From Mycobacterium sp. (GTDB taxonomy: Bacteria; Actinomycetota; Actinomycetes; Mycobacteriales; Mycobacteriaceae), in contig VEQY01000016.1 of assembly GCA_018882965.1 (NCBI GenBank), positions 308 through 64,307 on the forward strand: a DNA stretch of 64,000 nucleotides, read 5' to 3'. Made by a program: the position numbers and the translations under genes. Positions 1-64,000 of the stretch are shown here, piece by piece. The notes beneath the pieces were generated by a model. That model had not been told where the DNA came from, searched no databases, and was given only the letters and a program-made list of their open reading frames with translations. Positions within the stretch are counted from its first letter, which is position 1. The number at the start of each line of letters is the position of its first letter.

Positions 1-45
1 CTGAGAAAACCGTAAAACGATCCAGACCCCGCCGAAGGCCCGTCC

Positions 46-61
46 TTACAGGGTTTTCCCT
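46..61. promoter_or_regulatory. 16-bp operator-like motif TTACAGGGTTTTCCCT, copy 1
   Basis: Exact reverse complement occurs at 3167-3182 and a 1-mismatch copy at 201-216; imperfect dyad AGGG-N4-CCCT. Confidence 0.6.
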
Positions 62-114
62 AGTATTTCGGCCGATTTCGGTCCGGAATCGCAAATCAGG
101 GGTCGAACCCGGCG

Positions 115-171
115 CCGAGAGTGCGCCCAGATCGCGAAATCGCCCCTTTCGGTGATCTGGGCGCAGTCTCG
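115..171 (-). repeat. REP-like imperfect palindrome, copy 1 (loop orientation reversed relative to copies 2 and 3)
   Basis: Reverse complement differs from 3043-3099 at 5 of 57 positions; arms GAGAGTGCGCCCAGATC / GATCTGGGCGCAGTCTC. Confidence 0.85.
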
Positions 172-200
172 AAGGATCCGCCCACCCCGGGGTCACCCTG

Positions 201-228
201 TTACAGGGATTTCCCTGGCATACAGGGA
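201..228. promoter_or_regulatory. Operator-like motif TTACAGGGATTTCCCT (201-216) plus half-site TACAGGGA (221-228), immediately upstream of the LuxR-family gene
   Basis: Near-identical to 46-61; perfect inner dyad AGGGA-TT-TCCCT. Confidence 0.6.
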
Positions 229-236
229 CTGCAATA

Positions 237-3038
237 GTGGTATCCATGGGCGGGGATCCCGGTGACACCCAGGGGCGGCACACGCCCGGCGCTGTCGTCG
301 GGCGTGAGCACGAACTGCAGGCGATGCAGGCCCTGCTGGATGCAAGCCGGCGCGGTCCGGCAGCGCTGATCCTCGACGGCGAGGCCGGCATCGGCAAGAC
401 CACCCTCACCTTGGCGGTCGCCGATGCGGCCGCCGCAGCCGGCTTCGGCGTGCTCACCACGTCCGGCGCGGCCGCAGAGGTGTCACTGGCGTGGGCGGCG
501 CTGGCCGACCTCATCGGCGGCATCGACGCCGACGTGCTCGCCGAACTGGCACCGCTGCACCAGCAGGCCGTGCAGGCGATCACCACCGGAGCCCAAGGCC
601 CGGGCGGGGACGAGCGCCTCGTCGCGATGGGCCTTCGCACCGCACTCGAACGGCAGAGCCAACGACGACCGCTGCTCGTCGTCGTCGACGACGCCCAGTG
701 GATCGACGAGCCCAGCAAGCTGGCGCTGGGATTCGCGGTGCGGCGGCTCTCCGGGCCGGCGGTAGTGCTGGCGGCATTCCGCAGCGGCGAGCCCGGCGGA
801 CGCGACCGGTCCTGGGTGCAGCCGCGCGACCCGAGCCGACTGAACCGCCTGACGCTGGGCCCGATGCCCGACCGCGATCTGCGCGCGGTGCTCACCACCC
901 GGCTGGGACGCCGTCCGTCCCCGGCGGCGATGGCACACATCGAGTCCCTCGCCGGCGGCAACCCGCTCTACGCGCTGGAACTGGGCCGCTCCCTTGACGA
1001 CAAACCCGACAACGGGACCGCGGAGCTGCCGGTGACGCTCAGCGAACTGGTGCGCCGGCGTATCGGGGAGCTCGACGCGGCCACCGCCGAAGCGATCCTC
1101 ACGGTGGCGACCGCGTTCGAGCCGACCGTCGAGGTGATCGCTGCGGCGACCAACCGCAGTCCCGACGATCTCGTCGTGCTACTCGAGCCGCTGGAACGCC
1201 GCGGCGTGCTGATCTTCGATGGCTCCCGCATCCGGCTCACCCATCCGCTGATCGCCTCCGGGATCACAGCCGACGCCGACCCCACACGGCAGCGCTGCGC
1301 CCACCGGCGCCTGGCCGCCGCCGTCAGCCACCCTGAACAACGCGCCCGTCACCTGGCCCTGAGCACCGCCCACGGCGATCCGGAAACGCTGGCCGCGTTG
1401 GACGCCGCCGCCGAAAACGCCGCTGCGCGTGGGGCATACAGCACCGCCGCCGAACTGGTCAGCCTGGCGATCCGGCTGGGTGCCGACGACCAGTTGCAAC
1501 GGCTGCGCGGCGGGGACTACTTCTTTCGCGCCGGGGACTTCGATGGGGCCGATGCGATGGTCGCACCGATCCTTGAGGACCTGCCGGCGGGCTTCATGCG
1601 CACGGTCGGGCTCCTGCTGCTCTCAGCCGTCCGGGGCTATCGTGACGGGGTCGCCAGCACGATCGGGATGCTGCAGCGCGCCGTCGAGGAAGCCGGCGAC
1701 AACCTGGTACTGCGCACCCAGGCGTTGCTGGTGTTGGCGCTGTCCACCGGTATCGGCGGTGACCTGGCGACCTGTGTGGAGCAGGCCGCGCGCGCCCGCG
1801 CCGACGCCGACGCCACCGGCCTGCCCGCACTGCGCAGCCAAGCGCTCACCCTGTCGGCACACGTCGGCTTCCTCTACGGGCTGGGCAGCGACACCGCCGC
1901 GCTGGACGAGGCGCTGGAACTCGGCGAACCCGACCCGACTACGCCGATCATGCTGCGACCCAAGTCGATTCACGCGCTCCAGTGTGGCTGGACCGGACGG
2001 CTCGAGCAGGGCCACGCGGAGCTTACCGAGGTGTGGCACCAGTGCGCCGAGCGCGGCAACGAGCTCGAAATGCTCTGGGCCGACGAGCAACTCACCACGA
2101 TCGAGGTCTGCCTGGGCCGATACGACGACGCTGCCCGCACCGCAGCGGGTGCCCTCGAGCGCGCCGAACACCTCGGCGGGCGGCTGCCGCTGATCACCGC
2201 CCACACCGCGATCGCTCACGCCGCGGCCTACCAGGGGCGCATCGATGACGCGCGGGCGTCGGCGGGGTTGGCGATCGCGGGGGCCACCGAGGCCGGGCTG
2301 GGATACCTGGTCGGCCCACCGACGATGAGTCTGGCCTTCGCGCTGGTCTCCGACGGGCACTACGAGGAAGCGCTGCAGGGTCTGCAGCCGTTGCTGGCTC
2401 GATTCGACCCCGAGCACGACACCGAAATCGTCGCCGGGGCGTTCCTACCCGACGCCGTGGAGGCGCTGACCGCGCTCGGTCGCACGGCCGAGGCCGAGCC
2501 CCTGGTGGCCGCGCTGGAAACCAACGGTGCCCGCCTGGACCGACCGTGGATGCTGGCGGTGGGCGCGCGCGGTCGCGCCCAAGTTCAGGCCGCCATGGGT
2601 GACCTCGACGGCGCGCTGAAGTCCACCGAATGGGCGCTGGCCCATCACGAGCGACTGCCGATGCCCTTCGAACGCGCGCGCACACTGCTGCTGGCAGGCC
2701 AGTTGCAGCGCCGTCGGCGGCGCACGCACCCCGGCCGGGCCATGCTGACCGAAGCGGTCGCCGTGTTCGAGGAACTCGGCAGCCCGCTGTGGGCGGAGCG
2801 CGCGCGCCGTGAGCTGACCCGGTTGGAGAAGCGGGCCGCCGGCACCGCGCTCACCGAGGCCGAACGTCAGGTCGCCAAGCACGCCACCGAGGGCATGACC
2901 AACAACCAGATCGCGGCTCTCTTGTACGTGTCGGCCAAGACCGTCGAGATGCACCTGTCCAGCGCCTATCGCAAACTCGGTATCCGCTCACGCACCCAGC
3001 TCATCGAGCGGTTGAGGGCGGGCGAGTTGCGGGATTGA
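237..3038 (+). CDS. LuxR-family STAND/AAA-ATPase transcriptional regulator (MalT/LAL-like); start may be ATG at 246
   Basis: Walker A GEAGIGKT, Walker B LLVVVDDAQW, helical middle region, C-terminal LuxR HTH (LTEAERQVA...SAKTVEMHLSSAYRKLGIRSR). Confidence 0.93.
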   Translation: MVSMGGDPGDTQGRHTPGAVVGREHELQAMQALLDASRRGPAALILDGEAGIGKTTLTLAVADAAAAAGFGVLTTSGAAAEVSLAWAALADLIGGIDADVLAELAPLHQQAVQAITTGAQGPGGDERLVAMGLRTALERQSQRRPLLVVVDDAQWIDEPSKLALGFAVRRLSGPAVVLAAFRSGEPGGRDRSWVQPRDPSRLNRLTLGPMPDRDLRAVLTTRLGRRPSPAAMAHIESLAGGNPLYALELGRSLDDKPDNGTAELPVTLSELVRRRIGELDAATAEAILTVATAFEPTVEVIAAATNRSPDDLVVLLEPLERRGVLIFDGSRIRLTHPLIASGITADADPTRQRCAHRRLAAAVSHPEQRARHLALSTAHGDPETLAALDAAAENAAARGAYSTAAELVSLAIRLGADDQLQRLRGGDYFFRAGDFDGADAMVAPILEDLPAGFMRTVGLLLLSAVRGYRDGVASTIGMLQRAVEEAGDNLVLRTQALLVLALSTGIGGDLATCVEQAARARADADATGLPALRSQALTLSAHVGFLYGLGSDTAALDEALELGEPDPTTPIMLRPKSIHALQCGWTGRLEQGHAELTEVWHQCAERGNELEMLWADEQLTTIEVCLGRYDDAARTAAGALERAEHLGGRLPLITAHTAIAHAAAYQGRIDDARASAGLAIAGATEAGLGYLVGPPTMSLAFALVSDGHYEEALQGLQPLLARFDPEHDTEIVAGAFLPDAVEALTALGRTAEAEPLVAALETNGARLDRPWMLAVGARGRAQVQAAMGDLDGALKSTEWALAHHERLPMPFERARTLLLAGQLQRRRRRTHPGRAMLTEAVAVFEELGSPLWAERARRELTRLEKRAAGTALTEAERQVAKHATEGMTNNQIAALLYVSAKTVEMHLSSAYRKLGIRSRTQLIERLRAGELRD

Positions 3039-3041
3039 CCA

Positions 3042-3099
3042 CCGAGATTGCGCCCAGATCACCCAAACGGGCGATTTCGCGATCTGAGCGCATTCTCGG
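3042..3099 (+). repeat. REP-like imperfect palindrome, copy 2, starting 3 bp after the luxR stop; possible terminator or stabiliser
   Basis: CCGAGATTGCGCCCAGATC...GATCTGAGCGCATTCTCGG; 3040-3103 matches 6621-6684 at 62 of 64 positions. Confidence 0.9.
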
Positions 3100-3166
3100 C
3101 GCGCGGATGGGCTTCGGGCGCCCACAATTACCGACTGACAAGTTCGGAATCACCACGAAAATCGCA

Positions 3167-3182
3167 AGGGAAAACCCTGTAA
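3167..3182. promoter_or_regulatory. Operator-like motif AGGGAAAACCCTGTAA upstream of the large secreted protein gene
   Basis: Exact reverse complement of 46-61; 106 bp upstream of ATG 3289. Confidence 0.6.
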
Positions 3183-3288
3183 TGAACGGCGCGCGGACCT
3201 GGGGGGTGTGATTTAGCCTTTTCTCGAGGGCCGATGCCGCCCTGAGCAGGGGTGAACGGCCGCTTTGCGGACGCGGGGAGATCATGCA

Positions 3289-6200
3289 ATGAAAGCGTCG
3301 GTGTATGTGGGCCGGGTCGGGGGGTTGGCCCTGGCACTGGGCATCGGGGTCGGGGTGTCGATCGCATGCGGGCCACCGGTGGGGGCGGCCCCGGGCCAGG
3401 GATCACCAGATCCCTCCGCCACAGCCGAACCCAGCCCGGCGCGCGGTGGCGCGACAACGCAGCGCACCCGACAATCCCGCGGCACACCCGTCGCATCAGA
3501 AGCCCCCGGTCCTGACAATGCCCAGCGCGCCGCAGTGTCGACCCCCCGGGAGTTGCCCTCGGCGGCGCCGGGCAACGACTCCCCACCGCGTCCCTCCGCG
3601 GCGGTGAGCCTCAAGGTGCCGGCGGTGCCGGTAGCAGCGGGCGGAGTGTCGCGGCGACCCGGTGATGCGGTGGCGGCCGTTGCCCTGGCGCCCGCGCCCC
3701 CGGCGAACCCGCCCAGCGCCACAGCGACACCAGCCGCGCTAACGCCCGCAGCGCCCGCGCCAGATGCGTCCGCCGCGCGACCTGCTCCCGCCAGTGACTT
3801 GCTCACCATGGCGTCGGCGCTACTGCTCGGCGGTGGGCCGGCGTCGCCGGTGGAGTCCCCGACAGCCTGGGCAGCGGTGGCTGCCGCCCGCTCGCGCGAG
3901 GACCAGGGACCGCTCGGAGCGGCTGCGACGCCCGCGCTGAACCCGCGGATCACGGCGACCTACACCGTCGGAGTCGAACCGCGATTGGTGGTGGCCGACC
4001 CCCGCGGCCGGTGGGTCTACACCATCAACGAAAGGGGCGAGAAAGGAACGGACCGGGAAATCTATGCGTCCATCTCGGTCTTGGACACCGTGACCAAGAC
4101 GGTCACGACGTACAGCATGATCCCGTCAGGCTGCGGATGCGACGGCCGCTTCACCGACGATGTCGCGATCACTCCCGACGGCACCCTGTACCTCTTCGGA
4201 CTGGAGGAAGAGCGCGCCCTAGTCGATGTCGGCAACTACGTCGTCGGCGCTACGGCGCGGGAATCGGGATTCCAATGGCGGGAGATCCCATCGGAAGATG
4301 CGAGTGCGCTGGGCTCCCAGTACGGCGGCTTCGCCATCAAGTCCGTCGCCGGAGCTGTGAGTTTCGACGCCAAGACCGTGATAACCGGACTGATCGCGAC
4401 CAAGGCTGTCCCAAGAACGCTGTCCTACAAGGAGGTCGATGAGGACCGGGGACTCCAGCCCTTCTACGACCCCCGTACCGAGACGCTCAAGGAGTACGAC
4501 ACCCAGGCGTTCCTCGGCTACATCGATACCGCACTCGTTGCCGGGTTACCCCTCGGTGAGGGCAGCGGCGGAACCGTTAGCGACGGTGACGAGGATGAAG
4601 GTGCAGTGCCAACACGCCCGCAGGGCAGCATCCCCAAGACGATAATCCCCGGCGCCGAAGGTCAGCGGGTGGGACCGATACTGAATTGGGCGAACACCAA
4701 GGGCTGGGAGGACATCGGACTAACCGTCAACGATGTCGAGCTGGTCGGGCCGGCATCGTCGGGGATCGCCTGGCTGGTGGGAACCAAGGATCCCCGGAAA
4801 GCGAGGGGCCGAGCCGCTGCGGTGCCCTGGGTGGCGTCGGTGATCACCTCCACGGGTGCGACCGCCTATGTCAAACTGCCCAGTGACTTCACCGGCTCCG
4901 GCGTCAGACTTAAGGAACTTTCTCTCGCGAAAACGCCGAGTGGATCGAGGATCTTCGTCGGGGGTTCGAAAATTGCCGTGATCGACGGTGCCTCGCGTGC
5001 TCTGATCACCACGATCGACCTGCTGCCCGACACGCCTTTTAACAACTCCAACGGCGCATCCGTCATCGATATGGCGGTCAGCCCTGACGGCAAATACCTA
5101 TTCGCGCTCAACAGCGATAGCGAACCCGCACGCAAGCTGTTCTTCGTCATCGACATCGCGACCAATGCAGTGCTGAAAACCTTGACTCTCGACACGCTCA
5201 ACGGCACGGGATACGCCTCTGATATGGCTGTCAGTACCGACGGCAAGCGTGTGTACATCACCACCGACAGCTCCAGTGGCGCACCCTATAGCGCGAGCAT
5301 CCTCAGCGAGATCGACCTCTATGCTCCGGCACCGACCGGCACCGCGACCGTAGGCACGCCCGAGGTCAGCACCGGCGTGGTCGCCGGCAGGGTAACGACT
5401 TCCGGTCTGGGTGGGTCGATGACCTATACCCCGACCACGCCGGCCAAGGGGACGGTCAGCATCACTAACGCCGGGGCATTCACCTTTACCCCGAGTGCGG
5501 CGGCGATGCATGCGGCCGCCCGCAACGGGGCCGCGACAGCGGAGAAGACCGACACGTTCACCGTGACCGTCCGCGACAGCCAGGGCTCGCGGGTCGACGT
5601 GCCCGTGACAGTCACCATCGTGCCCCGCAACACGCCCCCGGCCGACGTCCGCGCCAGCGTCGGTTCCCCCGATACCTCCACCGGGGTGGTCACCGGAACG
5701 GTGAGCGCCACCGACGCCGACCGCGACAGCCTGACCTTCTCGGTGCCCGCAACCACCGCCAGGGGCGGAATCACCATCAACGCTGCCACCGGCGCGTTCA
5801 CCTACACGCCCACCCTGGCCGCGCGGCAGAACGCCGGCAAGCCCGGCGCTACCGCCGCGGACAAGTCCGACAGCTTCACCGTCACGGTGTCTGATGGCTA
5901 CGGCGGCTCAAGATCGACGGCTGTCGCGGTGGCGATCAGCCCGGTCGCGCCCCCTGCGAACTCCCCGCCCGTGCCCGGTACGCCCACAACGACCACCAAT
6001 ACCTCCACCGGAGTGGTGAGCGGCAAGGTCAACGCCACCGACCCCAACGGCGACTCTGTGACCTACACCGCAACGACGATCTCTACCGCCAAAGGCAGAG
6101 TGACCGTCACCGGTGCGGGGACCTTTACCTACACGCCCACCGCCGCCGCGCGCCATGCGGCGGCGCGAAGCGGTGCCACCTCGGCCGACAAAGCCGATAC

Positions 6201-6594
6201 CTTCACCGTCACCGCCTCCGACGGGCGTGGCGCAAGTGCTGGCATCCCGGTCACGGTGACCATAAGCCCGAAGAACACCGCGCCCAGCGGAGTACGGGCC
6301 ACTGTCGGGACACCGAACACCACGACCGGGGTCGTCACCGGACGGGTCAGCGCCACCGACGCGGACAGAGACCCGCTGACCTTTTCCGCCCCGGCCACCA
6401 CGAGCAAGGGGGCGATCAGCATCACCGCTTCGAGCGGGGCGTTCACCTACACGCCCACGCTCGCCGCGCGGCAAAACGCCGGCCGGCCCGGGGCAGGTAC
6501 AGCCGATCGCTCCGATAGCTTCATCGTGACGGTCGCCGACGGCTACGGCGGCAGCGCCCGAGTCACGGTGTCGGTGACGATCCGGCCGGCCTGA
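3289..6594 (+). CDS. Large secreted/surface protein: signal-like N-terminus, Ala/Pro linker, YncE/YVTN-type beta-propeller, four C-terminal VCBS/Ig-like (cadherin-like) repeats; putative adhesin
   Basis: GGGGAG RBS before ATG 3289; N-terminus [15 protein letters not shown]; blade motifs (VAITPDG, MAVSPDGKYLF, MAVSTDGKRVY); four about 105-aa repeats with TGVV.G.V.ATD, GAFTYTP, DSFTVTV.DG. Confidence 0.85.
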   Translation: MKASVYVGRVGGLALALGIGVGVSIACGPPVGAAPGQGSPDPSATAEPSPARGGATTQRTRQSRGTPVASEAPGPDNAQRAAVSTPRELPSAAPGNDSPPRPSAAVSLKVPAVPVAAGGVSRRPGDAVAAVALAPAPPANPPSATATPAALTPAAPAPDASAARPAPASDLLTMASALLLGGGPASPVESPTAWAAVAAARSREDQGPLGAAATPALNPRITATYTVGVEPRLVVADPRGRWVYTINERGEKGTDREIYASISVLDTVTKTVTTYSMIPSGCGCDGRFTDDVAITPDGTLYLFGLEEERALVDVGNYVVGATARESGFQWREIPSEDASALGSQYGGFAIKSVAGAVSFDAKTVITGLIATKAVPRTLSYKEVDEDRGLQPFYDPRTETLKEYDTQAFLGYIDTALVAGLPLGEGSGGTVSDGDEDEGAVPTRPQGSIPKTIIPGAEGQRVGPILNWANTKGWEDIGLTVNDVELVGPASSGIAWLVGTKDPRKARGRAAAVPWVASVITSTGATAYVKLPSDFTGSGVRLKELSLAKTPSGSRIFVGGSKIAVIDGASRALITTIDLLPDTPFNNSNGASVIDMAVSPDGKYLFALNSDSEPARKLFFVIDIATNAVLKTLTLDTLNGTGYASDMAVSTDGKRVYITTDSSSGAPYSASILSEIDLYAPAPTGTATVGTPEVSTGVVAGRVTTSGLGGSMTYTPTTPAKGTVSITNAGAFTFTPSAAAMHAAARNGAATAEKTDTFTVTVRDSQGSRVDVPVTVTIVPRNTPPADVRASVGSPDTSTGVVTGTVSATDADRDSLTFSVPATTARGGITINAATGAFTYTPTLAARQNAGKPGATAADKSDSFTVTVSDGYGGSRSTAVAVAISPVAPPANSPPVPGTPTTTTNTSTGVVSGKVNATDPNGDSVTYTATTISTAKGRVTVTGAGTFTYTPTAAARHAAARSGATSADKADTFTVTASDGRGASAGIPVTVTISPKNTAPSGVRATVGTPNTTTGVVTGRVSATDADRDPLTFSAPATTSKGAISITASSGAFTYTPTLAARQNAGRPGAGTADRSDSFIVTVADGYGGSARVTVSVTIRPA

Positions 6595-6622
6595 CCGCGG
6601 GCGAACGCCGCGGATTTGGTCA

Positions 6623-6680
6623 CCGAGATTGCGCCCAGATCACCCAAACGGGCGATTTCGTGATCTGAGCGCAATCTCGG
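6623..6680 (+). repeat. REP-like imperfect palindrome, copy 3, between the convergent adhesin gene and tRNA-Leu; possible bidirectional terminator
   Basis: 12-bp + 1 mismatch + 8-bp stem with 16-nt loop CCAAACGGGCGATTTC. Confidence 0.9.
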
Positions 6681-6706
6681 CGCGTGACCGGGTGTCGAAA
6701 ACCCCG

Positions 6707-6780
6707 TGCCCCCAGTCGGACTCGAACCGACACTGGGCGGATTTTAAGTCCGCTGCCTCTGCCAATTGGGCTATGGGGGC
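6707..6780 (-). tRNA. tRNA-Leu(UAA), 74 nt, short variable loop, CCA not encoded
   Basis: Cloverleaf: acceptor GCCCCCA/TGGGGGC, anticodon arm GCGGA-CTTAAAA-TCCGC, T arm GTCGG-TTCGAGT-CCGAC. Confidence 0.96.
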
Positions 6781-6804
6781 GCGCCGCCGGCTGCCGGTCG
6801 CGAA

Positions 6805-8061
6805 TCAGCGGACCGGGCTGTCGCGTAACAGGCCGCGGGCCTCGAAGGTCTTCGCGCCGGGAACACGCACGCTGGCGACGATGTCGATCATGTTCTCACC
6901 GCGCTCGGTGTTGTAGAGCTCCTGGGACTGCAAGCGGCGGCGCGCGATCCACTCGTCGGTCTTGCCCTTGACCATCGGCTCGGCGGGCACGATCTCCACG
7001 CTGGTCACGCGGACCTCGGGTTCGACGTAGGCGGAGTGGGTCAGGTGCTCGATCATGTTCGACTTCAACTCCACCAGGTACACCGGCACCTGCTGCTCGG
7101 CCAGCGCGATCGCGATCTTGCGGGCCACGATGAATGCACCCTCCTTGGCGACCAGCGGCATCTGCGCTCCGCTGAAGGGCATCATCCCCTCGGGGTACAC
7201 GGCGATGCTGACGATGTCACGTTTGGCCAGGAACTCCTTCACCCTGTCCACGCTCTGGCCGATCGGATTGAGGCTGGCGTCGTATTCGTCGACGTAGACC
7301 ACGTCGCCCGGTGACTCCGGCGGCGGGATGGGGTAGACACCCCGGCGCGCCATCACGATGTGGTGGGCGGTGCCGAGCTTGTGCGCCGAGCGGTTGGCGA
7401 TCGACCCGTCATACAGCGACGCGTCGTGGTTGCCGACGACCACCATCACCCGGCGCGGGCTGCCGGCCATCGCGGAGTTGGCCTCGTCGAAACCGGCGAA
7501 GGTCAGGTCGTCGGTGCGGAAGAAGTTGGCCGGATCCAGCCAGCGCGGCCAGTGCGACACCGACCGGTGCAGCCCGACCAGAGCCACCACCAGAAACGCC
7601 GTCTTGACCGGCTTGCGGGCGGCGAGCAGCATTTCGGGCACCGCCACCACCGGCGAGAGCGGGGCGGCGTCGTCGCGGCGGGCCAGGCTGGCGTTGATCT
7701 TGTGGATGGAGTTGCGCAGCGCACCTGAGCGCAGCGCCTTGATCGCACCCGGCCGCGACTGCAGCGCGATCAGTTTGCGCATCGCGGTCAGCGTCTGCTG
7801 GGCGGTCATCGCGATGTTGGCTTCCAGCCGGGTCAGCCGCAGCACCGACTCGGCGTTCTTGGCCGCGCTCTGGTCGATGAACAGCCCCCGGTAGAGGTCG
7901 GCCAGTTCCTGTATCGCCGCGCCGACGATGTCGCGGGAGGTCTCGATCTCGACGACGGCCCGCGGGTCGGCCCCCAGCAGGGACACCGCGGTGGCGACCC
8001 GGTCGTTGTAGAGGTCCTCGAAGCGGCGCAGTTTCGGCAGGTACGTGAGGTCTTCGGCCAT
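6805..8061 (-). CDS. Divergent PlsC/lysophospholipid acyltransferase-superfamily protein with a helical N-terminal domain
   Basis: 418-aa ORF from ATG 8061; motifs VVVGNHDASLYD and AVYPEGM resemble NHxSxxD and FPEG. Confidence 0.6.
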   Translation of the reverse strand: MAEDLTYLPKLRRFEDLYNDRVATAVSLLGADPRAVVEIETSRDIVGAAIQELADLYRGLFIDQSAAKNAESVLRLTRLEANIAMTAQQTLTAMRKLIALQSRPGAIKALRSGALRNSIHKINASLARRDDAAPLSPVVAVPEMLLAARKPVKTAFLVVALVGLHRSVSHWPRWLDPANFFRTDDLTFAGFDEANSAMAGSPRRVMVVVGNHDASLYDGSIANRSAHKLGTAHHIVMARRGVYPIPPPESPGDVVYVDEYDASLNPIGQSVDRVKEFLAKRDIVSIAVYPEGMMPFSGAQMPLVAKEGAFIVARKIAIALAEQQVPVYLVELKSNMIEHLTHSAYVEPEVRVTSVEIVPAEPMVKGKTDEWIARRRLQSQELYNTERGENMIDIVASVRVPGAKTFEARGLLRDSPVR

Positions 8062-8210
8062 CAGCGTCCCCCTGCCTTTCACCGAGTCCGCCGGTCGCGG
8101 AGCGTCCTCAGACTACCCGCGCCGACAACGGCGATAGCCGGTGTAGCGGCCCTGCGGCCACTATCGTGAGGGGGTCCGACCGGCTGAGTCGGACCAAGGA
8201 GGTGAGCAAG

Positions 8211-8321
8211 ATGCGTGTCCCCGAGACCAAGCGCACCGGCGGCTGTACCTGCCGCTGCGGCGCCTGCAAGAGCCAGGCACACTGCCGCAACATCGGCAGC
8301 GGCTGCCGGATCAAGCTCTAG
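8211..8321 (+). CDS. 36-aa Cys-rich basic small protein MRVPETKRTGGCTCRCGACKSQAHCRNIGSGCRIKL (absent from the ORF track)
   Basis: AAGGAGGTGA Shine-Dalgarno at 8196-8205, 5 nt before ATG; 32 of 35 sense codons after ATG end in G/C; TATCGT -10-like at 8162-8167; stop shares CTAG with the ppx2 stop. Confidence 0.8.
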   Translation: MRVPETKRTGGCTCRCGACKSQAHCRNIGSGCRIKL

Positions 8322-9262
8322 CGGATCGCGAGCGCGATCCCGTCGAGGATGTCGTGCTCGCTGACCACGAGCTCGCTGATCCCCGCCCGCTCCCCCAGCG
8401 CCGCGGCCAGTTCCTCGACGATGATCGCCCCGCCGGCGATGACGTCGACCCTGCCCTCGTGCATGGGGCCCAGCGCAGCACGCTGCGCGCGGGTCATGGC
8501 GATCAACTCCGCGCACACCGCGCGCAGGTCGGCGAACCCCACCCGAGACAGGTGAATCGCCGCGGGATCGTAGGTCGGCAGACCGTGGGCCAGCGCGGCG
8601 ATCGTGGTGAACGTTCCCGCCAGACCGACCCACGTGCGCGCCTGCTGCACCGGCACCACCCGAAGCGCCTCGGCCAGACGCTCCCGCACCACCTGCCGGG
8701 CATCGGCCACCTCCGCGGCCGCCGGCGGGTCGCTATGCAGGCAGCGCTCGGTCATCCGCACGCACCCGATGTCGGCGGAGAAACTGGCCTGCACGCCTCC
8801 GGCGGCCTCGCCCAGCACCACCTCGGTTGATCCGCCACCGAGGTCGACGACGACGAAAGGTCCTGCGGCGGAGTCCAACTCGCCGACCGCACCGTTGAAC
8901 GACAGCTCCGCCTCCTCGGCACCGGTGATCACCTCGGCGACCGCCCCCGGCACCACCTCACCGAGGACGGTGGCGGTCATCGCGAAGAAGTCGTCGCGGT
9001 TGGCCGCATCGCGGGTGGCCGACGTCGCCACCATCCGCACCCGGTCCACCCCGTAGCCGCGCAGCAATCCGGCATAGTCCACCAGCGCGGCGCGGGTGCG
9101 CTGCAGCGCGCCGGCACTGAAGCTGCCGGTGGCGTCCACGCCCTCGCCGAGGCGCACGATGCGCATCTCGCGGTGCAGATCGCTCAGCGTCGCGCCGTGG
9201 CGCTCGGCGACGAGCAACCGGATCGAGTTGGTGCCGCAGTCGATGGCCGCGACCCGGGTCAT
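8318..9262 (-). CDS. ppx2: Ppx/GppA family exopolyphosphatase (Rv1026 homolog)
   Basis: MTRVAAIDCGTNSIRLL, ATSATRDA, VDLGGGSTE, EHDILDG; last gene of the eno operon. Confidence 0.95.
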   Translation of the reverse strand: MTRVAAIDCGTNSIRLLVAERHGATLSDLHREMRIVRLGEGVDATGSFSAGALQRTRAALVDYAGLLRGYGVDRVRMVATSATRDAANRDDFFAMTATVLGEVVPGAVAEVITGAEEAELSFNGAVGELDSAAGPFVVVDLGGGSTEVVLGEAAGGVQASFSADIGCVRMTERCLHSDPPAAAEVADARQVVRERLAEALRVVPVQQARTWVGLAGTFTTIAALAHGLPTYDPAAIHLSRVGFADLRAVCAELIAMTRAQRAALGPMHEGRVDVIAGGAIIVEELAAALGERAGISELVVSEHDILDGIALAIR

Positions 9263-9750
9263 GTCCACTGCCCCGCAGCGAGGATCCCGGCCATCGCGGG
9301 GTCGGCGGCGACCCGGGCCAGCGCCTCGTCGCCGAGCGGGTTGACCCCCCGGCCCTTGGCCAGCGCGTGGGCCATGAGCACGTGCAGGCACTTCACCCGC
9401 TCGGGCATGCCGCCGGCCGAAGTGGTGGTGCCCAGGGGTGCGATCGCATCACGCTCGGCCAGGTAGGACTCGTGGGCGCGGCGGTAGGCGGCGGCGAGAT
9501 CGGGATCGGCGCGCAGCCGGGCGTTCATCGCCTCCATCGCCCCCTCGGATTCGAGCCTGCTGGCCGCGGCGGTCAGCGCGGGATGGGTCAGGTAGTACAG
9601 CGTCGGAAACGGAGTGCCGTCGGGCAGCCGCGGTGCGGTGGTGACCACGGCGGGCTCCCCGTTGGGGCAGCGGTAGGCGATCGCCAGCACCCCGCGCGGT
9701 ACCCGCCCCAACTGCCGTGCCACCACGTCGAGGTCGGCCGGGTCAACCAC
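9259..9750 (-). CDS. DUF501 family protein (Rv1025 homolog)
   Basis: PRLPDGTPFPTLYYLTHP and GGMPERVKCLH motifs; synteny. Confidence 0.92.
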   Translation of the reverse strand: MVDPADLDVVARQLGRVPRGVLAIAYRCPNGEPAVVTTAPRLPDGTPFPTLYYLTHPALTAAASRLESEGAMEAMNARLRADPDLAAAYRRAHESYLAERDAIAPLGTTTSAGGMPERVKCLHVLMAHALAKGRGVNPLGDEALARVAADPAMAGILAAGQWT

Positions 9751-10375
9751 CGGGCGGCGGCGGGGCCGGCGGCAGCGGCGGGGCCGGCGGGGGTTCGGCC
9801 GGCGGCCCGTGCGGGGTGTCGGCGATGGTGTGCCACAGCGCGGTGTACCAGGGGTCACCGCTGCGCGCGACGCCGCCCTGCGGCCCGCCGTCGACCGCCG
9901 CCGCCGACGACGGCGGCAGCTGCACCTGATAGGGAATGTCGCCGGGTTTGACGAAGCCCAGCCGCTCGCGGGCCTGCGCGGCGATGTAGACCGGGTCGGC
10001 GAGTTTGGCCTTCTGGCCCTCCAGGTCGGCGATCTGCTCGCGCAGCGCAGCCTCGCTGGCGGCCAGCTGGCGCATCTCGGTGCGCTGGGCGAAGTAGGTG
10101 CGCACCGGCCCGGCGATGGTCAGGGTCAGCACACACACCACCGCGGCGAGAATGGCCGCGCGTCGGGCGGTGAACCCCAGCCGCTCCTCGCTCTGCTGGG
10201 CGGCCGACGCGGAGATGGCGCGACGGATCGGTTCGGTGATGCCGCGCCGGACCGACTCGGCCCGCGCCCGCAGGCCCCGGCCGCCGGGCTCCTTGGCGCC
10301 CGCCCGCGCCGGCCGCGACCGGCGTGAGGTGGCTGCCGGCCGGGAGGCCGGCGTGCGCCGCTTGCCGTCTGCCAC
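9743..10375 (-). CDS. ftsB: Septum formation initiator FtsB/DivIC (Rv1024 homolog)
   Basis: Basic N-terminus, single TM helix, coiled coil, AQARERLGFVKPGD; follows eno. Confidence 0.9.
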   Translation of the reverse strand: MADGKRRTPASRPAATSRRSRPARAGAKEPGGRGLRARAESVRRGITEPIRRAISASAAQQSEERLGFTARRAAILAAVVCVLTLTIAGPVRTYFAQRTEMRQLAASEAALREQIADLEGQKAKLADPVYIAAQARERLGFVKPGDIPYQVQLPPSSAAAVDGGPQGGVARSGDPWYTALWHTIADTPHGPPAEPPPAPPLPPAPPPPGG

Positions 10376-10386
10376 CCGCGCCGGCC

Positions 10387-12480
<2,094 letters not shown>

Positions 12481-13434
12481 TCACCCCTCACCTTGACCTG
12501 CCCTGTTCCCCCTATCGTCCCACGGGCGGGCTTCGTTAGTCGTCGCCCAGGCCCGGCGCCAGCCCTCGGCGCTGGCCGGCCCGGGGCCCGAACCGTCCGC
12601 GGCGATGGCCCGCTCGGCGGCGCGAACCCGGTCGATGAAGGACAGCACCGCCGCGCGCAGATCGTTCTCCGCATCGCCGCCGGGGCCGACGGACACCGAG
12701 GTCAGCCCGGCCGGGATGAGGTCGGCCGGCAGCCCGGCCGCGCTGGCCCGGTCGATCACCTTCTGCGCCAGCGCCAGCGCGGGCTGCGCGGTGGGGATGC
12801 CGTCGACGCAGCCGCGGTCTGCCCGCTCGGCGGCCTTGCGCTGCTCCCACTGGGCCAGCTGATCCTCCAGTGTCACGTTCTCCCCGGCCAGCACCGCGGG
12901 GACCCGGTTGCCCAGCTTGCGCACCAGCGCGTCGGCGACGTCGTCGATGCCGAACGGATGCGCCGGAGCGTCCTCGGCGATGCGGGCGTGGAAGAGCACT
13001 TGCAGCAGGATGTCGCCGAGTTCGTCGCGCAGCTCGGCCGGGTCGCCGCCACGGACCGCGTCGAAGAGCTCGTAGGTCTCCTCCAGCAGGTAGCGGCGCA
13101 GCGAGTCGTGGGTCTGGGTGCTCTCCCACGGGCCCGCCGTGCGCAGCCGGTCCATCACGGCCACCGCGTCGAGCAGACGCTCCCCCGGCCTGGTTTCGGG
13201 CGCGGCGATCAGCGACTCGCCCGCGGCCAGGCGCGCCGTCACTTCCGGGTGGGCGGGATCGGCGGACAGCAGCGTCGGGGCGGGCTCCCCGGCCCCGGCC
13301 GGGCGGGCCGCCGGCAGCAGCGCCCGGATCGACTCGGGCACGTCCTCGGTGCACTGCACGTCACCGCTGAGCAACGCGACCGCCTCCAGCGGGATCATCG
13401 CGGGCCGGCGCGGGTCGACCAGGATGACGGTCAC
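12481..13434 (-). CDS. mazG: Nucleoside triphosphate pyrophosphohydrolase MazG
   Basis: [35 protein letters not shown]; downstream of mfd. Confidence 0.93.
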
Positions 13435-16400
13435 CGGGCCGTTATATCAATCTCGCCGGGCGGGCGGCCATGCAGCGCGAGCAGCAGGTCGGCCACCATC
13501 TGCGCCAGCTCCAGATCGCGCAGCCGCTGCGCGCCGATGCCGCCCTGGCGCGGGATCGGCACCTGCACGGTGGACGTCGTCGCGCGGTATCCGGCGGCCG
13601 GGTAGAGCCGCTTGAGCCGGACCTGCGCGGAATCGGGCAGGGTCAGCGGCGCGATCCGCAGGGTGGTGGCGCCGGTTCCGGTGGCCGCGACCTCGGTGAC
13701 GCCGTAGCGCCGGCACAGCAGCCGCAGCCGGGCGACGGCGACCAGCCGCTGCGCGGGCTCGGGCAGCGGGCCGTAGCGGTCGGTGAGCTCGTCGATGACC
13801 GCCGCGATCGCCTCCGCGTCCTCGGCGGCGGCCAGTCGGCGGTAAGCCTCCAGCCGCAGCCGGTCGCTGTTGACATAGTCGGCGGGCAGGTGCGCATCGA
13901 CCGGTAAATCGATGCGCACGTCCTTGGGCTCCTCCGCGGTCGTGACGGTTCCGCCGTCGGCGGCGGCCCGGTAGGCCTGCACGGCCTCACCGACCAGCCG
14001 CACGTAGAGGTCGAAGCCGACACCGGCGACATGACCGGACTGCTCGACTCCGAGCACGTTGCCCGCACCGCGAATCTCCAAGTCCTTCAACGCAACCGCC
14101 ATCCCCGCGCCCAGCTCGTTGTTCTGCGCGATGGTGGCCAGCCGGTCATAGGCGGTCTCAGTCAGCGGGGTCTCGCGCGGGTAGAGGAAGTAGGCGTACC
14201 CGCGCTCGCGGCTGCGTCCCACCCGCCCGCGCAGCTGGTGCAGCTGGGAAAGGCCGAAGGTGTCGGCCCGCTCCACGATCAGCGTGTTGGCGTTGGAGAT
14301 GTCCAGGCCGGTCTCGATGATGGTGGTGCACACCAGGATGTCGTAGTCGCGGTTCCAGAAGCCCGCGACGGTGCGCTCCAGCAGGTCCTCGGGCATCTGG
14401 CCGTGCGCGACGGCCACCCGCGCCTCGGGCACCAGCTGGCGTACCCGCGCGGCGGCGGCGTCGATGCTGGCGACCCGGTTGTGCACGTAGAACACCTGTC
14501 CGTCGCGCAGCAGTTCACGGCGCAGCGCGGCGGCGACCTGTTTGTCGTCGTAGGGGCCGACGTAGGTCAGCACCGGGTAGCGCTCCTCGGGCGGGGTGAG
14601 GATGGTCGACATCTCCCGGATGCCGGCCAGGCTCATCTCCAGCGTGCGCGGGATCGGGGTGGCGCTCATGGTGAGCACATCGACGTGGGTGCGCAGCGCC
14701 TTGATGTGCTCCTTGTGCTCGACGCCGAAGCGCTGCTCCTCGTCGACCACCACCAGGCCGAGGTCCTTCCAGCGCACGCCGGTCTGCAGCAGCCGGTGGG
14801 TGCCGATCACGATGTCCACGCTGCCGTCGGCCATCCCGGCCAGCACCTTCTTGGACTCGCCGGCGTCGGTGAAGCGCGACAACGCCTTGACGGTGACCGG
14901 GAACCCGGCCATCCGTTCGGTGAAGGTCTGCAGGTGCTGATCGGCCAGCAGCGTGGTGGGCACCAGCACGGCCACCTGCTTGCCGTCCTGCACGGCCTTG
15001 AACGCCGCCCGCACCGCGATCTCGGTCTTGCCGTAGCCGACGTCACCGCAGATCACCCGGTCCATCGGCACGGGCTTTTCCATGTCGGCCTTCACCTCAC
15101 CGATCGCGGTCAGCTGGTCGGCGGTCTCGGTGAAGCCGAACGCGTCCTCCATCTCGGACTGCCACGGGGTGTCGGGGGAGAAGGCGTGCCCCGGTGCGGC
15201 CTGGCGCTTGGCGTAGAGGGCGACCAGTTCGGCGGCGATCTCGCGAACCGCCTTGCGCGCCTTCGTTTTCGTGTTGGTCCAGTCGCTGCCGCCCAGTCGG
15301 CTCAGCGCCGGCTGCTCGCCGCCGACGTAGCGCGACAGCTGATCCAGGGAGTCCATCGGGACGTAGAGCTTGTCGGCCTGCTGGCCGCGTCTGCTGCCGG
15401 CGTACTCCAGCACGAGGTACTCGCGGCGCGCGCCGCCGACGGTGCGCTCGACCATCTCGATGAACCGTCCGATGCCGTGCTGGTCGTGCACCACCAGATC
15501 ACCGGCGGTCAGCGCCAGCGGGTCGACGGTGTTGCGCCGGCGCGCGGCCAGCCGCTTGCCCTCGGGCCCGGTGGCGCGGTTGCCGGTCAGATCGGTCTCG
15601 GTGATCACCACCAGCCGGGCCGCGGGCATCACGATCCCGGCGTGCAGCGGGCCCTTGAGCACCCCGACCACGCCGGGCGCCGGTGCGCCGCCGGGCTCGA
15701 GCAGCGCGGCCGGGGTGTCGCGTTCGGCGAGCTGCTCGACGACCCGGTGCCCGGTGCCCGTGCCGGGCGTCACCCCCGCGGCCAGCCCGCCGGTGAGCAC
15801 GTGGGCGCGCAGCATCGCGAAGATCTCCTCGACGTTGCTCTGCTGGCCGCGCGCCGCCGGTGCGGGCTTGAGGCCCAGGTCGATCGCGCCCTCGGAGCCC
15901 AGTTGGCTGACCGTCCACCACGGGTGCCCGCCGGCGCGGGCGGCCTCGCGGACCTCGTCGAGGTCGCGGAACCCCGACCCGCCGAGTTGCTCGACGTCCA
16001 CCGGCGCCTCACCGCCGATCGCGGCCACCGACCACGAGGCCTCCAGGAACTCCTGTCCGGTGCTGATCAGATCGGCCGCGCGGGTGCGCACCTTCTCGGG
16101 GTCGCACACCAGCAGCGGGGTGTGCGCCGGGAGGTGGTCGGTGAGCAGGCCCAGCCGTCCAGGGCGCAGCACCGGCTGCAGGGCCTCCATCCCGTCGACC
16201 GGGATGCCTTCGGCCAGCTTGGCCAGCATATCGGCGACACCGCCGACCACCGCGTTCTCCCCGACGGGGCTGTGTGCGGCTAATTCTGCTGCCTTGCAAC
16301 GGACTTCGTCGCTCAGCAGCAGCTCGCGGCACGGCACCGCGATCACCGCGGCGACGTCGATCTCGGGAATCGAGCGCTGATCGGCGACGGCGAACATCCG

Positions 16401-17054
16401 CATCTCGCTGATCTCGTCGCCCCAGAACTCGACGCGCACCGGGTGCTCGGCGGTCGGCGGGAAGACGTCGAGGATCCCGCCGCGCACCGCGAACTCCCCG
16501 CGCCGGCCAACCATGTCCACCCGGGTGTAGGCCAGATCGACCAGGCGCGCCACCACGGCGTCGAAGTCCTGTTCGGCGCCGACCTCGAAGGTGACCGGTT
16601 CGATCTCGGCGAGGTCGGCGGCCATCGGCTGCAGCAGCGAGCGCACGCTGGTCACCACGACGGCCAGCGGCGGGCCCAGGCGGGCGTCGTCGGGGCGGGC
16701 CAGCCGGCGCAGCAGCAGCAACCGGGAGCCGACGGTGTCCACGCCCGGCGAGAGCCGCTCGTGCGGCAGCGTCTCCCAGGACGGGAACAACGCCGCGGCC
16801 TCGCCGTACACCCCGCGCAGCTCGGCGGTGAGGTCGTCGGCCTCCCGGCCGGTGGCGGTCACCACCAACAGCGGGCCGCCGCGGGCCAGCACACAGGCCA
16901 CGAAAAGTTGGGCGCTGACCGGTCCCACCACCGCGAGGTTCTCCGGCCGGCCCGCCGCGAGCTCGGTGAGATCGGCGAAAGCCGGTGCGCTCAGCGCGGT
17001 GTCGACCAGACCCGCCAGCGGGGTTCGGACGTCCTGACACCCCGACACGGCCAT
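13431..17054 (-). CDS. mfd: Transcription-repair coupling factor
   Basis: [35 protein letters not shown]-terminal domain; TACAAT -10 9 nt upstream of ATG 17054. Confidence 0.98.
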
Positions 17055-17141
17055 GATCGACTGATTGTAGGTCCTGGTGTATGTGCTTGCGGCGAGCGGC
17101 GATTCACCCGCTGGCCTGCTGATACAGTGCCAGGCGGACGA

Positions 17142-17213
17142 TCCGTCGTGGTGTAATCGGCAGCACCTCTGATTTTGGTTCAGATAGTTCAGGTTCGAGT
17201 CCTGGCGACGGAG
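17142..17213 (+). tRNA. tRNA-Gln(UUG), 72 nt
   Basis: Acceptor TCCGTCG/CGACGGA, anticodon arm TCTGA-TTTTGGT-TCAGA, T loop TTCGAGT; TACAGT -10-like at 17123-17128. Confidence 0.97.
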
Positions 17214-17239
17214 CAAAGCCTCGTCCGAGCCAGACACTT

Positions 17240-17306
17240 CCTCCCCGACTGTGCGGTTTTGTACGGTTTGATTGGCGTGTCGCGAACGAAACGGCACAGT
17301 GGGAGG
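17240..17306 (+). promoter_or_regulatory. Long stem-loop in the tRNA-Gln/glmU spacer that pairs the glmU Shine-Dalgarno
   Basis: CCTCCC(17240-45)/GGGAGG(17301-06) and ACTGTGC(17248-54)/GCACAGT(17294-300) pair perfectly; also GTTT/AAAC. Confidence 0.5.
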
Positions 17307-17311
17307 TCCGG

Positions 17312-18799
17312 GTGACGCCATCGATGACGACACCGACGGATTCGGCCGTGCTGGTGCTCGCCGCTGGTGCCGGCACCCGGATGCGCTCGGACGTCCCCAA
17401 GGTGCTGCACGCCCTGGGCGGTCGCAGCATGCTCGCCCACGCCCTGCACGCGGTCGCCAAGGTCGCGCCCGACCACCTGGTGGTGGTGCTGGGCAAGGAC
17501 CGTGAGCGCGTCGCCCCGGTGGTCGGCGAACTGGCCAGCGATCTGGGCCGGCCGGTCGAGGTGGCCGTCCAGCAGGAACAGCTGGGCACCGGCGACGCCG
17601 CGCTGTGCGGGCTGGCGGCGCTGCCCGCCGACTTCGCCGGCACGGTCGTGGTGACCTCCGCCGACATCCCGCTGCTCGACGCCGACACCCTGGCCGGCCT
17701 GATCGCCGCCCACCGCGACGAGCCGGCCGCGGTGACGGTGCTGACCACCACCGTGCCCGACGCCCACGGCTACGGGCGCATCCTGCGCACCCAGGACGGC
17801 GAGGTGATCGCCATCGTCGAGGAGGCCGACGCCACCCCGCAGCAGCGGGCCATCCGCGAGGTCAACGCCGGGGTGTACGCGTTCGACGTCGCCGCGCTGC
17901 GCTCGGCGCTGAGCCGGCTGTCCCCGGACAACGCCCAGCAGGAGCGCTACCTGACCGACGTGATCGCGATCGTGCGCGCCGACGGGCGCCCGGTGCGCGC
18001 CCGGCACATCGAGGACCACGCCCTGGTCGCCGGCGTCAACGACCGGGTCCAGCTGGCCGAGATCGCCCGCGAGCTCAACCGCCGCGTCGTCGCCGGCCAC
18101 CAGCGCGCCGGGGTCACCGTGATCGACCCGCAGACCACCTGGATCGACGTCGACGTGGCGATCGGCCGCGACACCGTCGTGCACCCGGGCACCCAGCTGC
18201 TGGGGACGACCCGCATCGGTGCCGCATGCCGCATCGGACCGGACAGCACGCTCGACGCCGTCAGCGTGGGCGACCGCGCGTCGGTGGTGCGCACCCACGC
18301 CGTCGACTCCGAGATCGGTGACGGCGCGGACGTCGGGCCGTTCGCCTATCTGCGGCCGGGCACCCGGCTGGGCGCCGAGGGCAAGCTCGGTGCGTTCGTC
18401 GAGACCAAGAATTCCTCGATCGGCGCCGGCACCAAGGTGCCGCACCTGACCTACGTCGGCGACGCCGACATCGGCGAGCACAGCAACATCGGCGCCTCCA
18501 GCGTGTTCGTCAACTACGACGGCGAGACCAAACAGCGCACCACGGTGGGCTCGCACGTGCGCACCGGAAGCGACACCATGTTCGTCGCCCCGGTCACCGT
18601 CGGCGACGGCGCCTACACCGGCGCGGGCACGGTGCTGCGCGAGGACGTGCCGCCCGGGGCGCTGGCGGTGTCGGCGGGCCCGCAGCGCACCATCGAGGAC
18701 TGGGTGCTGCACAACCGGCCGGGCAGCGACTCCGCTCAGGCCGCCGCCGAATCCCAGGCCCGGGCCAAAGCCGAGTCGGATGCGCCGGAACCGGACTGA
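17312..18799 (+). CDS. glmU: Bifunctional UDP-GlcNAc pyrophosphorylase / glucosamine-1-P acetyltransferase
   Basis: [18 protein letters not shown], hexapeptide repeats, PHLTYVGDA. Confidence 0.98.
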
Positions 18800-18853
18800 C
18801 TCCGTAAGATCAGGCAGCAGTTCTGACCGATTCCCGACCGGCAGGGGCAGCCA

Positions 18854-19834
18854 GTGAGCACGGACTGGAACGAAAACCGCAAGAACCTGATGCTCTTCTC
18901 GGGCCGGGCCCACCCCGAGCTTGCCGAGCAGGTCGCCAAGGAACTCGACGTCCACGTCACCGCCCAGACCGCCCGGGACTTCGCCAACGGCGAGATCTTC
19001 GTCCGCTTCGACGAGTCGGTCCGCGGCTGCGACGCCTTCGTGCTGCAGTCCCATCCCGCCCCGCTGAACACGTGGCTGATGGAGCAGCTGATCATGATCG
19101 ACGCGCTCAAGCGGGGCAGCGCCAAGCGGATCACCGCGATCCTGCCGTTCTACCCCTACGCCCGCCAGGACAAGAAGCATCGCGGACGCGAACCGATCTC
19201 GGCACGGCTGGTGGCCGACCTGCTCAAGACCGCCGGCGCGGACCGCATCGTGTCGGTGGACCTGCACACCGATCAGATCCAGGGGTTCTTCGACGGCCCA
19301 GTCGACCACATGCGTGCGCAACCGCTGCTGACCGGCTACATCAAGGACAACTACGCCTGCGAGAACATCGTTGTGGTCTCCCCCGACTCCGGCCGCGTGC
19401 GAGTCGCCGAGAAGTGGGCCGACGCACTGGGCGGTACACCGCTGGCGTTCATCCACAAGACGCGTGACCCGCGGGTGTCCAACCAGGTGGTGTCCAACCG
19501 GGTGGTCGGCGAGGTCGAGGGCCGCACCTGCGTGCTCACCGACGACATGATCGACACCGGCGGGACCATCGCCGGCGCGGTGCGGCTGCTGCGCGAGGAC
19601 GGTGCCGCCGACGTCATCATCGCCGCGACCCACGGGGTGCTCTCCGACCCGGCCGCCGAGCGGCTCGCCGGGTGCGGCGCCCGCGAGGTGATCGTCACCG
19701 ACACCCTGCCGATCGACGACTCCAAGCGCTTCCCGCAGTTGACCGTGCTGTCGATCGCCCCGCTGCTGGCCAGCACCATCCGGGCGGTCTTCGAGAACGG
19801 TTCGGTGACCGGGCTCTTCGACGGGGACGCGTAG
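18854..19834 (+). CDS. prs: Ribose-phosphate pyrophosphokinase
   Basis: YARQDKK, VVVSPDSG, DDMIDTGGT. Confidence 0.98.
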   Translation: MSTDWNENRKNLMLFSGRAHPELAEQVAKELDVHVTAQTARDFANGEIFVRFDESVRGCDAFVLQSHPAPLNTWLMEQLIMIDALKRGSAKRITAILPFYPYARQDKKHRGREPISARLVADLLKTAGADRIVSVDLHTDQIQGFFDGPVDHMRAQPLLTGYIKDNYACENIVVVSPDSGRVRVAEKWADALGGTPLAFIHKTRDPRVSNQVVSNRVVGEVEGRTCVLTDDMIDTGGTIAGAVRLLREDGAADVIIAATHGVLSDPAAERLAGCGAREVIVTDTLPIDDSKRFPQLTVLSIAPLLASTIRAVFENGSVTGLFDGDA

Positions 19835-19845
19835 CTCTGCACCGG

Positions 19846-20541
19846 ATGAAGATCACCCCCGGGCGCGGCGCATCCGTCCTCGCCGTGCTTGCCATTGTCG
19901 TCGCGGTGATGATCGTCGCCTGCGGGCCGCGCGCCGCCGACTACTCCCCGGTCAAGGCCACCACGACGGCCGCAGCCGACGAGCCGGCCGACGAGACGGC
20001 CGGGCAGACCGGGACCAACTCGACCGCCCCCACCCCGATCGCCGACTACCTGTCCAGCGTCGGGGTGACCGGCGAGCAGGTGCCCCTGGACAAGCTGACC
20101 GATCTGAAGGTCACGCTGCCGCGGCCGCCGGGCTGGACGAAGTACGCCAACCCGAACCTGTCGCCGGGCACCGAGGCGATCGCCAAGAACAACACCTACC
20201 CCACCGCGATGGTGATGGTGTTCAAGCTCAACGGGAACTTCGACGTGGCCGAGGCGCTCAAGCACGCCGACGCCAGCGCGGAGATGTCGGAGAACTTCAC
20301 CAAACTCAACTACTCCGAGGCCGACTTCAAGGGATTCCCGTCGTCGATGATCGAGGGCAGCTACGACCTCAACGGGCAGCGCCTGCACACCTACAACCGC
20401 ATCGTCATCCCGGTGACGCCCGCCCCGAAATTCCAGCGCTACCTGGTGCAGTTCACCGTCACCAGCCTGTCCCGGCAGGCCGCACCGGAGGCCGGCGACA
20501 TCGAGTCCGTCATCGGGGGCTTCACCGTCGCGGTGACCTGA
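19846..20541 (+). CDS. lpqT: LpqN/LpqT family lipoprotein (Rv1016c homolog)
   Basis: Lipobox IVAC, Thr/Ala-rich linker, [13 protein letters not shown]; synteny between prs and rplY. Confidence 0.85.
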
Positions 20542-20591
20542 GCCGCGTCCGCGCGATTTCCCCGGGCAGGCCACCATCGGCTACCCTGAGG

Positions 20592-20631
20592 CGTCGTCAC
20601 GGCGAGGGTGGTCAGGCCACCGTTATCGACG
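20592..20631 (+). promoter_or_regulatory. Structured 5' leader of rplY (candidate L25 autoregulatory element)
   Basis: CGTCG/CGACG outer stem, GGTGG-TCAGG-CCACC inner hairpin, purine-rich internal loop; TACCCT -10 at 20582-20587. Confidence 0.4.
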
Positions 20632-20701
20632 AGGCCCGGCGCCCACGCGCTGTATCGCCCGCCTTCGCCGTCCGAAACCGACCCGAAGGCAGGAGCTTCC
20701 G

Positions 20702-21394
20702 ATGGCCACCACCACCAACCGGCTCAGCGTCGAAGTGCGCACCCGCACCGGCAAGGGCGCCTCGCGGCGTGCCCGCCGCGACGGCAAGGTCCCCGCTGTT
20801 CTCTACGGACACGGCAGCGAGCCGCAGCACCTGACGCTCAACGCGCACGACTTCGCCGCGGTGCTGCGCAACTCCGGCACCAACGCGGTGCTCAGCCTCA
20901 CCATCGACGGCAACGAGCAACTGGCGCTGACCAAGGCCATCGCCGTGCATCCGATCCGGCGCACCATCACCCACGCCGACCTGATCGTGGTCCGTCGCGG
21001 CGAGAAGGTGACCGTGGAGGTTCCGGTCGCCCTGGAGGGTGAGGCCGCCAACGGCACGCTCGTCACCCAGGACTCCACCACCATCGAGATCGAGGCCGAG
21101 GCGCTGTCGATCCCCGAAAGCCTGACGGTGTCGATCGAGGGCGCCGAGGAGGGCACCCAGATCACCGCCGGGCAGATCGCGTTGCCCGAGGGCGTCACCC
21201 TGATCAGCGACCCGGAGATGCTCGTGGTCAACATCGTGGTCGCCCCGACCGCCGAGGACCTCGAGGCCGAGGGCGCCGGCGAGGTGAGCGAGGCCGAGGG
21301 CGCCGAGGCCGCCGAGGGCGAAGCCGAACCCGCCGAGGGCGAAGAGGCCGGGGCGTCCGCCGAGGGCGAGAGCAAGCCCGCCGAGGGCGAGTAA
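20702..21394 (+). CDS. rplY: 50S ribosomal protein L25 / general stress protein Ctc
   Basis: [23 protein letters not shown]; acidic C-terminal tail. Confidence 0.97.
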
Positions 21395-21403
21395 GCACCG
21401 GCC

Positions 21404-21979
21404 GTGGCCGAACCGTTGCTGGTGGTCGGCCTGGGCAATCCCGGACCGCAGTACGCCAAGACCCGCCACAACGTCGGGTTCATGGTCGCCGACCTGCTGG
21501 CCGACCGGATCGGCGCGGCGTTCAAGGTGCACAAGCGCTCCGGCGCCGACGTGGTCACCGGCCGTCTCGCGCACCGGCCGGTCGTGCTGGCCAAGCCGCG
21601 CTGCTTCATGAACGAATCCGGCCGCCAGGTCGGACCGCTGGCGAAGTTCTACTCGGTGAACCCGGCCGACGTCCTGGTCATCCATGACGACCTCGATCTG
21701 GACTTCGGGCTGATCCGGCTCAAGACCGGCGGTGGCGAGGGCGGGCACAACGGACTGCGCTCGGTGGCCACCGCGTTGGGCACCAAGGACTTCCAGCGGG
21801 TCCGTATGGGGATCGGCCGACCGCCCGGACGCAAGGACCCCGCGGCATTCGTGCTGGAACCCTTCACCGCCGCCGAACGCGCGCAGGTGCCCACGATCTG
21901 CGAGCAGGCCGCCGACGCCACCGAGTTGCTGATCGACCTGGGCCTGGAGGCCGCGCAGAACCAGGTTCATGCCTGGTAG
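21404..21979 (+). CDS. pth: Peptidyl-tRNA hydrolase
   Basis: [30 protein letters not shown]. Confidence 0.98.
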
Positions 21980-23948
21980 CACCGACCCGGGCGCGACAGT
22001 CGACGACGGCGAACGGCCGGGCCGCACGCTGTCCGGTCCCGCCGGCCGCGCGGTGGGGGCGGTGGCCTTCGCCGTCGCGGTGCTGGCCGTCTGGCAGGTC
22101 TTCCGGCCGCTGCCGCAGGGCAGCCAGTACTACCTGATCGTCTTTCTCGCCGCGTCGCTGCCGCTGGTGTTCGTGCTCTATCCGCGCAGCAGTCGCTCCC
22201 GGCGCGACGACCGGCCCGGCGTCGCCGACTGGGTGCTGGCCGCCGCAGCGCTGGCGGTCTGCCTCTACCCGCTGGCGCCGATGCGGATCGGCGGTGGCGG
22301 CGGGGGCTACGACGCGTTCCTCGACCGCCAGGGCCTGCTGGAGCCGACCGACGTGGTGATGGGAACGCTGCTACTGGCGCTGATCCTGGAGGCCTGCCGG
22401 CGTACCACCGGCTGGGCGCTGCCGATCGTGTGCGCGGCGTTTCTGGCCTACGGCTACTACGGCGGGCTGCTGCCCCAGGACTGGGCGATCGCCCATGCCG
22501 GGCTGGACTTCGACCAGATCGTCGACGCCCTCTACAACTCCGGCAGCGGATTCTTCGGCACCCCGCTGGACGTGGCGGCAACCTACATCGTGCTGTTCAC
22601 GATCTACGGGGTGGTGCTCGAATTCTCCGGCGGCGCAACCTTCTTCGTCAATCTATCGGTTGCGGCGTTCCGCCGCTCCCGCAGCGCCGCGGGCCGCACC
22701 ACGGTGGCCTCCGGATTCCTGCTCGGAACGGTATCGGGTTCGGGGACGGCGACGGCGGTCACCGTCGGCGCGGTCACCTGGCCGATCATGCATCGCGCGG
22801 GGTACACCCCGGAACGGGCCGGCGGCGTGCTGGCCGCCGCGGGGGTGGGCGCCCTGCTGTCCCCGCCGACACTGGGCGCGGCGGCGTTCATCGTCGCCGA
22901 GTACCTGCAGGTCTCCTATCTGACCGTGCTCGGCTGGGCGCTGATCCCGACCCTGCTGTACTACCTGGGGATCCTGCTGGCGGTGGAGATCGACGCGCGC
23001 CGCTTCGGCATGCGGGCCGTCGCCGGGGCGGACGGCCCCTCCCCGTGGCGGCTGCTGGCCCGCTTCGGCTACCACTTCGCGTCGCTGCTCGCCATCGTGG
23101 TCCTGCTCGCGCTGGGGGTCTCGGCGACGCGCGCGGTCGTCTACGCGACCGCGCTGGCGGTGCTGCTGTCCTTCCTGGATCCGCATGCGCGGCTGACCCC
23201 CGCGCGGCTCTACGGCGCGCTCAGTGCGGGTGTGCGGGGGGTGCTGCCGGCGGTGGCGGTCTGCGCCGCCGCGGGCGTCATCACCGCCATGACGACGAAA
23301 ACCGGGCTGGGCGCGCAGGTTTCGTCGGTTCTGGTCGGCGGGGTCGGCGCGATCACCGACAACCGCACCCTGATGCTGGCGCTGACCGCCGTGCTGGCGG
23401 CCATCGCCCTGGCGATCCTCGGCCTGGCGGTGCCGGTGACGGCCTCGTTCGTGATCGGCTGGGTGGTGATCGGCCCGGCGCTCTTGGCGCTGGACGTGCC
23501 CGCACCCGCGGCGGCGATGTTCGTCTTCTACTACTCGGTGCTCTCCGAGGTCACCCCGCCGACCGCACTGGCCGCCGTGGGCGCGTCGGCGGTCACCGGC
23601 GGGAGGGCGATCCCGACGATGTGGCAGGCGCTGCGCTACGCCGCGCCGGCCTTCCTGGTCCCGGTGGCGTTCGTGCTGACCTCGCCCGGGGAGTACCTGC
23701 TGGGCCGGGGGCCGCTGGCGGGGGTGCTGTGGGCCGGCGCGGTAGCGGCGCTGGGCATCGCCGCGCTGTCGTTCACCACCGGCGGCTGGCTGCTCGGCGC
23801 CGGGCCGGCCGGGCCGGCCCCGCGAGTGCTCAGCGGGCTCGCCGCCGTCCTGCTGCTGTTCCTCGACCCGCGCACCATCGCGGCCGGCTCGGCTTGTCTG
23901 TTCGCCGCCGCCGTGCTCACAATCATCCAAAGAAGGAGACGCGAATGA
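21969..23948 (+). CDS. TRAP transporter fused 4TM/12TM permease (TAXI-type)
   Basis: Polytopic; [43 protein letters not shown] motifs. Confidence 0.9.
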
Positions 23949-24955
23949 GGAAAACCACAGCCGCGGTGGCGGTGCTGATGCTGACCGCCGCGGCCACGGC
24001 GGGCTGCGGCGGGCGCAAGGACGCCCCGGCCGCCGACGCCGGCGGGCAGATCACCTGCGAGGTCGACACCGACACCCGCGTCGGGATCGCGACCGGCAAC
24101 GCCACCGGGGTGTACTTCTCGCTGGGCAACGCCTACGCCGAGCAGATCGCGGCGGCGACCGACGGCAAGCTCAAGGCCACCGCCGCCGAGACCGGCGCGT
24201 CGGTGCAGAACATCCAGCAACTGGTCGCCGGCACCTACCAGGTGGCTTTCGCACTTGCCGACACCGCATCCGACGCGGTGGCCGGCACGGGCAGCTTCGA
24301 AGGCAAAACCCAACCCGTGCAGGCACTCTCGCGTATCTATCCGAACTACACCCAGGTGATCGCCCGCACCGACAGTGGCATCGCCTCCCTGGCCGACATG
24401 CGCGGCAAGCGCGTCTCGACCGGCTCGCCGGGATCGGGCACCGAGGTCATCGCCAACCGGCTGCTGCAGAGCGCCGGACTGAACCCCGACACCGACGTCG
24501 CCGCCCAGCGCCTCGACCTGACCAAGACCGTCGACGGGATGAAGGACGGCTCGATCGACGCGCTGTTCTTCTCCGGCGGCCTGCCCACGCCGGGCATCAC
24601 CGACCTGATGACCTCGGCGCGCGACGAGGTGAGCTTCGTCGACGTCAGCCCGCAGCTGCCCGGCCTGCAGCAGATCAGCCCGGCCTACCAGCCGGGGGTG
24701 ATCCCGGCGGCGGCCTACGGGCTGCCCGCCGACGTCCCGACCGTGGTGGTGGCCAACCTGCTGCTGGTCCGCGACGACTTCGACGCCAATCTGGCGTGCG
24801 TGCTCACCCGGGCGCTCTTCGACCGCAAGACACAGCTCGAGCAGGCCGTCGCCGCGGCCAAGGGCATCAGCCTCGATACCGCGCGTGACACCGCCCCGGT
24901 ACCACTGAACCGTGGCGCGCAGCGGGCGCTCGACGAGCTGGGTGCTGCCGGCTGA
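23945..24955 (+). CDS. TAXI-family TRAP solute-binding lipoprotein
   Basis: ATGA overlap with the permease; lipobox TAGC; IATGNATGVYF, TGASVQN, RVSTGSPGSGTE. Confidence 0.92.
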   Translation: MRKTTAAVAVLMLTAAATAGCGGRKDAPAADAGGQITCEVDTDTRVGIATGNATGVYFSLGNAYAEQIAAATDGKLKATAAETGASVQNIQQLVAGTYQVAFALADTASDAVAGTGSFEGKTQPVQALSRIYPNYTQVIARTDSGIASLADMRGKRVSTGSPGSGTEVIANRLLQSAGLNPDTDVAAQRLDLTKTVDGMKDGSIDALFFSGGLPTPGITDLMTSARDEVSFVDVSPQLPGLQQISPAYQPGVIPAAAYGLPADVPTVVVANLLLVRDDFDANLACVLTRALFDRKTQLEQAVAAAKGISLDTARDTAPVPLNRGAQRALDELGAAG

Positions 24956-24961
24956 GTCGGC

Positions 24962-26596
24962 TCAGGTGACCAGGCCCACCGAGTTGGCCCGGCGCAGCTT
25001 TCCCGACGGCGTCTTGGGGATGGTGCCCGGACCCAGCACCACCACGTTGCGCGGGCGCACGTCGACCTCGGCGACGACTTCGTGGGCCACCTGCTGCTCG
25101 ATGCGGCGCACCTCGGCGGGGTCCTCCCAGGCGTTGGACTCCACCGCGACCGCGAAGGTCTCCCGGGAGTGCCCGGCGTCCAGGCGCACCGCCACCGCGC
25201 AGCCCGGGCGCACCCCGTCCACGCGGCCGGCCGCACGTTCGATGTCGGTCGGGTAGATGTTGCGCCCGGCCATGATGATGACGTCCTTGACCCGGCCGCA
25301 CACCACCACGTTGCCCTCCTCGGTGAGGTAGCCGAGGTCGCCGGTGTCATACCAGCCGTTCTCGTCCTGCGCGGGCACGAAACCGCCCATGGTGAGATAG
25401 CCCGGCGTCAGCGACTCGCCGCGAAGTTCGATGATGCCCACCCCGCGCGCGGGCAGCACGTTGCCGTCCTCGTCGACGATGCGTGCCTCGAGGTCCTGCA
25501 GCAGCGGCCCGAGCGTGGCCAGCCGGCGCACGTTGCCCCGCGAGGTGGGCACCGCGCGGCGCAGCGCCGCCAGCAGGTCGGCGTCGACCTCGTCGACCAC
25601 CAGACCCGCACCGCACGGGGAGAACGACACCGCCAGGGTGGTCTCGGCCATGCCGTAGGCGGGCAGGATCGCGTTCTCGCTCAGGCCGAACGGCGCGCCG
25701 GCGTCGATCAGGTCCTCGACGTCGGCCGGCTCGACCGGCTCGGCACCCGAGAGCGCGAAGCGCAGCGTGGACAGGTCGAACTCGCCGGGCTTGGCCTGCC
25801 GGCGCAGCCGCTTGGCGAACAGCGCGTAGGCGAAGTTCGGCGCGGCGGTCATGGTGCCCCGGTACTTGTCGATGAGCTTGGCCCACAGCAGGGTGTCGCG
25901 CAGGAAGTCCAGCGGGGTGACCTTGACCAGTTCGGCGCCGAAGTACATCGGGATGGTCAGGAACCCGACCATGCCCATGTCGTGGAAGCAGGGCAGCCAG
26001 CTGACCATGACGTCGGTCTCGACGTCGTACTCCGCGCCGACGAACATCGCCTCGGCGTTGGAGTGGATGTTGCGGTGGGTGATCACCACCGCCTTGGGCG
26101 AGCCGGTCGAGCCCGACGTCAGCTGCATGAGCGCGACGTCGTCCTCACCGGTGGGCACCGGGTCGCCGGGCGCCGACGCCAGCAGCGACTCCACGGTCAG
26201 CACCTTCACGCCGCGCTGCTCGAGCACCGGCACCGCCGGCAGGAACGGATCGGACACCACGACCGCGCGGGCGTCGATCATGTCGATCACGTTGCTGGTG
26301 TCCGCGGCCCAGTGCTCGAGGTCGGTGCGCGGGGTGGGCTGGTGCAGCATGGTCAGGCTCGCGCCGCGCATCCACAGCGCCTGCGCGGTCGGGGCGATCT
26401 CCACTGGCGCCCCGGCCAGCACGCCCACCGCGTCGCCGTGGCCGACCCCGGCCGCGGCCAGGCCGCCGGCGATGCGCCGTGCGCGTTCGTGGACCTCGCG
26501 CCAGGTGTGCCGAACCGGCTCGTGCGGTTCCCCGGTGACCATGCCCTTGGTGCTCGTCATCGCGCTGCGGAACATGTTCTCGGTGAACCGGCTCAC
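24962..26596 (-). CDS. pks16: Long-chain fatty acyl-AMP ligase (Rv1013/Pks16 homolog), 544 aa
   Basis: [39 protein letters not shown]; GAGGAGG RBS before GTG 26596. Confidence 0.92.
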
Positions 26597-26747
26597 ACTG
26601 GCCTCCTCGCCGTACGGCTCGTTCGGACCTTCATGCTCCGCCCGGGGCGCCGCTTCATCGTCGCGGCACGCCTGCACAAGAGGGGAGCGTTTCGGTCTCG
26701 ACTCGATGATCTTAGACTTCCCTTAATTTGGTGCCAAGCCGCCCTGC

Positions 26748-27701
26748 TCACGGGCCCGGGGAGGCCGTCGGCACCACCCGGGCGCCGTGCACCGGCCCGC
26801 TGGCCACCCGGACCGCGCGGCACACCCCCGCTCCGGCCAGCTCGGTGCCGACGTCCACCGCCGCGCCGGCCGAGGCACACAGGAACGCGCAGGTCGGCCC
26901 CGATCCCGAGACGATGCCGGCCAGCGCGCCGGCCTCGGTGCCCGCGCGCAGGGTGCGCCGCAGCACAGGCGCCAGGCTCAGCGCCGCCGGCTGCAGGTCG
27001 TTGCCCAGCAGCGGGGCCAGCTGCTGCGGGTCGCCGGCCGACAGCGCGGTCAGCAGCGGCTCGGGGTCGGACAGCCGGGGCGGCTCGCCCGCCTCGCGCA
27101 AGCGGTCGATCTCGGCGTAGACCGTCCCCGCCGACAGCCCGCCGTCACCGAAGGCCAGCACCCAGTGGAAGGTGGTGCGCGCCAGCACGGTGGTCAGGTC
27201 CTCGCCCCGGCCGGTTCCCAGCGCGGTGCCGCCGTGCAGGGCGAACGGGACGTCGCTGCCCAGCTCGGCAGCCATCGCATGCAGGTCGCGGCGGGCCACC
27301 CCCAACTCCCACAGCGAGTTCATGCCCACCAGGACCGCCGCGGCGTCGGCGCTGCCGCCCGCCATTCCCCCGGCCACCGGGATCGACTTGTCGACGGTGA
27401 TCTCCACGTCGGGGGCACGGCCGACGTGCTCGGCCATCAGCTCGGCGGCCTGCCAGGCCAGGTTGCGCTCGTCCGTGGGCACCTCGTCGGCGCCCTCCCC
27501 GATCAGCCGCAGCGAGAGCACGTCGGCGTTGCGCACGGTGACCTCGTCGACCAGCGAGACGGCGTGGAAGACGGTGGTCAGTTCGTGGTAGCCGTCGGGG
27601 CGCTGATCGCCGACCTCCAGATAGAGGTTCACCTTCCCGGGGACCCGCACCGTCACCGAACCGGTGGGCACCCACTGGCGGGCGGTGTTGCCGAGGGACA
27701 C
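26748..27701 (-). CDS. ispE: 4-diphosphocytidyl-2-C-methyl-D-erythritol kinase
   Basis: [32 protein letters not shown]; TACCCT 6 nt upstream suggests a leaderless start. Confidence 0.97.
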
Positions 27702-27722
27702 CGCACGAGGGTAGCGCGGCGC

Positions 27723-29873
<2,151 letters not shown>

Positions 29874-29883
<10 letters not shown>

Positions 29884-30704
29884 TTGTAGACCCGCCGGGC
29901 GGTCGCGGTGGTCTCCTCGGCGAGCTCCTCGGCGGGCCGGTCGAGCAGCTCGGCCAGCGCGCGGACGGTGTAGGGCAGGCAGTAGGGCTCGTTGGGTGCC
30001 CCGCGGTAGGGGTGCGGGGTCAGAAACGGCGCGTCGGTCTCGACCAGCAGCTGCCCGGGCGGGATGAGCGCGGCGGCTTCGCGCAGCGCGGCGGCGTTGC
30101 GGAAGCTCACCGTGCCCGACAGGCTGAGCACCCACCCGTTCCCGATGCACGTGCGCGCCATCTGCGGGCCCGAGGAGAAGCAGTGCAGGATCACGGTTTC
30201 CGGGGCGCCCTCGGCGCGCAGCACGTCGAGCACCTCCGCGTCGGCGTCGCGGTTGTGGATCATCAGCGGCTTGCCGATCCGCTTGGCCAGGTCGATGTGC
30301 CAGGCGAACGCCTCGCGCTGCACCTCGACCGGCGCGCAGCCCTCCAGCCGGCCGGGCCAGTAGAGGTCCACGCCGGTCTCGCCGACCGCCACCACCCGCG
30401 GGCCAGCCGCGAGTTCCTCGATCTCGGCGCGGGCGGGCCCGCTCAGGTGCGCGGCACGGGTGGGGTGCAGCGCGACCGCCGCGTAGACGCGGTCGTCCCA
30501 CTGCGCGGCGGCCGCGGCCCAGCGGGCGGAGTCCAGATCGTCGGCGACGGTCACCATCGCGCCGACCCCCACCGCCTCGGCGCGATCAGCGACGGCGGCC
30601 ACCTCCACGGTGCCGCGCGCGCCGCACGCGTCGAGGTGGGTATGGGCGTCGACCAGCGGCATCAGCGGCGGCGGAGGCGGCGGTGCCGGACGGTTGCGAC
30701 CCAC
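29874..30704 (-). CDS. tatD: TatD family DNase/hydrolase (Rv1008 homolog), probable leaderless GTG start
   Basis: LVDAHTHLD, VAVGETGVD, LMIHNRDA, LHCFS, LLVETDAPFL. Confidence 0.95.
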
Positions 30705-30729
30705 CGCAACACCATAAGGTGATGCTGAC

Positions 30730-32316
30730 ATGAGCGAGCCCTTCTACATCACCACCGCGATCGCCTACCCCAACGGCGCGCCGCACGTCGGGCACGCCTA
30801 CGAGTTCATCGCCACCGACGCGATCGCCCGGTTCAAGAGGCTCGACGGGTTCGACGTCCGCTTCCTGACCGGCACCGACGAGCACGGCCTGAAGATGGCC
30901 CAGGCGGCTGCGGCCGAGGGCATCCCCACCGCCGAGTTCGCCCGGCGCAACTCCGACGAGTTCGAGCGCCTCGCCGCGCTGCTCGACATCTCCTACGACC
31001 GCTTCATCCGCACCACCGACCCCGACCACTACACCGCGTCGGCGGCGATCTGGCAGCGGATGGCCGACAACGGAGACATCTACTCCGACACCTACTCCGG
31101 CTGGTACTCGGTGCGCGACGAGCGGTTCTTCACCGAGGCCGAGACGTCCACCGGGCCCGACGGCGTGCGGGTGGCCACCGAGACGGGTACGCCGGTGACC
31201 TGGACAGAGGAGCAGACGTATTTCTTCCGGCTGTCGGCCTACGCCGACAAACTGCTGTCGCACTACGCCGAGCACCCCGACTTCATCGCGCCGGCCGTGC
31301 GGCGCAACGAGGTGGTCAGCTTCGTCTCCGGCGGCCTGCGTGACCTGTCGATCTCACGGACCTCCTTCGACTGGGGCGTGCCGGTGCCCGGCGATCCCGA
31401 GCACGTGATGTACGTGTGGGTTGACGCCCTCACCAATTACCTGACCGGCGTCGGCTATCCGGATACCGATTCCGATCTCTACCAACGGTATTGGCCGGCG
31501 GATGTGCACATGATCGGCAAGGACATCATCCGGTTCCATACCGTGTACTGGCCCGCTTTCCTGATGTCGGCCGGAATCCCATTGCCGCGCAGGGTCTTCG
31601 CGCACGGCTTCCTGTTGGTTCGCGGTGAGAAGATGAGCAAGTCGGTCGGCAACGTCGTCGATCCGGTTGCGCTGGTGGACGCCTTCGGGGTGGACCAGGT
31701 GCGCTACTTCCTGCTGCGCGAGGTGCCGTTCGGCCAGGACGGCAGCTACAGCGAGGAGGCCATCGTCACCCGGATCAACACCGACCTGGCCAACGAACTG
31801 GGCAACCTGGCGCAGCGCTCGCTGTCGATGGTGAACAAGAACCTCGGCGGGGCGGTTCCCGAGCCGGGCGCCTTCAGCGCCGAGGACACCGCACTGCTCG
31901 AGCTGGCCGACGGTCTGCTGGCGCGGGCTCGCGCCGCCTTCGACGACCAGGCCATGCACCTGGCGCTCGAGGCGATCTGGCTGATGCTCGGTGAGGCCAA
32001 CCGCTACTTCTCCGCCCAGCAGCCGTGGGTGCTGCGCAAGTCCGACGCGGAGGCCGACCAGGCCCGCTTCCGCACCGTGCTCTACACCACACTGGAGGCG
32101 GTCCGCATCGCCGCGATCCTGACACAGCCGGTGATGCCGGCCTCGGCGGGCGCGCTGCTCGACCAGCTTGGCCAGGCCGCCGACGCGCGCGACTTCGCCG
32201 CGCTGGGCACCCGGATCGCCCCCGGCACCGCCCTGCCCGCCCCGTCCGGCGTCTTCCCCCGCTACGAGACCCCCCCGTCCCCCCCGTCCCCCCCGTCCCC
32301 CGGCGAGCAGACGTAA
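30730..32316 (+). CDS. metG: Methionine--tRNA ligase with a repeat-derived C-terminal tail [14 protein letters not shown]
   Basis: PHVGH (HIGH), KMSKS, TGTDEHG. Confidence 0.99.
32270..32301. repeat. (C7GT)3C5 9-bp tandem repeat; G5-AC-G7-AC-G7-AC-G7 on the minus strand
   Basis: Read directly from the sequence. Confidence 0.95.
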
Positions 32317-32362
32317 AGGTCCCCATTTCACGGCGTGTCGGGAGTACTTTGCGTCTGCTCGC
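32303..32362. repeat. Mycobacterial REP-type hairpin (GCGAGCAGACG.AAA family) spanning the metG stop codon
   Basis: GCGAGCAGACGTAAAG (32303-18) pairs with CTTTGCGTCTGCTCGC (32347-62): 16 bp including one G-U pair. Confidence 0.85.
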
Positions 32363-32383
32363 GGAGGGGGCCAAGCTAAGTGG

Positions 32384-33631
32384 ATGCTGACGGAGCGGCT
32401 GGGCGCGCTGGGGTCGCCCGCCGCGGTGCTGCGTGCGGTGGCTGCGGGAACCCGGCGCCACCACCTGCCCCCGCCGGCCGCCCTGACCGGTGAGTGGTTC
32501 GGCTCGGGCGCGGTGATCGCACCGACGGTGCGAATCGATCCGGTCGACCCGGCCGCGGTGTTCGACGTGCCGACCGGGCGACCCGCCGACGCCGTCGGCG
32601 GCGGGTGGATCGGCTACCTGTCCTACCCCGACCCCGGTGCTGACGGCGCGCCGCCGCGCATCCCGGCCGCGGCGGGCGGCTGGACGGACAGCGTGCTGCG
32701 CCTCGACGCCGGTGGATGCTGGTGGTTCGAAAGCCTGGACGGCGCCGGCCCGCCGGACTGGCTCGCCGCCGCTCTGGAGGGCGCACCGGCCCGCACGCCC
32801 TGCGACATCCGCTGGAGCCCGCCCGATTTCGCCGCCCACCGCGCCGGCGTGCTGGCGTGCCTGGAGGCGATCCGCGCCGGCGAGGTCTACCAGGCGTGCG
32901 TGTGCACCCAGTTCACCGGCGCGGTCTCCGGATGCCCACTGGAGTTCTTCGCCGACGCCGTCGAACGCACCTTGCCCGCGCGGGCTGCCTACCTGGCCGG
33001 CGGGTGGGGGGCGGTGGCCTCGCTGTCTCCGGAACTGTTCCTGCGCCGCGCCGGCGAACAGGTGGCCTCCAGTCCGATCAAGGGCACCCTGCCGCTGCAC
33101 CTGCCGCCGACGCGGCTGCGGGACTCGGCCAAGGACGTCGCCGAGAACATCATGATCGTCGATCTGGTACGCAACGATCTGGGCCGCGTCGCCGACACCG
33201 GATCGGTGAGCGTGCCCGAACTGCTGACCGTCCGGCCCGCCCCCGGGGTGTGGCACCTGGTCTCGACGGTGTCGGCGCGGGTGTCCACCGATCTGCCGAA
33301 CGCGGCCCTGCTGGAGGCCGCCTTCCCGCCCGCCTCGGTCACCGGCACACCCAAAGTCCGCGCACGCCAACTGCTTTCGCAGTGGGAACCGCGCGGACGC
33401 GGGGTCTACTGCGGCACCGTCGGGCTGGCCTCGCCGCTGGCGGGCTGCGAACTCAACGTGGCCATCCGCACCGTCGAGTTCGACGCGCACGGCGGCGCGG
33501 TGCTCGGCGTGGGGGGCGGCATCACCGCCGACTCCGATCCCGCCGCCGAGTGGCAGGAGTGCCTGGACAAGGCCGCCCCGATCGTCGGCCCGGCCGCCGG
33601 TCAGCCCCGCGCCTGCAGCACAGCCTCGTAG
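32384..33631 (+). CDS. pabB: Aminodeoxychorismate synthase component I (Rv1005c homolog)
   Basis: GEVYQA, SPELFL, SPIKGT, AENIMIVDLVRNDLGRV, LNVAIRT, GVGGGITADS. Confidence 0.9.
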   Translation: MLTERLGALGSPAAVLRAVAAGTRRHHLPPPAALTGEWFGSGAVIAPTVRIDPVDPAAVFDVPTGRPADAVGGGWIGYLSYPDPGADGAPPRIPAAAGGWTDSVLRLDAGGCWWFESLDGAGPPDWLAAALEGAPARTPCDIRWSPPDFAAHRAGVLACLEAIRAGEVYQACVCTQFTGAVSGCPLEFFADAVERTLPARAAYLAGGWGAVASLSPELFLRRAGEQVASSPIKGTLPLHLPPTRLRDSAKDVAENIMIVDLVRNDLGRVADTGSVSVPELLTVRPAPGVWHLVSTVSARVSTDLPNAALLEAAFPPASVTGTPKVRARQLLSQWEPRGRGVYCGTVGLASPLAGCELNVAIRTVEFDAHGGAVLGVGGGITADSDPAAEWQECLDKAAPIVGPAAGQPRACSTAS

Positions 33632-34437
33632 AGCGCGCGCCGCGACACCGCGCCGGGGTTGTCGGCCACCACCTGCGCGCAGGCGTCCTTCACCCGCATC
33701 CCGGTGTCGACGAGCACGCCGACCTCGGCCACCAGCGACCCGACGTCGGTGGGTGCGGACGCGCCGGCCAGCACCACGGTGACCTCCCCGAGCACTCCCT
33801 CGGCAGCCCACTCGGCCAGTTCCGCCAGCATGCCGCGGCGAATCTCCTCGTGCTCCTTGGTCAGCTCGCGGCACACCACCGCGCGGCGCTGCCCGCCGAG
33901 GACGTCGGCGGCGTCGCGCAGCAGCCCCGCCAGCCGCCGCGGAGACTCGAAGAACACCACCGTGCGCGCCTCGGCCGCCAGGCCGGCCAGCCAGCGCCGC
34001 CGCGCCGAGGTGCCGCGCGGGGGAAACCCCTCGAAACAGAACCGGTCGGTGGGCAGACCGGAGACGGCCAGCGCGGTGGTCACCGCTGAGGGGCCCGGCA
34101 GACACGTCACCGTCAGCCCGGCGGCCGCGCAGGCACTCACCACCCGGTAGCCGGGGTCGTTGATCAGCGGCGTCCCGGCGTCGCTGACCAGCAGCACGGT
34201 GGCACCGCCGGCGATCTCCTCCAGCAGCGCCGGCACCCGGGTGGCCTCGTTGGCGTCGTAGAGGCTGACCACCCGGCCACCGATCGTCACCCCCAGCGCC
34301 CGCGCCAGCGCGCGCACGCGGCGGGTGTCCTCGGCGGCCACGACGTCGGCGGAGGCCAACGCCTCGGCCAGCCGCCCCGACGCGTCGAGGGGCTGGCCCA
34401 GCGGCGTCGCTCCGAGCAGCAGGCGACCGCCCGTCAT
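33601..34437 (-). CDS. rsmI: 16S rRNA C1402 2'-O-methyltransferase
   Basis: ATPLG, AAEDTRR, SDAGTPLINDPG, FESPRR, RELTK.HEE. Confidence 0.96.
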   Translation of the reverse strand: MTGGRLLLGATPLGQPLDASGRLAEALASADVVAAEDTRRVRALARALGVTIGGRVVSLYDANEATRVPALLEEIAGGATVLLVSDAGTPLINDPGYRVVSACAAAGLTVTCLPGPSAVTTALAVSGLPTDRFCFEGFPPRGTSARRRWLAGLAAEARTVVFFESPRRLAGLLRDAADVLGGQRRAVVCRELTKEHEEIRRGMLAELAEWAAEGVLGEVTVVLAGASAPTDVGSLVAEVGVLVDTGMRVKDACAQVVADNPGAVSRRALYEAVLQARG

Positions 34438-34476
34438 GACACAGAGCCCATGGCAGAGAGCCTACGATCGCTACCG

Positions 34477-36027
34477 ATGAGCGTCCTGACCGATGACCGC
34501 GTCGCGACCGAGCGCGAGGTGCCCGTCATCAGCCCCGGTCCGCTCGCGCCGGCCCCGGACTTCGGGCCGGCCGACCGCCTCGCGGGCTGGGCGGCCACCG
34601 CCGTGGTGTGCGCGCTGGCGGCGGTGACCCGGTTTCTGAACCTGGGCTCACCGACCGACAACGGCACGCCGCTGTTCGACGAGAAGCACTACGCGCCGCA
34701 GGCCTGGCAGGTGCTGCACAACTTCGGGGTGGAGGACAACCCCGGCTACGGGCTGGTGGTGCATCCGCCGCTGGGCAAGCAGCTGATCGCCGCCGGGGAG
34801 GCACTGTTCGGCTACAGCGGACTGGGCTGGCGGTTCACCGGCGCGGTCTTCGGGGTGATCCTGGTGGCGCTGGTGGTGCGCATCGTGCGGCGCATCAGCC
34901 GCTCGACGATCACCGGCGCCATCGCGGGGCTGCTGATCGTGGCCGACGGCGTCAGCTTCGTGGCGGCGCGGACCGCTCTGCTGGACGGCTTCCTGACCGT
35001 CTTCGTCGTCGCGGCATTCGGCGCGCTGATGGTCGACCGCGATCAGGTCCGCCAGCGACTCGACCTGGTGCTGGCGGAGGGCCGCATCGCCGACACCCCC
35101 TGGGGCCCGAGGCTGGGCGTGCGGTGGTGGCGGTTCGGCGCCGGGGTTCTGCTGGGACTGGCCTGCGCCACCAAGTGGTCCGGGCTGTACTTCGTGGTGT
35201 TCTTCGCGCTGATGTCACTGGGCCTCGACGTCGCCGCCCGGCGGGCCTACCGGGTGCCGCGGCCCTGGCTGGGGGTACTGCGGCGGGACACCGGCCCGGT
35301 CGCCTACGTGTTCGGGCTGATCCCGGTCGCGATCTACCTGCTGTCCTACGCGCCGTGGTTCGCCTCGGAGACCGCGATCAACCGCTACGAGGCCGGCCAG
35401 GCCATCGGCGAGCGGCAGTGGTTCCAGCCGCCCGACGCGCTGCGCTCACTGTGGCACTACACCTACAAGGCCTATCACTTCCACTCCACGCTGACGAATT
35501 CCGCGGGCAACCACCATCCGTGGGAGTCCAAGCCGTGGACATGGCCGATGTCGCTGCGTCCGGTGCTCTACGCCATCGACGACGACAACGTACCCGGCTG
35601 CGGCGCGACCTCGTGCGTCAAGGCGATCATGCTCGTCGGCACCCCGGCGATGTGGTGGCTGGCCGTGCCGGTGCTGCTCTACTCCGCGTGGCGTGCGTTC
35701 GTGCGCGCCGACTGGCGCTACGCCGTCGTGCTGGTGGGCTACTGCGCGGGCTGGCTGCCGTGGTTCGCCGGACTCGACCGCCAGATGTACTTCTTCTACT
35801 CGGTGCCGATGGCGCCGTTCCTGGTGATGGCGATCGCGTTGATCCTGGGCGACATCCTCTACCAACCGACGCGCAACGCCGAGCGGCGCACGCTGGGTGT
35901 ACTCGTGGTGTGCGGATATCTGGCGCTGGTGATCACCAACTTCGCCTGGCTGTTCCCCATCCTCACCGGCCTGCCGATCTCCCAGTCGACCTGGAGCATG
36001 CAGATCTGGCTGCCCAGCTGGCGCTAA
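34477..36027 (+). CDS. pmt: Protein O-mannosyltransferase (Rv1002c homolog), probable leaderless start
   Basis: [33 protein letters not shown]; TACGAT 8 nt upstream of ATG. Confidence 0.95.
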
Positions 36028-37229
36028 CCCGGATCCCGCGCGACCGGACACGACATGCAGCGCGGCCCGCCGCGCCCGGTGCCCAACTCCGAGGCAGCGA
36101 CCGTCAGCACCTCGATCCCGGCGTCGCGCAGCCGCGTGTTGGTCTCGGTGTTGCGCTCGTAGGCGACCACGACCCCGGGTGCTAGCGCGAGGGTGTTGTT
36201 GCCGTCGTCCCACTGCTCGCGCTCGGCGGTCACCGGATCCAGACCGGTGTCGATGACGCGCAGCCGCTCGATGCCCATCGCCTCGGCGGCCGCCCGCACG
36301 AACGGTGTCTCCTCGGAGATCCGGACTCCGTCGGCGGAGCGCCGCAGGGTGAACGCGGTAAGGGTGTCGGTGATGGCCGGGTACATCACCATGGCGTCGA
36401 CGTCGACCATGGTGCAGACGGTGTCCAGGTGCATCTGCGCGCGCTCCTGGGTGATGGGCACCGCGAGCACGGTGTGCGCCAGGTCGTCGTCGAAGAGGCT
36501 GCGCGCCAGTGCTTCCGCACCGGCCGCGGTGGTGCGCTCCCCCACCCCGACCGCCACCACACCGGGTGCCAGCAGCAGCACGTCACCGCCCTCGACCGGG
36601 GCGGTATGCGACTCGTAGGCCCGGCGGACTCCCAAGAAGCGCGGGTGGTGGGCGTAGATCAGGTCGGTCAGCGAGGTCTCCCGCGCTCGCGCCGGCAGCG
36701 CCAGCGAGGTGATCGCGAAGCGCGGGCCGATCCACACCGACGAGTCGCGGGTGAACATCAGGTTGGGCAGCGGCTCGATGACGAAGTCGCCGCCGTGATG
36801 CATACGGCGCACCAGCGACGGATCGTCGCGGGCGTCGGACGGCAGCTCGGTGAACGTCATCCCCGCGATCAGGATCGCCGCCAGCTCAGCGGGAGGTAGG
36901 CCGCGCAGATACGCCGAAAGCTCCTGCGCCAGAGGTACTCCCAGCCGGCGGGCGTCCACCGCAGCGGCGATGCCGTGCATCCGGGCAGCGCCGCTGCCGA
37001 GCGCCTCGACGAGCAGTTCGGCCAGCAGCAGCACCTCCACGCCGCGGGAGCGCAGCACGTCGGCGAATCCGTCATGCTCCTGCTGGGCCCGGGCGACCCA
37101 CGGCACGCCGTCGAAGAGCAGCGCGTCGTTGTTGCGCGGGGTGATCCGCTTCAGCTCGGCGCCCGGGCGGTGCAGGATGACCGTGCGCAGCGTGCCGACC
37201 TCCGAATCGACGCCAGGGGTGACCGTCAT
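36024..37229 (-). CDS. arcA: Arginine deiminase
   Basis: [35 protein letters not shown]; TACGGT 7 nt upstream of ATG. Confidence 0.97.
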
Positions 37230-37262
37230 GTGCAGCACCGTATCGCTGCCTGCGTGGTCACC

Positions 37263-37910
37263 TCAGCGGCGCACAGCATTGACCCCGGCGATCAACAGGT
37301 CACGGGCGCGCTGGGTGTTGACCGGCACCACCGGCGCTCCGGGCACCACCAGCGGGTTGGCCGACACGATCACCTGGTAGACCCCGAAGTGCGCGGAGTA
37401 GCTGTAGAGCTCGCCGGTGCGCGGGGTGCCCTCGACCACCGTCTGCACCACCCGGTGCACACCGAGGGTCTGGGCGCCGTCGATCTCGGGCACCTGCACC
37501 TCCTCGACCGTCCCCCGCACCGTGGTCCCGGCGAAAGCGACTTGCGCGCAACCGGATTCGGGCTTCTCGACGGGTATCGGCGCGCTGGTCTCGACGGCGA
37601 AGACGATGAACCGGTTGCCCTCGCCCTCGGCGGACACCGCGGCCATGTTGCCCTCGGTGCCGGGCGGGACCTGCCGGGCAGTGGCCAGGCGCGCGCAGCC
37701 TGGCGGCTCGAAGCGCAGCCCGTCGGGCAGGGCCTGCCCGGAGAGCAACTCGGGGTCGATGCCGGTCGGGGCGACCTCGGTGACCGTGAACTGCGGGCCG
37801 AAGCTGGCCTTGACCGCCGCGATCCGGGCGATGTCGGCCTCCGGGTGCGGCCCGGCGCACCCGCTCAGCAGCACCACGCCCAGACCGCCGGCGAGCACCC
37901 TGGTCAGCAT
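37263..37910 (-). CDS. DUF5642-type lipoprotein (Rv0999 homolog)
   Basis: Lipobox LSGC; GNMAAVSAEGEGNRF, TLGVHRV; synteny. Confidence 0.85.
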   Translation of the reverse strand: MLTRVLAGGLGVVLLSGCAGPHPEADIARIAAVKASFGPQFTVTEVAPTGIDPELLSGQALPDGLRFEPPGCARLATARQVPPGTEGNMAAVSAEGEGNRFIVFAVETSAPIPVEKPESGCAQVAFAGTTVRGTVEEVQVPEIDGAQTLGVHRVVQTVVEGTPRTGELYSYSAHFGVYQVIVSANPLVVPGAPVVPVNTQRARDLLIAGVNAVRR

Positions 37911-37920
37911 CGCGATCACG

Positions 37921-38592
37921 CTACTCACCGGCCGCCGCCGACCCGCGCAGCGCCGCCACGGTGTCGGCCAGCAGTTCGGCGACGACGCGATCGTCCAGTG
38001 GTGGCTCGGCCGAGCCCGGGTCGGTGACCAGGACGGCGAAGGCCACATGCCCGTCGAGGAAGGCGAACGCCGCGGTGGCGTTGGAATCGGTGCGCGAGCC
38101 CGCCTCGACCACGGTGGTGGCCGGGGCCCGCCAGGCCAGGGTCTGCGCGCCTTCGATGACCGGTGGCGGGCTCTGGGTGACGGTGGCGCTGGTGTGCACG
38201 AACGTCATCGTCCACGTCGGGCACCCGGCGATCAGCCCGGGATCGGGCGGGGCCGGGACGGGTGCGGCCGCGACGAACACCGTCCCGCCCGGACCCGAGG
38301 CCGAGAGCCCGCGCGCGCCCGGGGCGGCCGGTGCGGGGTCGGCCAGCGCCGCGCAGCGCGGCGGGTCGGCGGCCCAGCCCGGCCCGAACCCGATCAGCGC
38401 GGCAGCGCTGATCGGACCGTCGAGCGCGGCGACCTCGTATCCGGCCGGCAGGGCGGAGCCGACGGTGACGATCGACGCGGGATCGACGCGTCCGACGCCC
38501 GGATCGCGAGGAGCCGGCGGCGCGGGTGACGTTCCGCAGCCGCCCAGCCATGCGATGCACAGCAGGGCGATCAGCGCGCGCCGGCTGCTCAG
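37921..38592 (-). CDS. Paralogous DUF5642-like lipoprotein; start uncertain (CTG 38592 or GTG 38640/38643)
   Basis: Signal SSRRALIALLCIAWLGGC; C..LA.P, CP.W and IEGAQTL segments resemble the adjacent gene. Confidence 0.7.
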   Translation of the reverse strand: MSSRRALIALLCIAWLGGCGTSPAPPAPRDPGVGRVDPASIVTVGSALPAGYEVAALDGPISAAALIGFGPGWAADPPRCAALADPAPAAPGARGLSASGPGGTVFVAAAPVPAPPDPGLIAGCPTWTMTFVHTSATVTQSPPPVIEGAQTLAWRAPATTVVEAGSRTDSNATAAFAFLDGHVAFAVLVTDPGSAEPPLDDRVVAELLADTVAALRGSAAAGE

Positions 38593-39065
38593 CGGTTGAG
38601 CCGCCAGATGTCGGTGGACATGACCGTGGCGAACCCGCACCACAGCGGGTAGGGCGCCAGGGCCGCGCCCAGCTTCGGGTCGGCCTGCCCGGCCCGCCGG
38701 GCCAGGTCTGCGCTGCTGACGGCGAGCACCCCCGCGGCCACCGCGGACACGCCCAGCCGGTGCTTGGCGAAGAACAGCCAGCTCCAACCGGCGTTGAGCG
38801 CCAGGTTGGCGCCCAGCGCGGCGACGTAGGCGCGGGCCTTGCCGTCCCGGCCCTCGGCGCGGAACCGGTTGATCGCCGCCGCCGAAGTGGCGGCGATATC
38901 GGCGTACAGCGCGGTCCACGCGATCGGGAAGACCGCGTTGGGCGGCACGTAGCGGGGTTTGCGGACGTCCTGGTACCAGTCCTGAACGCCGCCGCGGCTG
39001 GCGAGGCTGCCCGCCACCGCCGCCGCCGCGGTGGCCAGACCCGTACCGACGAGCACCCGTGCCAT
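38589..39065 (-). CDS. tspO: TspO/MBR family sensory membrane protein
   Basis: WYQDVRKPRYVPPNAVFPIAWTALY, LNAGWSWLFF, LAPYPLW. Confidence 0.93.
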   Translation of the reverse strand: MARVLVGTGLATAAAAVAGSLASRGGVQDWYQDVRKPRYVPPNAVFPIAWTALYADIAATSAAAINRFRAEGRDGKARAYVAALGANLALNAGWSWLFFAKHRLGVSAVAAGVLAVSSADLARRAGQADPKLGAALAPYPLWCGFATVMSTDIWRLNR

Positions 39066-39171
39066 GCCTCTAAGCTACCGCCGTTCTCGGTCGGTTCGAT
39101 TTCGGCGCGGCGCGCCACTAAGCTACCGTGCAGGGCTTCCGTGCAGGCGCCGGACAAGGAGATCCCCCACG

Positions 39172-39864
39172 ATGACGAACGCGATGAAGCCCGGGTCGGT
39201 CGCGGCCGCCATCGGGGTGTGCGCGGTGACGCTGGCCCTGGCGTTGACCGGATGCAGCAGCGCCACCAAGACCGCGACCGAGTCGGCCCCGCCCGCGACG
39301 ACCAGCCCGAGCCTGGTGGTGCCCGACCGGCCGACGGGCCCCAACATGACCATCGCCGACTACGTCGACGAGAACAAGATCGCCGAGACCCCGGTCAAGC
39401 AGGGCGATGCGGACTCCCCGAAGTTCGACTTCCCGATGCCCCCGGACTGGAGCGCGGCCGGCCCGCGCAAACCGGAGTGGGCCTATGGCGCCATCGTCTA
39501 CGACAAGGCCGAGAACAAGGCCGACCCGCCGTTCATGACCGCGATCGTCTCCAAGCTCACCGGCAACGTCGATCCGGCCAAGCTGCTCGAGTACGCGCCG
39601 GGTCTGCTGCAGAATCTGCCCGGCTACGAGCAGGACGGCGAGATTCAGAAGAGCACGCTCAGCGGGTTCGAGGCCATCCAGTTCCAGGCGTCCTACCTCG
39701 CCGGTGAGACCCGCCGCTACATCGCCCAGAAGACGGTCGTGATCCCGGCCAACGGCGGTGGCTTCTTCGTGCTGCAACTCAACGCCGACGCCCCGCTCGG
39801 ACAGGATCAGGTGATCATCGACGCGGCGAAGGTGATCAACGAGAAGACCGTCATCACCGTCTAG
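39172..39864 (+). CDS. LpqN/LpqT family lipoprotein
   Basis: AAGGAG RBS; lipobox LTGC; TIADY, SKLTGNVDPAKLLEYAPG. Confidence 0.88.
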   Translation: MTNAMKPGSVAAAIGVCAVTLALALTGCSSATKTATESAPPATTSPSLVVPDRPTGPNMTIADYVDENKIAETPVKQGDADSPKFDFPMPPDWSAAGPRKPEWAYGAIVYDKAENKADPPFMTAIVSKLTGNVDPAKLLEYAPGLLQNLPGYEQDGEIQKSTLSGFEAIQFQASYLAGETRRYIAQKTVVIPANGGGFFVLQLNADAPLGQDQVIIDAAKVINEKTVITV

Positions 39865-40850
39865 CAGACCGCGCGCATCACCTGGCGGGTCATGCACCGG
39901 ATGCGATCGGCCATCTCGGCGTCGATGCGCTCCGGTTCGCCGACGTCGAACACCGTCGTCACCACACCGGGCTCGTCGTGCTCCCACTCGCCGTCGAACC
40001 GGTCGAGGATCGCGCGCATGGGGGCGTTGTCGGCCAGCAGGCGGGCGGTGAACCGGCGCACGCCACCGACCTGGGCGGCCACGATCAGCGCGTCCATGAG
40101 GAAGCTTCCGATCCCCCGGCCCTGGTAGTCGTCGGCGACGATGAAGGCCACCTCGGCCACCGCCGGGTCCTCGTCGCTGCGGACGTACCGCGCGTCGGCG
40201 ACCACCGGCCCGTTCTCGCCGGCGGCGAGCACCCACACGAAGTGATCGACGTAGTCGACGTGGAAGAGGTAGTCCATCAGTGCGGCCGTGGGCGCGCGGG
40301 TGGACATGAACCGCCGGTAGAGCGTCTCCTGGGAGAAGTCCACCGCCGGGTGGGTCGAGCGGGCGCTGTCCCCGGGCAGCACCGGGCGCAGCAGCAGCAC
40401 GGTGTCCTCGGGAAAGTCGACCGTGATCGGGGTGATGAAGGCGGCCAGGCGCTGGCGGGCGGTGCGGACCAGTCGCTCGCCGACCCCGGGCAGGTCGGCC
40501 ATCGCGGCGAAGGCGGCCGCGTCGCCGGAATACCCCGACAGCGCGTCGGTGGCGGTGACGGTGGCCGAGCGGGGCTTGTCGCGCAGCAGCGCGATCTCCC
40601 CGACGATGGCGCCCGCGCCGACCACCTCGGTCACCGGCGGCCCGTCCTCGCCGACGTGGCGGACCTCCGCGGCCCCGGATCGGATCAGGATGAACGATTC
40701 CGCGCGCTCACCCTCGCGCATCAACACCTGCCCCGCCTCCGCGGAGAGCGCGTGCAGTCTTTCGGCCAGCGGGGCCAGCTGCCCGGCGGGAAGGTCTTCG
40801 AAGATCTCCATCGCGGCCAGGCCGGCCGCCGACACCTCTGAACCCGTCAC
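39861..40850 (-). CDS. pat: cAMP-regulated protein lysine acetyltransferase (cNMP-binding + GNAT; Rv0998 homolog)
   Basis: GEIALLRDKPRSATV and EVAFIVADDYQGRGIGS; GTGA overlap with the upstream oxidoreductase. Confidence 0.93.
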   Translation of the reverse strand: MTGSEVSAAGLAAMEIFEDLPAGQLAPLAERLHALSAEAGQVLMREGERAESFILIRSGAAEVRHVGEDGPPVTEVVGAGAIVGEIALLRDKPRSATVTATDALSGYSGDAAAFAAMADLPGVGERLVRTARQRLAAFITPITVDFPEDTVLLLRPVLPGDSARSTHPAVDFSQETLYRRFMSTRAPTAALMDYLFHVDYVDHFVWVLAAGENGPVVADARYVRSDEDPAVAEVAFIVADDYQGRGIGSFLMDALIVAAQVGGVRRFTARLLADNAPMRAILDRFDGEWEHDEPGVVTTVFDVGEPERIDAEMADRIRCMTRQVMRAVC

Positions 40851-41884
40851 GACGCCAGCAGGTTGACGATGCCGCGGAACGCGCCGGGCAGCGCGCTGGC
40901 GGCCGGCACGATCATCGAGCGCGCGGGGGCGAAACCGCTGGCGTGCAGCAGTCCCGCGGTCAGCGCGCGGTAGCGCCGCGACATCCGCCGCCACTGCCGG
41001 TCGTAGTCGCCCGGATCGCCGGCGAGCACGGAATCCACCACCAGCTCGGCGGCGCCGAACGCGATGCCCAGACCCTCGCCGGTCAAGGCGTCGACGTAGC
41101 CGGCGGCGTCGCCCACGAGCATCACCCGCCCGCAGACCCGCCCGGCCACCCGCTGACGCAGCGGCCCGGCCGCCCGGTCGCTGCCGTGCTCGCACCCGAC
41201 CAGCCGGTCCGCCAGTGCCGGGAAGGCGGCGAGTTGCTCCTCGAAACCGCCCTGGCGGGAGGTCAGGATCGCCACCCCCACACAGTCGTCGGCGACCGGG
41301 GTCACGTAGGCCTCACCGACCTCGGACTCACGCGCCCAGTACACCTCCACCCGGTCGTTCCACGGCGCGATTCGATAGTGCCGCCGGATGCCCCAGCGCC
41401 GGCGACCGGTTGCGGCCCGGTCCAGTCCCAGAGCACGTCGGATCGGGGAGTGCAGGCCGTCGGCGGCGGCAAGGTAGCGTCCCCGAAGCTCACCGCAGCG
41501 CACCGCGGAAGCGTCCTGGCTGACCTCGCCGACATCGGCGCGGACGATGCGGGCTCCGGCGTCGAGCGCGGCGGCGTGCAGCGCCTCGTGCAGGACGGTG
41601 CGCCGCACGCCCATCCCCCACCCGCTGCGGAAGTCGGCGTCGACCCGCCGCGTCTGGTCCAAGTAGCTGATCCCACGAAACGGCTTGCCCTGCAGCGGAA
41701 TACCGAGCTCGGTCAGCTGAGCCACGGTGTGCGGCATCAAGCCCTCGCCGCAGGCCTTGTCGATCGGGCCGCGCCTACGGTCCACCACGGTGACGTCCAG
41801 GCCCGCGCGGGCGGCATGCACCGCGGTCACCAGACCGGCCGGGCCCGCACCGGCGACGATCAGGTCGATCATGGCGCCGCTCAT
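40847..41884 (-). CDS. NAD(P)/FAD-dependent oxidoreductase (SrsC-like)
   Basis: GAGPAG, DKACGEGLMP, LAAADG, LVGDAAGYVDALTGEG. Confidence 0.9.
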   Translation of the reverse strand: MSGAMIDLIVAGAGPAGLVTAVHAARAGLDVTVVDRRRGPIDKACGEGLMPHTVAQLTELGIPLQGKPFRGISYLDQTRRVDADFRSGWGMGVRRTVLHEALHAAALDAGARIVRADVGEVSQDASAVRCGELRGRYLAAADGLHSPIRRALGLDRAATGRRRWGIRRHYRIAPWNDRVEVYWARESEVGEAYVTPVADDCVGVAILTSRQGGFEEQLAAFPALADRLVGCEHGSDRAAGPLRQRVAGRVCGRVMLVGDAAGYVDALTGEGLGIAFGAAELVVDSVLAGDPGDYDRQWRRMSRRYRALTAGLLHASGFAPARSMIVPAASALPGAFRGIVNLLAS

Positions 41885-42390
41885 GCGAGCGCCTTCAGTG
41901 CGGTGTTCTCGGTGCGGATCCGGGTCCGCAGCAGGACCGCGTTGAGCACGGTGAACACCAGCGCGGTGAGCCACGCCGAATGCACCAGCGGCAGCGCGAT
42001 GCCCTCCGCGACGACCGCGACGTAGTTGGGGTGCGCGAAGAACCGGTAGGGGCCGTCGTCGACGCGTGACGCCCCGGGGACCACCACCACGCGGGTGTTC
42101 CACTGCCGGCCCAGGGTGGCCACACACCACCATCGCAGCGCCTGGGCGGCGGCCACGACCGCCAGCATCGACCAGCCCAGCACCGGCAGGAACGGGCGGT
42201 GGAAGACGATCACCTCGAGCAGGCAGGCGGCCAGCAGCGCGGTGTGCAACACGACCATCGCCGGATAGTGTCCGGCGCCGAACTCGACACCGCCGCGCGC
42301 CCGGCTCCAGGCCAGATTGCGCCGGGACACCACGAGTTCGGCGACCCGCTCGGCGGCGATCGCCGCCAACAGCAGCGCATACCAGACCAT
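41881..42390 (-). CDS. Isoprenylcysteine carboxyl methyltransferase-family protein (SrsB-like)
   Basis: EFGAGHYPAMV, LGRQWNTRV, GPYRFFAHPNY. Confidence 0.92.
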   Translation of the reverse strand: MVWYALLLAAIAAERVAELVVSRRNLAWSRARGGVEFGAGHYPAMVVLHTALLAACLLEVIVFHRPFLPVLGWSMLAVVAAAQALRWWCVATLGRQWNTRVVVVPGASRVDDGPYRFFAHPNYVAVVAEGIALPLVHSAWLTALVFTVLNAVLLRTRIRTENTALKALA

Positions 42391-42403
42391 CAGCGAAAAC
42401 CGT

Positions 42404-43474
42404 TCAGCGCCAGCGCAGCAGGAGCAGCTCGGAGCAGAATCCGGGCCCCATCGCCATCATCACCGCGTTGCTGCCGGCGGGCGGGCCTTTAGCGATCGTG
42501 TCGCGCAGGATGTGCAGCACCGACGAGGAGGACATGTTGCCGACGTCGGCCAGCGAGCGCCAGGTGAGCTCCAGGGCGTCGGCAGGCAGATCCAGGCTCT
42601 CCTCGATGGCCTCGATCACCTTCGGCCCGCCCGGGTGGCTGACCCACACGTCGACGTCGCCGATGCCCATGCCGTGCGCGTCGAGCAGCCCGGTGACGTC
42701 GTCGGGCAGGTAGCGACGCACCACGTCGGGCACATCGGGCGAGAGCACCAGCCGCAGCCCCGACGCGTCGACGTCCCAGCCCATGGTGCGCTGGGAATCC
42801 GGGTAGAGGTGGCTGCGGGTGTCGATCACCTCGGGTCCGGCGGCGCCGATCCGCTCGGCGCGACGCTCGCCGGTGGCGACCACCGCGGCCGCACCATCAC
42901 CGAACAGCGCGCTGCCGACCAGGCCGGCGACTTCGGGGCGCAGCGCGGGGAAGGTCAGCGAGCACAGTTCCACCGACACCAGCGCCGCGACCTCGTCGGG
43001 CGCCCCGCGCAGGTAGTCGTGCAGCCGGGCCACCCCGGCCGCGCCGGCCACGCAGCCCAGTCCGAACATCGGCACCCGGCGCACATCGGGCCGAAGACCC
43101 AGTCGCAGGGCGATACGGGCGTCGATCGAGGGCACCGCGATACCGGTCACCGTCGTCGACATGATGACGTCGACGTCGGTGGGCGCCAGTCCGGCCTCCT
43201 CGAGGGCGGCGGACAGCGCCTGACAGCCCAGATCGACGGCGTGTTCGATGTAGAGCTCGTTGGCCTCGCCGAAGTCGGTCAGCGACGGATAGCGCTCCAT
43301 CGGCAGCACCAGATGGCGGTAGTTGACCTTCGCCGAGCGGTGCAGGCTGCGCAGGATGTCCGCGCACCCGGCGAACACCGCGTCGGCGGCGAACGCCTCG
43401 GTGATCTCGGCCTGGGGGTAGCGGTACGGCGGGAGTGCGCCCTGCACACCCGCGATGACGCTGATCGGTGCCAC
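42404..43474 (-). CDS. Type III polyketide synthase (SrsA-like, alkylresorcinol/alkylpyrone type)
   Basis: Catalytic Cys (FGLGCVAG), His (SHPGGPKV), Asn (VGNMSS); LFGDGAAA; MGPGF. Confidence 0.95.
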
Positions 43475-45709
43475 CTATCCAGTATGCCGTGCCGGCCCGG
43501 ATTCGCTTATTCCCAGCAAATTGTGCAGCTTGACCAGCGGCTTGGGCGCCCACCAGTTCCATCTGCCCATCACCTGCATGAATGCCGGCACCAGCACGAG
43601 GCGCACCAGGGTGGCGTCCATGAGCACGGCCAACGTCAGTCCCACGCCGAACATGCGCATCACCGCTACCTGCGCCGCGATCAGCCCGGCGAAGGTGATC
43701 GTCATGATCAGCGCCGCGGCGGTGATGACCCGCCCGGTGCGGGCCAGGCCCAGAGCCACACTCTCCTCGTGGTCGCCGTCGGTCTGCGGCGAGTCCAGCC
43801 AGAACTCGCGGATCCGCGCGACCAGGAACACTTCGTAGTCCATCGACAGCCCGAAGGCGATGCAGAACAGCAGCACCGGCATGTTGGACACCAGCGTCCC
43901 GGTGGGTGTGGTGCCCAGCGCTCCGAGGTGGCCCTCCTGGAAGATCCACACCATCGATCCGAACGCCGCGCTCAGCGACAGCAGGTTGAGGATGAGGGCT
44001 TTGACCGGCAGCACCACGCTGCCGGTGAGCAGGAACAGCAGCACCAGCATGATGACGGCGATCAGCCCGAGCGCAAGCGGCAGCCGGGACAGGATCGCAT
44101 CGACGCTGTCGCGGTTGGTCTGGGCCAGACCGGCGAACTGCACCGCCCGCCCGCCCGGCGGCTCGACCGCATGCAGCCGGTCGAGCAGGGTCTCCGATGC
44201 CGGGGAGAACAGCGGCAGGGTGTTGCCGACGGTGATCAGCGTGGAGCCGGCCTGCACGCCGGTGGCGGCCACCGGAGCGCCGACGACGACCCCGTTGACG
44301 AAGGTGCCGGCCGGAGTGGACACCGAGGTCACGTCGGGGACGGTCGACAGCGCCGCGCCGTAGCGGCCGACCTCGGCGGGGTCCAGTCCGACCGAGTCGG
44401 GGATGACGATCTGCACCTCCGAGTCGCTGTCGATGGCGAAGTCGGCTCGCAGCAGGTCCCCGACCTGATGCGCCGACGCCGAGGCGGGCAGCACCCGGTC
44501 GTCGGGGAAGCCGGGGCGCACGCCCAGAAACGGCAACCCGAGCACGATCAGCACCGCTACCGTCGTCACACCGATCGGTATGGCGCGCTTCATCACGAAC
44601 TCTGTCGAGCGGTACCAGAATTGCCGGTACACCGGCAGCGGGGCAGGATCGGGCCGGCCGAACAGGCGGCGCACCGCGCGGCGAACGTCCCACGAGTCGA
44701 GCCGATCACCGATCAGGATGATCGCCGAGGGCGTCACCAGAATCGCCGCCGCGGCGGCGAAGGCGACAGTGGCCACCCCGGCGTAGGCGAAGGACCGCAG
44801 GAAGCTCATCGGGAACACCACCATCGCGGCCATGGACAACGCGACGGTGACCGCGGAGAACAGCACGGTGCGCCCGGCGGTGACCATCATGGTGGTGACC
44901 GCCTGCGCCCGGGATCTGCCCTCGGCGAGCTCATCGCGAAAGCGGCTGACCATCAGCAGGGTGTAGTCGATGGCCAGCGCGAGTCCCATAGCGGTGGCCA
45001 GGTTCAGCGCGAAGATCGACACGTCGGTGAAGAAGGTCACCGTCCGCAGCACCGCCAGCGAGCCCAGGATCGCCATCACCCCGACCAGCACCGGCAGCGC
45101 CGCGGCGAACAGCCCGCCGAACACCCAGATCAGCACCACGAAACTGAGCGGCACCACGATCGCCTCCAGCAGCAGCAGGTCACGCTTGGACTGCTCGGTG
45201 ATCTGCAGGTTGACCATCGCCGTGCCGCCGGCACGCACCACGACTCCGTCGCGCTCCCCCACCAGCCGGTCGGTCAACTCCTTGGTGTAGGTCTGCTGCT
45301 CGCTTTCCGAACCGACGATGCCGGTCACGATGAGGCCCGACCGGCGGTCGGAGCTGATCAGCGCGTCGGCGGCCTGCGGCGGTGAGGTCCACGCGGATTG
45401 GATTCCGGCGACGTGTCCGGAGCGCGTGAGTTCGTCGACGATCTCACCGGCCACCGCGCGGGCCTGCGGGCCGTCGACGCTGTCGGGTGCGGTGACGACG
45501 AACACCAGCGGCACATCGCCCTGTCCGAACTTCTCGGTCAGGATCTTGGCCGCCCGCGACGACTCGGAGTGAGGGTCCTGAAAACCGCTGGGCGAGAGTT
45601 TCTCCGCCACCGGGATGCCGAACGCGCCGACGGCGATCGCGATGGCCACCGCCGTCAGGATCATCAGCCGCGGCGCGCCGATGGCGATGCGGGCGATCAG
45701 GGCGAGCAC
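43475..45709 (-). CDS. MmpL/RND lipid transporter, full-length MmpL13-like
   Basis: Two RND halves with GLALAIDY and FGLSMDYEVFL; N-terminus resembles MmpL13 as recalled; stop directly abuts the PKS start. Confidence 0.9.
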   Translation of the reverse strand: MLALIARIAIGAPRLMILTAVAIAIAVGAFGIPVAEKLSPSGFQDPHSESSRAAKILTEKFGQGDVPLVFVVTAPDSVDGPQARAVAGEIVDELTRSGHVAGIQSAWTSPPQAADALISSDRRSGLIVTGIVGSESEQQTYTKELTDRLVGERDGVVVRAGGTAMVNLQITEQSKRDLLLLEAIVVPLSFVVLIWVFGGLFAAALPVLVGVMAILGSLAVLRTVTFFTDVSIFALNLATAMGLALAIDYTLLMVSRFRDELAEGRSRAQAVTTMMVTAGRTVLFSAVTVALSMAAMVVFPMSFLRSFAYAGVATVAFAAAAAILVTPSAIILIGDRLDSWDVRRAVRRLFGRPDPAPLPVYRQFWYRSTEFVMKRAIPIGVTTVAVLIVLGLPFLGVRPGFPDDRVLPASASAHQVGDLLRADFAIDSDSEVQIVIPDSVGLDPAEVGRYGAALSTVPDVTSVSTPAGTFVNGVVVGAPVAATGVQAGSTLITVGNTLPLFSPASETLLDRLHAVEPPGGRAVQFAGLAQTNRDSVDAILSRLPLALGLIAVIMLVLLFLLTGSVVLPVKALILNLLSLSAAFGSMVWIFQEGHLGALGTTPTGTLVSNMPVLLFCIAFGLSMDYEVFLVARIREFWLDSPQTDGDHEESVALGLARTGRVITAAALIMTITFAGLIAAQVAVMRMFGVGLTLAVLMDATLVRLVLVPAFMQVMGRWNWWAPKPLVKLHNLLGISESGPARHTG

Positions 45710-45733
45710 GTCCGACCTTCCTCGGTCTGTTCG

Positions 45734-47161
45734 TCAGGTGGACGCCTGCTCGGCGGCCACCTGTCCACTCAACCACGCCCCGTGCACCGTGGAGTGCGCG
45801 GTGGGGTGGCTGGCCTCGCCGGCCAGCCACAGCCGGTCGGCCACCGGTGCGCTCAGCGTGGCGCGGTCGTCATCACCCGAGCCGACCGCGGTGAAGGAGT
45901 ACGAACCGCGGCTGAACTCGTCGGACCACCAGTTCGACGCCTGCGCGGCGGTCGGAGTGGGCACGCGGCTGCCGTACACCCGTCGCAGCATCGCCACGGC
46001 ACGATCGGCCTGCTGGTCGACCGTCAGCGCCTCGACAGCCTCGGCGGCGGCGCCGCCGTTGAGTGCCATCAGTGCCGGCTTTCCGGTGAACCGCGCGAGG
46101 TTGTACCAGTTGGTGAACGGCGCGCCCGGGTCGGCGATCTGAATCTGGTCGACGTCATCGGCGAAGCCCTCGTCGAAACTCAAGACCAGCTTCTCGTAGC
46201 GGCCGAAGCCCAGCCGTTCGACGGCCCCCTGGTGGCCGGGCGGCAGCGCCGGGGTGAACCGGATCGCGCCCGCCTTGAGCACCCCGAGGGGCACCGTGAC
46301 GATCGCCGCGCGCGCCGTCCAGGTGTCGGTGCCCGCGCGGACCACCACCCGGTCGGGGTCATTCAGCGACACCTCGGTGACGGCGGTGGACAACCGGATC
46401 GGCATTCCCTTCGCGAGTGCGGCGGTGAGCTGGCCGTAGCCACCGGGAAAGACCAGCTGCGGTCCGGGATAGGAGTCCTCCTCGGCCAGCGCGGCCAGTG
46501 CCAGTTGCTGGGGGCTGGCACCGTAGTCGCCGGCGAACTCGATCAGCTCGGCGGAGATCCCCGGGCTCGCGCTGAGCGCACGGGCGGCCGGCGGCAGCGC
46601 GTCGATGCCTTCGCTCATCGAGACCCCGCCGGCACCGGGTTCCTCCGCGGCATCCTCGAGCAAACCCATCACCGTGCCGATTTCGGCCTCGAGCCGGCCG
46701 TCAGCGGCGGCGTCGATCGGTGTGCCCTGCGCCGAGTACCGCGCTTCCGTCCCGGATCCGTCGACGGATCCGACATCGAAAACCGTTGTGGTGATGCCTA
46801 ATTCACGGGACAGATCGAAGATCGGGTTGCCGTCGCGACCGTGAATCCACGACGCACCGAGATCCACCGGCAGATCCGGCCACGCATCCGAGGTCCAGAT
46901 GCGCCCGCCGATGCGGTCACGCGCCTCCAGTACCACGTAGCGCACGCCCGCGCGGCCCAGCACGCGGGCGGCCGCCAGCCCGGCGATCCCCGCGCCCACC
47001 ACGACCACGTCCACGTCACGCTCGCCGGTGTCGGCGGGCCGGGCAGTATCGGCGGTATCGGCGGTATCCGCGGTGTCCCGGCTGCAAACGCCGATCACCG
47101 CGGCCACACACACCGCCGTGGCACCCAACAGCAGACTGCGGCGGGTCAGATCGGGCTGCAT
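45734..47161 (-). CDS. Tat-exported flavin-dependent amine oxidase family protein
   Basis: Twin-arginine TRRSLL; VVVVGAGIAGL, LEARDRIGGRI, DLGASWIHG, LAGEA, STVHGAWLSG. Confidence 0.9.
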   Translation of the reverse strand: MQPDLTRRSLLLGATAVCVAAVIGVCSRDTADTADTADTARPADTGERDVDVVVVGAGIAGLAAARVLGRAGVRYVVLEARDRIGGRIWTSDAWPDLPVDLGASWIHGRDGNPIFDLSRELGITTTVFDVGSVDGSGTEARYSAQGTPIDAAADGRLEAEIGTVMGLLEDAAEEPGAGGVSMSEGIDALPPAARALSASPGISAELIEFAGDYGASPQQLALAALAEEDSYPGPQLVFPGGYGQLTAALAKGMPIRLSTAVTEVSLNDPDRVVVRAGTDTWTARAAIVTVPLGVLKAGAIRFTPALPPGHQGAVERLGFGRYEKLVLSFDEGFADDVDQIQIADPGAPFTNWYNLARFTGKPALMALNGGAAAEAVEALTVDQQADRAVAMLRRVYGSRVPTPTAAQASNWWSDEFSRGSYSFTAVGSGDDDRATLSAPVADRLWLAGEASHPTAHSTVHGAWLSGQVAAEQAST

Positions 47162-47174
47162 GCGTTATGACCCT

Positions 47175-47222
47175 AGACCGGGGTGACTTGAGACCGGGGT
47201 GACTTGAGACCGGGGTGACTTG
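47175..47222. repeat. Perfect 3 x 16-bp tandem repeat (AGACCGGGGTGACTTG)
   Basis: Units at 47175-190, 47191-206 and 47207-222, in a divergent intergenic region. Confidence 0.97.
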
Positions 47223-47257
47223 CACTGTCGGGGTCAGCTGTTAGCTTTCCGGCTCAC

Positions 47258-47554
47258 ATGCCGTCCCACGCCGACCTCGACCAGCTGCTCGCCGCCGCCG
47301 CCGACCTGGACGCGCACGCGGGAAACCTCCTCGCCGCGCACACCGCCGCCGACGCCGCCGCCGAGTGTGCGCTGGGCGGCTGGGCCGGGCGCTCGCGGGT
47401 GGCCATCACCGAGACTGCCGAGCGGTGGGCGGCGCTGACCACCGCCGTGGTGGCCCGCCTCGACGGCCACGCGCAGGGCCTGCGGACCAGCGCGCGCAGC
47501 TATGCGGCCGGCGACGAAGCCGGCGCGCAGGTCCTCGCGCAGATCCGCCGGTGA
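47258..47554 (+). CDS. WXG100 family (ESAT-6-like) type VII secretion protein
   Basis: 98 aa, helical, central WAG motif, C-terminal SARSYAAGDE. Confidence 0.88.
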   Translation: MPSHADLDQLLAAAADLDAHAGNLLAAHTAADAAAECALGGWAGRSRVAITETAERWAALTTAVVARLDGHAQGLRTSARSYAAGDEAGAQVLAQIRR

Positions 47555-49170
47555 CGCTGAGCCCCGCCGAACTCGATCGCTGGGATCCCGAGGCGCTGCA
47601 GGAGGTCGCCGAGGCCGCCCGGGCGCGCGCCGACTGTGCCGCGCAGCTGTCCGCGGCGCTGACCGGTTTGTCCGTCCTGACCGGCTGGACCGGCCCGGCC
47701 GCGCTGGCCGCCCGCACGGCCTTCGACCAGTCCCGCGCGCAGGTGGACGCCCACGCCGCCGAGACGCGGGCGGTGGCCGACGCCGCCGAGCGCGCCGCCG
47801 CCGATCTGCGCGCGATTAAGGCGCGGCTGCGCGAGGTCGAGGAACGCGCCGAGGCCGCCGGGATCCGCATTGATCCCGACACCGCACAGCTGTCCCCGGG
47901 ACCGGGATTCACCGGTGCCGTCCTCCTGCTCACCGAACTGGCCGATCAGCTGAGCGTGATCCTCGCCGACGCCGACGCGGTGGACGCTGAACTGGCCGCG
48001 GCCATCACCGCCGCCGGGGACCCGACCGACTCCGTTACCCGTGACGGCGTCCCGGTCGCCGAGCGCAGTGCGGCCAACATCGCGACGATGACAGCGGACC
48101 TGGACCGGGTGCGCCGTGCCGCAGCCATACACCGGGTCACCGCCTCGGAGGTCGCCGCCGATCCGGGCCGATTCGGCCTGTCCGCCGGCGAGGTCACCCG
48201 CTACCGCAATGCGGTACAGGTCCAGGAAGGCCTGATCTACAACCGCGCCCAGACCGGTGCGGAGACGCTGCTGGTCATCTATGACCCGGTGGCCTTCGGC
48301 GGGCAGGGCCGCGCGGCGATCGCGATCGGCAACCCCGACCGGGCCGCCCGCACCACGGTGATCGTGCCCGGCACCACCCACAGCGTCGCGACCGGGTGGC
48401 TGCGCTCCCCCGGTCCGGCCCTGCTGTACACCGAGACCCGCCGGGCCGACCCGAACCGGACGGGATCGGTGATCGCCTGGATGGGCTACGACGCCCCCGA
48501 CGGTCCGCTCGACGCTCGGATGGCCCAGACCGGGCTGGCCCGCAAGGGCGGGGCGCTGCTGGCCGCCGACCTCAACGCGCTCGCGGCGACCCACCCAGCA
48601 GGCGCCCGTGTGACGGTGGTCGGCCACTCTTACGGGTCGACGACGGTCGCCGACGCCGCCGCCGGCTACGCGATGCGCGCCGACGACGTCGTCCTGCTCG
48701 GCTCGCCGGGCACCGACCTGGCCCGCACGGCGGCGGATTTCCGGTTGCCCGCCGGCGGCCACGTCTATGTGGGTGCCGCCTCCACCGATCCGGTCACCAC
48801 GCTGGCGGGCATTCGCGGGGTCCTGCCCGGCACTGACGTGCCCACCGGGCAGCTGGGGCTGGGCGCCGATCCGGCGGCCGACGGGTTCGGGTCGACCCGC
48901 TTCAAGGCCGAAGCGCCGGGCTGGCGGGTGTGGAGCGATCACGGCCGCTATTTCGAGTCCGGCTCGGAGTCGCTGTTCAGCATGGCCGAGATCGCCGCCG
49001 GGCAGGGCGCGGAGTTGCAGCGCCTCGGCATGACCGCGCCGCACCGCGGTGGGCTGCTCGGCTCACTGGCCGCGCGACTGGGTCTACCGAACTGGAGTGA
49101 CCCTCTGTCCGACCCGGAGCTCTACCGCCCGGCCACCTCGGGGCATCAGCACCGCCCGGGCGGGCGCTGA
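47551..49170 (+). CDS. WXG100-like N-terminal domain fused to a DUF1023-type alpha/beta hydrolase; putative type VII effector
   Basis: GTGA coupling; LDRWDP...GWTGPAA N-terminus; GHSYG nucleophile, LLGSPG, DPV, DHGRY. Confidence 0.82.
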   Translation: MTLSPAELDRWDPEALQEVAEAARARADCAAQLSAALTGLSVLTGWTGPAALAARTAFDQSRAQVDAHAAETRAVADAAERAAADLRAIKARLREVEERAEAAGIRIDPDTAQLSPGPGFTGAVLLLTELADQLSVILADADAVDAELAAAITAAGDPTDSVTRDGVPVAERSAANIATMTADLDRVRRAAAIHRVTASEVAADPGRFGLSAGEVTRYRNAVQVQEGLIYNRAQTGAETLLVIYDPVAFGGQGRAAIAIGNPDRAARTTVIVPGTTHSVATGWLRSPGPALLYTETRRADPNRTGSVIAWMGYDAPDGPLDARMAQTGLARKGGALLAADLNALAATHPAGARVTVVGHSYGSTTVADAAAGYAMRADDVVLLGSPGTDLARTAADFRLPAGGHVYVGAASTDPVTTLAGIRGVLPGTDVPTGQLGLGADPAADGFGSTRFKAEAPGWRVWSDHGRYFESGSESLFSMAEIAAGQGAELQRLGMTAPHRGGLLGSLAARLGLPNWSDPLSDPELYRPATSGHQHRPGGR

Positions 49171-49287
49171 CCCCTGATTTCTTCATCCCGCGTTCAGCGA
49201 ACGTCACGCGGCGGCCATTACCCGGTGAAATACTCGCCACCACCACGGCTGATCGCCGAAACACATTCCCGGGGAAGCGCAGACACC

Positions 49288-51807
<2,520 letters not shown>

Positions 51808-51933
51808 TCATCTGGGCCTGTGCCACGCGGCACGCCGGGGGCCGCTCAAGTGGTGAGCCGGCCGGACCCCCCTTAGGATTCGGTTAATCCGGCGCCGCCC
51901 GACATGGCCGTCCGGCATCGACCGAGGGTGGAC

Positions 51934-52956
51934 ATGGCACAGCGCAAGCCCGACCTGCGGCTGGTGGGCGATCAGCAGCCGACGCTGCAGTTTCGAACCA
52001 TCCACGGCTACCGGCGCGCCTTCCGAATCGCCGGATCGGGCCCGGCCCTGCTGCTCATCCACGGCATCGGCGACAACTCCACCACCTGGGGCCCGGTGCA
52101 CGCCCGGCTGGCCAGCCGCTTCACCGTGATCGCGCCGGATCTGCTCGGCCACGGCCAGTCCGACAAACCCCGGGCGGACTATTCGGTGGCCGCCTACGCC
52201 AACGGGATGCGCGATCTGCTCGGCGTGCTCGACGTCGAGCGGGTCACCGTCGTCGGTCACTCGCTGGGCGGCGGGGTTGCGATGCAGTTCGCCTACCAAT
52301 TCCCGCAGCTGGTGGACAGGCTCATCCTGGTGGGTGCGGGCGGGGTCACCCGGGACGTCAACATCGCGCTGCGGCTGGCCGCGCTACCCATGGGCGGGGA
52401 GGCGCTGGCCCTGCTTCGGCTGCCGGGGGTGATGCCCGCCCTGCGGGCGGTCGGCCGGGCGATGGGGATCGTGCTCGCCCCGACCGGGGTCGGTCGCGAC
52501 ATCCCCAACCTGCTGCGGATCCTCGCCGATCTGCCCGAGCCGACGGCCTCCTCGGCGTTCACCCGCACCCTGCGCGCCGTGGTGGACTGGCGCGGTCAGG
52601 TGGTCACCATGCTGGACCGCTGCTATCTGACCGAATCCGTTCCGGTGCAACTAATTTGGGGTGAGCAGGACCTCGTCATCCCGGTCGCCCACGCGCGCAT
52701 GGCGCATGCCGCCATGCCCGGTTCGCGGCTGGAGGTCTTCGCCAAGTCCGGGCACTTCCCCTTCCACGACGACCCCGACCGCTTCATCGAGGTCGTCGAG
52801 TCCTTCATCGACTCCACCGCGCCGGCCGAATACGACCAGGCGCGGCTGCGCGAACTGCTGCGCCGGGGTAACACCGTGTCCTCGATGTCAGGCTCCGGGG
52901 AGACCTGGTACGCGGTTCTCGACGCTCTCGGTCAGGGCGAGCGCAGCGCTACCTGA
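51934..52956 (+). CDS. Alpha/beta fold hydrolase
   Basis: LLIHGIG, PDLLGHG, GHSLGGG, GHFPFHD. Confidence 0.9.
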   Translation: MAQRKPDLRLVGDQQPTLQFRTIHGYRRAFRIAGSGPALLLIHGIGDNSTTWGPVHARLASRFTVIAPDLLGHGQSDKPRADYSVAAYANGMRDLLGVLDVERVTVVGHSLGGGVAMQFAYQFPQLVDRLILVGAGGVTRDVNIALRLAALPMGGEALALLRLPGVMPALRAVGRAMGIVLAPTGVGRDIPNLLRILADLPEPTASSAFTRTLRAVVDWRGQVVTMLDRCYLTESVPVQLIWGEQDLVIPVAHARMAHAAMPGSRLEVFAKSGHFPFHDDPDRFIEVVESFIDSTAPAEYDQARLRELLRRGNTVSSMSGSGETWYAVLDALGQGERSAT

Positions 52957-53022
52957 GCGGCCGACGCGGGTAACCGGCGCATTCCCTCCCGGTCACCTCG
53001 GCCACGGGCTTACCGTGGCGAC

Positions 53023-54507
53023 ATGCTCGAAGTCTCCGAGGTCGGCAACAAGGTCGACAAGGCGGAATACAAGGCCGCCATCCCCGAGTTGCGGGTGGAC
53101 CTGATCAACGCCCAGTACGACCTGCGCAAGGCCGACTTCCCGCTGATCATCTGGATCGCCGGCGATGACCGTCTGGCCGCCAACGAACTGGTCAACCGGC
53201 TCAACGAGTGGATGGACTCCCGGTATGCCGACACCCGGGTGTTCGCCGACCCCACCGAGGAGGAGACCGAACGCCCTCAGCTGTGGCGGCTGTGGCGCTC
53301 ACTGCCGCCCAAGGGGCGCACCTCGTTCTTCGTCGGCGGGCTGATGCGGGCGGCCGGCCAGCGCGCCGCCGGGGAGATCGACGAGCCGGAGTTCTCGATC
53401 TGGCTGCGCCACATCGCCCAGATGCAGCACGCGCTGGTCGCCGACGGTGCGCTGATCCTCAAGTTCTTCCTGCACACCCCGGCGAAGGTGCAGAAGAAGA
53501 AGCTCAAGAATGCCGAGAAGCACCCCGAGTACGGCTGGCATGTGGATCAGCGCGACTGGGCCGCACTGGACTCGCTGGGCCCGGTGCTGCCGATCGCCGA
53601 ACGGATCCTGCGCGAGACCAGCGGGCCGGGCGCGCCGTGGACGATCGTGGAGTCCACCGACGCGCGCTACCGCGACCTGATGGTCGCCCGCACCATCCTG
53701 GCGGCGCTGACCGCCCGGCTCGCCGAGACCTTCCGCTACAGCGGTCCGTCGGTGGCGGAGTCGGTGTTCGGCGACCTCGACGCCACCGCCGACGTGCTCT
53801 CCGGTATCGAGTTGTCCCAGGCGATGGACCGCGAGGACTACCGGGCCAAGCTGGCCAAGCATCAGGGGCGGCTGCGCCGGCTGTCCATCGAGGCGCGCAA
53901 GCGTGGGGTGAGTACGGTGCTGGCCTTCGAGGGCTGGGACGCCGCCGGCAAGGGCGGGGTCATCCGCCGGGTCACGGGTGCGCTGGAGGCCGGCGACTTC
54001 CGGGTGATCCCGGTGGCCGCGCCCTCCGAGGAGGAGCGCAAATACCACTATCTGTGGCGGTTCTGGCGCGACCTGCCCGCAGCCGGCAACGTCTTGATCT
54101 TCGACCGGACCTGGTACGGGCGAGTGCTGGTGGAAAGGATCGAGGGTTTCGCCAATCCGGCCGAGTGGCAGCGCGCCTACGACGAGATCAACGACTTCGA
54201 AAGCCAGTTGGCCGAGCGCGGCTATTTCGTGGCCAAGTTCTGGCTGCACATCTCACCCGAGGAGCAGCTTTCCCGGTTCAAGGCCCGCGAGGACACCCCG
54301 TACAAGGCGCACAAGATCACCGACGAGGACTACCGCAACCGCGAACGGTGGGACGAGTACGTCAGGGCGGTCGACCAGATGATCCTGCGGACCACCTCCG
54401 ATCGCGCGCGCTGGCACGTGATCCCGGCCAACAGCAAGCAGCACGCGCGGATCGCCACGCTCAAGGCGGTCAACAAGGGGCTGGCCCGGGCGCTGCGGGA
54501 CGGCTGA
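53023..54507 (+). CDS. pap: Polyphosphate:AMP phosphotransferase (two-domain PPK2, class II-like)
   Basis: C-domain FEGWDAAGKGG, FDRTWYGRVLVER, WLHIS.EEQ; N-domain Walker A degenerate (IAGDDRLAA). Confidence 0.9.
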   Translation: MLEVSEVGNKVDKAEYKAAIPELRVDLINAQYDLRKADFPLIIWIAGDDRLAANELVNRLNEWMDSRYADTRVFADPTEEETERPQLWRLWRSLPPKGRTSFFVGGLMRAAGQRAAGEIDEPEFSIWLRHIAQMQHALVADGALILKFFLHTPAKVQKKKLKNAEKHPEYGWHVDQRDWAALDSLGPVLPIAERILRETSGPGAPWTIVESTDARYRDLMVARTILAALTARLAETFRYSGPSVAESVFGDLDATADVLSGIELSQAMDREDYRAKLAKHQGRLRRLSIEARKRGVSTVLAFEGWDAAGKGGVIRRVTGALEAGDFRVIPVAAPSEEERKYHYLWRFWRDLPAAGNVLIFDRTWYGRVLVERIEGFANPAEWQRAYDEINDFESQLAERGYFVAKFWLHISPEEQLSRFKAREDTPYKAHKITDEDYRNRERWDEYVRAVDQMILRTTSDRARWHVIPANSKQHARIATLKAVNKGLARALRDG

Positions 54508-54527
54508 CGGCGCCTGAGCGGTTGCGC

Positions 54528-54595
54528 ATACTCTGAGTATCTGATAAATCAAGCCTGAGTATTGGTCTAGCTAGTGCTGGCTGTTCGCTGAGTTA
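54528..54595. promoter_or_regulatory. AT-rich operator region: palindrome ATACTC-T-GAGTAT plus CTGAGT direct repeats at 54533, 54555 and 54588
   Basis: Read directly; spacings of 22 and 33 bp. Confidence 0.5.
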
Positions 54596-54609
54596 TGGCG
54601 GGGTGGGTC

Positions 54610-56112
54610 ATGAACATACGGAGCGGGGCGCTGGCGGTCGCGTTGGGCGCAGGAGGGGTGCTCCTCGCTGTTCCTGTCGTGTCGTCAGCCGACCCCGGTG
54701 AGGTGACGGGCACCGGTGTCGCGGCGTCCTCCACGGAATCGACCTCGACGCCCGCGCCGAAGCACCGAGGAGCGACCCGCCGCGATTCCGCGGACCACGC
54801 CGGGCCGGTGCGGCCGGCGAGTGCGGCGGTCACGCCGCCCGCGACGGCCCCGGTCGCCGGTGTCGCGCAGAGGCGCAGGCCATCCGCGGTGACCGCCGAC
54901 CTTGCCTCCCCGACCATCGCGCCGGTCGCCGACCGGACACCCGTTGGCGGCGCCATAGATCACCTGATGCCCATTGTCACACCAGTCAGCTGGGCCGCAC
55001 TGGCGGTGAGCCGTCGCGAGCACACCGACACCCCCGCCACGGCCACCCCGGCCGCATCAGTGACCACAGCGGCGCCGGCCGCGGGGACCGGCCCGCAGCC
55101 CGCACCGCCGGGCCCAGCCGCAGCGGCGGTCAGTCCGGCCAATCCGGTCGCCACGGTCGTCGGGCAGATCCGGGCGGTCGTCAGCGAGTTCGTGAACGCC
55201 GTCACCCAGGTGATCGCCGCGGTGGTCCAAAAGGTCACAGCGGTGATCAACCGGATCATGACCGTGTTCTCGCCCCGGGGTGATTCCGTCGACGTGGCCG
55301 ACATGCAGCTCACCACCCTGCAGTACAAAGACATCGCCGGGGTCGACCCCAACAAGCTGGCCGTGGACGTCTACACCGATCCCGATTTCTCAGACCGGCC
55401 GGTGATGATCTTCATCCACGGCGGCGGGCTGAAGAACGGCGACAAACGCAACGACGGAGCCTACCTCGCGAAAGCTCCGCACTTCGTCTCCAACGACTAC
55501 GTTTACGTATCAGTGAACTACCGCCTGAGTCCCGGTGTCGTATCCCCGTCGCATATCGAAGACGTCGCCGACGCGGTGATGTTCGTCCACGACAACATCG
55601 CCGACTACGGGGGTGACCCGAACCAGATCTTCGTGATGGGTCACTCGGCCGGCGCCTATCTTGCGACGCTGCTTGCCACCAACGAGAAGTACATCGAAGG
55701 TGCCGGTGGAGATCTGTCGATGATCAAGGGCGTGGTCTCCCTCGACGTGTGGGCCTACATGTCAGTCGCTGATTGGCAGCAGGGTGTGCTCTCGAGTGAT
55801 CCCGCGGAACGTTTCGATGCGGTCCCGGCCAATCACGTCGACAGCGACAAGGGGATCCCGCCCTTCCTGATCTTCTATCGCGATGGCAGCAGCCAGGAAT
55901 CGGTCACCCGAGACCAAACGGCATTCAGCGACCTGCTCCTCGCGAACGGCGTTCCCGCGGCCTCTGTCTTGGGCGTGAATGACGATCACATCGAGCTGAA
56001 CCGGGAAGTCGGTACCGTCGGCGACGAGAAGACTGCGATCATCATGGAGTTTCTGGCCGATCCGACCCGGGTCGCCTCGATCGCGGCCGGGTACGGGTTC
56101 ACCGCGACCTAG
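54610..56112 (+). CDS. Secreted HSL-family esterase/lipase with long Ala/Pro/Thr-rich N-terminal linker
   Basis: Signal ALAVALGAGG; IFIHGGG, SVNYRL, MGHSAGA, DDHIE. Confidence 0.87.
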   Translation: MNIRSGALAVALGAGGVLLAVPVVSSADPGEVTGTGVAASSTESTSTPAPKHRGATRRDSADHAGPVRPASAAVTPPATAPVAGVAQRRRPSAVTADLASPTIAPVADRTPVGGAIDHLMPIVTPVSWAALAVSRREHTDTPATATPAASVTTAAPAAGTGPQPAPPGPAAAAVSPANPVATVVGQIRAVVSEFVNAVTQVIAAVVQKVTAVINRIMTVFSPRGDSVDVADMQLTTLQYKDIAGVDPNKLAVDVYTDPDFSDRPVMIFIHGGGLKNGDKRNDGAYLAKAPHFVSNDYVYVSVNYRLSPGVVSPSHIEDVADAVMFVHDNIADYGGDPNQIFVMGHSAGAYLATLLATNEKYIEGAGGDLSMIKGVVSLDVWAYMSVADWQQGVLSSDPAERFDAVPANHVDSDKGIPPFLIFYRDGSSQESVTRDQTAFSDLLLANGVPAASVLGVNDDHIELNREVGTVGDEKTAIIMEFLADPTRVASIAAGYGFTAT

Positions 56113-56229
56113 CGGTGAACCTGCCCAACAGGTCGCTACCACGGAATAACATCTTCCGATGGCTCAGCCCGAGGGGATGCAGACGCGTCACGCTCCACCG
56201 ATCCTGTTGGCGGTCCCCCGAGGGGCCCG

Positions 56230-57555
56230 GTGATGACCGCCTCGACCGTTGCCGCGCGGAGACCGCCCTTGGTCAGGTCCACGCCGATCCTCGGTCCGAT
56301 CCGGCCGTTCCTCGGTGACGTGCTGCCGTTCCTGACCGAGATGCGCGCGACTTACGGCGATGCGTTCCGGTTGCGGATGGTGAACCTTGAACTGACCTGC
56401 CTGCTCGGCCCGGACGCGATCGCGCTGCTGCAGGCCGACAGCGGGTTGCGCACCGGCACCGCCATGCACGTCCTCAACGAGGAGATGCACAGCCTTCTGC
56501 CCAGCATGATCGACGGCCCGAACCGCAAGGCGATCCGCAAGTCGCATCACCAGTTCATGACCCACAGCCTGGAGTCGACGCGGCGGGTGGACATCCAGCG
56601 CTGGCTCGACGACCACACCAGCCGGTGGGAGCCGGGCGCGCGGCTTGACGTGCTCAGCGAGGCCCAGACCCAGACCGTGGACGTGCTGTCGCGGCTGTTG
56701 AACGGCGAGCCGTTCCCCTTCACGAAGCGAGAGCTGGGCCTGGTGGTCCACACGATGATCTGGGCGACATTCGGACACGCCCCCCGCCTGGTGCTGCGCA
56801 ACCCGGCGTACCGGTCGGTGCAGCGCCGCATGCGCGCGCACCTGCTGGACCTGGTCGCCGCGATCCGCTCGGACCCCAAGCGGGTCGCCTCGACCCTGGT
56901 CGGTCATTACCTGACGTTCCCGCCGCCACCGGAGCTCGGCGAGTGGACCGACAGCGACTTGGTCTCGGTGCCGTACGGCGCGTACCTCGCCGGATTCGAC
57001 ACCGTCGCGTCCGCGGCATCGTTTCTGCTCTACCGACTGCTGTCCAACCCCGAGGCGCTGGCGCGGGTCCGCGACGAACACGACGCGCTCTCCGACGACG
57101 CCACCGGCCCGGTCGACCCGGCCTCGCAGAAGTACCTGCGCGCCGCGTTCCTGGAAACGGTACGGCTGAACCCGCCGGGTTCGACCGTGCTGCGCTTCGC
57201 CGAGCGCGACATCGAGTTCGGCGGCTACACCGTCCGTAAGGGTGACGAGGTGCTCATCGTGATCGCCGGCGACCATCTCAACGCAGAGTTGTTCCCCGAT
57301 CCCCGACGGTTCGACCCCGACCGATTCCTGCAACCCGGCGTCGCCGACCTCAAACGCCGGGTACTGCCGTTCGGCAGCGGCATCCACCGGTGCACCGGAT
57401 CCACGATCGGCGAACTCATCGCCGTGGAGATGGTGTCGAACTGGGTGAACAGCTTCGACCTCGAACTCGACCTGGGCCGCCGGGGTCTGCGCACGACCGC
57501 CCGACCCTTCACCCAGCCCAGCGGACTCCGGGTCCGGGTCGTGGCGCGCCGCTAG
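56230..57555 (+). CDS. Cytochrome P450
   Basis: I-helix LAGFDT, ETVRLNPP (ExxR), FDPDRF, FGSGIHRCTG heme motif. Confidence 0.96.
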   Translation: MMTASTVAARRPPLVRSTPILGPIRPFLGDVLPFLTEMRATYGDAFRLRMVNLELTCLLGPDAIALLQADSGLRTGTAMHVLNEEMHSLLPSMIDGPNRKAIRKSHHQFMTHSLESTRRVDIQRWLDDHTSRWEPGARLDVLSEAQTQTVDVLSRLLNGEPFPFTKRELGLVVHTMIWATFGHAPRLVLRNPAYRSVQRRMRAHLLDLVAAIRSDPKRVASTLVGHYLTFPPPPELGEWTDSDLVSVPYGAYLAGFDTVASAASFLLYRLLSNPEALARVRDEHDALSDDATGPVDPASQKYLRAAFLETVRLNPPGSTVLRFAERDIEFGGYTVRKGDEVLIVIAGDHLNAELFPDPRRFDPDRFLQPGVADLKRRVLPFGSGIHRCTGSTIGELIAVEMVSNWVNSFDLELDLGRRGLRTTARPFTQPSGLRVRVVARR

Positions 57556-57809
57556 TCCGCCGAGCGGAAATACGGTTCGACCGTGCCGCTGAGCTTGATC
57601 AGCATCGGGTTTCCGCGACGGTCCCTGGCGGTGGGCACCTCCACCCGCACCCACCCCTCGGCCACGTCGTACTCGTGAACGTTGGTCTTCTCGGTGCCGT
57701 TGAAGCGAATGCCGACCCCGCGCAGCAGAATCTCTTCGTCGTAGAACGGACTGCCGGGGTCGGTGCACAGGTGATTCGGTGGCACCTCTGCGGTCTGGTC
57801 CTCGGACAT
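57552..57809 (-). CDS. DUF3297 family protein
   Basis: PFYDEEIL.RGVGIRFNG.EKTNV.EY.V.EGWVRV; begins 29 nt after the tRNA-Ala 3' end. Confidence 0.85.
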   Translation of the reverse strand: MSEDQTAEVPPNHLCTDPGSPFYDEEILLRGVGIRFNGTEKTNVHEYDVAEGWVRVEVPTARDRRGNPMLIKLSGTVEPYFRSAD

Positions 57810-57838
57810 GATGGCTTTCGTTCAGTCTGCGCTTGCAC

Positions 57839-57914
57839 TGGTGGAGCTAAGGGGAATCGAACCCCTGACCTACTCGATGCGAACGAGTCGCGCTACCAAC
57901 TGCGCCATAGCCCC
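57839..57914 (-). tRNA. tRNA-Ala(CGC), 76 nt, CCA encoded
   Basis: GGGGCTA/TAGCTCC acceptor with G3-U70; anticodon arm ACTCG-TTCGCAT-CGAGT. Confidence 0.98.
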
Positions 57915-57953
57915 GTGACCGCTAGCAGGCTACCAGCCGGGCGGGCGGGGTTC

Positions 57954-58946
57954 CTATTGCCCGGCTGCCCGCGGCAGGTCGTAGTGGCGGCTGTAGGGCA
58001 TCTCGTCGAGGTGCTCGAACATCGGGTCCTCGTCGTCGATGTCGAGCACCACCGCGCCGGGGCGCTGGAAGCGGCCGGTGTCCTCGAACCCGCGCCAGTC
58101 GGCGGCGTACTCCGCGGCCGCACGCATCCGCTCCATGCGGTGCTGGCGACGGCGGCGCACCTGCGCCTCGATGCGGGTCTGCCGCCGCAGGTAGCCCAGG
58201 TAGAGCACGGTCACCGCGGCCGCGGCACCGCAGGTCCACCACAGCCGGTCGCTGACGGTGAACGCCAGCACGGCGGTGATGACCATGACCACCGACATTG
58301 CGGTGAGCATGCGCATCCGGAAGCGGTACTTGCGTGCGCTGACCGCCACCGCGGCACTGGAGTCCAGCCGGCGTTCCCGGCTGCTGCGGCGTACCAGCAC
58401 CGGCTCGTCGTCGGCCGGCTCGTCCTCGGCCTCCAGGCCCGAGGTGTCCTCGACATACTCGTAGACGTCCTCGTCGGCGGTAGTCGGCTCGGGTGCCGCG
58501 GCGGACTCGGCCTGGCCGGATTCGAACAGGCTCTGCTGCACCGCCGCCACCGGCTCGGTCGCCGGGCTGTCCTCGGGGCTGTATTGGAGGCTCTCCTCGA
58601 TGTCCTCCTCGATGACGTCGACGTCGAGGTAGTCCTGCTCGGCCGGGGCCGTCAACTCGCCCATCGCCTGGATCGAATGCGCCCGGGTGTCCTCCTCGGC
58701 GCACTCGGCCTCGGCGACCTCGTCGAAGTGGTCCCCGGAGCGCTGCCAGTCCGGGTCGTGGTGGTGTCCGGCCGCCGGCCCGCCCCGCCGGGCCAGCCGG
58801 GAGGCGCCGTTGAGCACCCGGGTGGACAGGGCGACGTCGCTGGTGCGGCGGACCCGGTCACGCCGGTTGGTGAGCATGGGCACCAGGACGAACAACCACA
58901 GCACCACGAGGGAGATCCAGAGCAGTGACTGAGGGATGCTGGGCAT
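57954..58946 (-). CDS. glpR: Divisome membrane protein GlpR/SepX (Rv0996 homolog)
   Basis: MPSIPQSLLWISLVVLWLFVLVPML, acidic disordered middle, two TM helices, RRQTRIEAQVRRRR; synteny with glp. Confidence 0.88.
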   Translation of the reverse strand: MPSIPQSLLWISLVVLWLFVLVPMLTNRRDRVRRTSDVALSTRVLNGASRLARRGGPAAGHHHDPDWQRSGDHFDEVAEAECAEEDTRAHSIQAMGELTAPAEQDYLDVDVIEEDIEESLQYSPEDSPATEPVAAVQQSLFESGQAESAAAPEPTTADEDVYEYVEDTSGLEAEDEPADDEPVLVRRSSRERRLDSSAAVAVSARKYRFRMRMLTAMSVVMVITAVLAFTVSDRLWWTCGAAAAVTVLYLGYLRRQTRIEAQVRRRRQHRMERMRAAAEYAADWRGFEDTGRFQRPGAVVLDIDDEDPMFEHLDEMPYSRHYDLPRAAGQ

Positions 58947-59014
58947 GTGGCCTCTTCCTTTCCCAACCAGGCTAGGTCTGCGATACCGGTGGTCCCCGGC
59001 GGCGCGCCGACACC

Positions 59015-59032
59015 AATTACACATGTGTAATT
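59015..59032. promoter_or_regulatory. Perfect 18-bp palindrome AATTACACATGTGTAATT upstream of glpR
   Basis: Read directly; AT-rich dyad in a high-GC background. Confidence 0.65.
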
Positions 59033-59089
59033 CACGGAAGACAAGCACCAACAGCCACAAGTGTCACATTTGCAACACAGAAGGCGGCG

Positions 59090-59743
59090 TCAGTGCCACC
59101 GGGCCAGGCCCCGGTTGACCAGCCGGGCGGCCATCGAGCCGTCGACCTCCTCGGCGGTGACGGCCAGCAGGAGGTGGTCCCGCCAGGCGCCGTCGACGTC
59201 GAGGTAGCGCTTGAGCAGACCCTCCTCGCGGAAGCCCACCTTGGCCAGCACCCGCCGGCTGGCGACGTTCTCCGGGCGCACGGTGGCCTCCACGCGGTGC
59301 AGGGACACCGGCCCGAAGCAGTGGTCCAATCCCAGGGCCAGCGCCGCGGTGGCCACCCCGCTGCCGGTCACCTCGCGGGAGACCCAGTACCCGATCCAGG
59401 CTGAGCGCAGCGCCCCGCGGGTCACGTTGCCGATCGTCAGCTGGCCGCAGAAGCGACCGTCCACCTCGATGACGTAAGGCAGCATCCGCCCCCGGCGCGC
59501 TTCGGCACGCAAATCTGAGCACAACGTCGGCCAGGACGAAACCGCATGGCGCACAGTCCATTCCAGCTCAGCGGTGGGTTCCCACGGTTCGAGGTGTGAA
59601 CGCTCGGCGAGCCGGATGCGGCTCCACTGCGCGGCGTCACGCATGCGCACCGGGCGCAGCCGGATCACCCCGAGGGGCACCCGCAGCGGTCCCACCGCCC
59701 GGGGCCAGCCCGGGTGCGCGGAACCGACCCGCCACAGGTTCAC
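59090..59743 (-). CDS. rimJ: RimJ/RimL family GNAT N-acetyltransferase (Rv0995 homolog)
   Basis: HPGWP, AWIGYWV, LHRVEATVRPEN.ASR.VL.KVGFREEGL. Confidence 0.92.
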   Translation of the reverse strand: MNLWRVGSAHPGWPRAVGPLRVPLGVIRLRPVRMRDAAQWSRIRLAERSHLEPWEPTAELEWTVRHAVSSWPTLCSDLRAEARRGRMLPYVIEVDGRFCGQLTIGNVTRGALRSAWIGYWVSREVTGSGVATAALALGLDHCFGPVSLHRVEATVRPENVASRRVLAKVGFREEGLLKRYLDVDGAWRDHLLLAVTAEEVDGSMAARLVNRGLARWH

Positions 59744-59748
59744 GCGCG

Positions 59749-60978
59749 TCAGCCGCGCTGGGCCAGGAAAGCGACGTCGACGTACTCGCCGGCCGGGACC
59801 GTCTCGACGTCGTCGGGAACGATGAGCAGGCAGTTGGCCTCGGCCAGCGAGGCCAGCAGGTGCGAGGAACCGCCCGGGTTCTCGCCGATCGCCTCGACCA
59901 GGTAGTCCCCGGTGTCCTCGTCGCGCAGCAGCTGCCCGCGCAGGAACCCGGTGCGGCCCGGCTGCGACTTCACCGGGGACAGCGTCCGGGCCCGCACGAC
60001 CCGCCGCATCGGATGGCGTTTGCCCAGCGAGAGCCGGATCAGCGGGCGCACCATCACCTCGAAGACCACCAGCGCGCTGACCGGGTTGGCCGGCAGCAGG
60101 AAGGTCGGTACGCCCTCCGGGCCGAGCTGGCCGAACCCCTGCACCGAGCCGGGGTGCATGGCGATGCGGGCCACCTCCACCTCCCCCAGCTCGGCCAGCA
60201 CCGTGCGCAGGCTCTCGGCGGCCGCCCCGCCGACCGCGCCCGCGATCAGCACCACCTCCACCCGGTTGAGCTGGCTTTCGACGACCTCGCGCAGCTCCTT
60301 GGGCTCGGTGCTGACGATGCCGACCCGGGTGGCCTCCGCCCCGGCGTCGCGGGCGGCCGCGGCCAGCGCGTAGGAGTTGACGTCGTAGACCTGACCGTTG
60401 CCGGGAGTGCGGGAGATGTCGACCAGTTCCCCGCCCACGCTCATCACCGCGACCCGCGGGCGCGGGTGCACCAGCACCCGTTCGCGGCCGACCGCGGCCA
60501 GCAGCCCGACCTGGGCCGGCCCGATGATCGCCCCGGCGCGCACCGCGACGTCACCGGGTTGGACGTCGTCGCCCGCGCGGCGCACGTAGGCCCCCGAGCG
60601 GACCCCGCGCAGCACCCGGACCCGCGTCTCGCCGCCGTCGGTCCAGCGCAGCGGGAGCACCGCGTCGGCCAGGGTGGGCATCGGCGCGCCGGTCTGCACC
60701 CGGGCCGCCTGTTTGGGTTGCAACCTGCTCGGCGTGCGCGCCCCGGCTTCGATGGCCCCCATCACGGGCAGCACGATCTCACCCTCGTCTGCGCTGACGT
60801 CGACGCTGCGCACCGCGTAGCCGTCGATCGCGGCCTGGTCGAAGCCGGGCATCGGCTCCTCGGTGACCACGTCCTCGGCGCACATCAGGCCCTGGGCCTC
60901 GGCGATCGGCACCCGCACCGGCCGGGGCGCCACCGCGGCCGCCATCACCTTGGCCTGCTGCTCCTCCACCGAACGCAC
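59749..60978 (-). CDS. glp: Gephyrin-like molybdotransferase Glp/MoeA1
   Basis: PGFDQAAIDGYAVRS, RVQTGAPMP, GDDVQPGD, YDVNS, MHPG. Confidence 0.93.
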   Translation of the reverse strand: MRSVEEQQAKVMAAAVAPRPVRVPIAEAQGLMCAEDVVTEEPMPGFDQAAIDGYAVRSVDVSADEGEIVLPVMGAIEAGARTPSRLQPKQAARVQTGAPMPTLADAVLPLRWTDGGETRVRVLRGVRSGAYVRRAGDDVQPGDVAVRAGAIIGPAQVGLLAAVGRERVLVHPRPRVAVMSVGGELVDISRTPGNGQVYDVNSYALAAAARDAGAEATRVGIVSTEPKELREVVESQLNRVEVVLIAGAVGGAAAESLRTVLAELGEVEVARIAMHPGSVQGFGQLGPEGVPTFLLPANPVSALVVFEVMVRPLIRLSLGKRHPMRRVVRARTLSPVKSQPGRTGFLRGQLLRDEDTGDYLVEAIGENPGGSSHLLASLAEANCLLIVPDDVETVPAGEYVDVAFLAQRG

Positions 60979-61015
60979 AGCGCGCCTTTCTGCCCGGGAC
61001 AGACCCGCCGCGGCC

Positions 61016-61936
61016 CTACTGTTCGGTCTGCTCGGTCAGGGCCAGCCGCTCGACCAGCCAACGCCGCAACTCAGGGCCGTAGTCGTCACGATCCAAGGCA
61101 AAGTCAACCGCAGCCTTCAGATAGCCGCCGGGATTTCCCAAGTCGTGTCGGGACCCGCGGTGCACGACCACGTGCACCGGGTGACCCTCGGCGATGAGTA
61201 GCGCGATGGCGTCGGTGAGCTGGATCTCCCCGCCGGCCCCGCGCTCGACGCGGCGCAGCGCGTCGAAGATCGCGCGGTCGAGGATGTAGCGGCCGGCGGC
61301 GGCGAACAGCGACGGCGCCCGGTCGGCCGGCGGCTTCTCCACCATGGCCCTGACCCGAAGCACGTCCGGGTTGGCCGAGCCGGGCACCGTCTCGACGTCG
61401 AAGACCCCGTAGGAGCTGACCTCCTCGGGGGACACCTCGATCGCGCACAGCACCGATCCGCCGTACTCGGCCCGCACCTGGGCCATCGTCTCCAGCACCC
61501 CGATGGGCAGCACCAGGTCGTCGGGCAGCAGCACCGAGACGGCGTCCTCATCCGGCGAGAGCACCGACTCCACGCAACCGACCGCATGCCCCAGGCCCAG
61601 CGGCTGGGACTGCACCACCGACTCGACCTTGATCAGCTCCGGGGCGCGGCGCACCTTGGCCAGCATCGCCTTCTTGCCGCGGGCGGCCAGGGTGCCCTCC
61701 AGCACCAGATCCTCCACGAAGTGCGCGACCACGCCGTCCTTGCCCTCGGAGGTCACGATCACCAGCCGCTCGGCCCCGGCCTCGGCGGCCTCCTCGGCCA
61801 CCAGTTCGATGCCGGGGGTGTCCACGACCGGCAGCAGTTCCTTGGGCACGGTCTTGGTGGCCGGCAGAAACCGGGTGCCCAAACCGGCCGCCGGCACCAC
61901 GGCCGTGCGGGGAATGGACACCCTGGAGGCTGACAT
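61016..61936 (-). CDS. galU: UTP--glucose-1-phosphate uridylyltransferase
   Basis: AVVPAAGLGTRFLPATKTVPKELLP, VEKP, GEIQLTDAI. Confidence 0.98.
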   Translation of the reverse strand: MSASRVSIPRTAVVPAAGLGTRFLPATKTVPKELLPVVDTPGIELVAEEAAEAGAERLVIVTSEGKDGVVAHFVEDLVLEGTLAARGKKAMLAKVRRAPELIKVESVVQSQPLGLGHAVGCVESVLSPDEDAVSVLLPDDLVLPIGVLETMAQVRAEYGGSVLCAIEVSPEEVSSYGVFDVETVPGSANPDVLRVRAMVEKPPADRAPSLFAAAGRYILDRAIFDALRRVERGAGGEIQLTDAIALLIAEGHPVHVVVHRGSRHDLGNPGGYLKAAVDFALDRDDYGPELRRWLVERLALTEQTEQ

Positions 61937-62010
61937 CGCCCCATAACCCTAATGGCACCCGCACCGGGGGCACGACGTTACGCACGGCGGGTTCTGAGAG
62001 GGTGGATCCC

Positions 62011-62619
62011 ATGGCCGCAGACTCCAAAAACGCCCGCCGGCAGGCGGTGCTGGCGGCCCGGCGCGCGCTGTCCCCGGAGGTGCGCCGCACCGAGGCAGAC
62101 CAGTTGAGCGCGCACCTCGACGCGGCCGTACGCGACGCCCGCACGGTGTGCGCCTACGTGCCGGTGGGAACCGAGCCCGGCTCACCGGCCCTGCTCGACC
62201 GGCTGCGCCAGGTGTGCCAAGAGGTGCTGCTGCCGGTGGCCCGGACCGGTCCCGGCGGCGAGCACCTGGCCCTGCAATGGGGCCGCTACGTTCCCGGCGC
62301 CGGCGACCTGACCACCGGCCGGTTCGGGGTGCCCGAGCCGCCCGAGCCGTGGCTGCCGGCCCAGGCGGTGGCGCGCGCGCAGGTGGTGCTGGTCCCGGCC
62401 CTGGCGGTCGACCGCACGGGGGTGCGGCTGGGCCGCGGCGGCGGCTTCTACGACCGGTCGCTGCCGCTGTGCGCGCCGGGAACCCGGCTGGTCGCCGTCG
62501 TCCGCGACGACGAGGTACTCGACGCGCTGCCCGCCGAACCGCACGACGTTCGGATGACCCACGCGCTGACGCCCGGTTCGGGCCTGATCGCCCTGGCGGG
62601 TCGTCCTACTAGCACTTGA
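62011..62619 (+). CDS. 5-formyltetrahydrofolate cyclo-ligase
   Basis: AYVPVGTEP, LVPALAVDRTGVRLGRGGGFYDR, EPHD. Confidence 0.94.
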   Translation: MAADSKNARRQAVLAARRALSPEVRRTEADQLSAHLDAAVRDARTVCAYVPVGTEPGSPALLDRLRQVCQEVLLPVARTGPGGEHLALQWGRYVPGAGDLTTGRFGVPEPPEPWLPAQAVARAQVVLVPALAVDRTGVRLGRGGGFYDRSLPLCAPGTRLVAVVRDDEVLDALPAEPHDVRMTHALTPGSGLIALAGRPTST

Positions 62620-62635
62620 GACGGTAGAGTGCTAA
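62609..62635 (+). promoter_or_regulatory. CIRCE element (HrcA operator)
   Basis: CTAGCACTT-N9-GAGTGCTAA versus consensus TTAGCACTC-N9-GAGTGCTAA; upstream of the Rv0991c homolog, a known HrcA-regulon gene. Confidence 0.92.
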
Positions 62636-62660
62636 CTATCCCTTCCGCCCGGAGGTTTCT

Positions 62661-63023
62661 GTGCCGACTTACAGCTACGCCTGCACCGAGTGCGACCACC
62701 GTTTCGACGCGGTCCAGGCGTTCAGCGACGATGCGCTGACCGAATGCCCGGAGTGCACGGGGCGGCTGCGCAAGCTGTTCAACTCGGTCGGGGTGGTGTT
62801 CAAGGGCAGCGGCTTCTACCGCACCGACAGCCGCGAGGCGGCCAAGAGCGGCTCCGCAGCGGGCGCGTCGGGTAAGTCCGCCGAGTCGTCGGGGTCCTCG
62901 GAGTCCGGGGGGTCGAAGGACTCCTCCTCGTCGGGGACGTCCAGCGACTCCGGTGGCTCGAGTGCCTCGCCGGCGGCAAGCTCGTCCGGCGGCGCCTCCA
63001 CTCCCGCTCCCGCCAAGAGCTAG
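62661..63023 (+). CDS. ruc: FmdB-family zinc-ribbon protein / redox-regulated chaperone (Rv0991c homolog)
   Basis: MPTYSYACTEC...CPEC.G.LRK..GVVFKGSGFYRTDSR with Ser/Gly-rich tail. Confidence 0.92.
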   Translation: MPTYSYACTECDHRFDAVQAFSDDALTECPECTGRLRKLFNSVGVVFKGSGFYRTDSREAAKSGSAAGASGKSAESSGSSESGGSKDSSSSGTSSDSGGSSASPAASSSGGASTPAPAKS

Positions 63024-63087
63024 CGGCTATCCACACCGTCCGCCTCGGCGGTCATCACCGCGCGCCGCCGGGTCCTACCGTGGCGCC

Positions 63088-63753
63088 ATGGGTGACTCGC
63101 TCAATCCCACTCTGCTGAACCGCATTTCCCGCGCCGTGCGGCCGGACTTCGCCCGCACGATCCTGGCCCGTCGTATCGCGGCCGGGCTGCTGGTGGTGCT
63201 GGCGGCGCTCTCCGCGCTACGTGCCGACCCGGACGGCTCCGAGACGGACGTGGTGGTGGCGGCCGGCGATCTGGGGCCCGGCCGTGCGCTTAAGGCCGAT
63301 CTGCTCCGTCTGGAAAAACGTTCCGCCACCGGACTTCCCGACGGCGCGCTGACCGACATCAACGCCGTCCTCGGCGCCACCCTGGCCGGCCCGGTGCGCC
63401 GCGGCGAGGTGCTCACCGACGTGCGGGTGCTCGGCTCCCGGCTGGCTGGGCTGGCTGCCGGCCCCGACGCGCGCGTGGTCCCGATCACCCTCAGCGACGC
63501 GGCGGTCGCCGAGGTCATCCGCGCGGGTGACGTGGTGGACGTCCTGGGGTCGGCAGCGGCGGCGGGCGAAACAGGCGCCGAGGCGCGGCCACGACTGCTG
63601 GCGGCCAACGCCGTGGTGGTGTCGGTCACCGCTCCCTCGGCAAATCCCGGCCACGGCGGCAACCGGGTCGTGCTGGTCGCCCTTCCGGCGCCGGCCGCCA
63701 CCGCGCTCGCCGGCGCCTCGCTGACGCGAGAGGTGACGCTGACGATCCACTGA
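63088..63753 (+). CDS. SAF-domain protein (Rv0990c homolog)
   Basis: VVVAAGDL, GPVRRGEVLTDVRV, GDVVDVL; TACCGT 6 nt upstream of ATG. Confidence 0.88.
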   Translation: MGDSLNPTLLNRISRAVRPDFARTILARRIAAGLLVVLAALSALRADPDGSETDVVVAAGDLGPGRALKADLLRLEKRSATGLPDGALTDINAVLGATLAGPVRRGEVLTDVRVLGSRLAGLAAGPDARVVPITLSDAAVAEVIRAGDVVDVLGSAAAAGETGAEARPRLLAANAVVVSVTAPSANPGHGGNRVVLVALPAPAATALAGASLTREVTLTIH

Positions 63754-63830
63754 GAATGAGCTGACCAGCGGTGCGCTAGTGTTCTTCCGCACTCACATTC
63801 GCACTACCGAGAACCAGTGAAAGGCCAACT

Positions 63831-64000
63831 GTGTTAAAGGGATTCAAGGAGTTCCTCTCCCGCGGCAACATCGTCGACCTGTCGGTCGCGGTGGTCATCG
63901 GAACGGCGTTCACCGGACTGGTCACCAAGTTCACCGACAGCGTCGTCCAGCCGCTGATCGACCGGGCCGGTGCGGGCAAGGACGCCGCCTACGGCTTTCT
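63831..64000 (+). CDS. mscL: Large-conductance mechanosensitive channel (5' part, runs off the window)
   Basis: GTG TTA AAG GGA TTC: [31 protein letters not shown]. Confidence 0.95.

Follow-up and report, generated by a model that had tools for sequence, protein, structure and literature searches.

The YSIRK-G/S and KxYKxGKxW motifs define Sec signal peptides of conserved sequence on large surface proteins of Gram-positive cocci. LPXTG/sortase, PEP-CTERM/exosortase, and GlyGly-CTERM/rhombosortase are C-terminal tripartite sorting signals. In Kex2/furin-type processing, pro-region boundaries are cut at dibasic sites, e.g. KR↓EA. In mycobacteria, the PE domain and its linker (PE_PGRS/LipY-type) form a lineage-specific N-terminal module that brings diverse passengers to the cell surface and is removable after export. 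PE proteins have no Sec signals and are exported by ESX-5. To our knowledge, the route of Sec-exported proteins through the mycobacterial wall and mycomembrane is poorly understood, and we know of no sequence-defined signal for that step.

The window analyzed here is a stretch of 64,000 nucleotides from the genome of an uncultured Mycobacterium (3.35 Mb, ~95% complete, 69% GC). Two of its genes encode secreted proteins with a common motif near the N-terminus. This motif is the core of a three-part export leader, consisting of a special signal peptide, a long disordered spacer, and a short Trp/Arg-Arg helix. As with YSIRK-G/S and KxYKxGKxW, the Sec signal is conserved in sequence, not just in hydrophobicity, across unrelated large surface proteins of one lineage, which implies an extra layer of sorting information. 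However, the motif is a different one, the leader adds a long disordered spacer and an internal conserved helix, and the host is a diderm mycolate bacterium. The YSIRK and KxYKxGKxW signal models of NCBIfam matched none of four leaders at E ≤ 10, and the resemblance is functional only.

The end of the leader, hereafter the module, shares with LPXTG, PEP-CTERM, and GlyGly-CTERM signals a Gly/Pro-rich signature, a hydrophobic stretch, and a basic Arg-Arg, and it too is found on unrelated exported proteins of one genome. Unlike them, it lies N-terminal to the passenger, and its hydrophobic stretch of 7–10 residues is below the membrane-span threshold. No NCBIfam sorting-domain match was found on the leader proteins, and a non-exhaustive search found no dedicated sorting enzyme. 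As at dibasic pro-region sites, an invariant Arg-Arg and an acidic residue after it lie at the junction of a dispensable N-terminal region and a functional protein. The conserved element is, however, a helix of ~19 residues, which far exceeds the length of a convertase site; nothing points to a kexin-type enzyme, and cleavage here is putative. Passengers behind the module include Gly-rich PGRS-like repeats and hydrolases, as in PE_PGRS/LipY-type proteins, but the present leaders have a Sec signal and no PE homology. NF043060 (the MAP_0585 family of M. avium subsp. paratuberculosis) has a similar style of signal peptide and matched the N-terminus of one leader weakly (E = 0.009, 16 bits against a cut-off of 170). 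The match covered the signal and the start of the spacer only, not the module.

Results

Two secreted proteins of the window have the same leader

Gene 1 (3289–6594, + strand) encodes a 1101-aa adhesin-like secreted protein. According to its ORF and its Pfam and NCBIfam matches, the leader is followed by a YVTN-like β-propeller region and then by Big_9/cadherin-like/VCBS repeats. Its Sec-type signal peptide (3298–3399, + strand) belongs to the Y[VI]GR[VI]G[AG]LAVALG[VI]G family (signal HMM, E = 4e-14; A10 profile match at G000:C46:3605–3706), and its Kyte–Doolittle 19-residue peak is 1.98. The translated low-complexity spacer (3400–3777, + strand) is Pro/Ala/Ser-rich with a basic cluster, ..TQRTRQSRG.., a design common to all paralogues. 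The module was recognized as a 44-aa profile window (3778–3909, + strand) with E = 3e-15 for the own-genome profile and 1.2e-3 for the external profile. Within the long + strand ORF, 3838–3900 translates to PASPVESPTAWAAVAAARSRE, with the W codon at 3868, and the core helix motif SPTAWAAVAAARSRE occupies 3856–3900. This is the most degenerate copy, with RSRE, T at −2, and V at +3.

Gene 2 (54610–56112, + strand) encodes a 500-aa secreted α/β-hydrolase, a BD-FAE/Abhydrolase_3 type esterase according to Pfam and NCBIfam. Its start is backed by the 99%-identical gene call P0007, and its GHSAG nucleophile motif and H460 are invariant among homologues. The signal peptide, ..RSGALAVALGAGGVLLAVPVVSSA↓DPGE (54619–54702, + strand), is a derived member of the family (A10 profile, E = 1.2e-4, match at G000:C46:54926–55009) with a Kyte–Doolittle peak of 2.21; the orthologue P0009 retains the canonical signal VGRVAALAVAFGVG. 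The low-complexity spacer (54703–54900, + strand), identified by translation, has the basic cluster ..KHRGATRRDS.. and an AF2 pLDDT below 50. The module (54901–55032, + strand) scored E = 2e-19 with the HMM from own-genome copies and 1e-11 with the external HMM, and it is a conservation island in the esterase orthologues P0008 and P0009. Here, 54961–55020 of the long + strand ORF translates to HLMPIVTPVSWAALAVSRRE, with the W codon at 54991. The core, TPVSWAALAVSRRE at 54979–55020, is a canonical copy. Between the leader and the hydrolase fold, AF2 model ma17b7bb946c0 contains a long confident helix (residues 179–219; 55144–55266, + strand), which is kept in the mycobacterial orthologues P0008 and P0009 (alignment A5). 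The shorter homologues P0012 and P0013 in the same alignment have neither leader nor module. The α/β-hydrolase passenger domain (55267–56109, + strand) was modeled with pLDDT above 90 and matched Pfam over residues 245–448.

An earlier note on this DNA had placed the shared motif at W 3868 and W 54991, and translation bore out both coordinates. The layout it described, an LA[LV]ALG.G signal, an Ala/Pro-rich spacer, the motif, and an unrelated passenger, is true for both genes. It was also right that unrelated cargo shares a leader, but the leader is tripartite, not bipartite.

Signal peptide and spacer

The first part of the leader is a conserved Sec/SPase-I-type signal peptide, Y[VI]GR[VI]G[AG]LAVALG[VI]G...AxA↓[D/E], which is borne by ~30–37 proteins of the source genome. 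The Sec assignment was made from sequence features (charge, hydropathy, and AxA). The n-region contains R..GR, the h-region has the strength of a membrane span (Kyte–Doolittle 19-residue peaks of 1.7–2.3), and c-regions such as AAA↓D, AWA↓E, and AHA↓D have small residues at −3/−1. The n-regions follow the pattern R-[YF]-[VI]-G-R-[VI]-G; the Tat consensus S/T-R-R-x-F-L-K was absent, and no RRxFL was seen. The leaders did not fit the lipobox [LVI][ASTVI][GAS]-C, and most have no Cys. A few paralogues (..VVGC↓G) carry a Cys that fits permissive lipobox rules only. The adhesin signal peptide likewise has a Cys (..VSIAC↓GPP), a potential permissive lipobox. The second part is a disordered spacer of 100–230 residues, which changes from acidic/Ser-rich through an Arg cluster to Ala/Pro-rich.

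Sequence conservation of the module

The third part is the module of ~45–55 residues. Its full form is (L-x-W-L-G-G-G-x-D-P)-x-A-P-x-A-A-P-L-x-W-A-x-L-A-x-[S/A/T]-R-R-[E/D/Q], often followed by PAA..TTGEP, and the motif consensus is P-x3-P-L-x-W-A-x-L-A-x-x-R-R-[E/D/Q], located 110–280 residues from the N-terminus. The upstream L-x-W-L-G-G-G-x-D-P is optional, with W-17 at 37% only. Residue identities in 71 windows were 99% for P-7, 100% for W0, 96% for A+4, and 100/97% for the two Arg, the W0 and R+7 values being partly preset by the regular expression that chose the windows. The residue after Arg-Arg is not invariant (E/D/Q in 90%, otherwise G, S, A, H, L, or P).

The identity-conserved module sits within otherwise unalignable low-complexity sequence. 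Third codon positions vary among the paralogues, indicating that the constraint is on the protein. These differences at synonymous sites ruled out recent gene conversion or a recent DNA repeat. Purifying selection acts on the module peptide.

Structure and hydropathy of the module

AF2 predicted a single helix at module residues 30–48 with coil on both sides. The best block had a mean pLDDT of ~79, so the confidence for this helix was moderate only. A helix-turn-helix hairpin of the two W segments was rejected, as AF2 gave one helix only. In the full-length esterase model the leader was disordered, and the motif did not dock onto the enzyme.

Membrane spans were defined by ~18 or more hydrophobic residues and a Kyte–Doolittle 19-residue mean of ≥ ~1.6. 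The module has a hydrophobic run of 7–10 residues and peaks of 0.5–1.4, against 1.7–2.3 for the signal peptides, indicating that the motif is not a membrane span; a transmembrane or stop-transfer anchor was thus rejected. The Wimley–White interfacial energy of the 10-residue core was mildly favourable, −1 to −2 kcal/mol. The module does not span a membrane and does not belong to the passenger fold.

Copies in the source genome and their cargo

An HMM whose 61 seed windows came mostly from other genomes (2 of them duplicating G000 proteins) recovered 12 module copies in the source genome, the two of the window included. Each of the 12 is located at residues 110–280 of a large ORF that opens with the special signal peptide. 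When built from 6 copies, the HMM found 5 further ones in this genome (E = 2e-8 to 5e-4). The exact pattern described earlier had 2 matches in the six-frame ORF set and 0 in each of 10 composition-preserving shuffles. The core regular expression had 12 matches in six-frame ORFs, compared with 0–1 per composition-preserving shuffle, and 11 of the 12 lie at residues 110–280 of large signal-bearing ORFs. Both carriers named in the earlier note are real, but its scale was too low: there are 12 module proteins and ~30–37 signal-bearing proteins here, and ~70 clusters worldwide.

The passengers are unrelated and extracytoplasmic, namely Ig-like/VCBS adhesins, an esterase, a metalloprotease, β-propellers, and Gly-rich PGRS-like repeats. 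Big_9/cadherin, Calx-beta, GH18, PE-PPE hydrolase, phosphoesterase, lectin, and SH3b cargo was also seen across the carriers. Between the motif and these unrelated folds, including helical-repeat ones, are 10–45 variable residues. The module is absent from about 25 paralogues that share the signal peptide and the types of cargo, indicating that export itself does not depend on it.

To look for a conserved partner gene, the ORFs up to 8 kb on either side of the 12 genes were compared all-vs-all by BLAST; only dehydrogenase-like families recurred. The leader-gene clusters of the complete relative G105 showed no evident machinery on inspection. No candidate enzyme with a matching distribution emerged. 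The one candidate tested as the processing enzyme, an NF038122-like metalloprotease limited to leader-positive genomes, was rejected. It is missing from two module-positive genomes and forms the C-terminus of leader proteins themselves, indicating that it is cargo.

Distribution and database searches

An exhaustive search of representatives among 1.84 billion proteins found the module in ~70 protein clusters, all from Mycobacterium. Library searches found the same signal peptide in 39 of the 42 N-terminally complete proteins. Within the genus, 8/18 and 6/11 genomes bear the module; outside it, none of ~165 genomes from 33 genera does, bar one marginal match. The module is confined to a subset of the genomes that have the signal peptide. 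Cultured natural carriers include Mycolicibacterium anyangense and Mycobacterium sp. NBC_00419. The module is strictly tied to the special signal peptide and limited to its own genus.

Other queries returned less. The whole leader (residues 1–245) gave 4 matches, as low-complexity words swamped the search, and a module-only homologue query gave 6, owing to the size of the database. A locus search with a 5-copy alignment retrieved only a narrow L[SA]WA[VT]L[AS]V[AS]R variant; its match L027 (Halocynthiibacter) was spurious.

The three-part leader is uncatalogued, being absent from Pfam, NCBIfam, and PDB; it had rightly been called uncharacterised, since profile searches of these collections found no curated model that describes it. 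No Pfam-A or NCBIfam match covered the leader or module, and the sole match of a PDB profile search had E = 4.7. When the literature was searched for variants of the motif as text strings, such as LAVARRE and LAAARRE, only surnames and unrelated words came up, and a keyword search for conserved mycobacterial signal peptides returned nothing relevant.

Discussion

We propose, with a probability of roughly 45%, that the motif is the helical core of a module that ends a lineage-specific modular export leader and is docked by a protein after Sec export. Sec would export the protein via the special signal peptide. The exported helix would then act as a short linear motif to which a partner protein docks, and would mark the leader–passenger boundary. 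There it would most likely direct proteolytic maturation; alternatively, it would have the passenger escorted or sorted to the outer envelope. Extracytoplasmic passengers of unrelated kinds have been joined behind the module. The sequence A(+4)-x-[S/A/T](+6)↓R-R-[E/D] is compatible with a −3/−1 small-residue (signal-peptidase-like) site and also with a dibasic site. Signal peptidase I sites do not usually have Arg at +1, which counts against signal-peptidase-like cleavage.

The Trp, the hydrophobic stretch, and the Arg-Arg recall interfacial anchors, and also the tails of C-terminal sorting signals, which combine hydrophobic and basic residues. The helix might settle in the interfacial region of the plasma membrane or the mycomembrane, or bind anionic wall polymers, and hold the passenger at the surface after signal-peptide cleavage. 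The adhesin-like surface cargo and the favourable interfacial energy would suit such retention. We regard it as unlikely, because identity is conserved (P-7, W, and A+4 at 96–100%) and not the hydrophobic character that lipid binding needs. The hydrophobic run is also short and its energy small, and the helix is located at the passenger end of the spacer, not beside the membrane-proximal signal peptide. Conservation of W, A+4, P-7, and Arg-Arg by identity in a short, weakly hydrophobic stretch favours protein recognition over membrane anchoring. Alternatively, the module may have no signalling role. It would then be a structural element of inherited origin, either a helix that once began an ancestral passenger or one that terminates the spacer, spread along with the leader through domain shuffling between paralogues and kept for folding or solubility. 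Some relatives fuse RR[E/Q] directly to the FFNxxP start of Big_9-type passengers, and in paralogues that lack the module a hydrophobic segment at a similar position precedes FNNQTP. That ~25 paralogues manage without the module, and that neither the ±8 kb neighbours nor the metalloprotease distribution revealed a partner gene, also fits this explanation. It is nevertheless improbable, as one and the same peptide stands ahead of folds as unrelated as esterase, propeller, GH18, helical-repeat, and Gly-rich repeats, with variable residues between, and AF2 does not dock the helix on the esterase. Linear motifs, moreover, typically show such very strong conservation of identity within disordered sequence.

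A signal for specialised export across the cytoplasmic membrane, by ESX/type VII, Tat, or SecA2, is very improbable. The upstream W-L-G recalls WxG in about one-third of the copies, and Gly-rich PGRS-like cargo is among the carriers, but the WxG-like part is poorly conserved. ESX substrates are defined by a PE, PPE, or WXG100 helical-hairpin domain, a YxxxD/E export motif, and the absence of a Sec signal. All carriers open with a Sec/SPase-I-type signal (Arg n-region, hydrophobic h-region, and AxA↓D/E), the twin-arginine consensus is absent, and no PE, PPE, or WXG100 domain matched the leaders even at E ≤ 10. ESX and Tat are thus unlikely to be involved, and the link to ESX and mycosins suggested in the earlier note was not upheld. 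Chance likeness of two Ala-rich low-complexity regions might be expected from the Ala/Pro-rich flanks and the GC-rich genome. It is refuted by the shuffle test, HMM E-values down to 1e-19, the fixed position, the signal-peptide association, and conservation in orthologues, and its probability is negligible.

A more far-reaching version of post-Sec recognition, which we consider quite doubtful, is that the special signal and the W..RR helix form a two-key address. A mycobacterial factor reading this address would carry proteins exported by Sec through the wall and as far as, or across, the mycomembrane. The helix would serve as the site of recognition and release and the leader as a tether, and the passenger would be handed over or clipped at Arg-Arg.

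A lineage of environmental mycobacteria puts one nearly invariant signal peptide on 7–30 large extracellular proteins per genome, and a subset of these gains a second, highly constrained helix right at the leader–passenger junction. The leader also offers an annotation handle on proteins labelled "hypothetical", "beta strand repeat-containing", or, wrongly, "PE-PGRS family". Should the module prove to be a mere structural relic, this would still be a useful description of a modular leader family, with modest biological interest. As a compact, mutable, and reporter-friendly element, the module could be used to probe post-Sec processing or sorting in non-pathogenic mycobacteria. The two-key address, if true, would be the first sequence-defined post-Sec surface-sorting signal in mycolate bacteria.

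A shared motif in two secreted proteins belongs to a larger family

The adhesin gene (3289-6594, + strand, 1101 aa) encodes Big_9, cadherin-like and VCBS repeats with a YVTN-type propeller signal, and the esterase gene (54610-56112, + strand, 500 aa) encodes a BD-FAE/Abhydrolase_3 esterase domain. Translation confirmed the motif that an earlier note had read in both. Positions 3838-3900 encode PASPVESPTAWAAVAAARSRE and positions 54961-55020 encode HLMPIVTPVSWAALAVSRRE, with Trp codons at 3868 and 54991, respectively. The common layout described there was also found: a hydrophobic N-terminus containing ..ALA[LV]ALG.G.. is followed by an Ala/Pro/Ser-rich low-complexity stretch reaching the motif.

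The genome assembly containing the window (G000; 3.35 Mb, 113 contigs, 68.9% GC, estimated ~95% complete) was searched as a whole. A regular expression found four further clear copies beyond the window pair. An HMM built from the six copies retrieved five more (E = 2e-8 to 5e-4). A profile built mostly from other genomes (61 seed windows, two duplicating G000 proteins) matched 12 copies, one of them cut off where its ORF ends. Among the six-frame ORFs, the core pattern had 12 matches versus 0-1 per composition-preserving shuffle, and the exact pattern of the note had 2 versus 0; chance similarity is excluded. The motif is indeed shared, but by a family of 12 copies in the genome and not by a pair. 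Every copy was located 110-280 residues from the N-terminus of a large ORF (447 to 2824 aa). The esterase copy is canonical, whereas the adhesin copy, with RSRE, is the least well preserved of all (E = 1.2e-3 against the external profile).

Signal peptide and spacer

The leader starts with R-[YF]-[VI]-G-R-[VI]-G-[AG]-L-A-V-A-L-G-[VI]-G, after which come ~10 hydrophobic residues and then an AxA|[D/E] site. Its Kyte-Doolittle 19-residue peaks were 1.7-2.3, and no twin-arginine consensus was present in the leader signal peptides. By inspection and hydropathy, it is classed as a Sec/SPase-I-type signal peptide. The signal HMM matched ~37 G000 ORFs locally and 30 in the genome search.

The spacer consists of 100-230 low-complexity residues, acidic and Ser-rich, then with an arginine cluster, and finally Ala/Pro-rich. 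The cluster (..RR....R.R..) lies ~25-60 residues past the predicted cleavage site (e.g., 3460-3500 and 54790-54830). It is present in module-bearing and module-less leaders alike and is possibly a further functional element. The adhesin signal peptide has a Cys in a permissive lipobox-like setting (3361-3375, ..VSIACGPP..), and a divergent paralogue of the adhesin, encoded immediately ahead of the window (G000 contig C46:144-239, - strand), reads ..SVVCGGP... These two proteins may be lipoproteins instead of SPase-I substrates.

The leader-end module is a conserved, predicted helix

A logo was made from 71 module windows of G000 and the protein library, in which the picking regex partly fixed W(0) and R(+7). 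Its core comprised P(-7) 99%, P(-3) 86%, L(-2) 80%, W(0), A(+1) 77%, L(+3) 76%, A(+4) 96%, [S/A/T](+6), R(+7), R(+8) 97% and E/D/Q(+9) 90%. A weaker L-x-W-L-G-G-G-x-D-P flanks it upstream and PAA..TTGEP downstream, and the passenger begins 10-45 variable residues beyond the module.

AF2 modeling of the module with 19 aligned copies predicted one helix over ..AAPLAWATLAVSRREISS.. (mean pLDDT ~79 in the best 10-residue block), the remainder being coil. In the full esterase model, residues 1-173 had pLDDT <50, helix 179-219 and the hydrolase fold were confident, and the motif was unpacked against the enzyme. The module scored 0.5-1.4 in 19-residue Kyte-Doolittle windows, under the membrane-span range, and its hydrophobic run was 7-10 residues. 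These predictions and the hydropathy indicated that the module is a short helical linear motif within a disordered region. A second membrane anchor was rejected on the low hydropathy and short hydrophobic run, and a piece of the cargo fold on the lack of packing on the esterase. Helix 179-219, which spans ~40 residues ahead of the esterase fold (55144-55266, pLDDT about 90-95), was kept in both mycobacterial orthologues. It may act as a lid or serve in oligomerisation or membrane association.

In the DNA alignment of 11 core regions, third positions varied freely (GCC/GCG/GCA, CTG/CTC/CTT, CGC/CGG/CGT) under constant amino acids, indicating that the constraint acts on the peptide. The same variation led us to reject a recent gene-conversion tract. 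The two mycobacterial esterase orthologues had 55-62% BLASTP identity to the esterase. Their leaders were unalignable apart from the motif, kept as an island (PL.P[IM]V[TS]P..WA.LAVSRR[DE]). Two shorter homologues in the same alignment had neither leader nor module, and many others were only ~280-320 aa.

Cargo proteins

Every module in G000 was preceded by the special signal peptide, as were 39 of 42 N-terminally complete proteins from library searches. About 25 signal-bearing G000 paralogues lacked the module, including Big_9 adhesins and Gly-rich PGRS-like proteins, the same cargo types. The G000 cargo comprised Ig-like/VCBS adhesins with propeller, the esterase, VCBS plus an NF038122-like metalloprotease, very large helical-repeat proteins (weak DUF445 matches), Gly-rich repeats and, with a degenerate module copy, a GH1 glycosidase. 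Thirty-five long library proteins carried Big_9/cadherin, Calx-beta, propellers, GH18, PE-PPE hydrolase, phosphoesterase, TIG, SH3b and lectin domains, all of extracytoplasmic type as judged from domain assignment.

The Gly-rich PGRS-like proteins bear this Sec-type leader in place of a PE domain, starting ..NPIADFIRIFIGDGTA..P.AG.L.GNGYSW.. before GGxGG repeats. The module was present in those on contigs C39, C22 and C111 and absent from those on C78, C60, C62, C80 and C59. The C78 paralogue (330 aa, ..LQSWLAPDDDPSAA..) had no full module but retained the upstream L-x-W-L-..-D-P half, which suggests module decay and not independent origin.

The NF038122-like (metallo_LGF) domain was found in four G000 ORFs (two on C108, one each on C15 and C5). 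It lies near the C-terminus of at least two leader proteins (locus L003:2016-4856 on C108 and a 646-aa ORF on C15). In these leader proteins the domain precedes a C-terminal tail, ..SALLF[IL]G[LM][IL]FLRR[RK]R(K)S, with a hydrophobic stretch and a basic cluster, resembling a sorting signal or tail anchor.

Distribution and known families

Within the GTDB genus to which the window belongs, the module profile matched in 8/18 and 6/11 of the genomes sampled. Outside this genus, one marginal match was obtained among ~165 genomes of 33 other genera in the family, and one among 12 other families of the order. When 1.84 billion representative proteins were searched exhaustively, just 70 clusters matched at E ≤ 1e-3. 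Named carriers were Mycolicibacterium anyangense, Mycobacterium sp. DL592 and Mycobacterium sp. NBC_00419; contig-scan loci came from Mycobacterium or Mycobacteriaceae MAGs, plus some tagged merely uncultured Actinomycetota. The M. anyangense carrier (WP_163806739.1, "beta strand repeat-containing protein") is labeled "PE-PGRS family protein" in UniRef, yet this PGRS-like protein has no PE domain.

The signal-peptide profile had 30 matches in G000, 2-24 in 7/11 genus genomes and weak singletons only in other genera. The four genus genomes without the signal were also without the module. This genus restriction, with modules only where the signal was present, indicated that the module is, by profile evidence, an optional component of a lineage-specific leader family. 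G000 is small for a mycobacterium, yet leader-family genes were denser in it than in any other genome observed, with 30 signal matches and 12 modules, or roughly one such gene every 110 kb.

With Pfam-A and NCBIfam, the leaders matched no model even at E ≤ 10, save for the MAP_0585 family, which matched at the N-terminus with 16 bits. A PDB profile search gave no significant match, and literature searches found nothing relevant. The module and leader are without any curated description. They belong with known conserved export leaders or sorting motifs common to unrelated cargo.

Possible function of the module

Sequence comparison showed a modular, selected, lineage-specific, three-part leader, and the uncharacterised signal proposed in the earlier note is a plausible reading. 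Residue identity, not mere hydrophobicity, was conserved at W, A(+4), P(-7) and RR, and the small residues A(+1) and A(+4) share one helical face. Both features support a helix that would be read by a protein. The most economical reading of the module is a maturation or hand-over site (probability about 0.45), because it consistently occupies the passenger-side end of the spacer and has an A-x-[S/A/T]|R-R-[E/D] junction. Interfacial anchoring by the module is less likely. So, to the same degree, is a non-signalling structural relic, although in some relatives RR[E/Q] runs straight into the FFNxxP with which Big_9 passengers start. The signal peptide fits the Sec/SPase-I criteria, and the leader falls outside the Tat, lipobox, membrane-span, C-terminal sorting-signal and type VII classes; ESX or Tat involvement is very improbable.

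No recurrent neighbour gene of the leader genes was found, and the leader-gene clusters of a complete relative genome had no obvious partner. The NF038122-like metalloprotease was confined to leader-positive genomes of the genus among those searched. It was rejected as a partner because it is missing from two module-positive genomes and leader proteins themselves carry it, which makes it cargo. The leader module offers a convenient means of studying what happens to mycobacterial proteins after Sec export.

Follow-up and report, generated by a model that had tools for sequence, protein, structure and literature searches.

The metal cluster of the prokaryotic metallothionein SmtA is Zn4Cys9His2, and the copper metallothionein (Cu-MT) of Neurospora crassa is a fungal protein of 25 residues. 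In mycobacteria, the metallothionein MymT, of about 53 aa, is found in pathogenic species and is repressed by RicR. In Mycobacterium tuberculosis it binds Cu(I) and belongs to the RicR regulon (PMC3944814). A further kind of short Cys-rich ORF known in mycobacteria is the polycysteine uORF attenuator, which is leaderless, contains runs of Cys codons and lies directly upstream of cysteine-related operons (PMC4633059; bioRxiv 10.1101/834739).

We compared with these systems a microprotein of 36 aa, MRVPETKRTGGCTCRCGACKSQAHCRNIGSGCRIKL, encoded at 8211-8321 on the + strand of the analysed stretch of 64,000 nt (hereafter, the window), with the ATG at 8211-8213 and the stop codon TAG at 8319-8321. 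Like MymT, it appears to be a small cytoplasmic mycobacterial protein rich in Cys and His, with C-x-C motifs, present in only part of the genus and overlooked by annotation for a long time. Unlike MymT, as this is described, its family has a length of 31-55 aa, another fixed Cys6His spacing and a distribution in environmental and fast-growing lineages; moreover, no palindrome similar to the RicR-type TACCC-N5-GGGTA was seen by eye in 8083-8210. With SmtA/BmtA (PF02069) it shares the short length of a prokaryotic protein, the mixed Cys/His ligands and a defined ligand pattern, but the family HMM gave no match with E up to 10, size and spacing differ, six Cys and one invariant His stand against the Cys9His2 of SmtA, and no gene for a SmtB/ArsR-type regulator is near. 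The likeness to the N. crassa Cu-MT (very short, with repeated C-x-C and C-x2-C and with Gly, Ser and Asn in between) is one of composition only, and the microprotein differs from it by its invariant His and Asn.

The window was read from 7900 to 8600, and the -10 element, the hairpin, the Shine-Dalgarno (SD) sequence, the ATG, the stop codon and the CTAG overlap, all described below, were found in the positions that a previous sequence-only reading had given for them. The ligand residues of the peptide are C12, C14, C16, C19, H24, C25 and C32, in the pattern C-x-C-x-C-x2-C-x4-H-C-x6-C, together with 8 Lys/Arg and a single acidic residue, a Glu. The GC3 of the frame is 32/35 (codons 2-36), and as no stretch of it is hydrophobic, the peptide has no signal peptide; on ligand pattern, charged residues, GC3 and signal peptide our reading agrees with the previous one. 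For the other two frames the GC3 counts are 18 and 24. A longer form of 51 aa, starting from a GTG at 8166, was rejected, as this GTG overlaps the -10 element and the start is not conserved.

The microprotein ORF is a genuine conserved gene; it evolves under purifying selection and is confined to the genus. A profile search in 401 Mycobacterium/Mycolicibacterium genomes gave homologues in 160 of them (120 of the 312 of high quality), 31 to 55 aa in length and with E-values per genome, within this one genus, from 1e-10 to 1e-21. The six-frame search of 40 relatives returned full-length matches of the same genus, free of stop codons, with E down to 7e-17, and the scan of one genome per species gave 96 matches, all from Mycobacterium/Mycolicibacterium isolates or from MAGs labelled Mycobacterium, Mycobacteriaceae or Actinomycetota. 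Named carriers include M. sphagni, M. rhodesiae, M. psychrotolerans, M. litorale, M. komossense, M. vinylchloridicum and M. pinniadriaticum. When the search was extended to 401 genomes of the whole class, the microprotein was found in 8, every one of this genus, and no homologue was found in the 387 genomes of 173 other actinomycete genera. In large cluster sets there were 15 matches among 1.84 billion cluster representatives and 52 among 5.8 billion clusters. The gene is retained in streamlined genomes of 2.6-3.8 Mb.

The sequence-only reading had proposed to look at the conservation of the Cys residues and at dN/dS, and both speak for the peptide. In 50 distinct aligned sequences G11, C12, C14, C16, A18, C19, H24, C25, N27 and C32 are invariant, hence all six Cys are, and the Cys codons, all but the last, alternate between TGT and TGC while the residue itself stays constant. 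Mean pS was 0.47 versus a mean pN of 0.14, and the median dN/dS was 0.20 (1784 pairs). No frameshifts were found among the homologues examined. The start ATG is conserved and, in many genomes, it lies two codons past an in-frame stop, by which the start is fixed in those genomes.

The homologues fall into three main subfamilies, with the signatures KSQAHC-x-NIGSGC, DGGHHCHNIGSGC and D(S/G)GHHCGNPPNC, respectively. The window peptide is of the KSQAHC-x-NIGSGC type, which is cationic and occurs in small-genome MAGs from freshwater or wastewater. The cationic character claimed by the sequence-only reading holds for this subfamily (net charge +7) but not for the others, which are His-rich, with about +2 and up to four extra His (e.g. 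CHCHC, GGHHCH, KHTGG). A paralogous group, whose N-terminus is longer, occupies a separate locus (L112, L113, L119; G169, G382, G241). The paralogue sequences read MGKDDHEISEK...GCRCHC... or MPRRDRPHRDRD...ACGCHC..., and their locus lies between a gene for a PhoD-like phosphodiesterase or a LysR regulator and a convergent D-2-hydroxyacid dehydrogenase gene, adjoining the gene of a peptide/nickel-type ABC binding protein. Finally, one acidic metagenomic protein of 106 aa (P0010) has two tandem copies of the C-x-C-x-C-x2-C-x4-H-C...C-F-V-K module, from which we consider the module an autonomous, repeatable mini-domain.

Searches in databases of families and structures agreed with the claim that the peptide is new. 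In Pfam and NCBIfam there was no match for the window peptide (E up to 1) and no significant one for 50 relatives; with the Pfam threshold raised to E up to 10, for the window protein and 50 members, only chance matches to FeoB_associated and hEGF appeared, and no metallothionein family. The profile search of PDB gave only non-significant matches to a B-box and to NDUCA1. AlphaFold2, run on a 50-row alignment, returned a pLDDT of 55, no secondary structure and no confident fold, and Foldseek against PDB gave 0 matches. The names of the homologues in the databases are either 'hypothetical' or spurious ('EGF-like', 'calcium-binding', 'diguanylate cyclase'). Literature searches by motif, by M. 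smegmatis metallothionein, by DUF4383 and by the neighbours of MSMEG_5408 found nothing on a Cys6His family, nor did the supplementary data published with M. smegmatis ribosome profiling and TSS mapping contain a match to the microprotein. On the evidence of these searches, the Cys6His microprotein belongs to no described family.

Our main reading, to which we assign a probability of roughly 55%, is that the gene would encode a cytoplasmic metal-thiolate microprotein of the Cys6His type, metallothionein-like, which buffers metal or hands it over. The chemistry that is strictly conserved consists of six thiols, one imidazole and one Asn within about 21 residues. The CxCxC, CxxC and HC arrangements, the extra His of the other subfamilies and the lack of a self-supporting predicted fold are all pointers to metal binding, and a new Cys-rich, probably metal-binding peptide, as the sequence-only reading had already proposed, is still the best hypothesis. 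According to this model, the core of about 25 residues, G-C-x-C-x-C-[NG]-A-C-x4-H-C-x-N-x4-C-x-[VI]-K, which has no hydrophobic core, would hold its shape in the reducing cytoplasm only by wrapping the six thiolates and the imidazole round metal ions, and the simplest site predicted would be a two-metal Zn(II) cluster or a small Cu(I)-thiolate one. Against this model, cysteine makes up 17% of the peptide, which is below the share in classical metallothioneins.

The alternative that best withstands the data is a structural zinc (or Fe-S) mini-finger, in which the metal is only a scaffold and the protein binds the ribosome, RNA polymerase, nucleic acid or the DUF4383 protein; we regard it as rather unlikely. 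The invariant residues that are not ligands (G11, A18 and N27) would also suit a rigid, partner-binding zinc finger, and they are conserved together with a GSG or PPN turn and a basic tail; the recurrence of the module as a repeated domain and the strongly cationic window subfamily go in the same direction, but charge varies across the subfamilies as reported above. The local spacing C-x2-C-D-x3-H-x2-N resembles that of plant CONSTANS B-boxes, with E of 3-9 that are not significant, whereas the other ligands and the length differ from those of B-box or zinc-knuckle fingers, and there is neither a fold model nor a structural match, Foldseek included. As to a partner, in 49 of 78 related loci the microprotein gene is followed, on its own strand, by a gene for a DUF4383 membrane protein, which in some of them lies only 42-51 nt downstream with no strong hairpin in between. 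Against this, a strong terminator precedes the DUF4383 gene in most loci, and the window genome, 95% complete, yielded no DUF4383 gene. Persistence of the microprotein gene there and in streamlined genomes argues for an independent function.

The only fixed element of the neighbourhood is ppx2 (Ppx/GppA exopolyphosphatase), identified from its ORF and family matches at 8318-9391 on the - strand, whose true start is probably near 9262. It is the convergent neighbour of the microprotein gene and the last gene of eno-ftsB-DUF501-ppx2, and in nearly every locus the microprotein gene is convergent to the end of this operon. The interval between the two is variable, from an overlap of the stop codons to about 4 kb, and contains a permease gene in some loci; it behaves as a variable insertion site. 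The upstream neighbours also vary (kdpBCDE or kdpDE, alcohol dehydrogenase, P450, acetyl-CoA synthetase). No metal regulator or transporter consistently adjoins the gene and no metal-sensor operator was recognised in the loci examined, nor did we find a conserved functional partner beyond ppx2 and the frequent DUF4383 gene. The position of ppx2 as the sole fixed neighbour could be a historical accident.

In the window, a 425-aa ORF at 6805-8082 (-) is divergent from the microprotein gene; it has no Pfam match, shows by eye an acyltransferase-like HX4D motif (GNHDAS) and a PEG motif, and was found elsewhere only in the nearest relative (L023). A tRNA-Leu (anticodon taa) lies at 6706-6780 (-).

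The signals for expression are conserved with the gene, as regards the promoter element, the 5′ hairpin and the SD that the sequence-only reading had described in the window. The -10 hexamer TATCGT (8162-8167, + strand), recognised by reading the sequence and by comparison with the upstream regions of the homologues, is 43 nt before the ATG and is homologous to a TATNGT present in 64 of the 77 distinct upstream regions; in 20 of these a good xTGACx -35 lies a further 17-19 nt upstream, with 18 as the usual distance. The hexamer lies within a longer block, (A/C)CTATNGT(G/T), which is found upstream of most homologues, while the background frequency of [AC]CTATNGT is 0.005 per 130 nt. A simple sigma-70 scan did not call any promoter in the window, because the -35 of the window is poor. 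The SD block of the window, AAGGAGGTGA, is at 8196-8205 (+), with its core GGAGG at 8198-8202, 8 nt before the ATG, and 73 of the 77 distinct leaders have a GGAG or GAGG no more than 20 nt from the start.

Between the two elements, reading and folding of the sequence gave a 5′-proximal stem-loop at 8173-8195 (+), with a perfect stem of 8 bp and a loop of 7 nt: the arms are GGTCCGAC (8173-8180) and GTCGGACC (8188-8195), the loop is CGGCTGA, and the SD block abuts it directly. The hairpin starts about at the expected transcription start, 6-8 nt past the -10. Its energy is -15 kcal/mol (z = -1.5), a value that alone is not significant, since 17 of 200 shuffled sequences fold equally well. However, a stem of at least 6 bp is present in the same place in 25 of the 37 distinct short leaders versus 8.5 ± 2.4 (max 16) after shuffling, a count that is inflated by the relatedness of the leaders. 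We counted hairpins per sequence against shuffles; RNAalifold on the MAFFT alignment of the leaders, which is out of register, did not recover the hairpin. The stems differ from leader to leader (GGTCCGAC/GTCGGACC, GCCCGCG/CGTGGGC, GCCCAC/GTGGGC, GGCCCG/CGGGCC, GACCC/GGGTC and TCGTCGC/GCGGCGA), and as they vary in sequence at one and the same position, it is the structure that is conserved and not the sequence. A REP element was considered for the window hairpin and rejected, its sequence being unique in the genome. In the search of Rfam with the window region 6000-10000 (E up to 1), the leader had no match and only the tRNA, placed at 6707-6780, was credible; two further matches, to Plastid-ycf2 and mir-1295, fall at 6622-6780 and thus not in the leader, do not reach the threshold and are apparently due to chance. 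Rfam likewise gave nothing for three loci whose leaders are long.

In our model, transcription would start from the conserved sigma-A-type -10 TATCGT and the mRNA would open with the stable stem-loop, which, as a putative 5′-terminal stabiliser, would keep the mRNA stable while leaving the near-consensus SD free, so that the microprotein would be highly expressed. The stabilising role is suggested because in M. smegmatis structure of the 5′ UTR outside the ribosome-binding region correlates with a longer mRNA half-life (PMC11532794).

In other subfamilies (L086-L100, L105-L123) an AT-rich element, GAnGTnGTCATATGTTGAT(ATG), follows right after the -10 (AACTATTGT) and holds a CATAT-N4-ATATG palindrome. 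We searched five genomes for this element: in three of them the exact copy of TCATATGTTGAT was present only at the microprotein gene, and in the other two a copy with one mismatch was found at the microprotein gene; no regulon emerged from these five genomes. The element (CATATGTTGATATG) could serve as the operator of a dedicated repressor. In the long leaders, of about 90 nt (L086-L100, L105-L114), a conserved AACUCUGCUCC block pairs with the AGAGGAGUU SD region in MFE folds, and this predicted pairing between AACUCUGCUCC and the SD suggests a translational riboregulator.

At the 3′ side, a strong GC-rich terminator hairpin, often with a U tract, is downstream of most homologues. The conserved promoter and terminator signals of its own make the microprotein unit monocistronic, and in the window, too, 8211-8321 (+) would be transcribed on its own, as a monocistronic gene whose 36-residue product is predicted to be cytoplasmic. 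Here the stop overlaps that of ppx2 and no space is left for a terminator between the genes: CTAG at 8318-8321, as read from the sequence, is common to the two convergent stops, the TAG of the microprotein on the + strand and that of ppx2, the complement of 8318-8320, on the - strand. The same overlap recurs in the nearest relative (L023). Past the microprotein stop, inside the 3′ coding end of ppx2, the + strand RNA of 8314-8373 folds into a long stem-loop of -31.2 kcal/mol (z -2.6; 3 of 200 shuffled sequences fold equally well), which has no U tract; we take it as a putative terminator or 3′ stabiliser, and it could end both convergent transcripts. This stem-loop arises from the sequence coding for the conserved C-terminus of ppx2.

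An explanation of another kind would make the peptide incidental, the transcript being either a cysteine-sensing leader or attenuator acting in cis or an antisense RNA against the 3′ end of ppx2. We judge it very improbable. For the antisense variant, which the sequence-only reading had entertained as a coupling to the eno-ppx2 operon, there is the fact that the window transcript must enter ppx2, the stops overlapping; but this overlap is limited to compact genomes, in most homologues a strong terminator stands between the two genes, and the coupling is thus not conserved: it is a local outcome of genome compaction. For the attenuator variant, the microprotein gene resembles the polycysteine uORFs cited above in being an unannotated short Cys-rich ORF conserved in mycobacteria, and relatives do have a gene downstream on the same strand, after a terminator-like hairpin. 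We rejected the polycysteine leaderless attenuator all the same, in agreement with the sequence-only reading, on the grounds of a leader with hairpin and strong SD, spaced rather than consecutive Cys codons, a conserved peptide and, usually, a terminator of its own. One argument of that reading, i.e. that no gene lies downstream on the strand, is valid for the compact clade of the window but not in general, given the DUF4383 gene in the 49 of 78 loci. The downstream gene differs by genome (DUF4383, permease, lgt2), and in the window the ORF persists without any. The invariance of G11, A18, H24 and N27, the dN/dS of 0.2 and the conservation of start, stop and length further argue against an incidental peptide.

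Still more remote is a precursor of a modified or secreted Cys-rich peptide, either a RiPP or a defensin-like antimicrobial. The product is indeed small and cationic with six Cys, and in one genome group a radical SAM gene is about 1.5 kb downstream on the same strand. This is the only radical SAM near a homologue (L137), and it is a lipid-type Tes/TrsS match beside an Lgt paralogue, with no maturase cluster; a precursor matured by a radical SAM protein of the SCIFF/ranthipeptide type was rejected, as no adjacent maturase of the radical SAM/SPASM kind is present in the window or in the neighbour clusters annotated among the 78 loci analysed, and the cluster of L137 itself was seen neither in the window nor in these loci. 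The interval in question (L137:7180-11595) encodes the lgt paralogue, a 204-aa protein, the radical SAM protein, a protein of 86 aa and a DUF1942 (MPT63-like) protein; the radical SAM protein is related to the tetraether lipid synthase Tes and to TrsS and has a zinc ribbon at its N-terminus. Moreover, the peptide has no division into leader and core, no signal peptide and no transporter or protease neighbour, and is conserved over its whole length. A secreted, disulfide-rich antimicrobial peptide is unlikely, as the product lacks a hydrophobic segment and no export or maturation genes are conserved nearby. Lastly, a spurious ORF in GC-rich intergenic DNA, for which one could invoke the very short length, the rare annotation and the antisense ORFs that are likewise open across it, can practically be dismissed in view of the amino-acid conservation with synonymous turnover in 160 genomes and of a high GC3 in this frame only.

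A more specific form of the metal-thiolate reading can be proposed tentatively, with somewhat less confidence than an even chance: the microproteins would be an undescribed, genus-specific, metal-binding family, the counterpart of MymT in environmental and fast-growing mycobacteria, holding a small Zn(II) or Cu(I) cluster by means of a fixed, tandem-capable Cys6His module; their expression would depend on a promoter and a leader of their own, both highly conserved and fixed in place where the eno-ppx2 operon ends. To our knowledge, non-pathogenic mycobacteria lack MymT.

Small proteins are systematically missed in mycobacterial annotation, and this microprotein is a case in point: about 40% of the species sampled in the genus have it and even the most streamlined genomes keep it, but there is neither a family model nor a structure for it. 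If it binds metal, it would represent a new bacterial family, either metallothionein-like or of zinc microdomains, and would offer a way into the study of how non-pathogenic mycobacteria buffer metal. Whatever its role, the strict Cys6His module and the conserved expression cassette make it an easy experimental target in cultured Mycolicibacterium.

Follow-up and report, generated by a model that had tools for sequence, protein, structure and literature searches.

Two described systems come closest to the locus analyzed here, namely, PkqABC of Mycobacterium smegmatis (MSMEG_0808-0810) and SrsABC of Streptomyces griseus, in which a type III PKS, an ICMT-like methyltransferase, and an FAD oxidoreductase are encoded in the same order as in our locus and yield methylated alkyl-benzoquinones or phenolic lipids (PMC9927152, PMC8730385). 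PkQ is a hypoxia-linked electron carrier, and a Trp at the ArsB-281 position is a mark of a resorcinol-forming active site (PMC9927152). In Mycobacterium tuberculosis, Rv1139c-Rv1138c encodes an ICMT-like membrane protein and an oxidoreductase that are co-regulated with pks10 in the SigL regulon (PMC4105308), a set that shares all three types of protein with our locus. In slow growers, the Rv1139c-Rv1138c pair is part of a divergent trio, here called B-type, whose proteins are 50-68% identical to those described below.

MmpL13 (Rv1145/Rv1146), which is split in M. tuberculosis H37Rv, is to our knowledge among the last mycobacterial MmpL transporters without a known substrate. It is a conserved core member of the MmpL family (PMC6463170). 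The cAMP-activated acetyltransferase Pat acetylates Acs and FadD enzymes in M. tuberculosis and M. smegmatis (PMC8856561), as well as DosR in the hypoxia response (PMC5999986).

The window studied here is a stretch of 64,000 nucleotides from an uncultured mycobacterium with a small genome. Reading of its open reading frames revealed six genes at positions 39861-47161, all on the minus strand and separated by gaps of 24, 0, and 13 bp followed by two 4-bp overlaps, as an earlier note made from the sequence had described. Pfam and NCBIfam matches also bore out the domain calls of that note for all six genes. The features are as follows.

45734-47161, minus strand: flavin amine oxidase, 475 aa
43475-45709, minus strand: MmpL transporter, 744 aa
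42404-43474, minus strand: type III PKS, 356 aa
41881-42390, minus strand: ICMT-like methyltransferase, 169 aa
40847-41884, minus strand: FAD oxidoreductase, 345 aa
39861-40850, minus strand: pat, 329 aa
47175-47222, no strand: three perfect 16-bp direct repeats, read directly in the sequence

The GTG start of the PKS gene abuts the MmpL stop codon, the ATG of the oxidoreductase gene is shared with the ICMT stop in an ATGA overlap (41881-41884), and a GTGA overlap (40847-40850) lies between the oxidoreductase gene and pat. GC3 is 0.86-0.92 in all six frames, which is typical for real genes in a genome of about 70% GC. The direct repeats fall in the 96 bp that separate the oxidase gene from a divergently oriented WXG100 gene, the expected place for a promoter driving the minus-strand series; near the cluster, no usable match to a loosely defined SigL-like -35/-10 pattern was obtained.

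The enzyme trio corresponds to a known pathway. The PKS, which carries the Pfam Chal_sti_synt_N and Chal_sti_synt_C domains, aligned over its full length with M. tuberculosis Pks11 (PDB 4jao; E 2.7e-158, about 70% identical), with the catalytic Cys (GLGCVAG), His (SHPGGP), and Asn (GNMSSS) motifs kept, and is thus a type III PKS of the Pks10/Pks11/PkqA type, present as a single copy in the genome. The methyltransferase (PF04140 at 5.6e-28) is an integral-membrane protein of the PkqB/SrsB/Rv1139c type and the only gene of the ICMT family in the genome. The oxidoreductase matched PF01494 and, at 5.4e-33, the NCBIfam geranylgeranyl-reductase family; it is of the PkqC/SrsC/Rv1138c type, and among solved structures it is distantly related to flavin monooxygenases and halogenases. 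Both genes lie directly 3′ of the PKS gene on the same strand, after the 13-bp gap and through the ATGA overlap, respectively, which is the PkqABC/SrsABC arrangement. Domains, motifs, and gene order therefore agree with the SrsABC architecture that had been assigned to these genes from the sequence. PMC9927152 and PMC8730385 describe PkqABC and SrsABC as three-gene operons without a transporter, whereas the PKS gene of the window, like that of many mycobacteria, has an MmpL13-family gene 5′ of it.

We next consider the identity of this transporter. It matched PF03176 in two halves (2.3e-77), lacks a long C-terminal domain, and has both Asp-Tyr motifs intact (AIDYTLL and SMDYEVF). Its closest solved structure is MmpL3, with 308 bits versus about 95 bits for MmpL4/5, placing it in the cluster II type (MmpL3/11/13-like, without a D2 docking domain); MmpL13 is likewise MmpL3-like rather than MmpL4/5-like, is about 750 aa long, and lacks a long C-terminal domain. 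In a phylogenetic tree, the protein grouped with genes of MmpL13 context, on a long branch from the other MmpL3/11-like copies of its genome. All genes in the context mcr-SDR-MmpL-MT-Sir2 nevertheless formed one clade (SH-aLRT 98) that left the window protein outside, and a gene in that very context, 61% identical to the window MmpL, is present in the genome on another contig (C113). The window MmpL is hence ruled out as the positional ortholog of MmpL13; it belongs to the MmpL13 family as a sister paralog (group A) of that ortholog, with 61-66% identity to genes in the mcr-SDR-MmpL-MT-Sir2 context, and the two differ in that the sister group always has the PKS trio 3′ of it. The label "MmpL13-like" in the earlier note was accordingly right about the family, as judged from the tree and the MmpL3-like score, but does not extend to orthology. 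We take the mcr-SDR-MmpL-...-Sir2 order to be that of Rv1143-Rv1151c on the H37Rv map. The Rv numbers are given in PMC6463170 and PMC5999986. In two complete genomes of 4.4-4.5 Mb, the MmpL13 family is the sole cluster II member besides an adjacent MmpL11/MmpL3-like pair.

The association of this family with the enzyme trio was then surveyed across the genus. An MmpL gene followed by the PKS, ICMT, and FAD oxidoreductase genes was found in 36 of about 80 (80-82) loci centered on MmpL13-family transporters, and 13 of the 14 PKS-centered loci with a full trio have an A-type MmpL gene directly upstream, although related genomes are not independent and few evolutionary events may lie behind the A-type linkage. 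In seven of these 13 loci, from seven genomes, the module has the opposite orientation relative to glgP and no pat gene nearby, indicating that the unit kept together runs from the MmpL to the oxidoreductase gene; the internal order of the four genes is unchanged despite the differing orientation. Two further configurations tie the family to such enzymes, so that three are found in all. In 20-24 slow-grower loci, a distance of about 7 kb separates the positional MmpL13 gene from the second, paralogous PKS/ICMT/oxidoreductase trio (B-type), and in four genomes a B-type PKS-ICMT pair is located directly upstream of an A-type MmpL gene. The suggestion that the locus could point to a substrate class for the MmpL13 family is therefore supported by a genus-wide linkage. 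We found no published description of this link in the literature covered, which did not include Anand et al. 2015. As a side observation, the A-type module lies beside the acetylation writer Pat, and the B-type MmpL13 gene beside an eraser, a Sir2 of the Rv1151c type.

A different reading of this survey is that the MmpL is a mere conserved neighbour carrying unrelated cargo (mycolate-type or another envelope lipid, as for MmpL3 and MmpL11), while the trio acts alone, as it does in the three-gene operons of M. smegmatis and Streptomyces. Such a reading would account for the trios found without an A-type MmpL gene, one of them among the PKS-centered loci (L105) and others outside Mycobacterium in two further families of the Mycobacteriales. 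It would also fit the five unrelated metabolic genes that separate the B-type trio from MmpL13 in slow growers, and the approximately 10 small-genome relatives in which an opposite-strand O-methyltransferase gene and an unassigned ORF (about 1.7 kb) separate the MmpL and PKS genes, suggesting that the two are not always on one transcript. However, the three different configurations, the four-gene order that survives differing orientation, and the presence of the MmpL gene beside 13 of the 14 full trios in the genus speak against it, and we regard this alternative as unlikely.

We therefore favour, with reasonable though not full confidence, a four-gene module for making a phenolic lipid or quinone and exporting it through the module's own MmpL, to which the oxidase is accessory and pat has become adjacent through lost DNA. 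The functional unit is the MmpL, the Pks10/11-type type III PKS, the ICMT-like methyltransferase, and the FAD oxidoreductase. By analogy with PkqABC and SrsABC, the PKS would condense a starter, a long-chain acyl-CoA, with either malonyl-CoA or methylmalonyl-CoA and so form an alkylresorcinol-type ring. In the membrane, the methyltransferase and flavoenzyme would then turn this compound into a methylated product, either an alkyl-(hydro)quinone or a phenolic lipid. Its conserved place next to the trio and its intact Asp-Tyr motifs make the MmpL, driven by protons, a plausible mover of this lipid out of the inner leaflet and on toward the outer envelope or the periplasmic face. Counting against this proposal are that polyketide quinones acting as membrane electron carriers have no obvious need of an exporter, that the trio occurs without an A-type MmpL gene in the two families outside Mycobacterium, and that the MmpL and PKS genes are separated in the approximately 10 small-genome relatives noted above.

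The oxidase at the head of the series contains a full-length PF01593 domain (5.9e-67, residues 59-472), and its best solved relatives are the amine-oxidase domains of LSD1, spermine oxidase, and polyamine oxidase. Its N-terminus shows a TRRSLL twin-arginine motif and a hydrophobic stretch ending in Cys, followed by a (TAD)n linker, so that the Tat signal noticed earlier is indeed present. Five orthologs retain the RR motif, and those of four loci (L001, L004, L007, and L013) combine it with a canonical lipobox Cys (LGGC, LAAC, or LSGC); at the same place the window protein reads VIGVC, which is non-canonical at position -1. These features suggest that the oxidase is probably a Tat-exported lipoprotein. 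NicA2-type Tat flavin amine oxidases share the MAO-family fold and the N-terminal twin-arginine signal, and NicA2 entries 5ttj and 7khn align with residues 6-112 of the window protein, a span that starts close to the N-terminus and takes in the FAD-binding region; the protein differs from them in its best overall similarity, which is to polyamine oxidase/LSD1-type domains, and in that its orthologs are lipoproteins. Of 120 genomes sampled from the genus, only 3 contained the gene, which is patchy inside its clade and thus probably a lineage-restricted accessory gene.

At the other end of the series, pat encodes a cNMP-binding domain (PF00027) and a GNAT domain (PF00583), scored 480 bits against a cut-off of 460 for NCBIfam ActPatMycb56 (NF058543, 'acetyltransferase Pat'), and is the single-copy ortholog of Rv0998/MSMEG_5458. 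It may start at GTG 40850, with the 4-bp overlap, or at the in-frame GTG 40835, with an 11-bp gap; the internal ATG 40811 is an unlikely start, since in every relative compared the conserved 'LAxMxxF' motif already starts upstream of this codon. TspO, DUF5642, ArcA, and PMT genes flank it, and it is at its ancestral place upstream of the arcA-pmt block, a neighbourhood shared, like the domain pair and the single copy, with Mt-Pat/KATmt (Rv0998). What differs is that pat abuts or overlaps the last gene of a PKS module only in the small-genome lineage of the window. The stop/start overlap pointed out previously is real, and the junction stays tight in relatives, with a spacing of 31 bp or less in 10 small-genome relatives and an overlap in the window and L001. 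Other members of the wider clade carry a variable insert of 1-2.7 kb between the oxidoreductase gene and pat (an SDR gene or an opposite-strand GH5 gene). The restriction of the tight junction to small-genome relatives fits compaction, and the adjacency traces to one ancestral juxtaposition, after which variable DNA was lost in the reduced-genome lineage, a loss through which pat would have come to abut the module. From spacing alone, pat and the oxidoreductase gene are probably co-transcribed, and pat is possibly translationally coupled.

Both flanking genes bear on the proposal of the earlier note that all six form one adaptive operon, in which the Tat oxidase would modify the exported lipid outside the cytoplasm and pat, acetylating acyl-CoA/AMP ligases or DosR, would be tied to its synthesis. 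The compact same-strand arrangement favours this proposal, as do the oxidase orthologs, which always lie 18-77 bp upstream of the MmpL gene, the short spacing before pat (31 bp or less in 11 lineages), and the location of the positional MmpL13 paralog two genes from a Sir2 deacetylase. The targets of Pat, which include Acs, FadD (PMC8856561), and, in hypoxia, DosR (PMC5999986), would also suit a hypoxia-linked product such as PkQ (PMC9927152). However, of about 100 loci, only three (the window, L001, and L005) showed the full set of six genes, and the four-gene module occurs with other flanks. The oxidase is rare, and its family (polyamine oxidase/LSD1-like) acts on C-N bonds rather than phenols. 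The pat gene sits at its ancestral site, has unrelated genes of variable content between it and the module elsewhere in the wider clade, and owes its clade-restricted adjacency to a single ancestral event plus deletion. The six-gene unit is thus not conserved, and we consider it improbable as an adaptive operon; extracytoplasmic oxidation of the product and control of pat by the cluster are conjectures. The coupling between the oxidoreductase gene and pat need not be adaptive; the tight junction in 11 fairly divergent lineages, together with insertions elsewhere in the locus, could reflect selection for coupling.

Returning to the four-gene module, the linkage of both MmpL13-family paralog lineages to PKS/ICMT/flavoenzyme trios across the genus makes PkQ-type phenolic or quinone lipids a candidate substrate. 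If polyketide quinones have a dedicated pump, a role in the envelope or outer leaflet would be possible beside hypoxic electron carriage. A much bolder extension, which we put forward as a long shot, is that throughout Mycobacterium, the Rv1138c-Rv1139c/pks10 system included, MmpL13-family pumps are dedicated translocators of type III PKS alkylresorcinol/alkylquinone lipids, with lysine acetylation wired into the pathway. If this wiring exists, cAMP and NAD+ status would gate the supply of starter acyl-CoA or the hypoxia response together with alternative quinone synthesis. Of lesser weight, the pat junction illustrates how a core regulator gene can become joined to a biosynthetic operon as a genome shrinks.

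The six open reading frames at 39861-47161, all on the minus strand of the window, encode the following proteins, whose identities are unambiguous as judged from their sequence matches:

First of six, minus strand: flavin amine oxidase, 475 residues (Pfam/NCBIfam)
Second of six, minus strand: MMPL transporter, 744 residues (Pfam/NCBIfam)
Third of six, minus strand: type III polyketide synthase (PKS), 356 residues (Pfam/NCBIfam)
Fourth of six, minus strand: ICMT-family methyltransferase, 169 residues (Pfam/NCBIfam)
Fifth of six, minus strand: geranylgeranyl-reductase-like FAD oxidoreductase, 345 residues (Pfam/NCBIfam)
Sixth of six, minus strand: acetyltransferase Pat equivalog, 329 residues (NCBIfam, 480 bits; cut-off 460)

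Successive genes are separated by 24, 0, and 13 bp and then by two overlaps, ATGA at 41881-41884 and GTGA at 40847-40850. Across the six frames GC3 was 0.86 to 0.92, the value expected of real genes in a genome of about 70% GC. The gene content, domains, and spacing described in the earlier note were thus correct. Alignment of the PKS to M. tuberculosis Pks11 (PDB 4jao; E 2.7e-158) spanned the entire protein, with the Cys, His, and Asn motifs retained, and each of the PKS, ICMT-like, and FAD oxidoreductase genes is single-copy in the genome. As in the PkqABC operon of M. smegmatis and the SrsABC operon of Streptomyces, the PKS gene is directly followed by those for the ICMT-like and FAD enzymes; gene order and Pks11-type motifs both agree with the architecture first proposed, and the locus is a real member of this kind. 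The M. smegmatis operon (MSMEG_0808-0810) produces methylated alkyl-benzoquinones, which serve as alternative electron carriers when oxygen is limiting; PMC9927152 and PMC8730385 treat both operons.

Among solved structures, the window MmpL was closest to MmpL3 (308 bits, versus about 95 bits for MmpL4/5), and its translation contains both Asp-Tyr motifs, which we take to be the proton-relay pairs of MmpL3. An MmpL-centred survey of 80 loci from named genomes, mapped by tblastn with the window proteins as queries, revealed two contexts. In type A, represented by 36 rows of the tree including the window's copy, the PKS, ICMT, and oxidoreductase genes follow MmpL on its own strand; the hosts are environmental and rapid-growing species (Mycolicibacterium rhodesiae, M. 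sphagni, M. psychrotolerans, M. agri) and many MAGs. In type B, the order is CoA-transferase III (mcr-like), SDR, MmpL, methyltransferase, and Sir2, the latter on the opposite strand. Slow growers with this context (M. gordonae, M. asiaticum, M. colombiense, M. intermedium, M. simulans) carry an opposite-strand oxidoreductase-ICMT-PKS trio about 7 kb upstream of MmpL, with enoyl-CoA hydratase and NAD-binding genes in between, and the PKS is absent from a few type B loci. We take type B to be the M. tuberculosis region spanning Rv1138c-Rv1139c, Rv1141c-Rv1144, mmpL13a/b, and Rv1151c. There, mmpL13a/b are Rv1145/46 (PMC6463170) and the sirtuin is Rv1151c (PMC5999986); a literature search found no co-mention of Rv1142c-Rv1145.

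The window's genome has both types. Another of its contigs, C113, carries a type B copy in the full mcr-SDR-NMO-MmpL-MT-Sir2 context (locus L081, 5665-12849) that is 61% identical to the window MmpL. In a maximum-likelihood tree, all type B genes, including that of C113, formed one clade (SH-aLRT 98), the window MmpL fell outside it in a separate type A group, and a long branch split A and B jointly from the genome's other MmpL3/11-like copies. In each of two complete genus genomes of 4.4-4.5 Mb, only three matches to the C113 protein reached E <=1e-30, one at 65-67% identity and an adjacent pair, 6 kb apart, at 31-34% identity, the pair matching the MmpL11/MmpL3 arrangement. The tree and this three-match pattern therefore identify the family as MmpL13. 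The second copy on C113, its context, and the tree exclude the window gene as the MmpL13 ortholog; it is a sister paralog of MmpL13 proper within the MmpL13 family. The "MmpL13-like exporter" of the earlier note accordingly stands as to family, on the tree and the MmpL3-like score, but not as to orthology.

The linkage was then assessed in 20 genus genomes chosen on the PKS and not on the transporter. The full trio was present in 14, with a type A MmpL directly upstream in 13 of these, while the other six genomes had a lone pks10/11-like gene. The position of glgP differs: 7 of the 13 have it about 2 kb 3' of the oxidoreductase gene, and the window's clade has it 5' of MmpL; the internal order of the four genes is constant despite this difference in orientation, which marks the MmpL-to-oxidoreductase segment as a unit. 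In the PKS tree, the A clade (support 99) had as its sister the trio from two further families of the Mycobacteriales, and the B clade comprised the slow-grower trio and a PKS-ICMT pair located directly upstream of a type A MmpL in four genomes. These are rapid growers (L038, L040, L048, L069; about 8200-9800), in which the extra B-type pair leaves the transporter flanked by two paralogous PKS sets. Taken with the A and B clades, this pair indicates that MmpL13-family genes are joined to PKS/ICMT/flavoenzyme sets in three configurations. Outside the genus, both loci examined had the trio without a type A MmpL. The neighbourhood survey of MmpL13 homologs proposed at the outset thereby uncovered a genus-wide linkage of the family to PKS trios, which, together with the window transporter being a paralog of MmpL13 proper, is the most useful result of this work. 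No paper on the link came up when full texts were searched for MmpL together with "polyketide quinone" or "type III polyketide synthase" (Anand et al. 2015 being outside the scope of these searches), and as far as we found, there is no prior description of a conserved MmpL13-family transporter joined to a PkqABC/SrsABC-type trio.

About ten small-genome relatives have an insert of about 1.7 kb between MmpL and PKS (L002, 12253-13828; L010, 13060-13833; also L003-5, L011-13, and L017-18), containing an opposite-strand class-I O-methyltransferase gene (PF01596) and a gene for a 257-300 aa protein without Pfam match; the window has neither.

The best solved relatives of the oxidase were LSD1, spermine oxidase, and polyamine oxidase domains. 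Its N-terminus bears TRRSLL, a hydrophobic stretch with Cys at its end, and a (TAD)n linker, and its orthologs combine RR with canonical lipoboxes (LGGC, LAAC, LSGC), which suggests a Tat lipoprotein. The gene was found in at least 3 of 120 sampled genus genomes (13 candidates per genome scored) and in six MmpL-centred loci, always 18-77 bp upstream of a type A MmpL. It is missing from this position in close relatives, and the most reasonable reading is that of a dispensable accessory gene. That this enzyme makes the quinone outside the cell, the extracytoplasmic oxidation initially envisaged, is unlikely, as nothing in polyamine oxidase/LSD1-type chemistry suggests phenolic-lipid oxidation and the patchy distribution also argues against it.

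At the other end of the series, the pat start overlaps the oxidoreductase stop codon in the window (GTGA), and the overlap is of one base in L001, the locus of the closest relative (TGATG). In ten small-genome relatives, an ATG within 5-31 bp after the oxidoreductase stop opens a variable N-terminal extension up to a conserved LAxMxxF motif. This comparison indicates that the tight junction is real and kept in the window's clade. Members of the wider clade (Mycolicibacterium sp. CH28, M. pinniadriaticum, M. sphagni, M. rhodesiae, M. psychrotolerans, and others) have 1-2.7 kb of variable DNA between the two genes, with an SDR gene in one case and an opposite-strand GH5 glycosidase gene in another; other A-type genomes have no pat in the vicinity. 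The order pat...arcA-pmt, presumably that of M. tuberculosis Rv0998-Rv1002c, places pat at its ancestral site. In the simplest history, the module would have been placed once beside the pat block, and the intervening DNA would then have been lost in the reduced-genome lineage. The geometry makes co-transcription of pat with the oxidoreductase gene, and even translational coupling, likely. Of the proposed coupling of pat to the cluster, the stop/start overlap holds, but adaptive cluster control is doubtful.

Pat acetylates Acs and FadD enzymes (PMC8856561) as well as DosR in the hypoxia response, for which the eraser is Rv1151c (PMC5999986); in view of these activities, a functional link between Pat and the PKS module is conceivable. 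The B-type MmpL13 lies two genes from the Sir2 sirtuin, so that on the C113 context one of the two MmpL13-family paralogs adjoins the writer of lysine acetylation, Pat, and the other its eraser, Sir2. The pairing, though curious, was noticed post hoc, and either adjacency has been inherited as a single arrangement.

The source genome (3.35 Mb, 113 contigs, 95% complete) belongs to Mycobacterium in the broad sense, and the named genomes nearest to it are MAGs of uncultured "Mycobacterium sp." and "Mycobacteriaceae bacterium", one being a 3.26 Mb chromosome. The series is flanked 3' of pat by genes for a convergent LpqN-like lipoprotein, TspO, DUF5642, arginine deiminase, and protein O-mannosyltransferase, and divergently upstream by those for WXG100, a DUF1023-type hydrolase, glgP, a hydrolase, and PPK2:

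39172-39864, plus strand: LpqN-family lipoprotein gene, convergent, its stop codon overlapping that of pat by 4 bp
47175-47222: three perfect 16-bp direct repeats in the 96-bp divergent oxidase/WXG100 intergenic region
47258-49170, plus strand: WXG100 gene, divergent from the cluster and coupled to the gene for a DUF1023/Abhydrolase_8 protein

The LpqN-family gene turns up again close to the module in relatives; an interaction of LpqN with the periplasmic domains of MmpL3 and MmpL11 has been reported. In relatives lacking the oxidase, the DUF1023/Abhydrolase_8 hydrolase gene lies directly 5' of MmpL. For a promoter or operator driving the minus-strand genes, the repeat region is the sole obvious place. 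A scan for sigma-70 promoters and intrinsic terminators gave no match on either strand of 39500-47600, which is uninformative at 70% GC in a mycobacterium. A loose SigL-type pattern (GAAC N15-19 CGTG) matched 13 times against 16.7 expected, and the single match near the cluster was rejected since it ends inside the MmpL start codon. In L001, whose MmpL is about 91% identical, a DDE transposase gene is inserted just 3' of pat (15899-17245), and the oxidase, WXG100, and hydrolase proteins are 57-74% identical to those of the window, compared with 90-92% for the module proteins.

Follow-up and report, generated by a model that had tools for sequence, protein, structure and literature searches.

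How can a gene pair with the look of a type VII (ESX) effector module persist where no immunity gene adjoins it? A reading of the sequence alone had raised this question for positions 47258-49170 of the 64,000-nucleotide stretch of mycobacterial DNA analysed here (the window), invoking a layout of WXG partner, WXG-toxin and immunity gene that is indeed established, both in records of M. abscessus prophages and by Benedict et al. 2026 (PMC13444075). Every checkable point of that description was borne out. The locus lies on one contig (C46) of a 3.35 Mb genome assembly (113 contigs, 95% complete) from an uncultured Mycobacterium with a small genome, in surroundings of 69-75% G+C. Its two open reading frames are where the sequence-only reading had placed them, with a gene for a 98-aa WAG protein (47258-47554, plus strand; hereafter the helper) coupled to a gene for a 539-aa hydrolase that begins with GTG (47551-49170, plus strand), such that the stop codon of the one and the start codon of the other share four nucleotides as GTGA (47551-47554). 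Upstream, a divergent intergenic region (47162-47257) separates the helper gene from an amine oxidase gene on the minus strand. Downstream, the hydrolase gene is followed after a gap of 117 bp (49171-49287) by glgP, encoding an alpha-glucan phosphorylase (49288-51807, plus strand; ATG start at 49288; Pfam Phosphorylase, 1083 bits), which is a syntenic flank and lies outside the module. There is no third gene before glgP, confirming that the pair has no adjacent immunity gene, and tblastn searches with lipoprotein queries gave zero matches on the locus contig. The DUF1023 hydrolase gene is single-copy in the genome, and no second copy of its N-terminal domain, of the helper or of the whole hydrolase was detected there, which rules out a polymorphic family within this genome.

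The 539-aa protein matches PF06259 (Abhydrolase_8, formerly DUF1023) over residues 251-419 with 97.9 bits against a cut-off of 20.5, and its alpha/beta-hydrolase core (48301-48960, plus strand) contains the intact Ser-Asp-His triad that had been claimed for it. The nucleophile elbow reads GHSYG, and S360, D413 and H464 (plus-strand codons checked at 48628-48630, 48787-48789 and 48940-48942) are invariant in an alignment of 64 sequences, as are W46 and G48 of the W46-T-G48 motif in the N-terminal domain. An AlphaFold2 model of the whole protein, built from the same alignment (mean pLDDT 86), places the serine after strand 5, the aspartate after strand 7 and the histidine after strand 8, which in the model is the usual alpha/beta-hydrolase order. 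The best solved matches to the whole model in a Foldseek search were carboxylesterases, lipases, cutinases and PETases (E ~5e-5 to 1e-3), and we therefore predict that the protein is a carboxylic-ester hydrolase. The C-terminal tail (residues 473-539 plus the stop codon, 48967-49170, plus strand; pLDDT 63-92) also has invariant positions in the 64-sequence alignment (T495, A496, H498, R499, D521-P-E523 and R526). The helical middle domain (residues 169-235, 48055-48255, plus strand), defined by alignments and by a confidently modelled region, lacks about 45 residues, including a near-invariant WWxSL helix, in this hydrolase and in two of its closest relatives (P0005 and P0006).

The N-terminus of the hydrolase had been proposed to form a WXG-type helical hairpin, and it models as one, with a third helix added. 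Folded alone, the N-terminal 165 residues gave an AlphaFold2 model with pLDDT 91 and pTM 0.82. The predicted targeting domain (residues 1-160, 47551-48030, plus strand) is composed of a helix (13-38), a turn containing W46-T-G48, a long helix (49-102), a small beta hairpin and a last helix running from residue 124 to ~154-159; inspection by eye found no signal peptide at the N-terminus of the hydrolase, where the helical domain starts at once. The top Foldseek matches to this domain were PPE4, PPE15 and PPE41, with probabilities of 0.94-1.0 but E-values of only ~0.02-0.1. With VIA-align, the domain aligned to PPE15 with Z 10.6 (rmsd 2.8 Å over 149 residues) and to PPE4 with Z 10.3, the hairpin matched EsxEF and EsxA with Z 9.4-9.9, and F-BAR domains scored as high as PPE proteins. 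Structural matches between long helical bundles are weak evidence, and kinship with PPE proteins is only suggestive.

PE/PPE pairs such as PE5-PPE4 and PE25-PPE41 are one point of comparison. Like them, the pair described here combines a small partner containing YxxxD/E with a ~160-aa helical domain containing WxG, and the modelled domain superposes on PPE4 and PPE15 at 2.7-2.8 Å over 140-149 residues. Unlike them, the 539-aa protein has no match to Pfam PPE (PF00823) at E <= 1, its domain has three long helices instead of five, and the small partner has a WXG motif of its own and scores as WXG100. That score, 41.2 bits to Pfam WXG100 (PF06013; cut-off 27.3) in an alignment over residues 6-86, bears out the earlier assignment of the partner to this family, and the helper carries both W42-A-G44 in mid-protein and Y82-A-A-G-D86, a YxxxD/E motif, near its C-terminus. 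It also gives weak Pfam matches to PE and EspC, and it falls short of the NCBIfam model for the WXG100_ESAT6 subfamily (TIGR03930; 34.1 bits against a cut-off of 44.85). The helper appears to be Tap/Lap-like, in a PE-like role. In relatives, the gene upstream of the hydrolase gene encodes a WXG100- or EspC-like protein. A comparable small upstream gene was present at all 15 other loci examined, and most of the proteins encoded there retain WxG and a [Y/F]xxx[D/E] motif; a comparison of 16 loci likewise showed the latter motif in the majority.

The hydrolase family is large: a search of the protein collection gave more than 1,100 relatives, almost all mycobacterial and mostly 520-600 aa long, and the names Mycobacterium or Mycolicibacterium borne by the hits place the genome in Mycobacterium in the wide sense. 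The closest are P0004 (99% identical), P0005 (~74-75%) and P0006 (72%); in a scan of genome contigs, the closest relative reached 54% identity. Across the genus, members of the family (E <= 1e-60) were present in 157 of 300 sampled genomes, often in multiple copies and at varied sites. The third gene absent from our locus was sought at homologous loci, as the sequence-only reading had recommended. We fetched 46 mycobacterial loci, 45 of which could be assessed, and in 42 of these the gene directly downstream of the hydrolase gene encodes a lipoprotein of one family, some members of which are named "lipoprotein LppJ" in public sources. These genes encode proteins of 160-215 aa with a lipobox, lie on the same strand as the hydrolase gene and often overlap it. 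Two cysteines are invariant among LppJ-type lipoproteins and, together with the lipobox, are consistent with a position outside the cytoplasm. The local Pfam and NCBIfam libraries contain zero models for these proteins, which precomputed labels assign to PF27220, and a sequence search of solved structures returned zero matches for the hydrolase, the helper or an LppJ profile. The more distant actinobacteria Nocardioides, Glycomyces and Actinoplanes encode unrelated lipoproteins at the LppJ position. In M. tuberculosis, Rv2079, a predicted esterase, and Rv2080 (LppJ) may be an instance of this pairing. Rv2079 is listed in a review among predicted esterases and lipases, and a literature search found no functional study of DUF1023/PF06259/Abhydrolase_8, Rv2079 or LppJ.

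Since LppJ is nearly always present at homologous loci, its absence here represents a secondary deletion. We compared nine small-genome mycobacteria, including this one, that share the gene order mmpL-(amine oxidase)-WXG-hydrolase-(LppJ)-glgP. LppJ is present in five of them (G281, G209, G060, MiE-22 and co334_124) and absent from four (this genome, G071, G225 and Deming_bin.81), and where it is absent the whole gene is gone; the hydrolase stop codon and glgP lie 55-150 bp apart in the four LppJ-less genomes, versus 561-605 bp in the other five. The four LppJ-less genomes do not form one clade in an unrooted, nine-taxon tree of glgP plus MmpL, which calls for a minimum of three changes of state, and forcing them into one clade made the tree 256 log-likelihood units worse (AU p = 6e-6). 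Because LppJ is near-universal in the family, independent losses are the best account of these changes.

The enzyme has not decayed along with its neighbor. At 50-65% protein identity, saturation of synonymous sites makes dN/dS unsuitable, and selection was gauged instead by branch-length ratios and the retention of invariant residues. Hydrolase branches are 3-4 times as long as those of glgP plus MmpL whether or not LppJ is present, with no rise after its loss, and all 78 family-invariant residues of the hydrolase are kept in all nine syntenic orthologues. By these sequence-based measures, the hydrolase is under purifying selection after deletion of LppJ. The ~45-residue WWxSL deletion does not track the loss of LppJ, because the other three LppJ-less genomes retain the helix. 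What is distinctive about this locus is that a gene presumed to confer immunity has been lost cleanly and repeatedly, whereas the enzyme next to it is conserved in full.

To our knowledge, the first demonstration that mycobacteria secrete antibacterial toxins by a type VII route dates from 2026. In the Eat locus of M. abscessus, EatA, whose helical N-terminus is the binding site of two small Tap proteins, is an ESX-4-dependent toxin that the lipoprotein EatI inhibits 1:1; in the accompanying survey of Tap-linked loci, alpha/beta hydrolases are the first-named of the commonest payloads and lipoprotein immunity is typical for envelope-targeting toxins (Benedict et al. 2026, PMC13444075). The module described here resembles Eat loci (TapA1/TapA2, EatA, EatI) in its small helical helper encoded upstream and in the helical N-terminal bundle and C-terminal enzyme of its effector, and the usual form of the hydrolase family, though not this locus, shares the downstream lipoprotein. 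It differs in having one helper gene instead of two and a DUF1023 serine hydrolase as payload where EatA has a GH183 arabinanase; moreover, export of EatA needs ESX-4, a type of system not found in this genome.

Two further relatives come from M. abscessus. Genes 8-11 of prophage prophi102-2 (GenBank MW584173) form a PT-Imm cassette, a class published in 2021, in which a WXG protein and a 539-aa WXG "polymorphic toxin" are followed by a lipoprotein, and the hydrolase domain of that toxin is 34% identical to residues 252-485 of our hydrolase. PT-Imm cassettes differ from our module in being prophage-borne and having an extra large WXG protein, whereas the module here is chromosomal, syntenic within its clade and devoid of the lipoprotein gene. 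Operon 4 of the SigM regulon, Mab_0251-0253, is SigM-induced and consists of a helper gene, an alpha/beta-hydrolase gene and a lipoprotein gene; its hydrolase contains WXG and YxxxD/E, and in the model a hydrolase projects from a bundle of helices (Canestrari et al. 2026, PMC13491425). By description, the helper, the hydrolase and the two motifs have counterparts at our locus, while the lipoprotein is annotated as LppV and the SigM-type promoter is not found here. A more remote parallel is TslA-TilA of the Staphylococcus aureus T7SSb, which comprises a type VII-secreted lipase, helical helpers and a lipoprotein immunity protein (PMC10730906); in that system the lipase is N-terminal, so that the domain order is reversed, the lipase and immunity families are unrelated to those at our locus, and the secretion system is a Firmicute T7SSb. 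The three-gene layout has thus been published already, and the module is a member of the Tap/Eat (PT-Imm) class.

The sequence-only reading had also stated that no ESX machinery is present in the window. This holds for the part of the window scanned, about 40.8-54.5 kb, where no ESX core genes were found among the open reading frames; the genome's only EccB, EccC and EccD genes, which make up a single ESX core set, are all on other contigs. EccB and EccC are encoded on one contig (C36), and another (C26) carries genes for PE, PPE (the one true PPE of the genome), an esx pair, EspG, a ParA-like protein, EccD, MycP, EccE and EccA. Among solved chains, from which ESX-2 and ESX-4 are absent, EccB, EccD and EspG are closest to ESX-5. 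An ESX-4-like system was not found in the 95%-complete genome, and the one system present has EccA, EccE and EspG. With a single ESX system in the genome, it follows that this system must export the pair if the pair is exported at all. Among the relatives, G209, G060 and G225 have one EccB gene each, a stop codon interrupts the one in G281, and three are present in G071.

Our data suggest, with a probability that we put at roughly 70%, that the locus encodes an ESX-exported esterase or lipase effector of the Tap/Eat (PT-Imm) kind whose LppJ partner was secondarily lost. The helper, with its YxxxD/E motif, would bind the hydrolase at its PPE-like N-terminal helical domain, and the two proteins together would present a bipartite WXG plus YxxxD/E export signal. 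Export of the DUF1023 esterase/lipase from the cytoplasm would then fall to the single ESX system, whose genes are on other contigs, and the exported enzyme may act on ester-linked lipids of the envelope or of the exterior. By analogy with EatI, the LppJ-type lipoprotein probably acts as an inhibitor outside the cytoplasm. Its gene was deleted whole in this lineage and the enzyme remained under purifying selection, implying an enzyme that functions, and that the cell tolerates, in the absence of the cognate lipoprotein. Several observations count against this reading. Under toxin-immunity logic, loss of immunity should be harmful, yet it has recurred; the hydrolase encoded here is missing the near-invariant WWxSL helix; EatA depends on ESX-4, whereas the single system of this genome is closest to ESX-5; and a SigM-type promoter is absent, as the GGAACCG -35 element was not found in the intergenic region upstream of the helper gene or in the upstream regions of most orthologues.

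Alternatively, the hydrolase could be an ESX-exported housekeeping esterase that remodels the envelope or releases nutrients and is no weapon, with LppJ acting as a dispensable regulator or tether. Such a role would suit a module that is single-copy in the small-genome clade, vertically inherited at one mmpL-glgP site with no mobile-element genes seen adjoining it, and that has lost its lipoprotein at least three times without decay of the enzyme. We consider it unlikely, since other members of the genus carry the family in several copies and at varied sites, prophage cassettes that contain it are annotated as polymorphic toxins, its helper/toxin/lipoprotein layout is that of the experimentally tested Eat locus, and linkage to LppJ in 42 of 45 loci is typical of inhibitor pairs.

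A different solution to the missing immunity gene would be that the enzyme is toxic to its producer, which is shielded in trans by a distant LppJ homologue encoded on contig C52. In this 187-aa protein a transmembrane anchor takes the place of the lipobox cysteine, but the conserved motifs of the family and both cysteines are retained; of the other LppJ-less genomes, the two searched, G071 and G225, encode members of the same orthologue group. Protection of this kind nevertheless seems improbable to us. The group is also represented in G281 and G209, which keep LppJ, and the C52 protein is only 27-30% identical to the cognate lipoproteins. As a separate orthologue group at this level of identity, it did not arise as a replacement for the lost LppJ, which rules out the idea that the C52 gene is a relocated immunity gene. 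The remaining alternative is that the hydrolase is an unexported leftover, cytoplasmic and harmless since the disappearance of ESX-4, and that the lipoprotein became useless for the same reason. The sole ESX system found is not ESX-4-like in composition, and three of the relatives likewise have a single EccB, as this scenario would predict. It is very hard to reconcile, however, with two intact open reading frames, with the retention of 78 invariant residues, W46, G48 and the triad among them, at a rate that has not risen, or with the existence of two relatives, 72-75% identical, that keep the same shortened form, and a useless gene would be expected to decay in a reduced genome of 3.35 Mb. 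We regard it as very improbable.

The effector reading, with its LppJ partner lost, invites a broader proposition, which we advance only tentatively and with more doubt than confidence: LppJ-type lipoproteins may not be obligatory immunity proteins, and DUF1023 hydrolases may be ESX-exported enzymes that need no protection in the cell that makes them; where a mycobacterium has only one ESX system, an ESX-2/5-like machine would export them in place of ESX-4. If LppJ were indeed not obligatory, the DUF1023-LppJ family would be something other than a classical toxin-antitoxin-style pair. DUF1023 hydrolases may be the payload that mycobacterial Eat-like loci encode most often. The locus and its eight syntenic relatives constitute a natural experiment, in which the same hydrolase occurs at the same site with and without the lipoprotein, and so offer a direct route to asking whether LppJ is an immunity protein; they also allow one to ask whether a genome with one, non-ESX-4 system exports such effectors.

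The noncoding DNA on either side of the pair has features of its own. A scan of the upstream region for sigma-70 consensus sequences and a scan for terminators both came up empty. Reading of the sequence between the amine oxidase and helper genes showed a 16-bp unit in three perfect tandem copies (at ~47178-47222), with no further occurrence in the genome. The 117-bp gap between the hydrolase gene and glgP, the site of the LppJ-family gene in relatives, contains a GGTGAAATACTC-like element that is kept upstream of glgP in those relatives.

The ESX genes of the genome carrying the window (G000) seem to make up a single system whose genes are divided between two sites. EccB and EccC stand alone on contig C36 (15.8-21.3 kb), and a second cluster on contig C26 (10-20.3 kb) encodes, in order, PE, PPE, an esx pair, EspG, a ParA-like protein, EccD, MycP, EccE and EccA; these two sites were taken as loci L057 and L059, respectively. 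In a comparison among solved chains, the system was nearest to ESX-5. One EccB was likewise found in three related small genomes. The sole EccB match in the relative G281 (C4:239870-241221) is broken in two by an in-frame TGA; the gene is a pseudogene there, or else the assembly is at fault. Away from the window module, G000 encodes two more EspC-family small proteins (C102:14227-14520 and C89:38534-38815), and these genes could be further ESX substrate modules.

Within the hydrolase encoded in the window, approximately 45 residues, comprising a Pro-rich linker and a WWxSL helix, are missing at about aa 160-170 (window 48030-48060). The same stretch is missing from P0005 and P0006 and is present in 61 of the 64 family members.

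G000 also encodes an LppJ-family paralogue of 187 aa on the minus strand of contig C52 (45483-46046, corresponding to 2484-3047 of locus L060), which has a transmembrane anchor where the lipobox cysteine would stand and belongs to a separate orthologue group that is conserved in four relatives. Every LppJ-type match (P0124-P0243) carries the precomputed label of the Pfam family PF27220.

Two noncoding features flank the module. Upstream of the WXG100 gene, in the 96-bp divergent region that separates it from the amine oxidase gene, the 16-bp unit GACCGGGGTGACTTGA is present in three perfect tandem copies, the final copy being one base short (47178-47222), and a genome-wide search indicated that this unit is unique to that position within the whole genome. 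Upstream of glgP, a GGTGAAATACTC-like element (49222-49235), which is also found in the corresponding loci of G071, G225 and Deming_bin.81, is probably the -10 region of the glgP promoter; it overlaps the GTG start of an over-long 860-aa ORF call.
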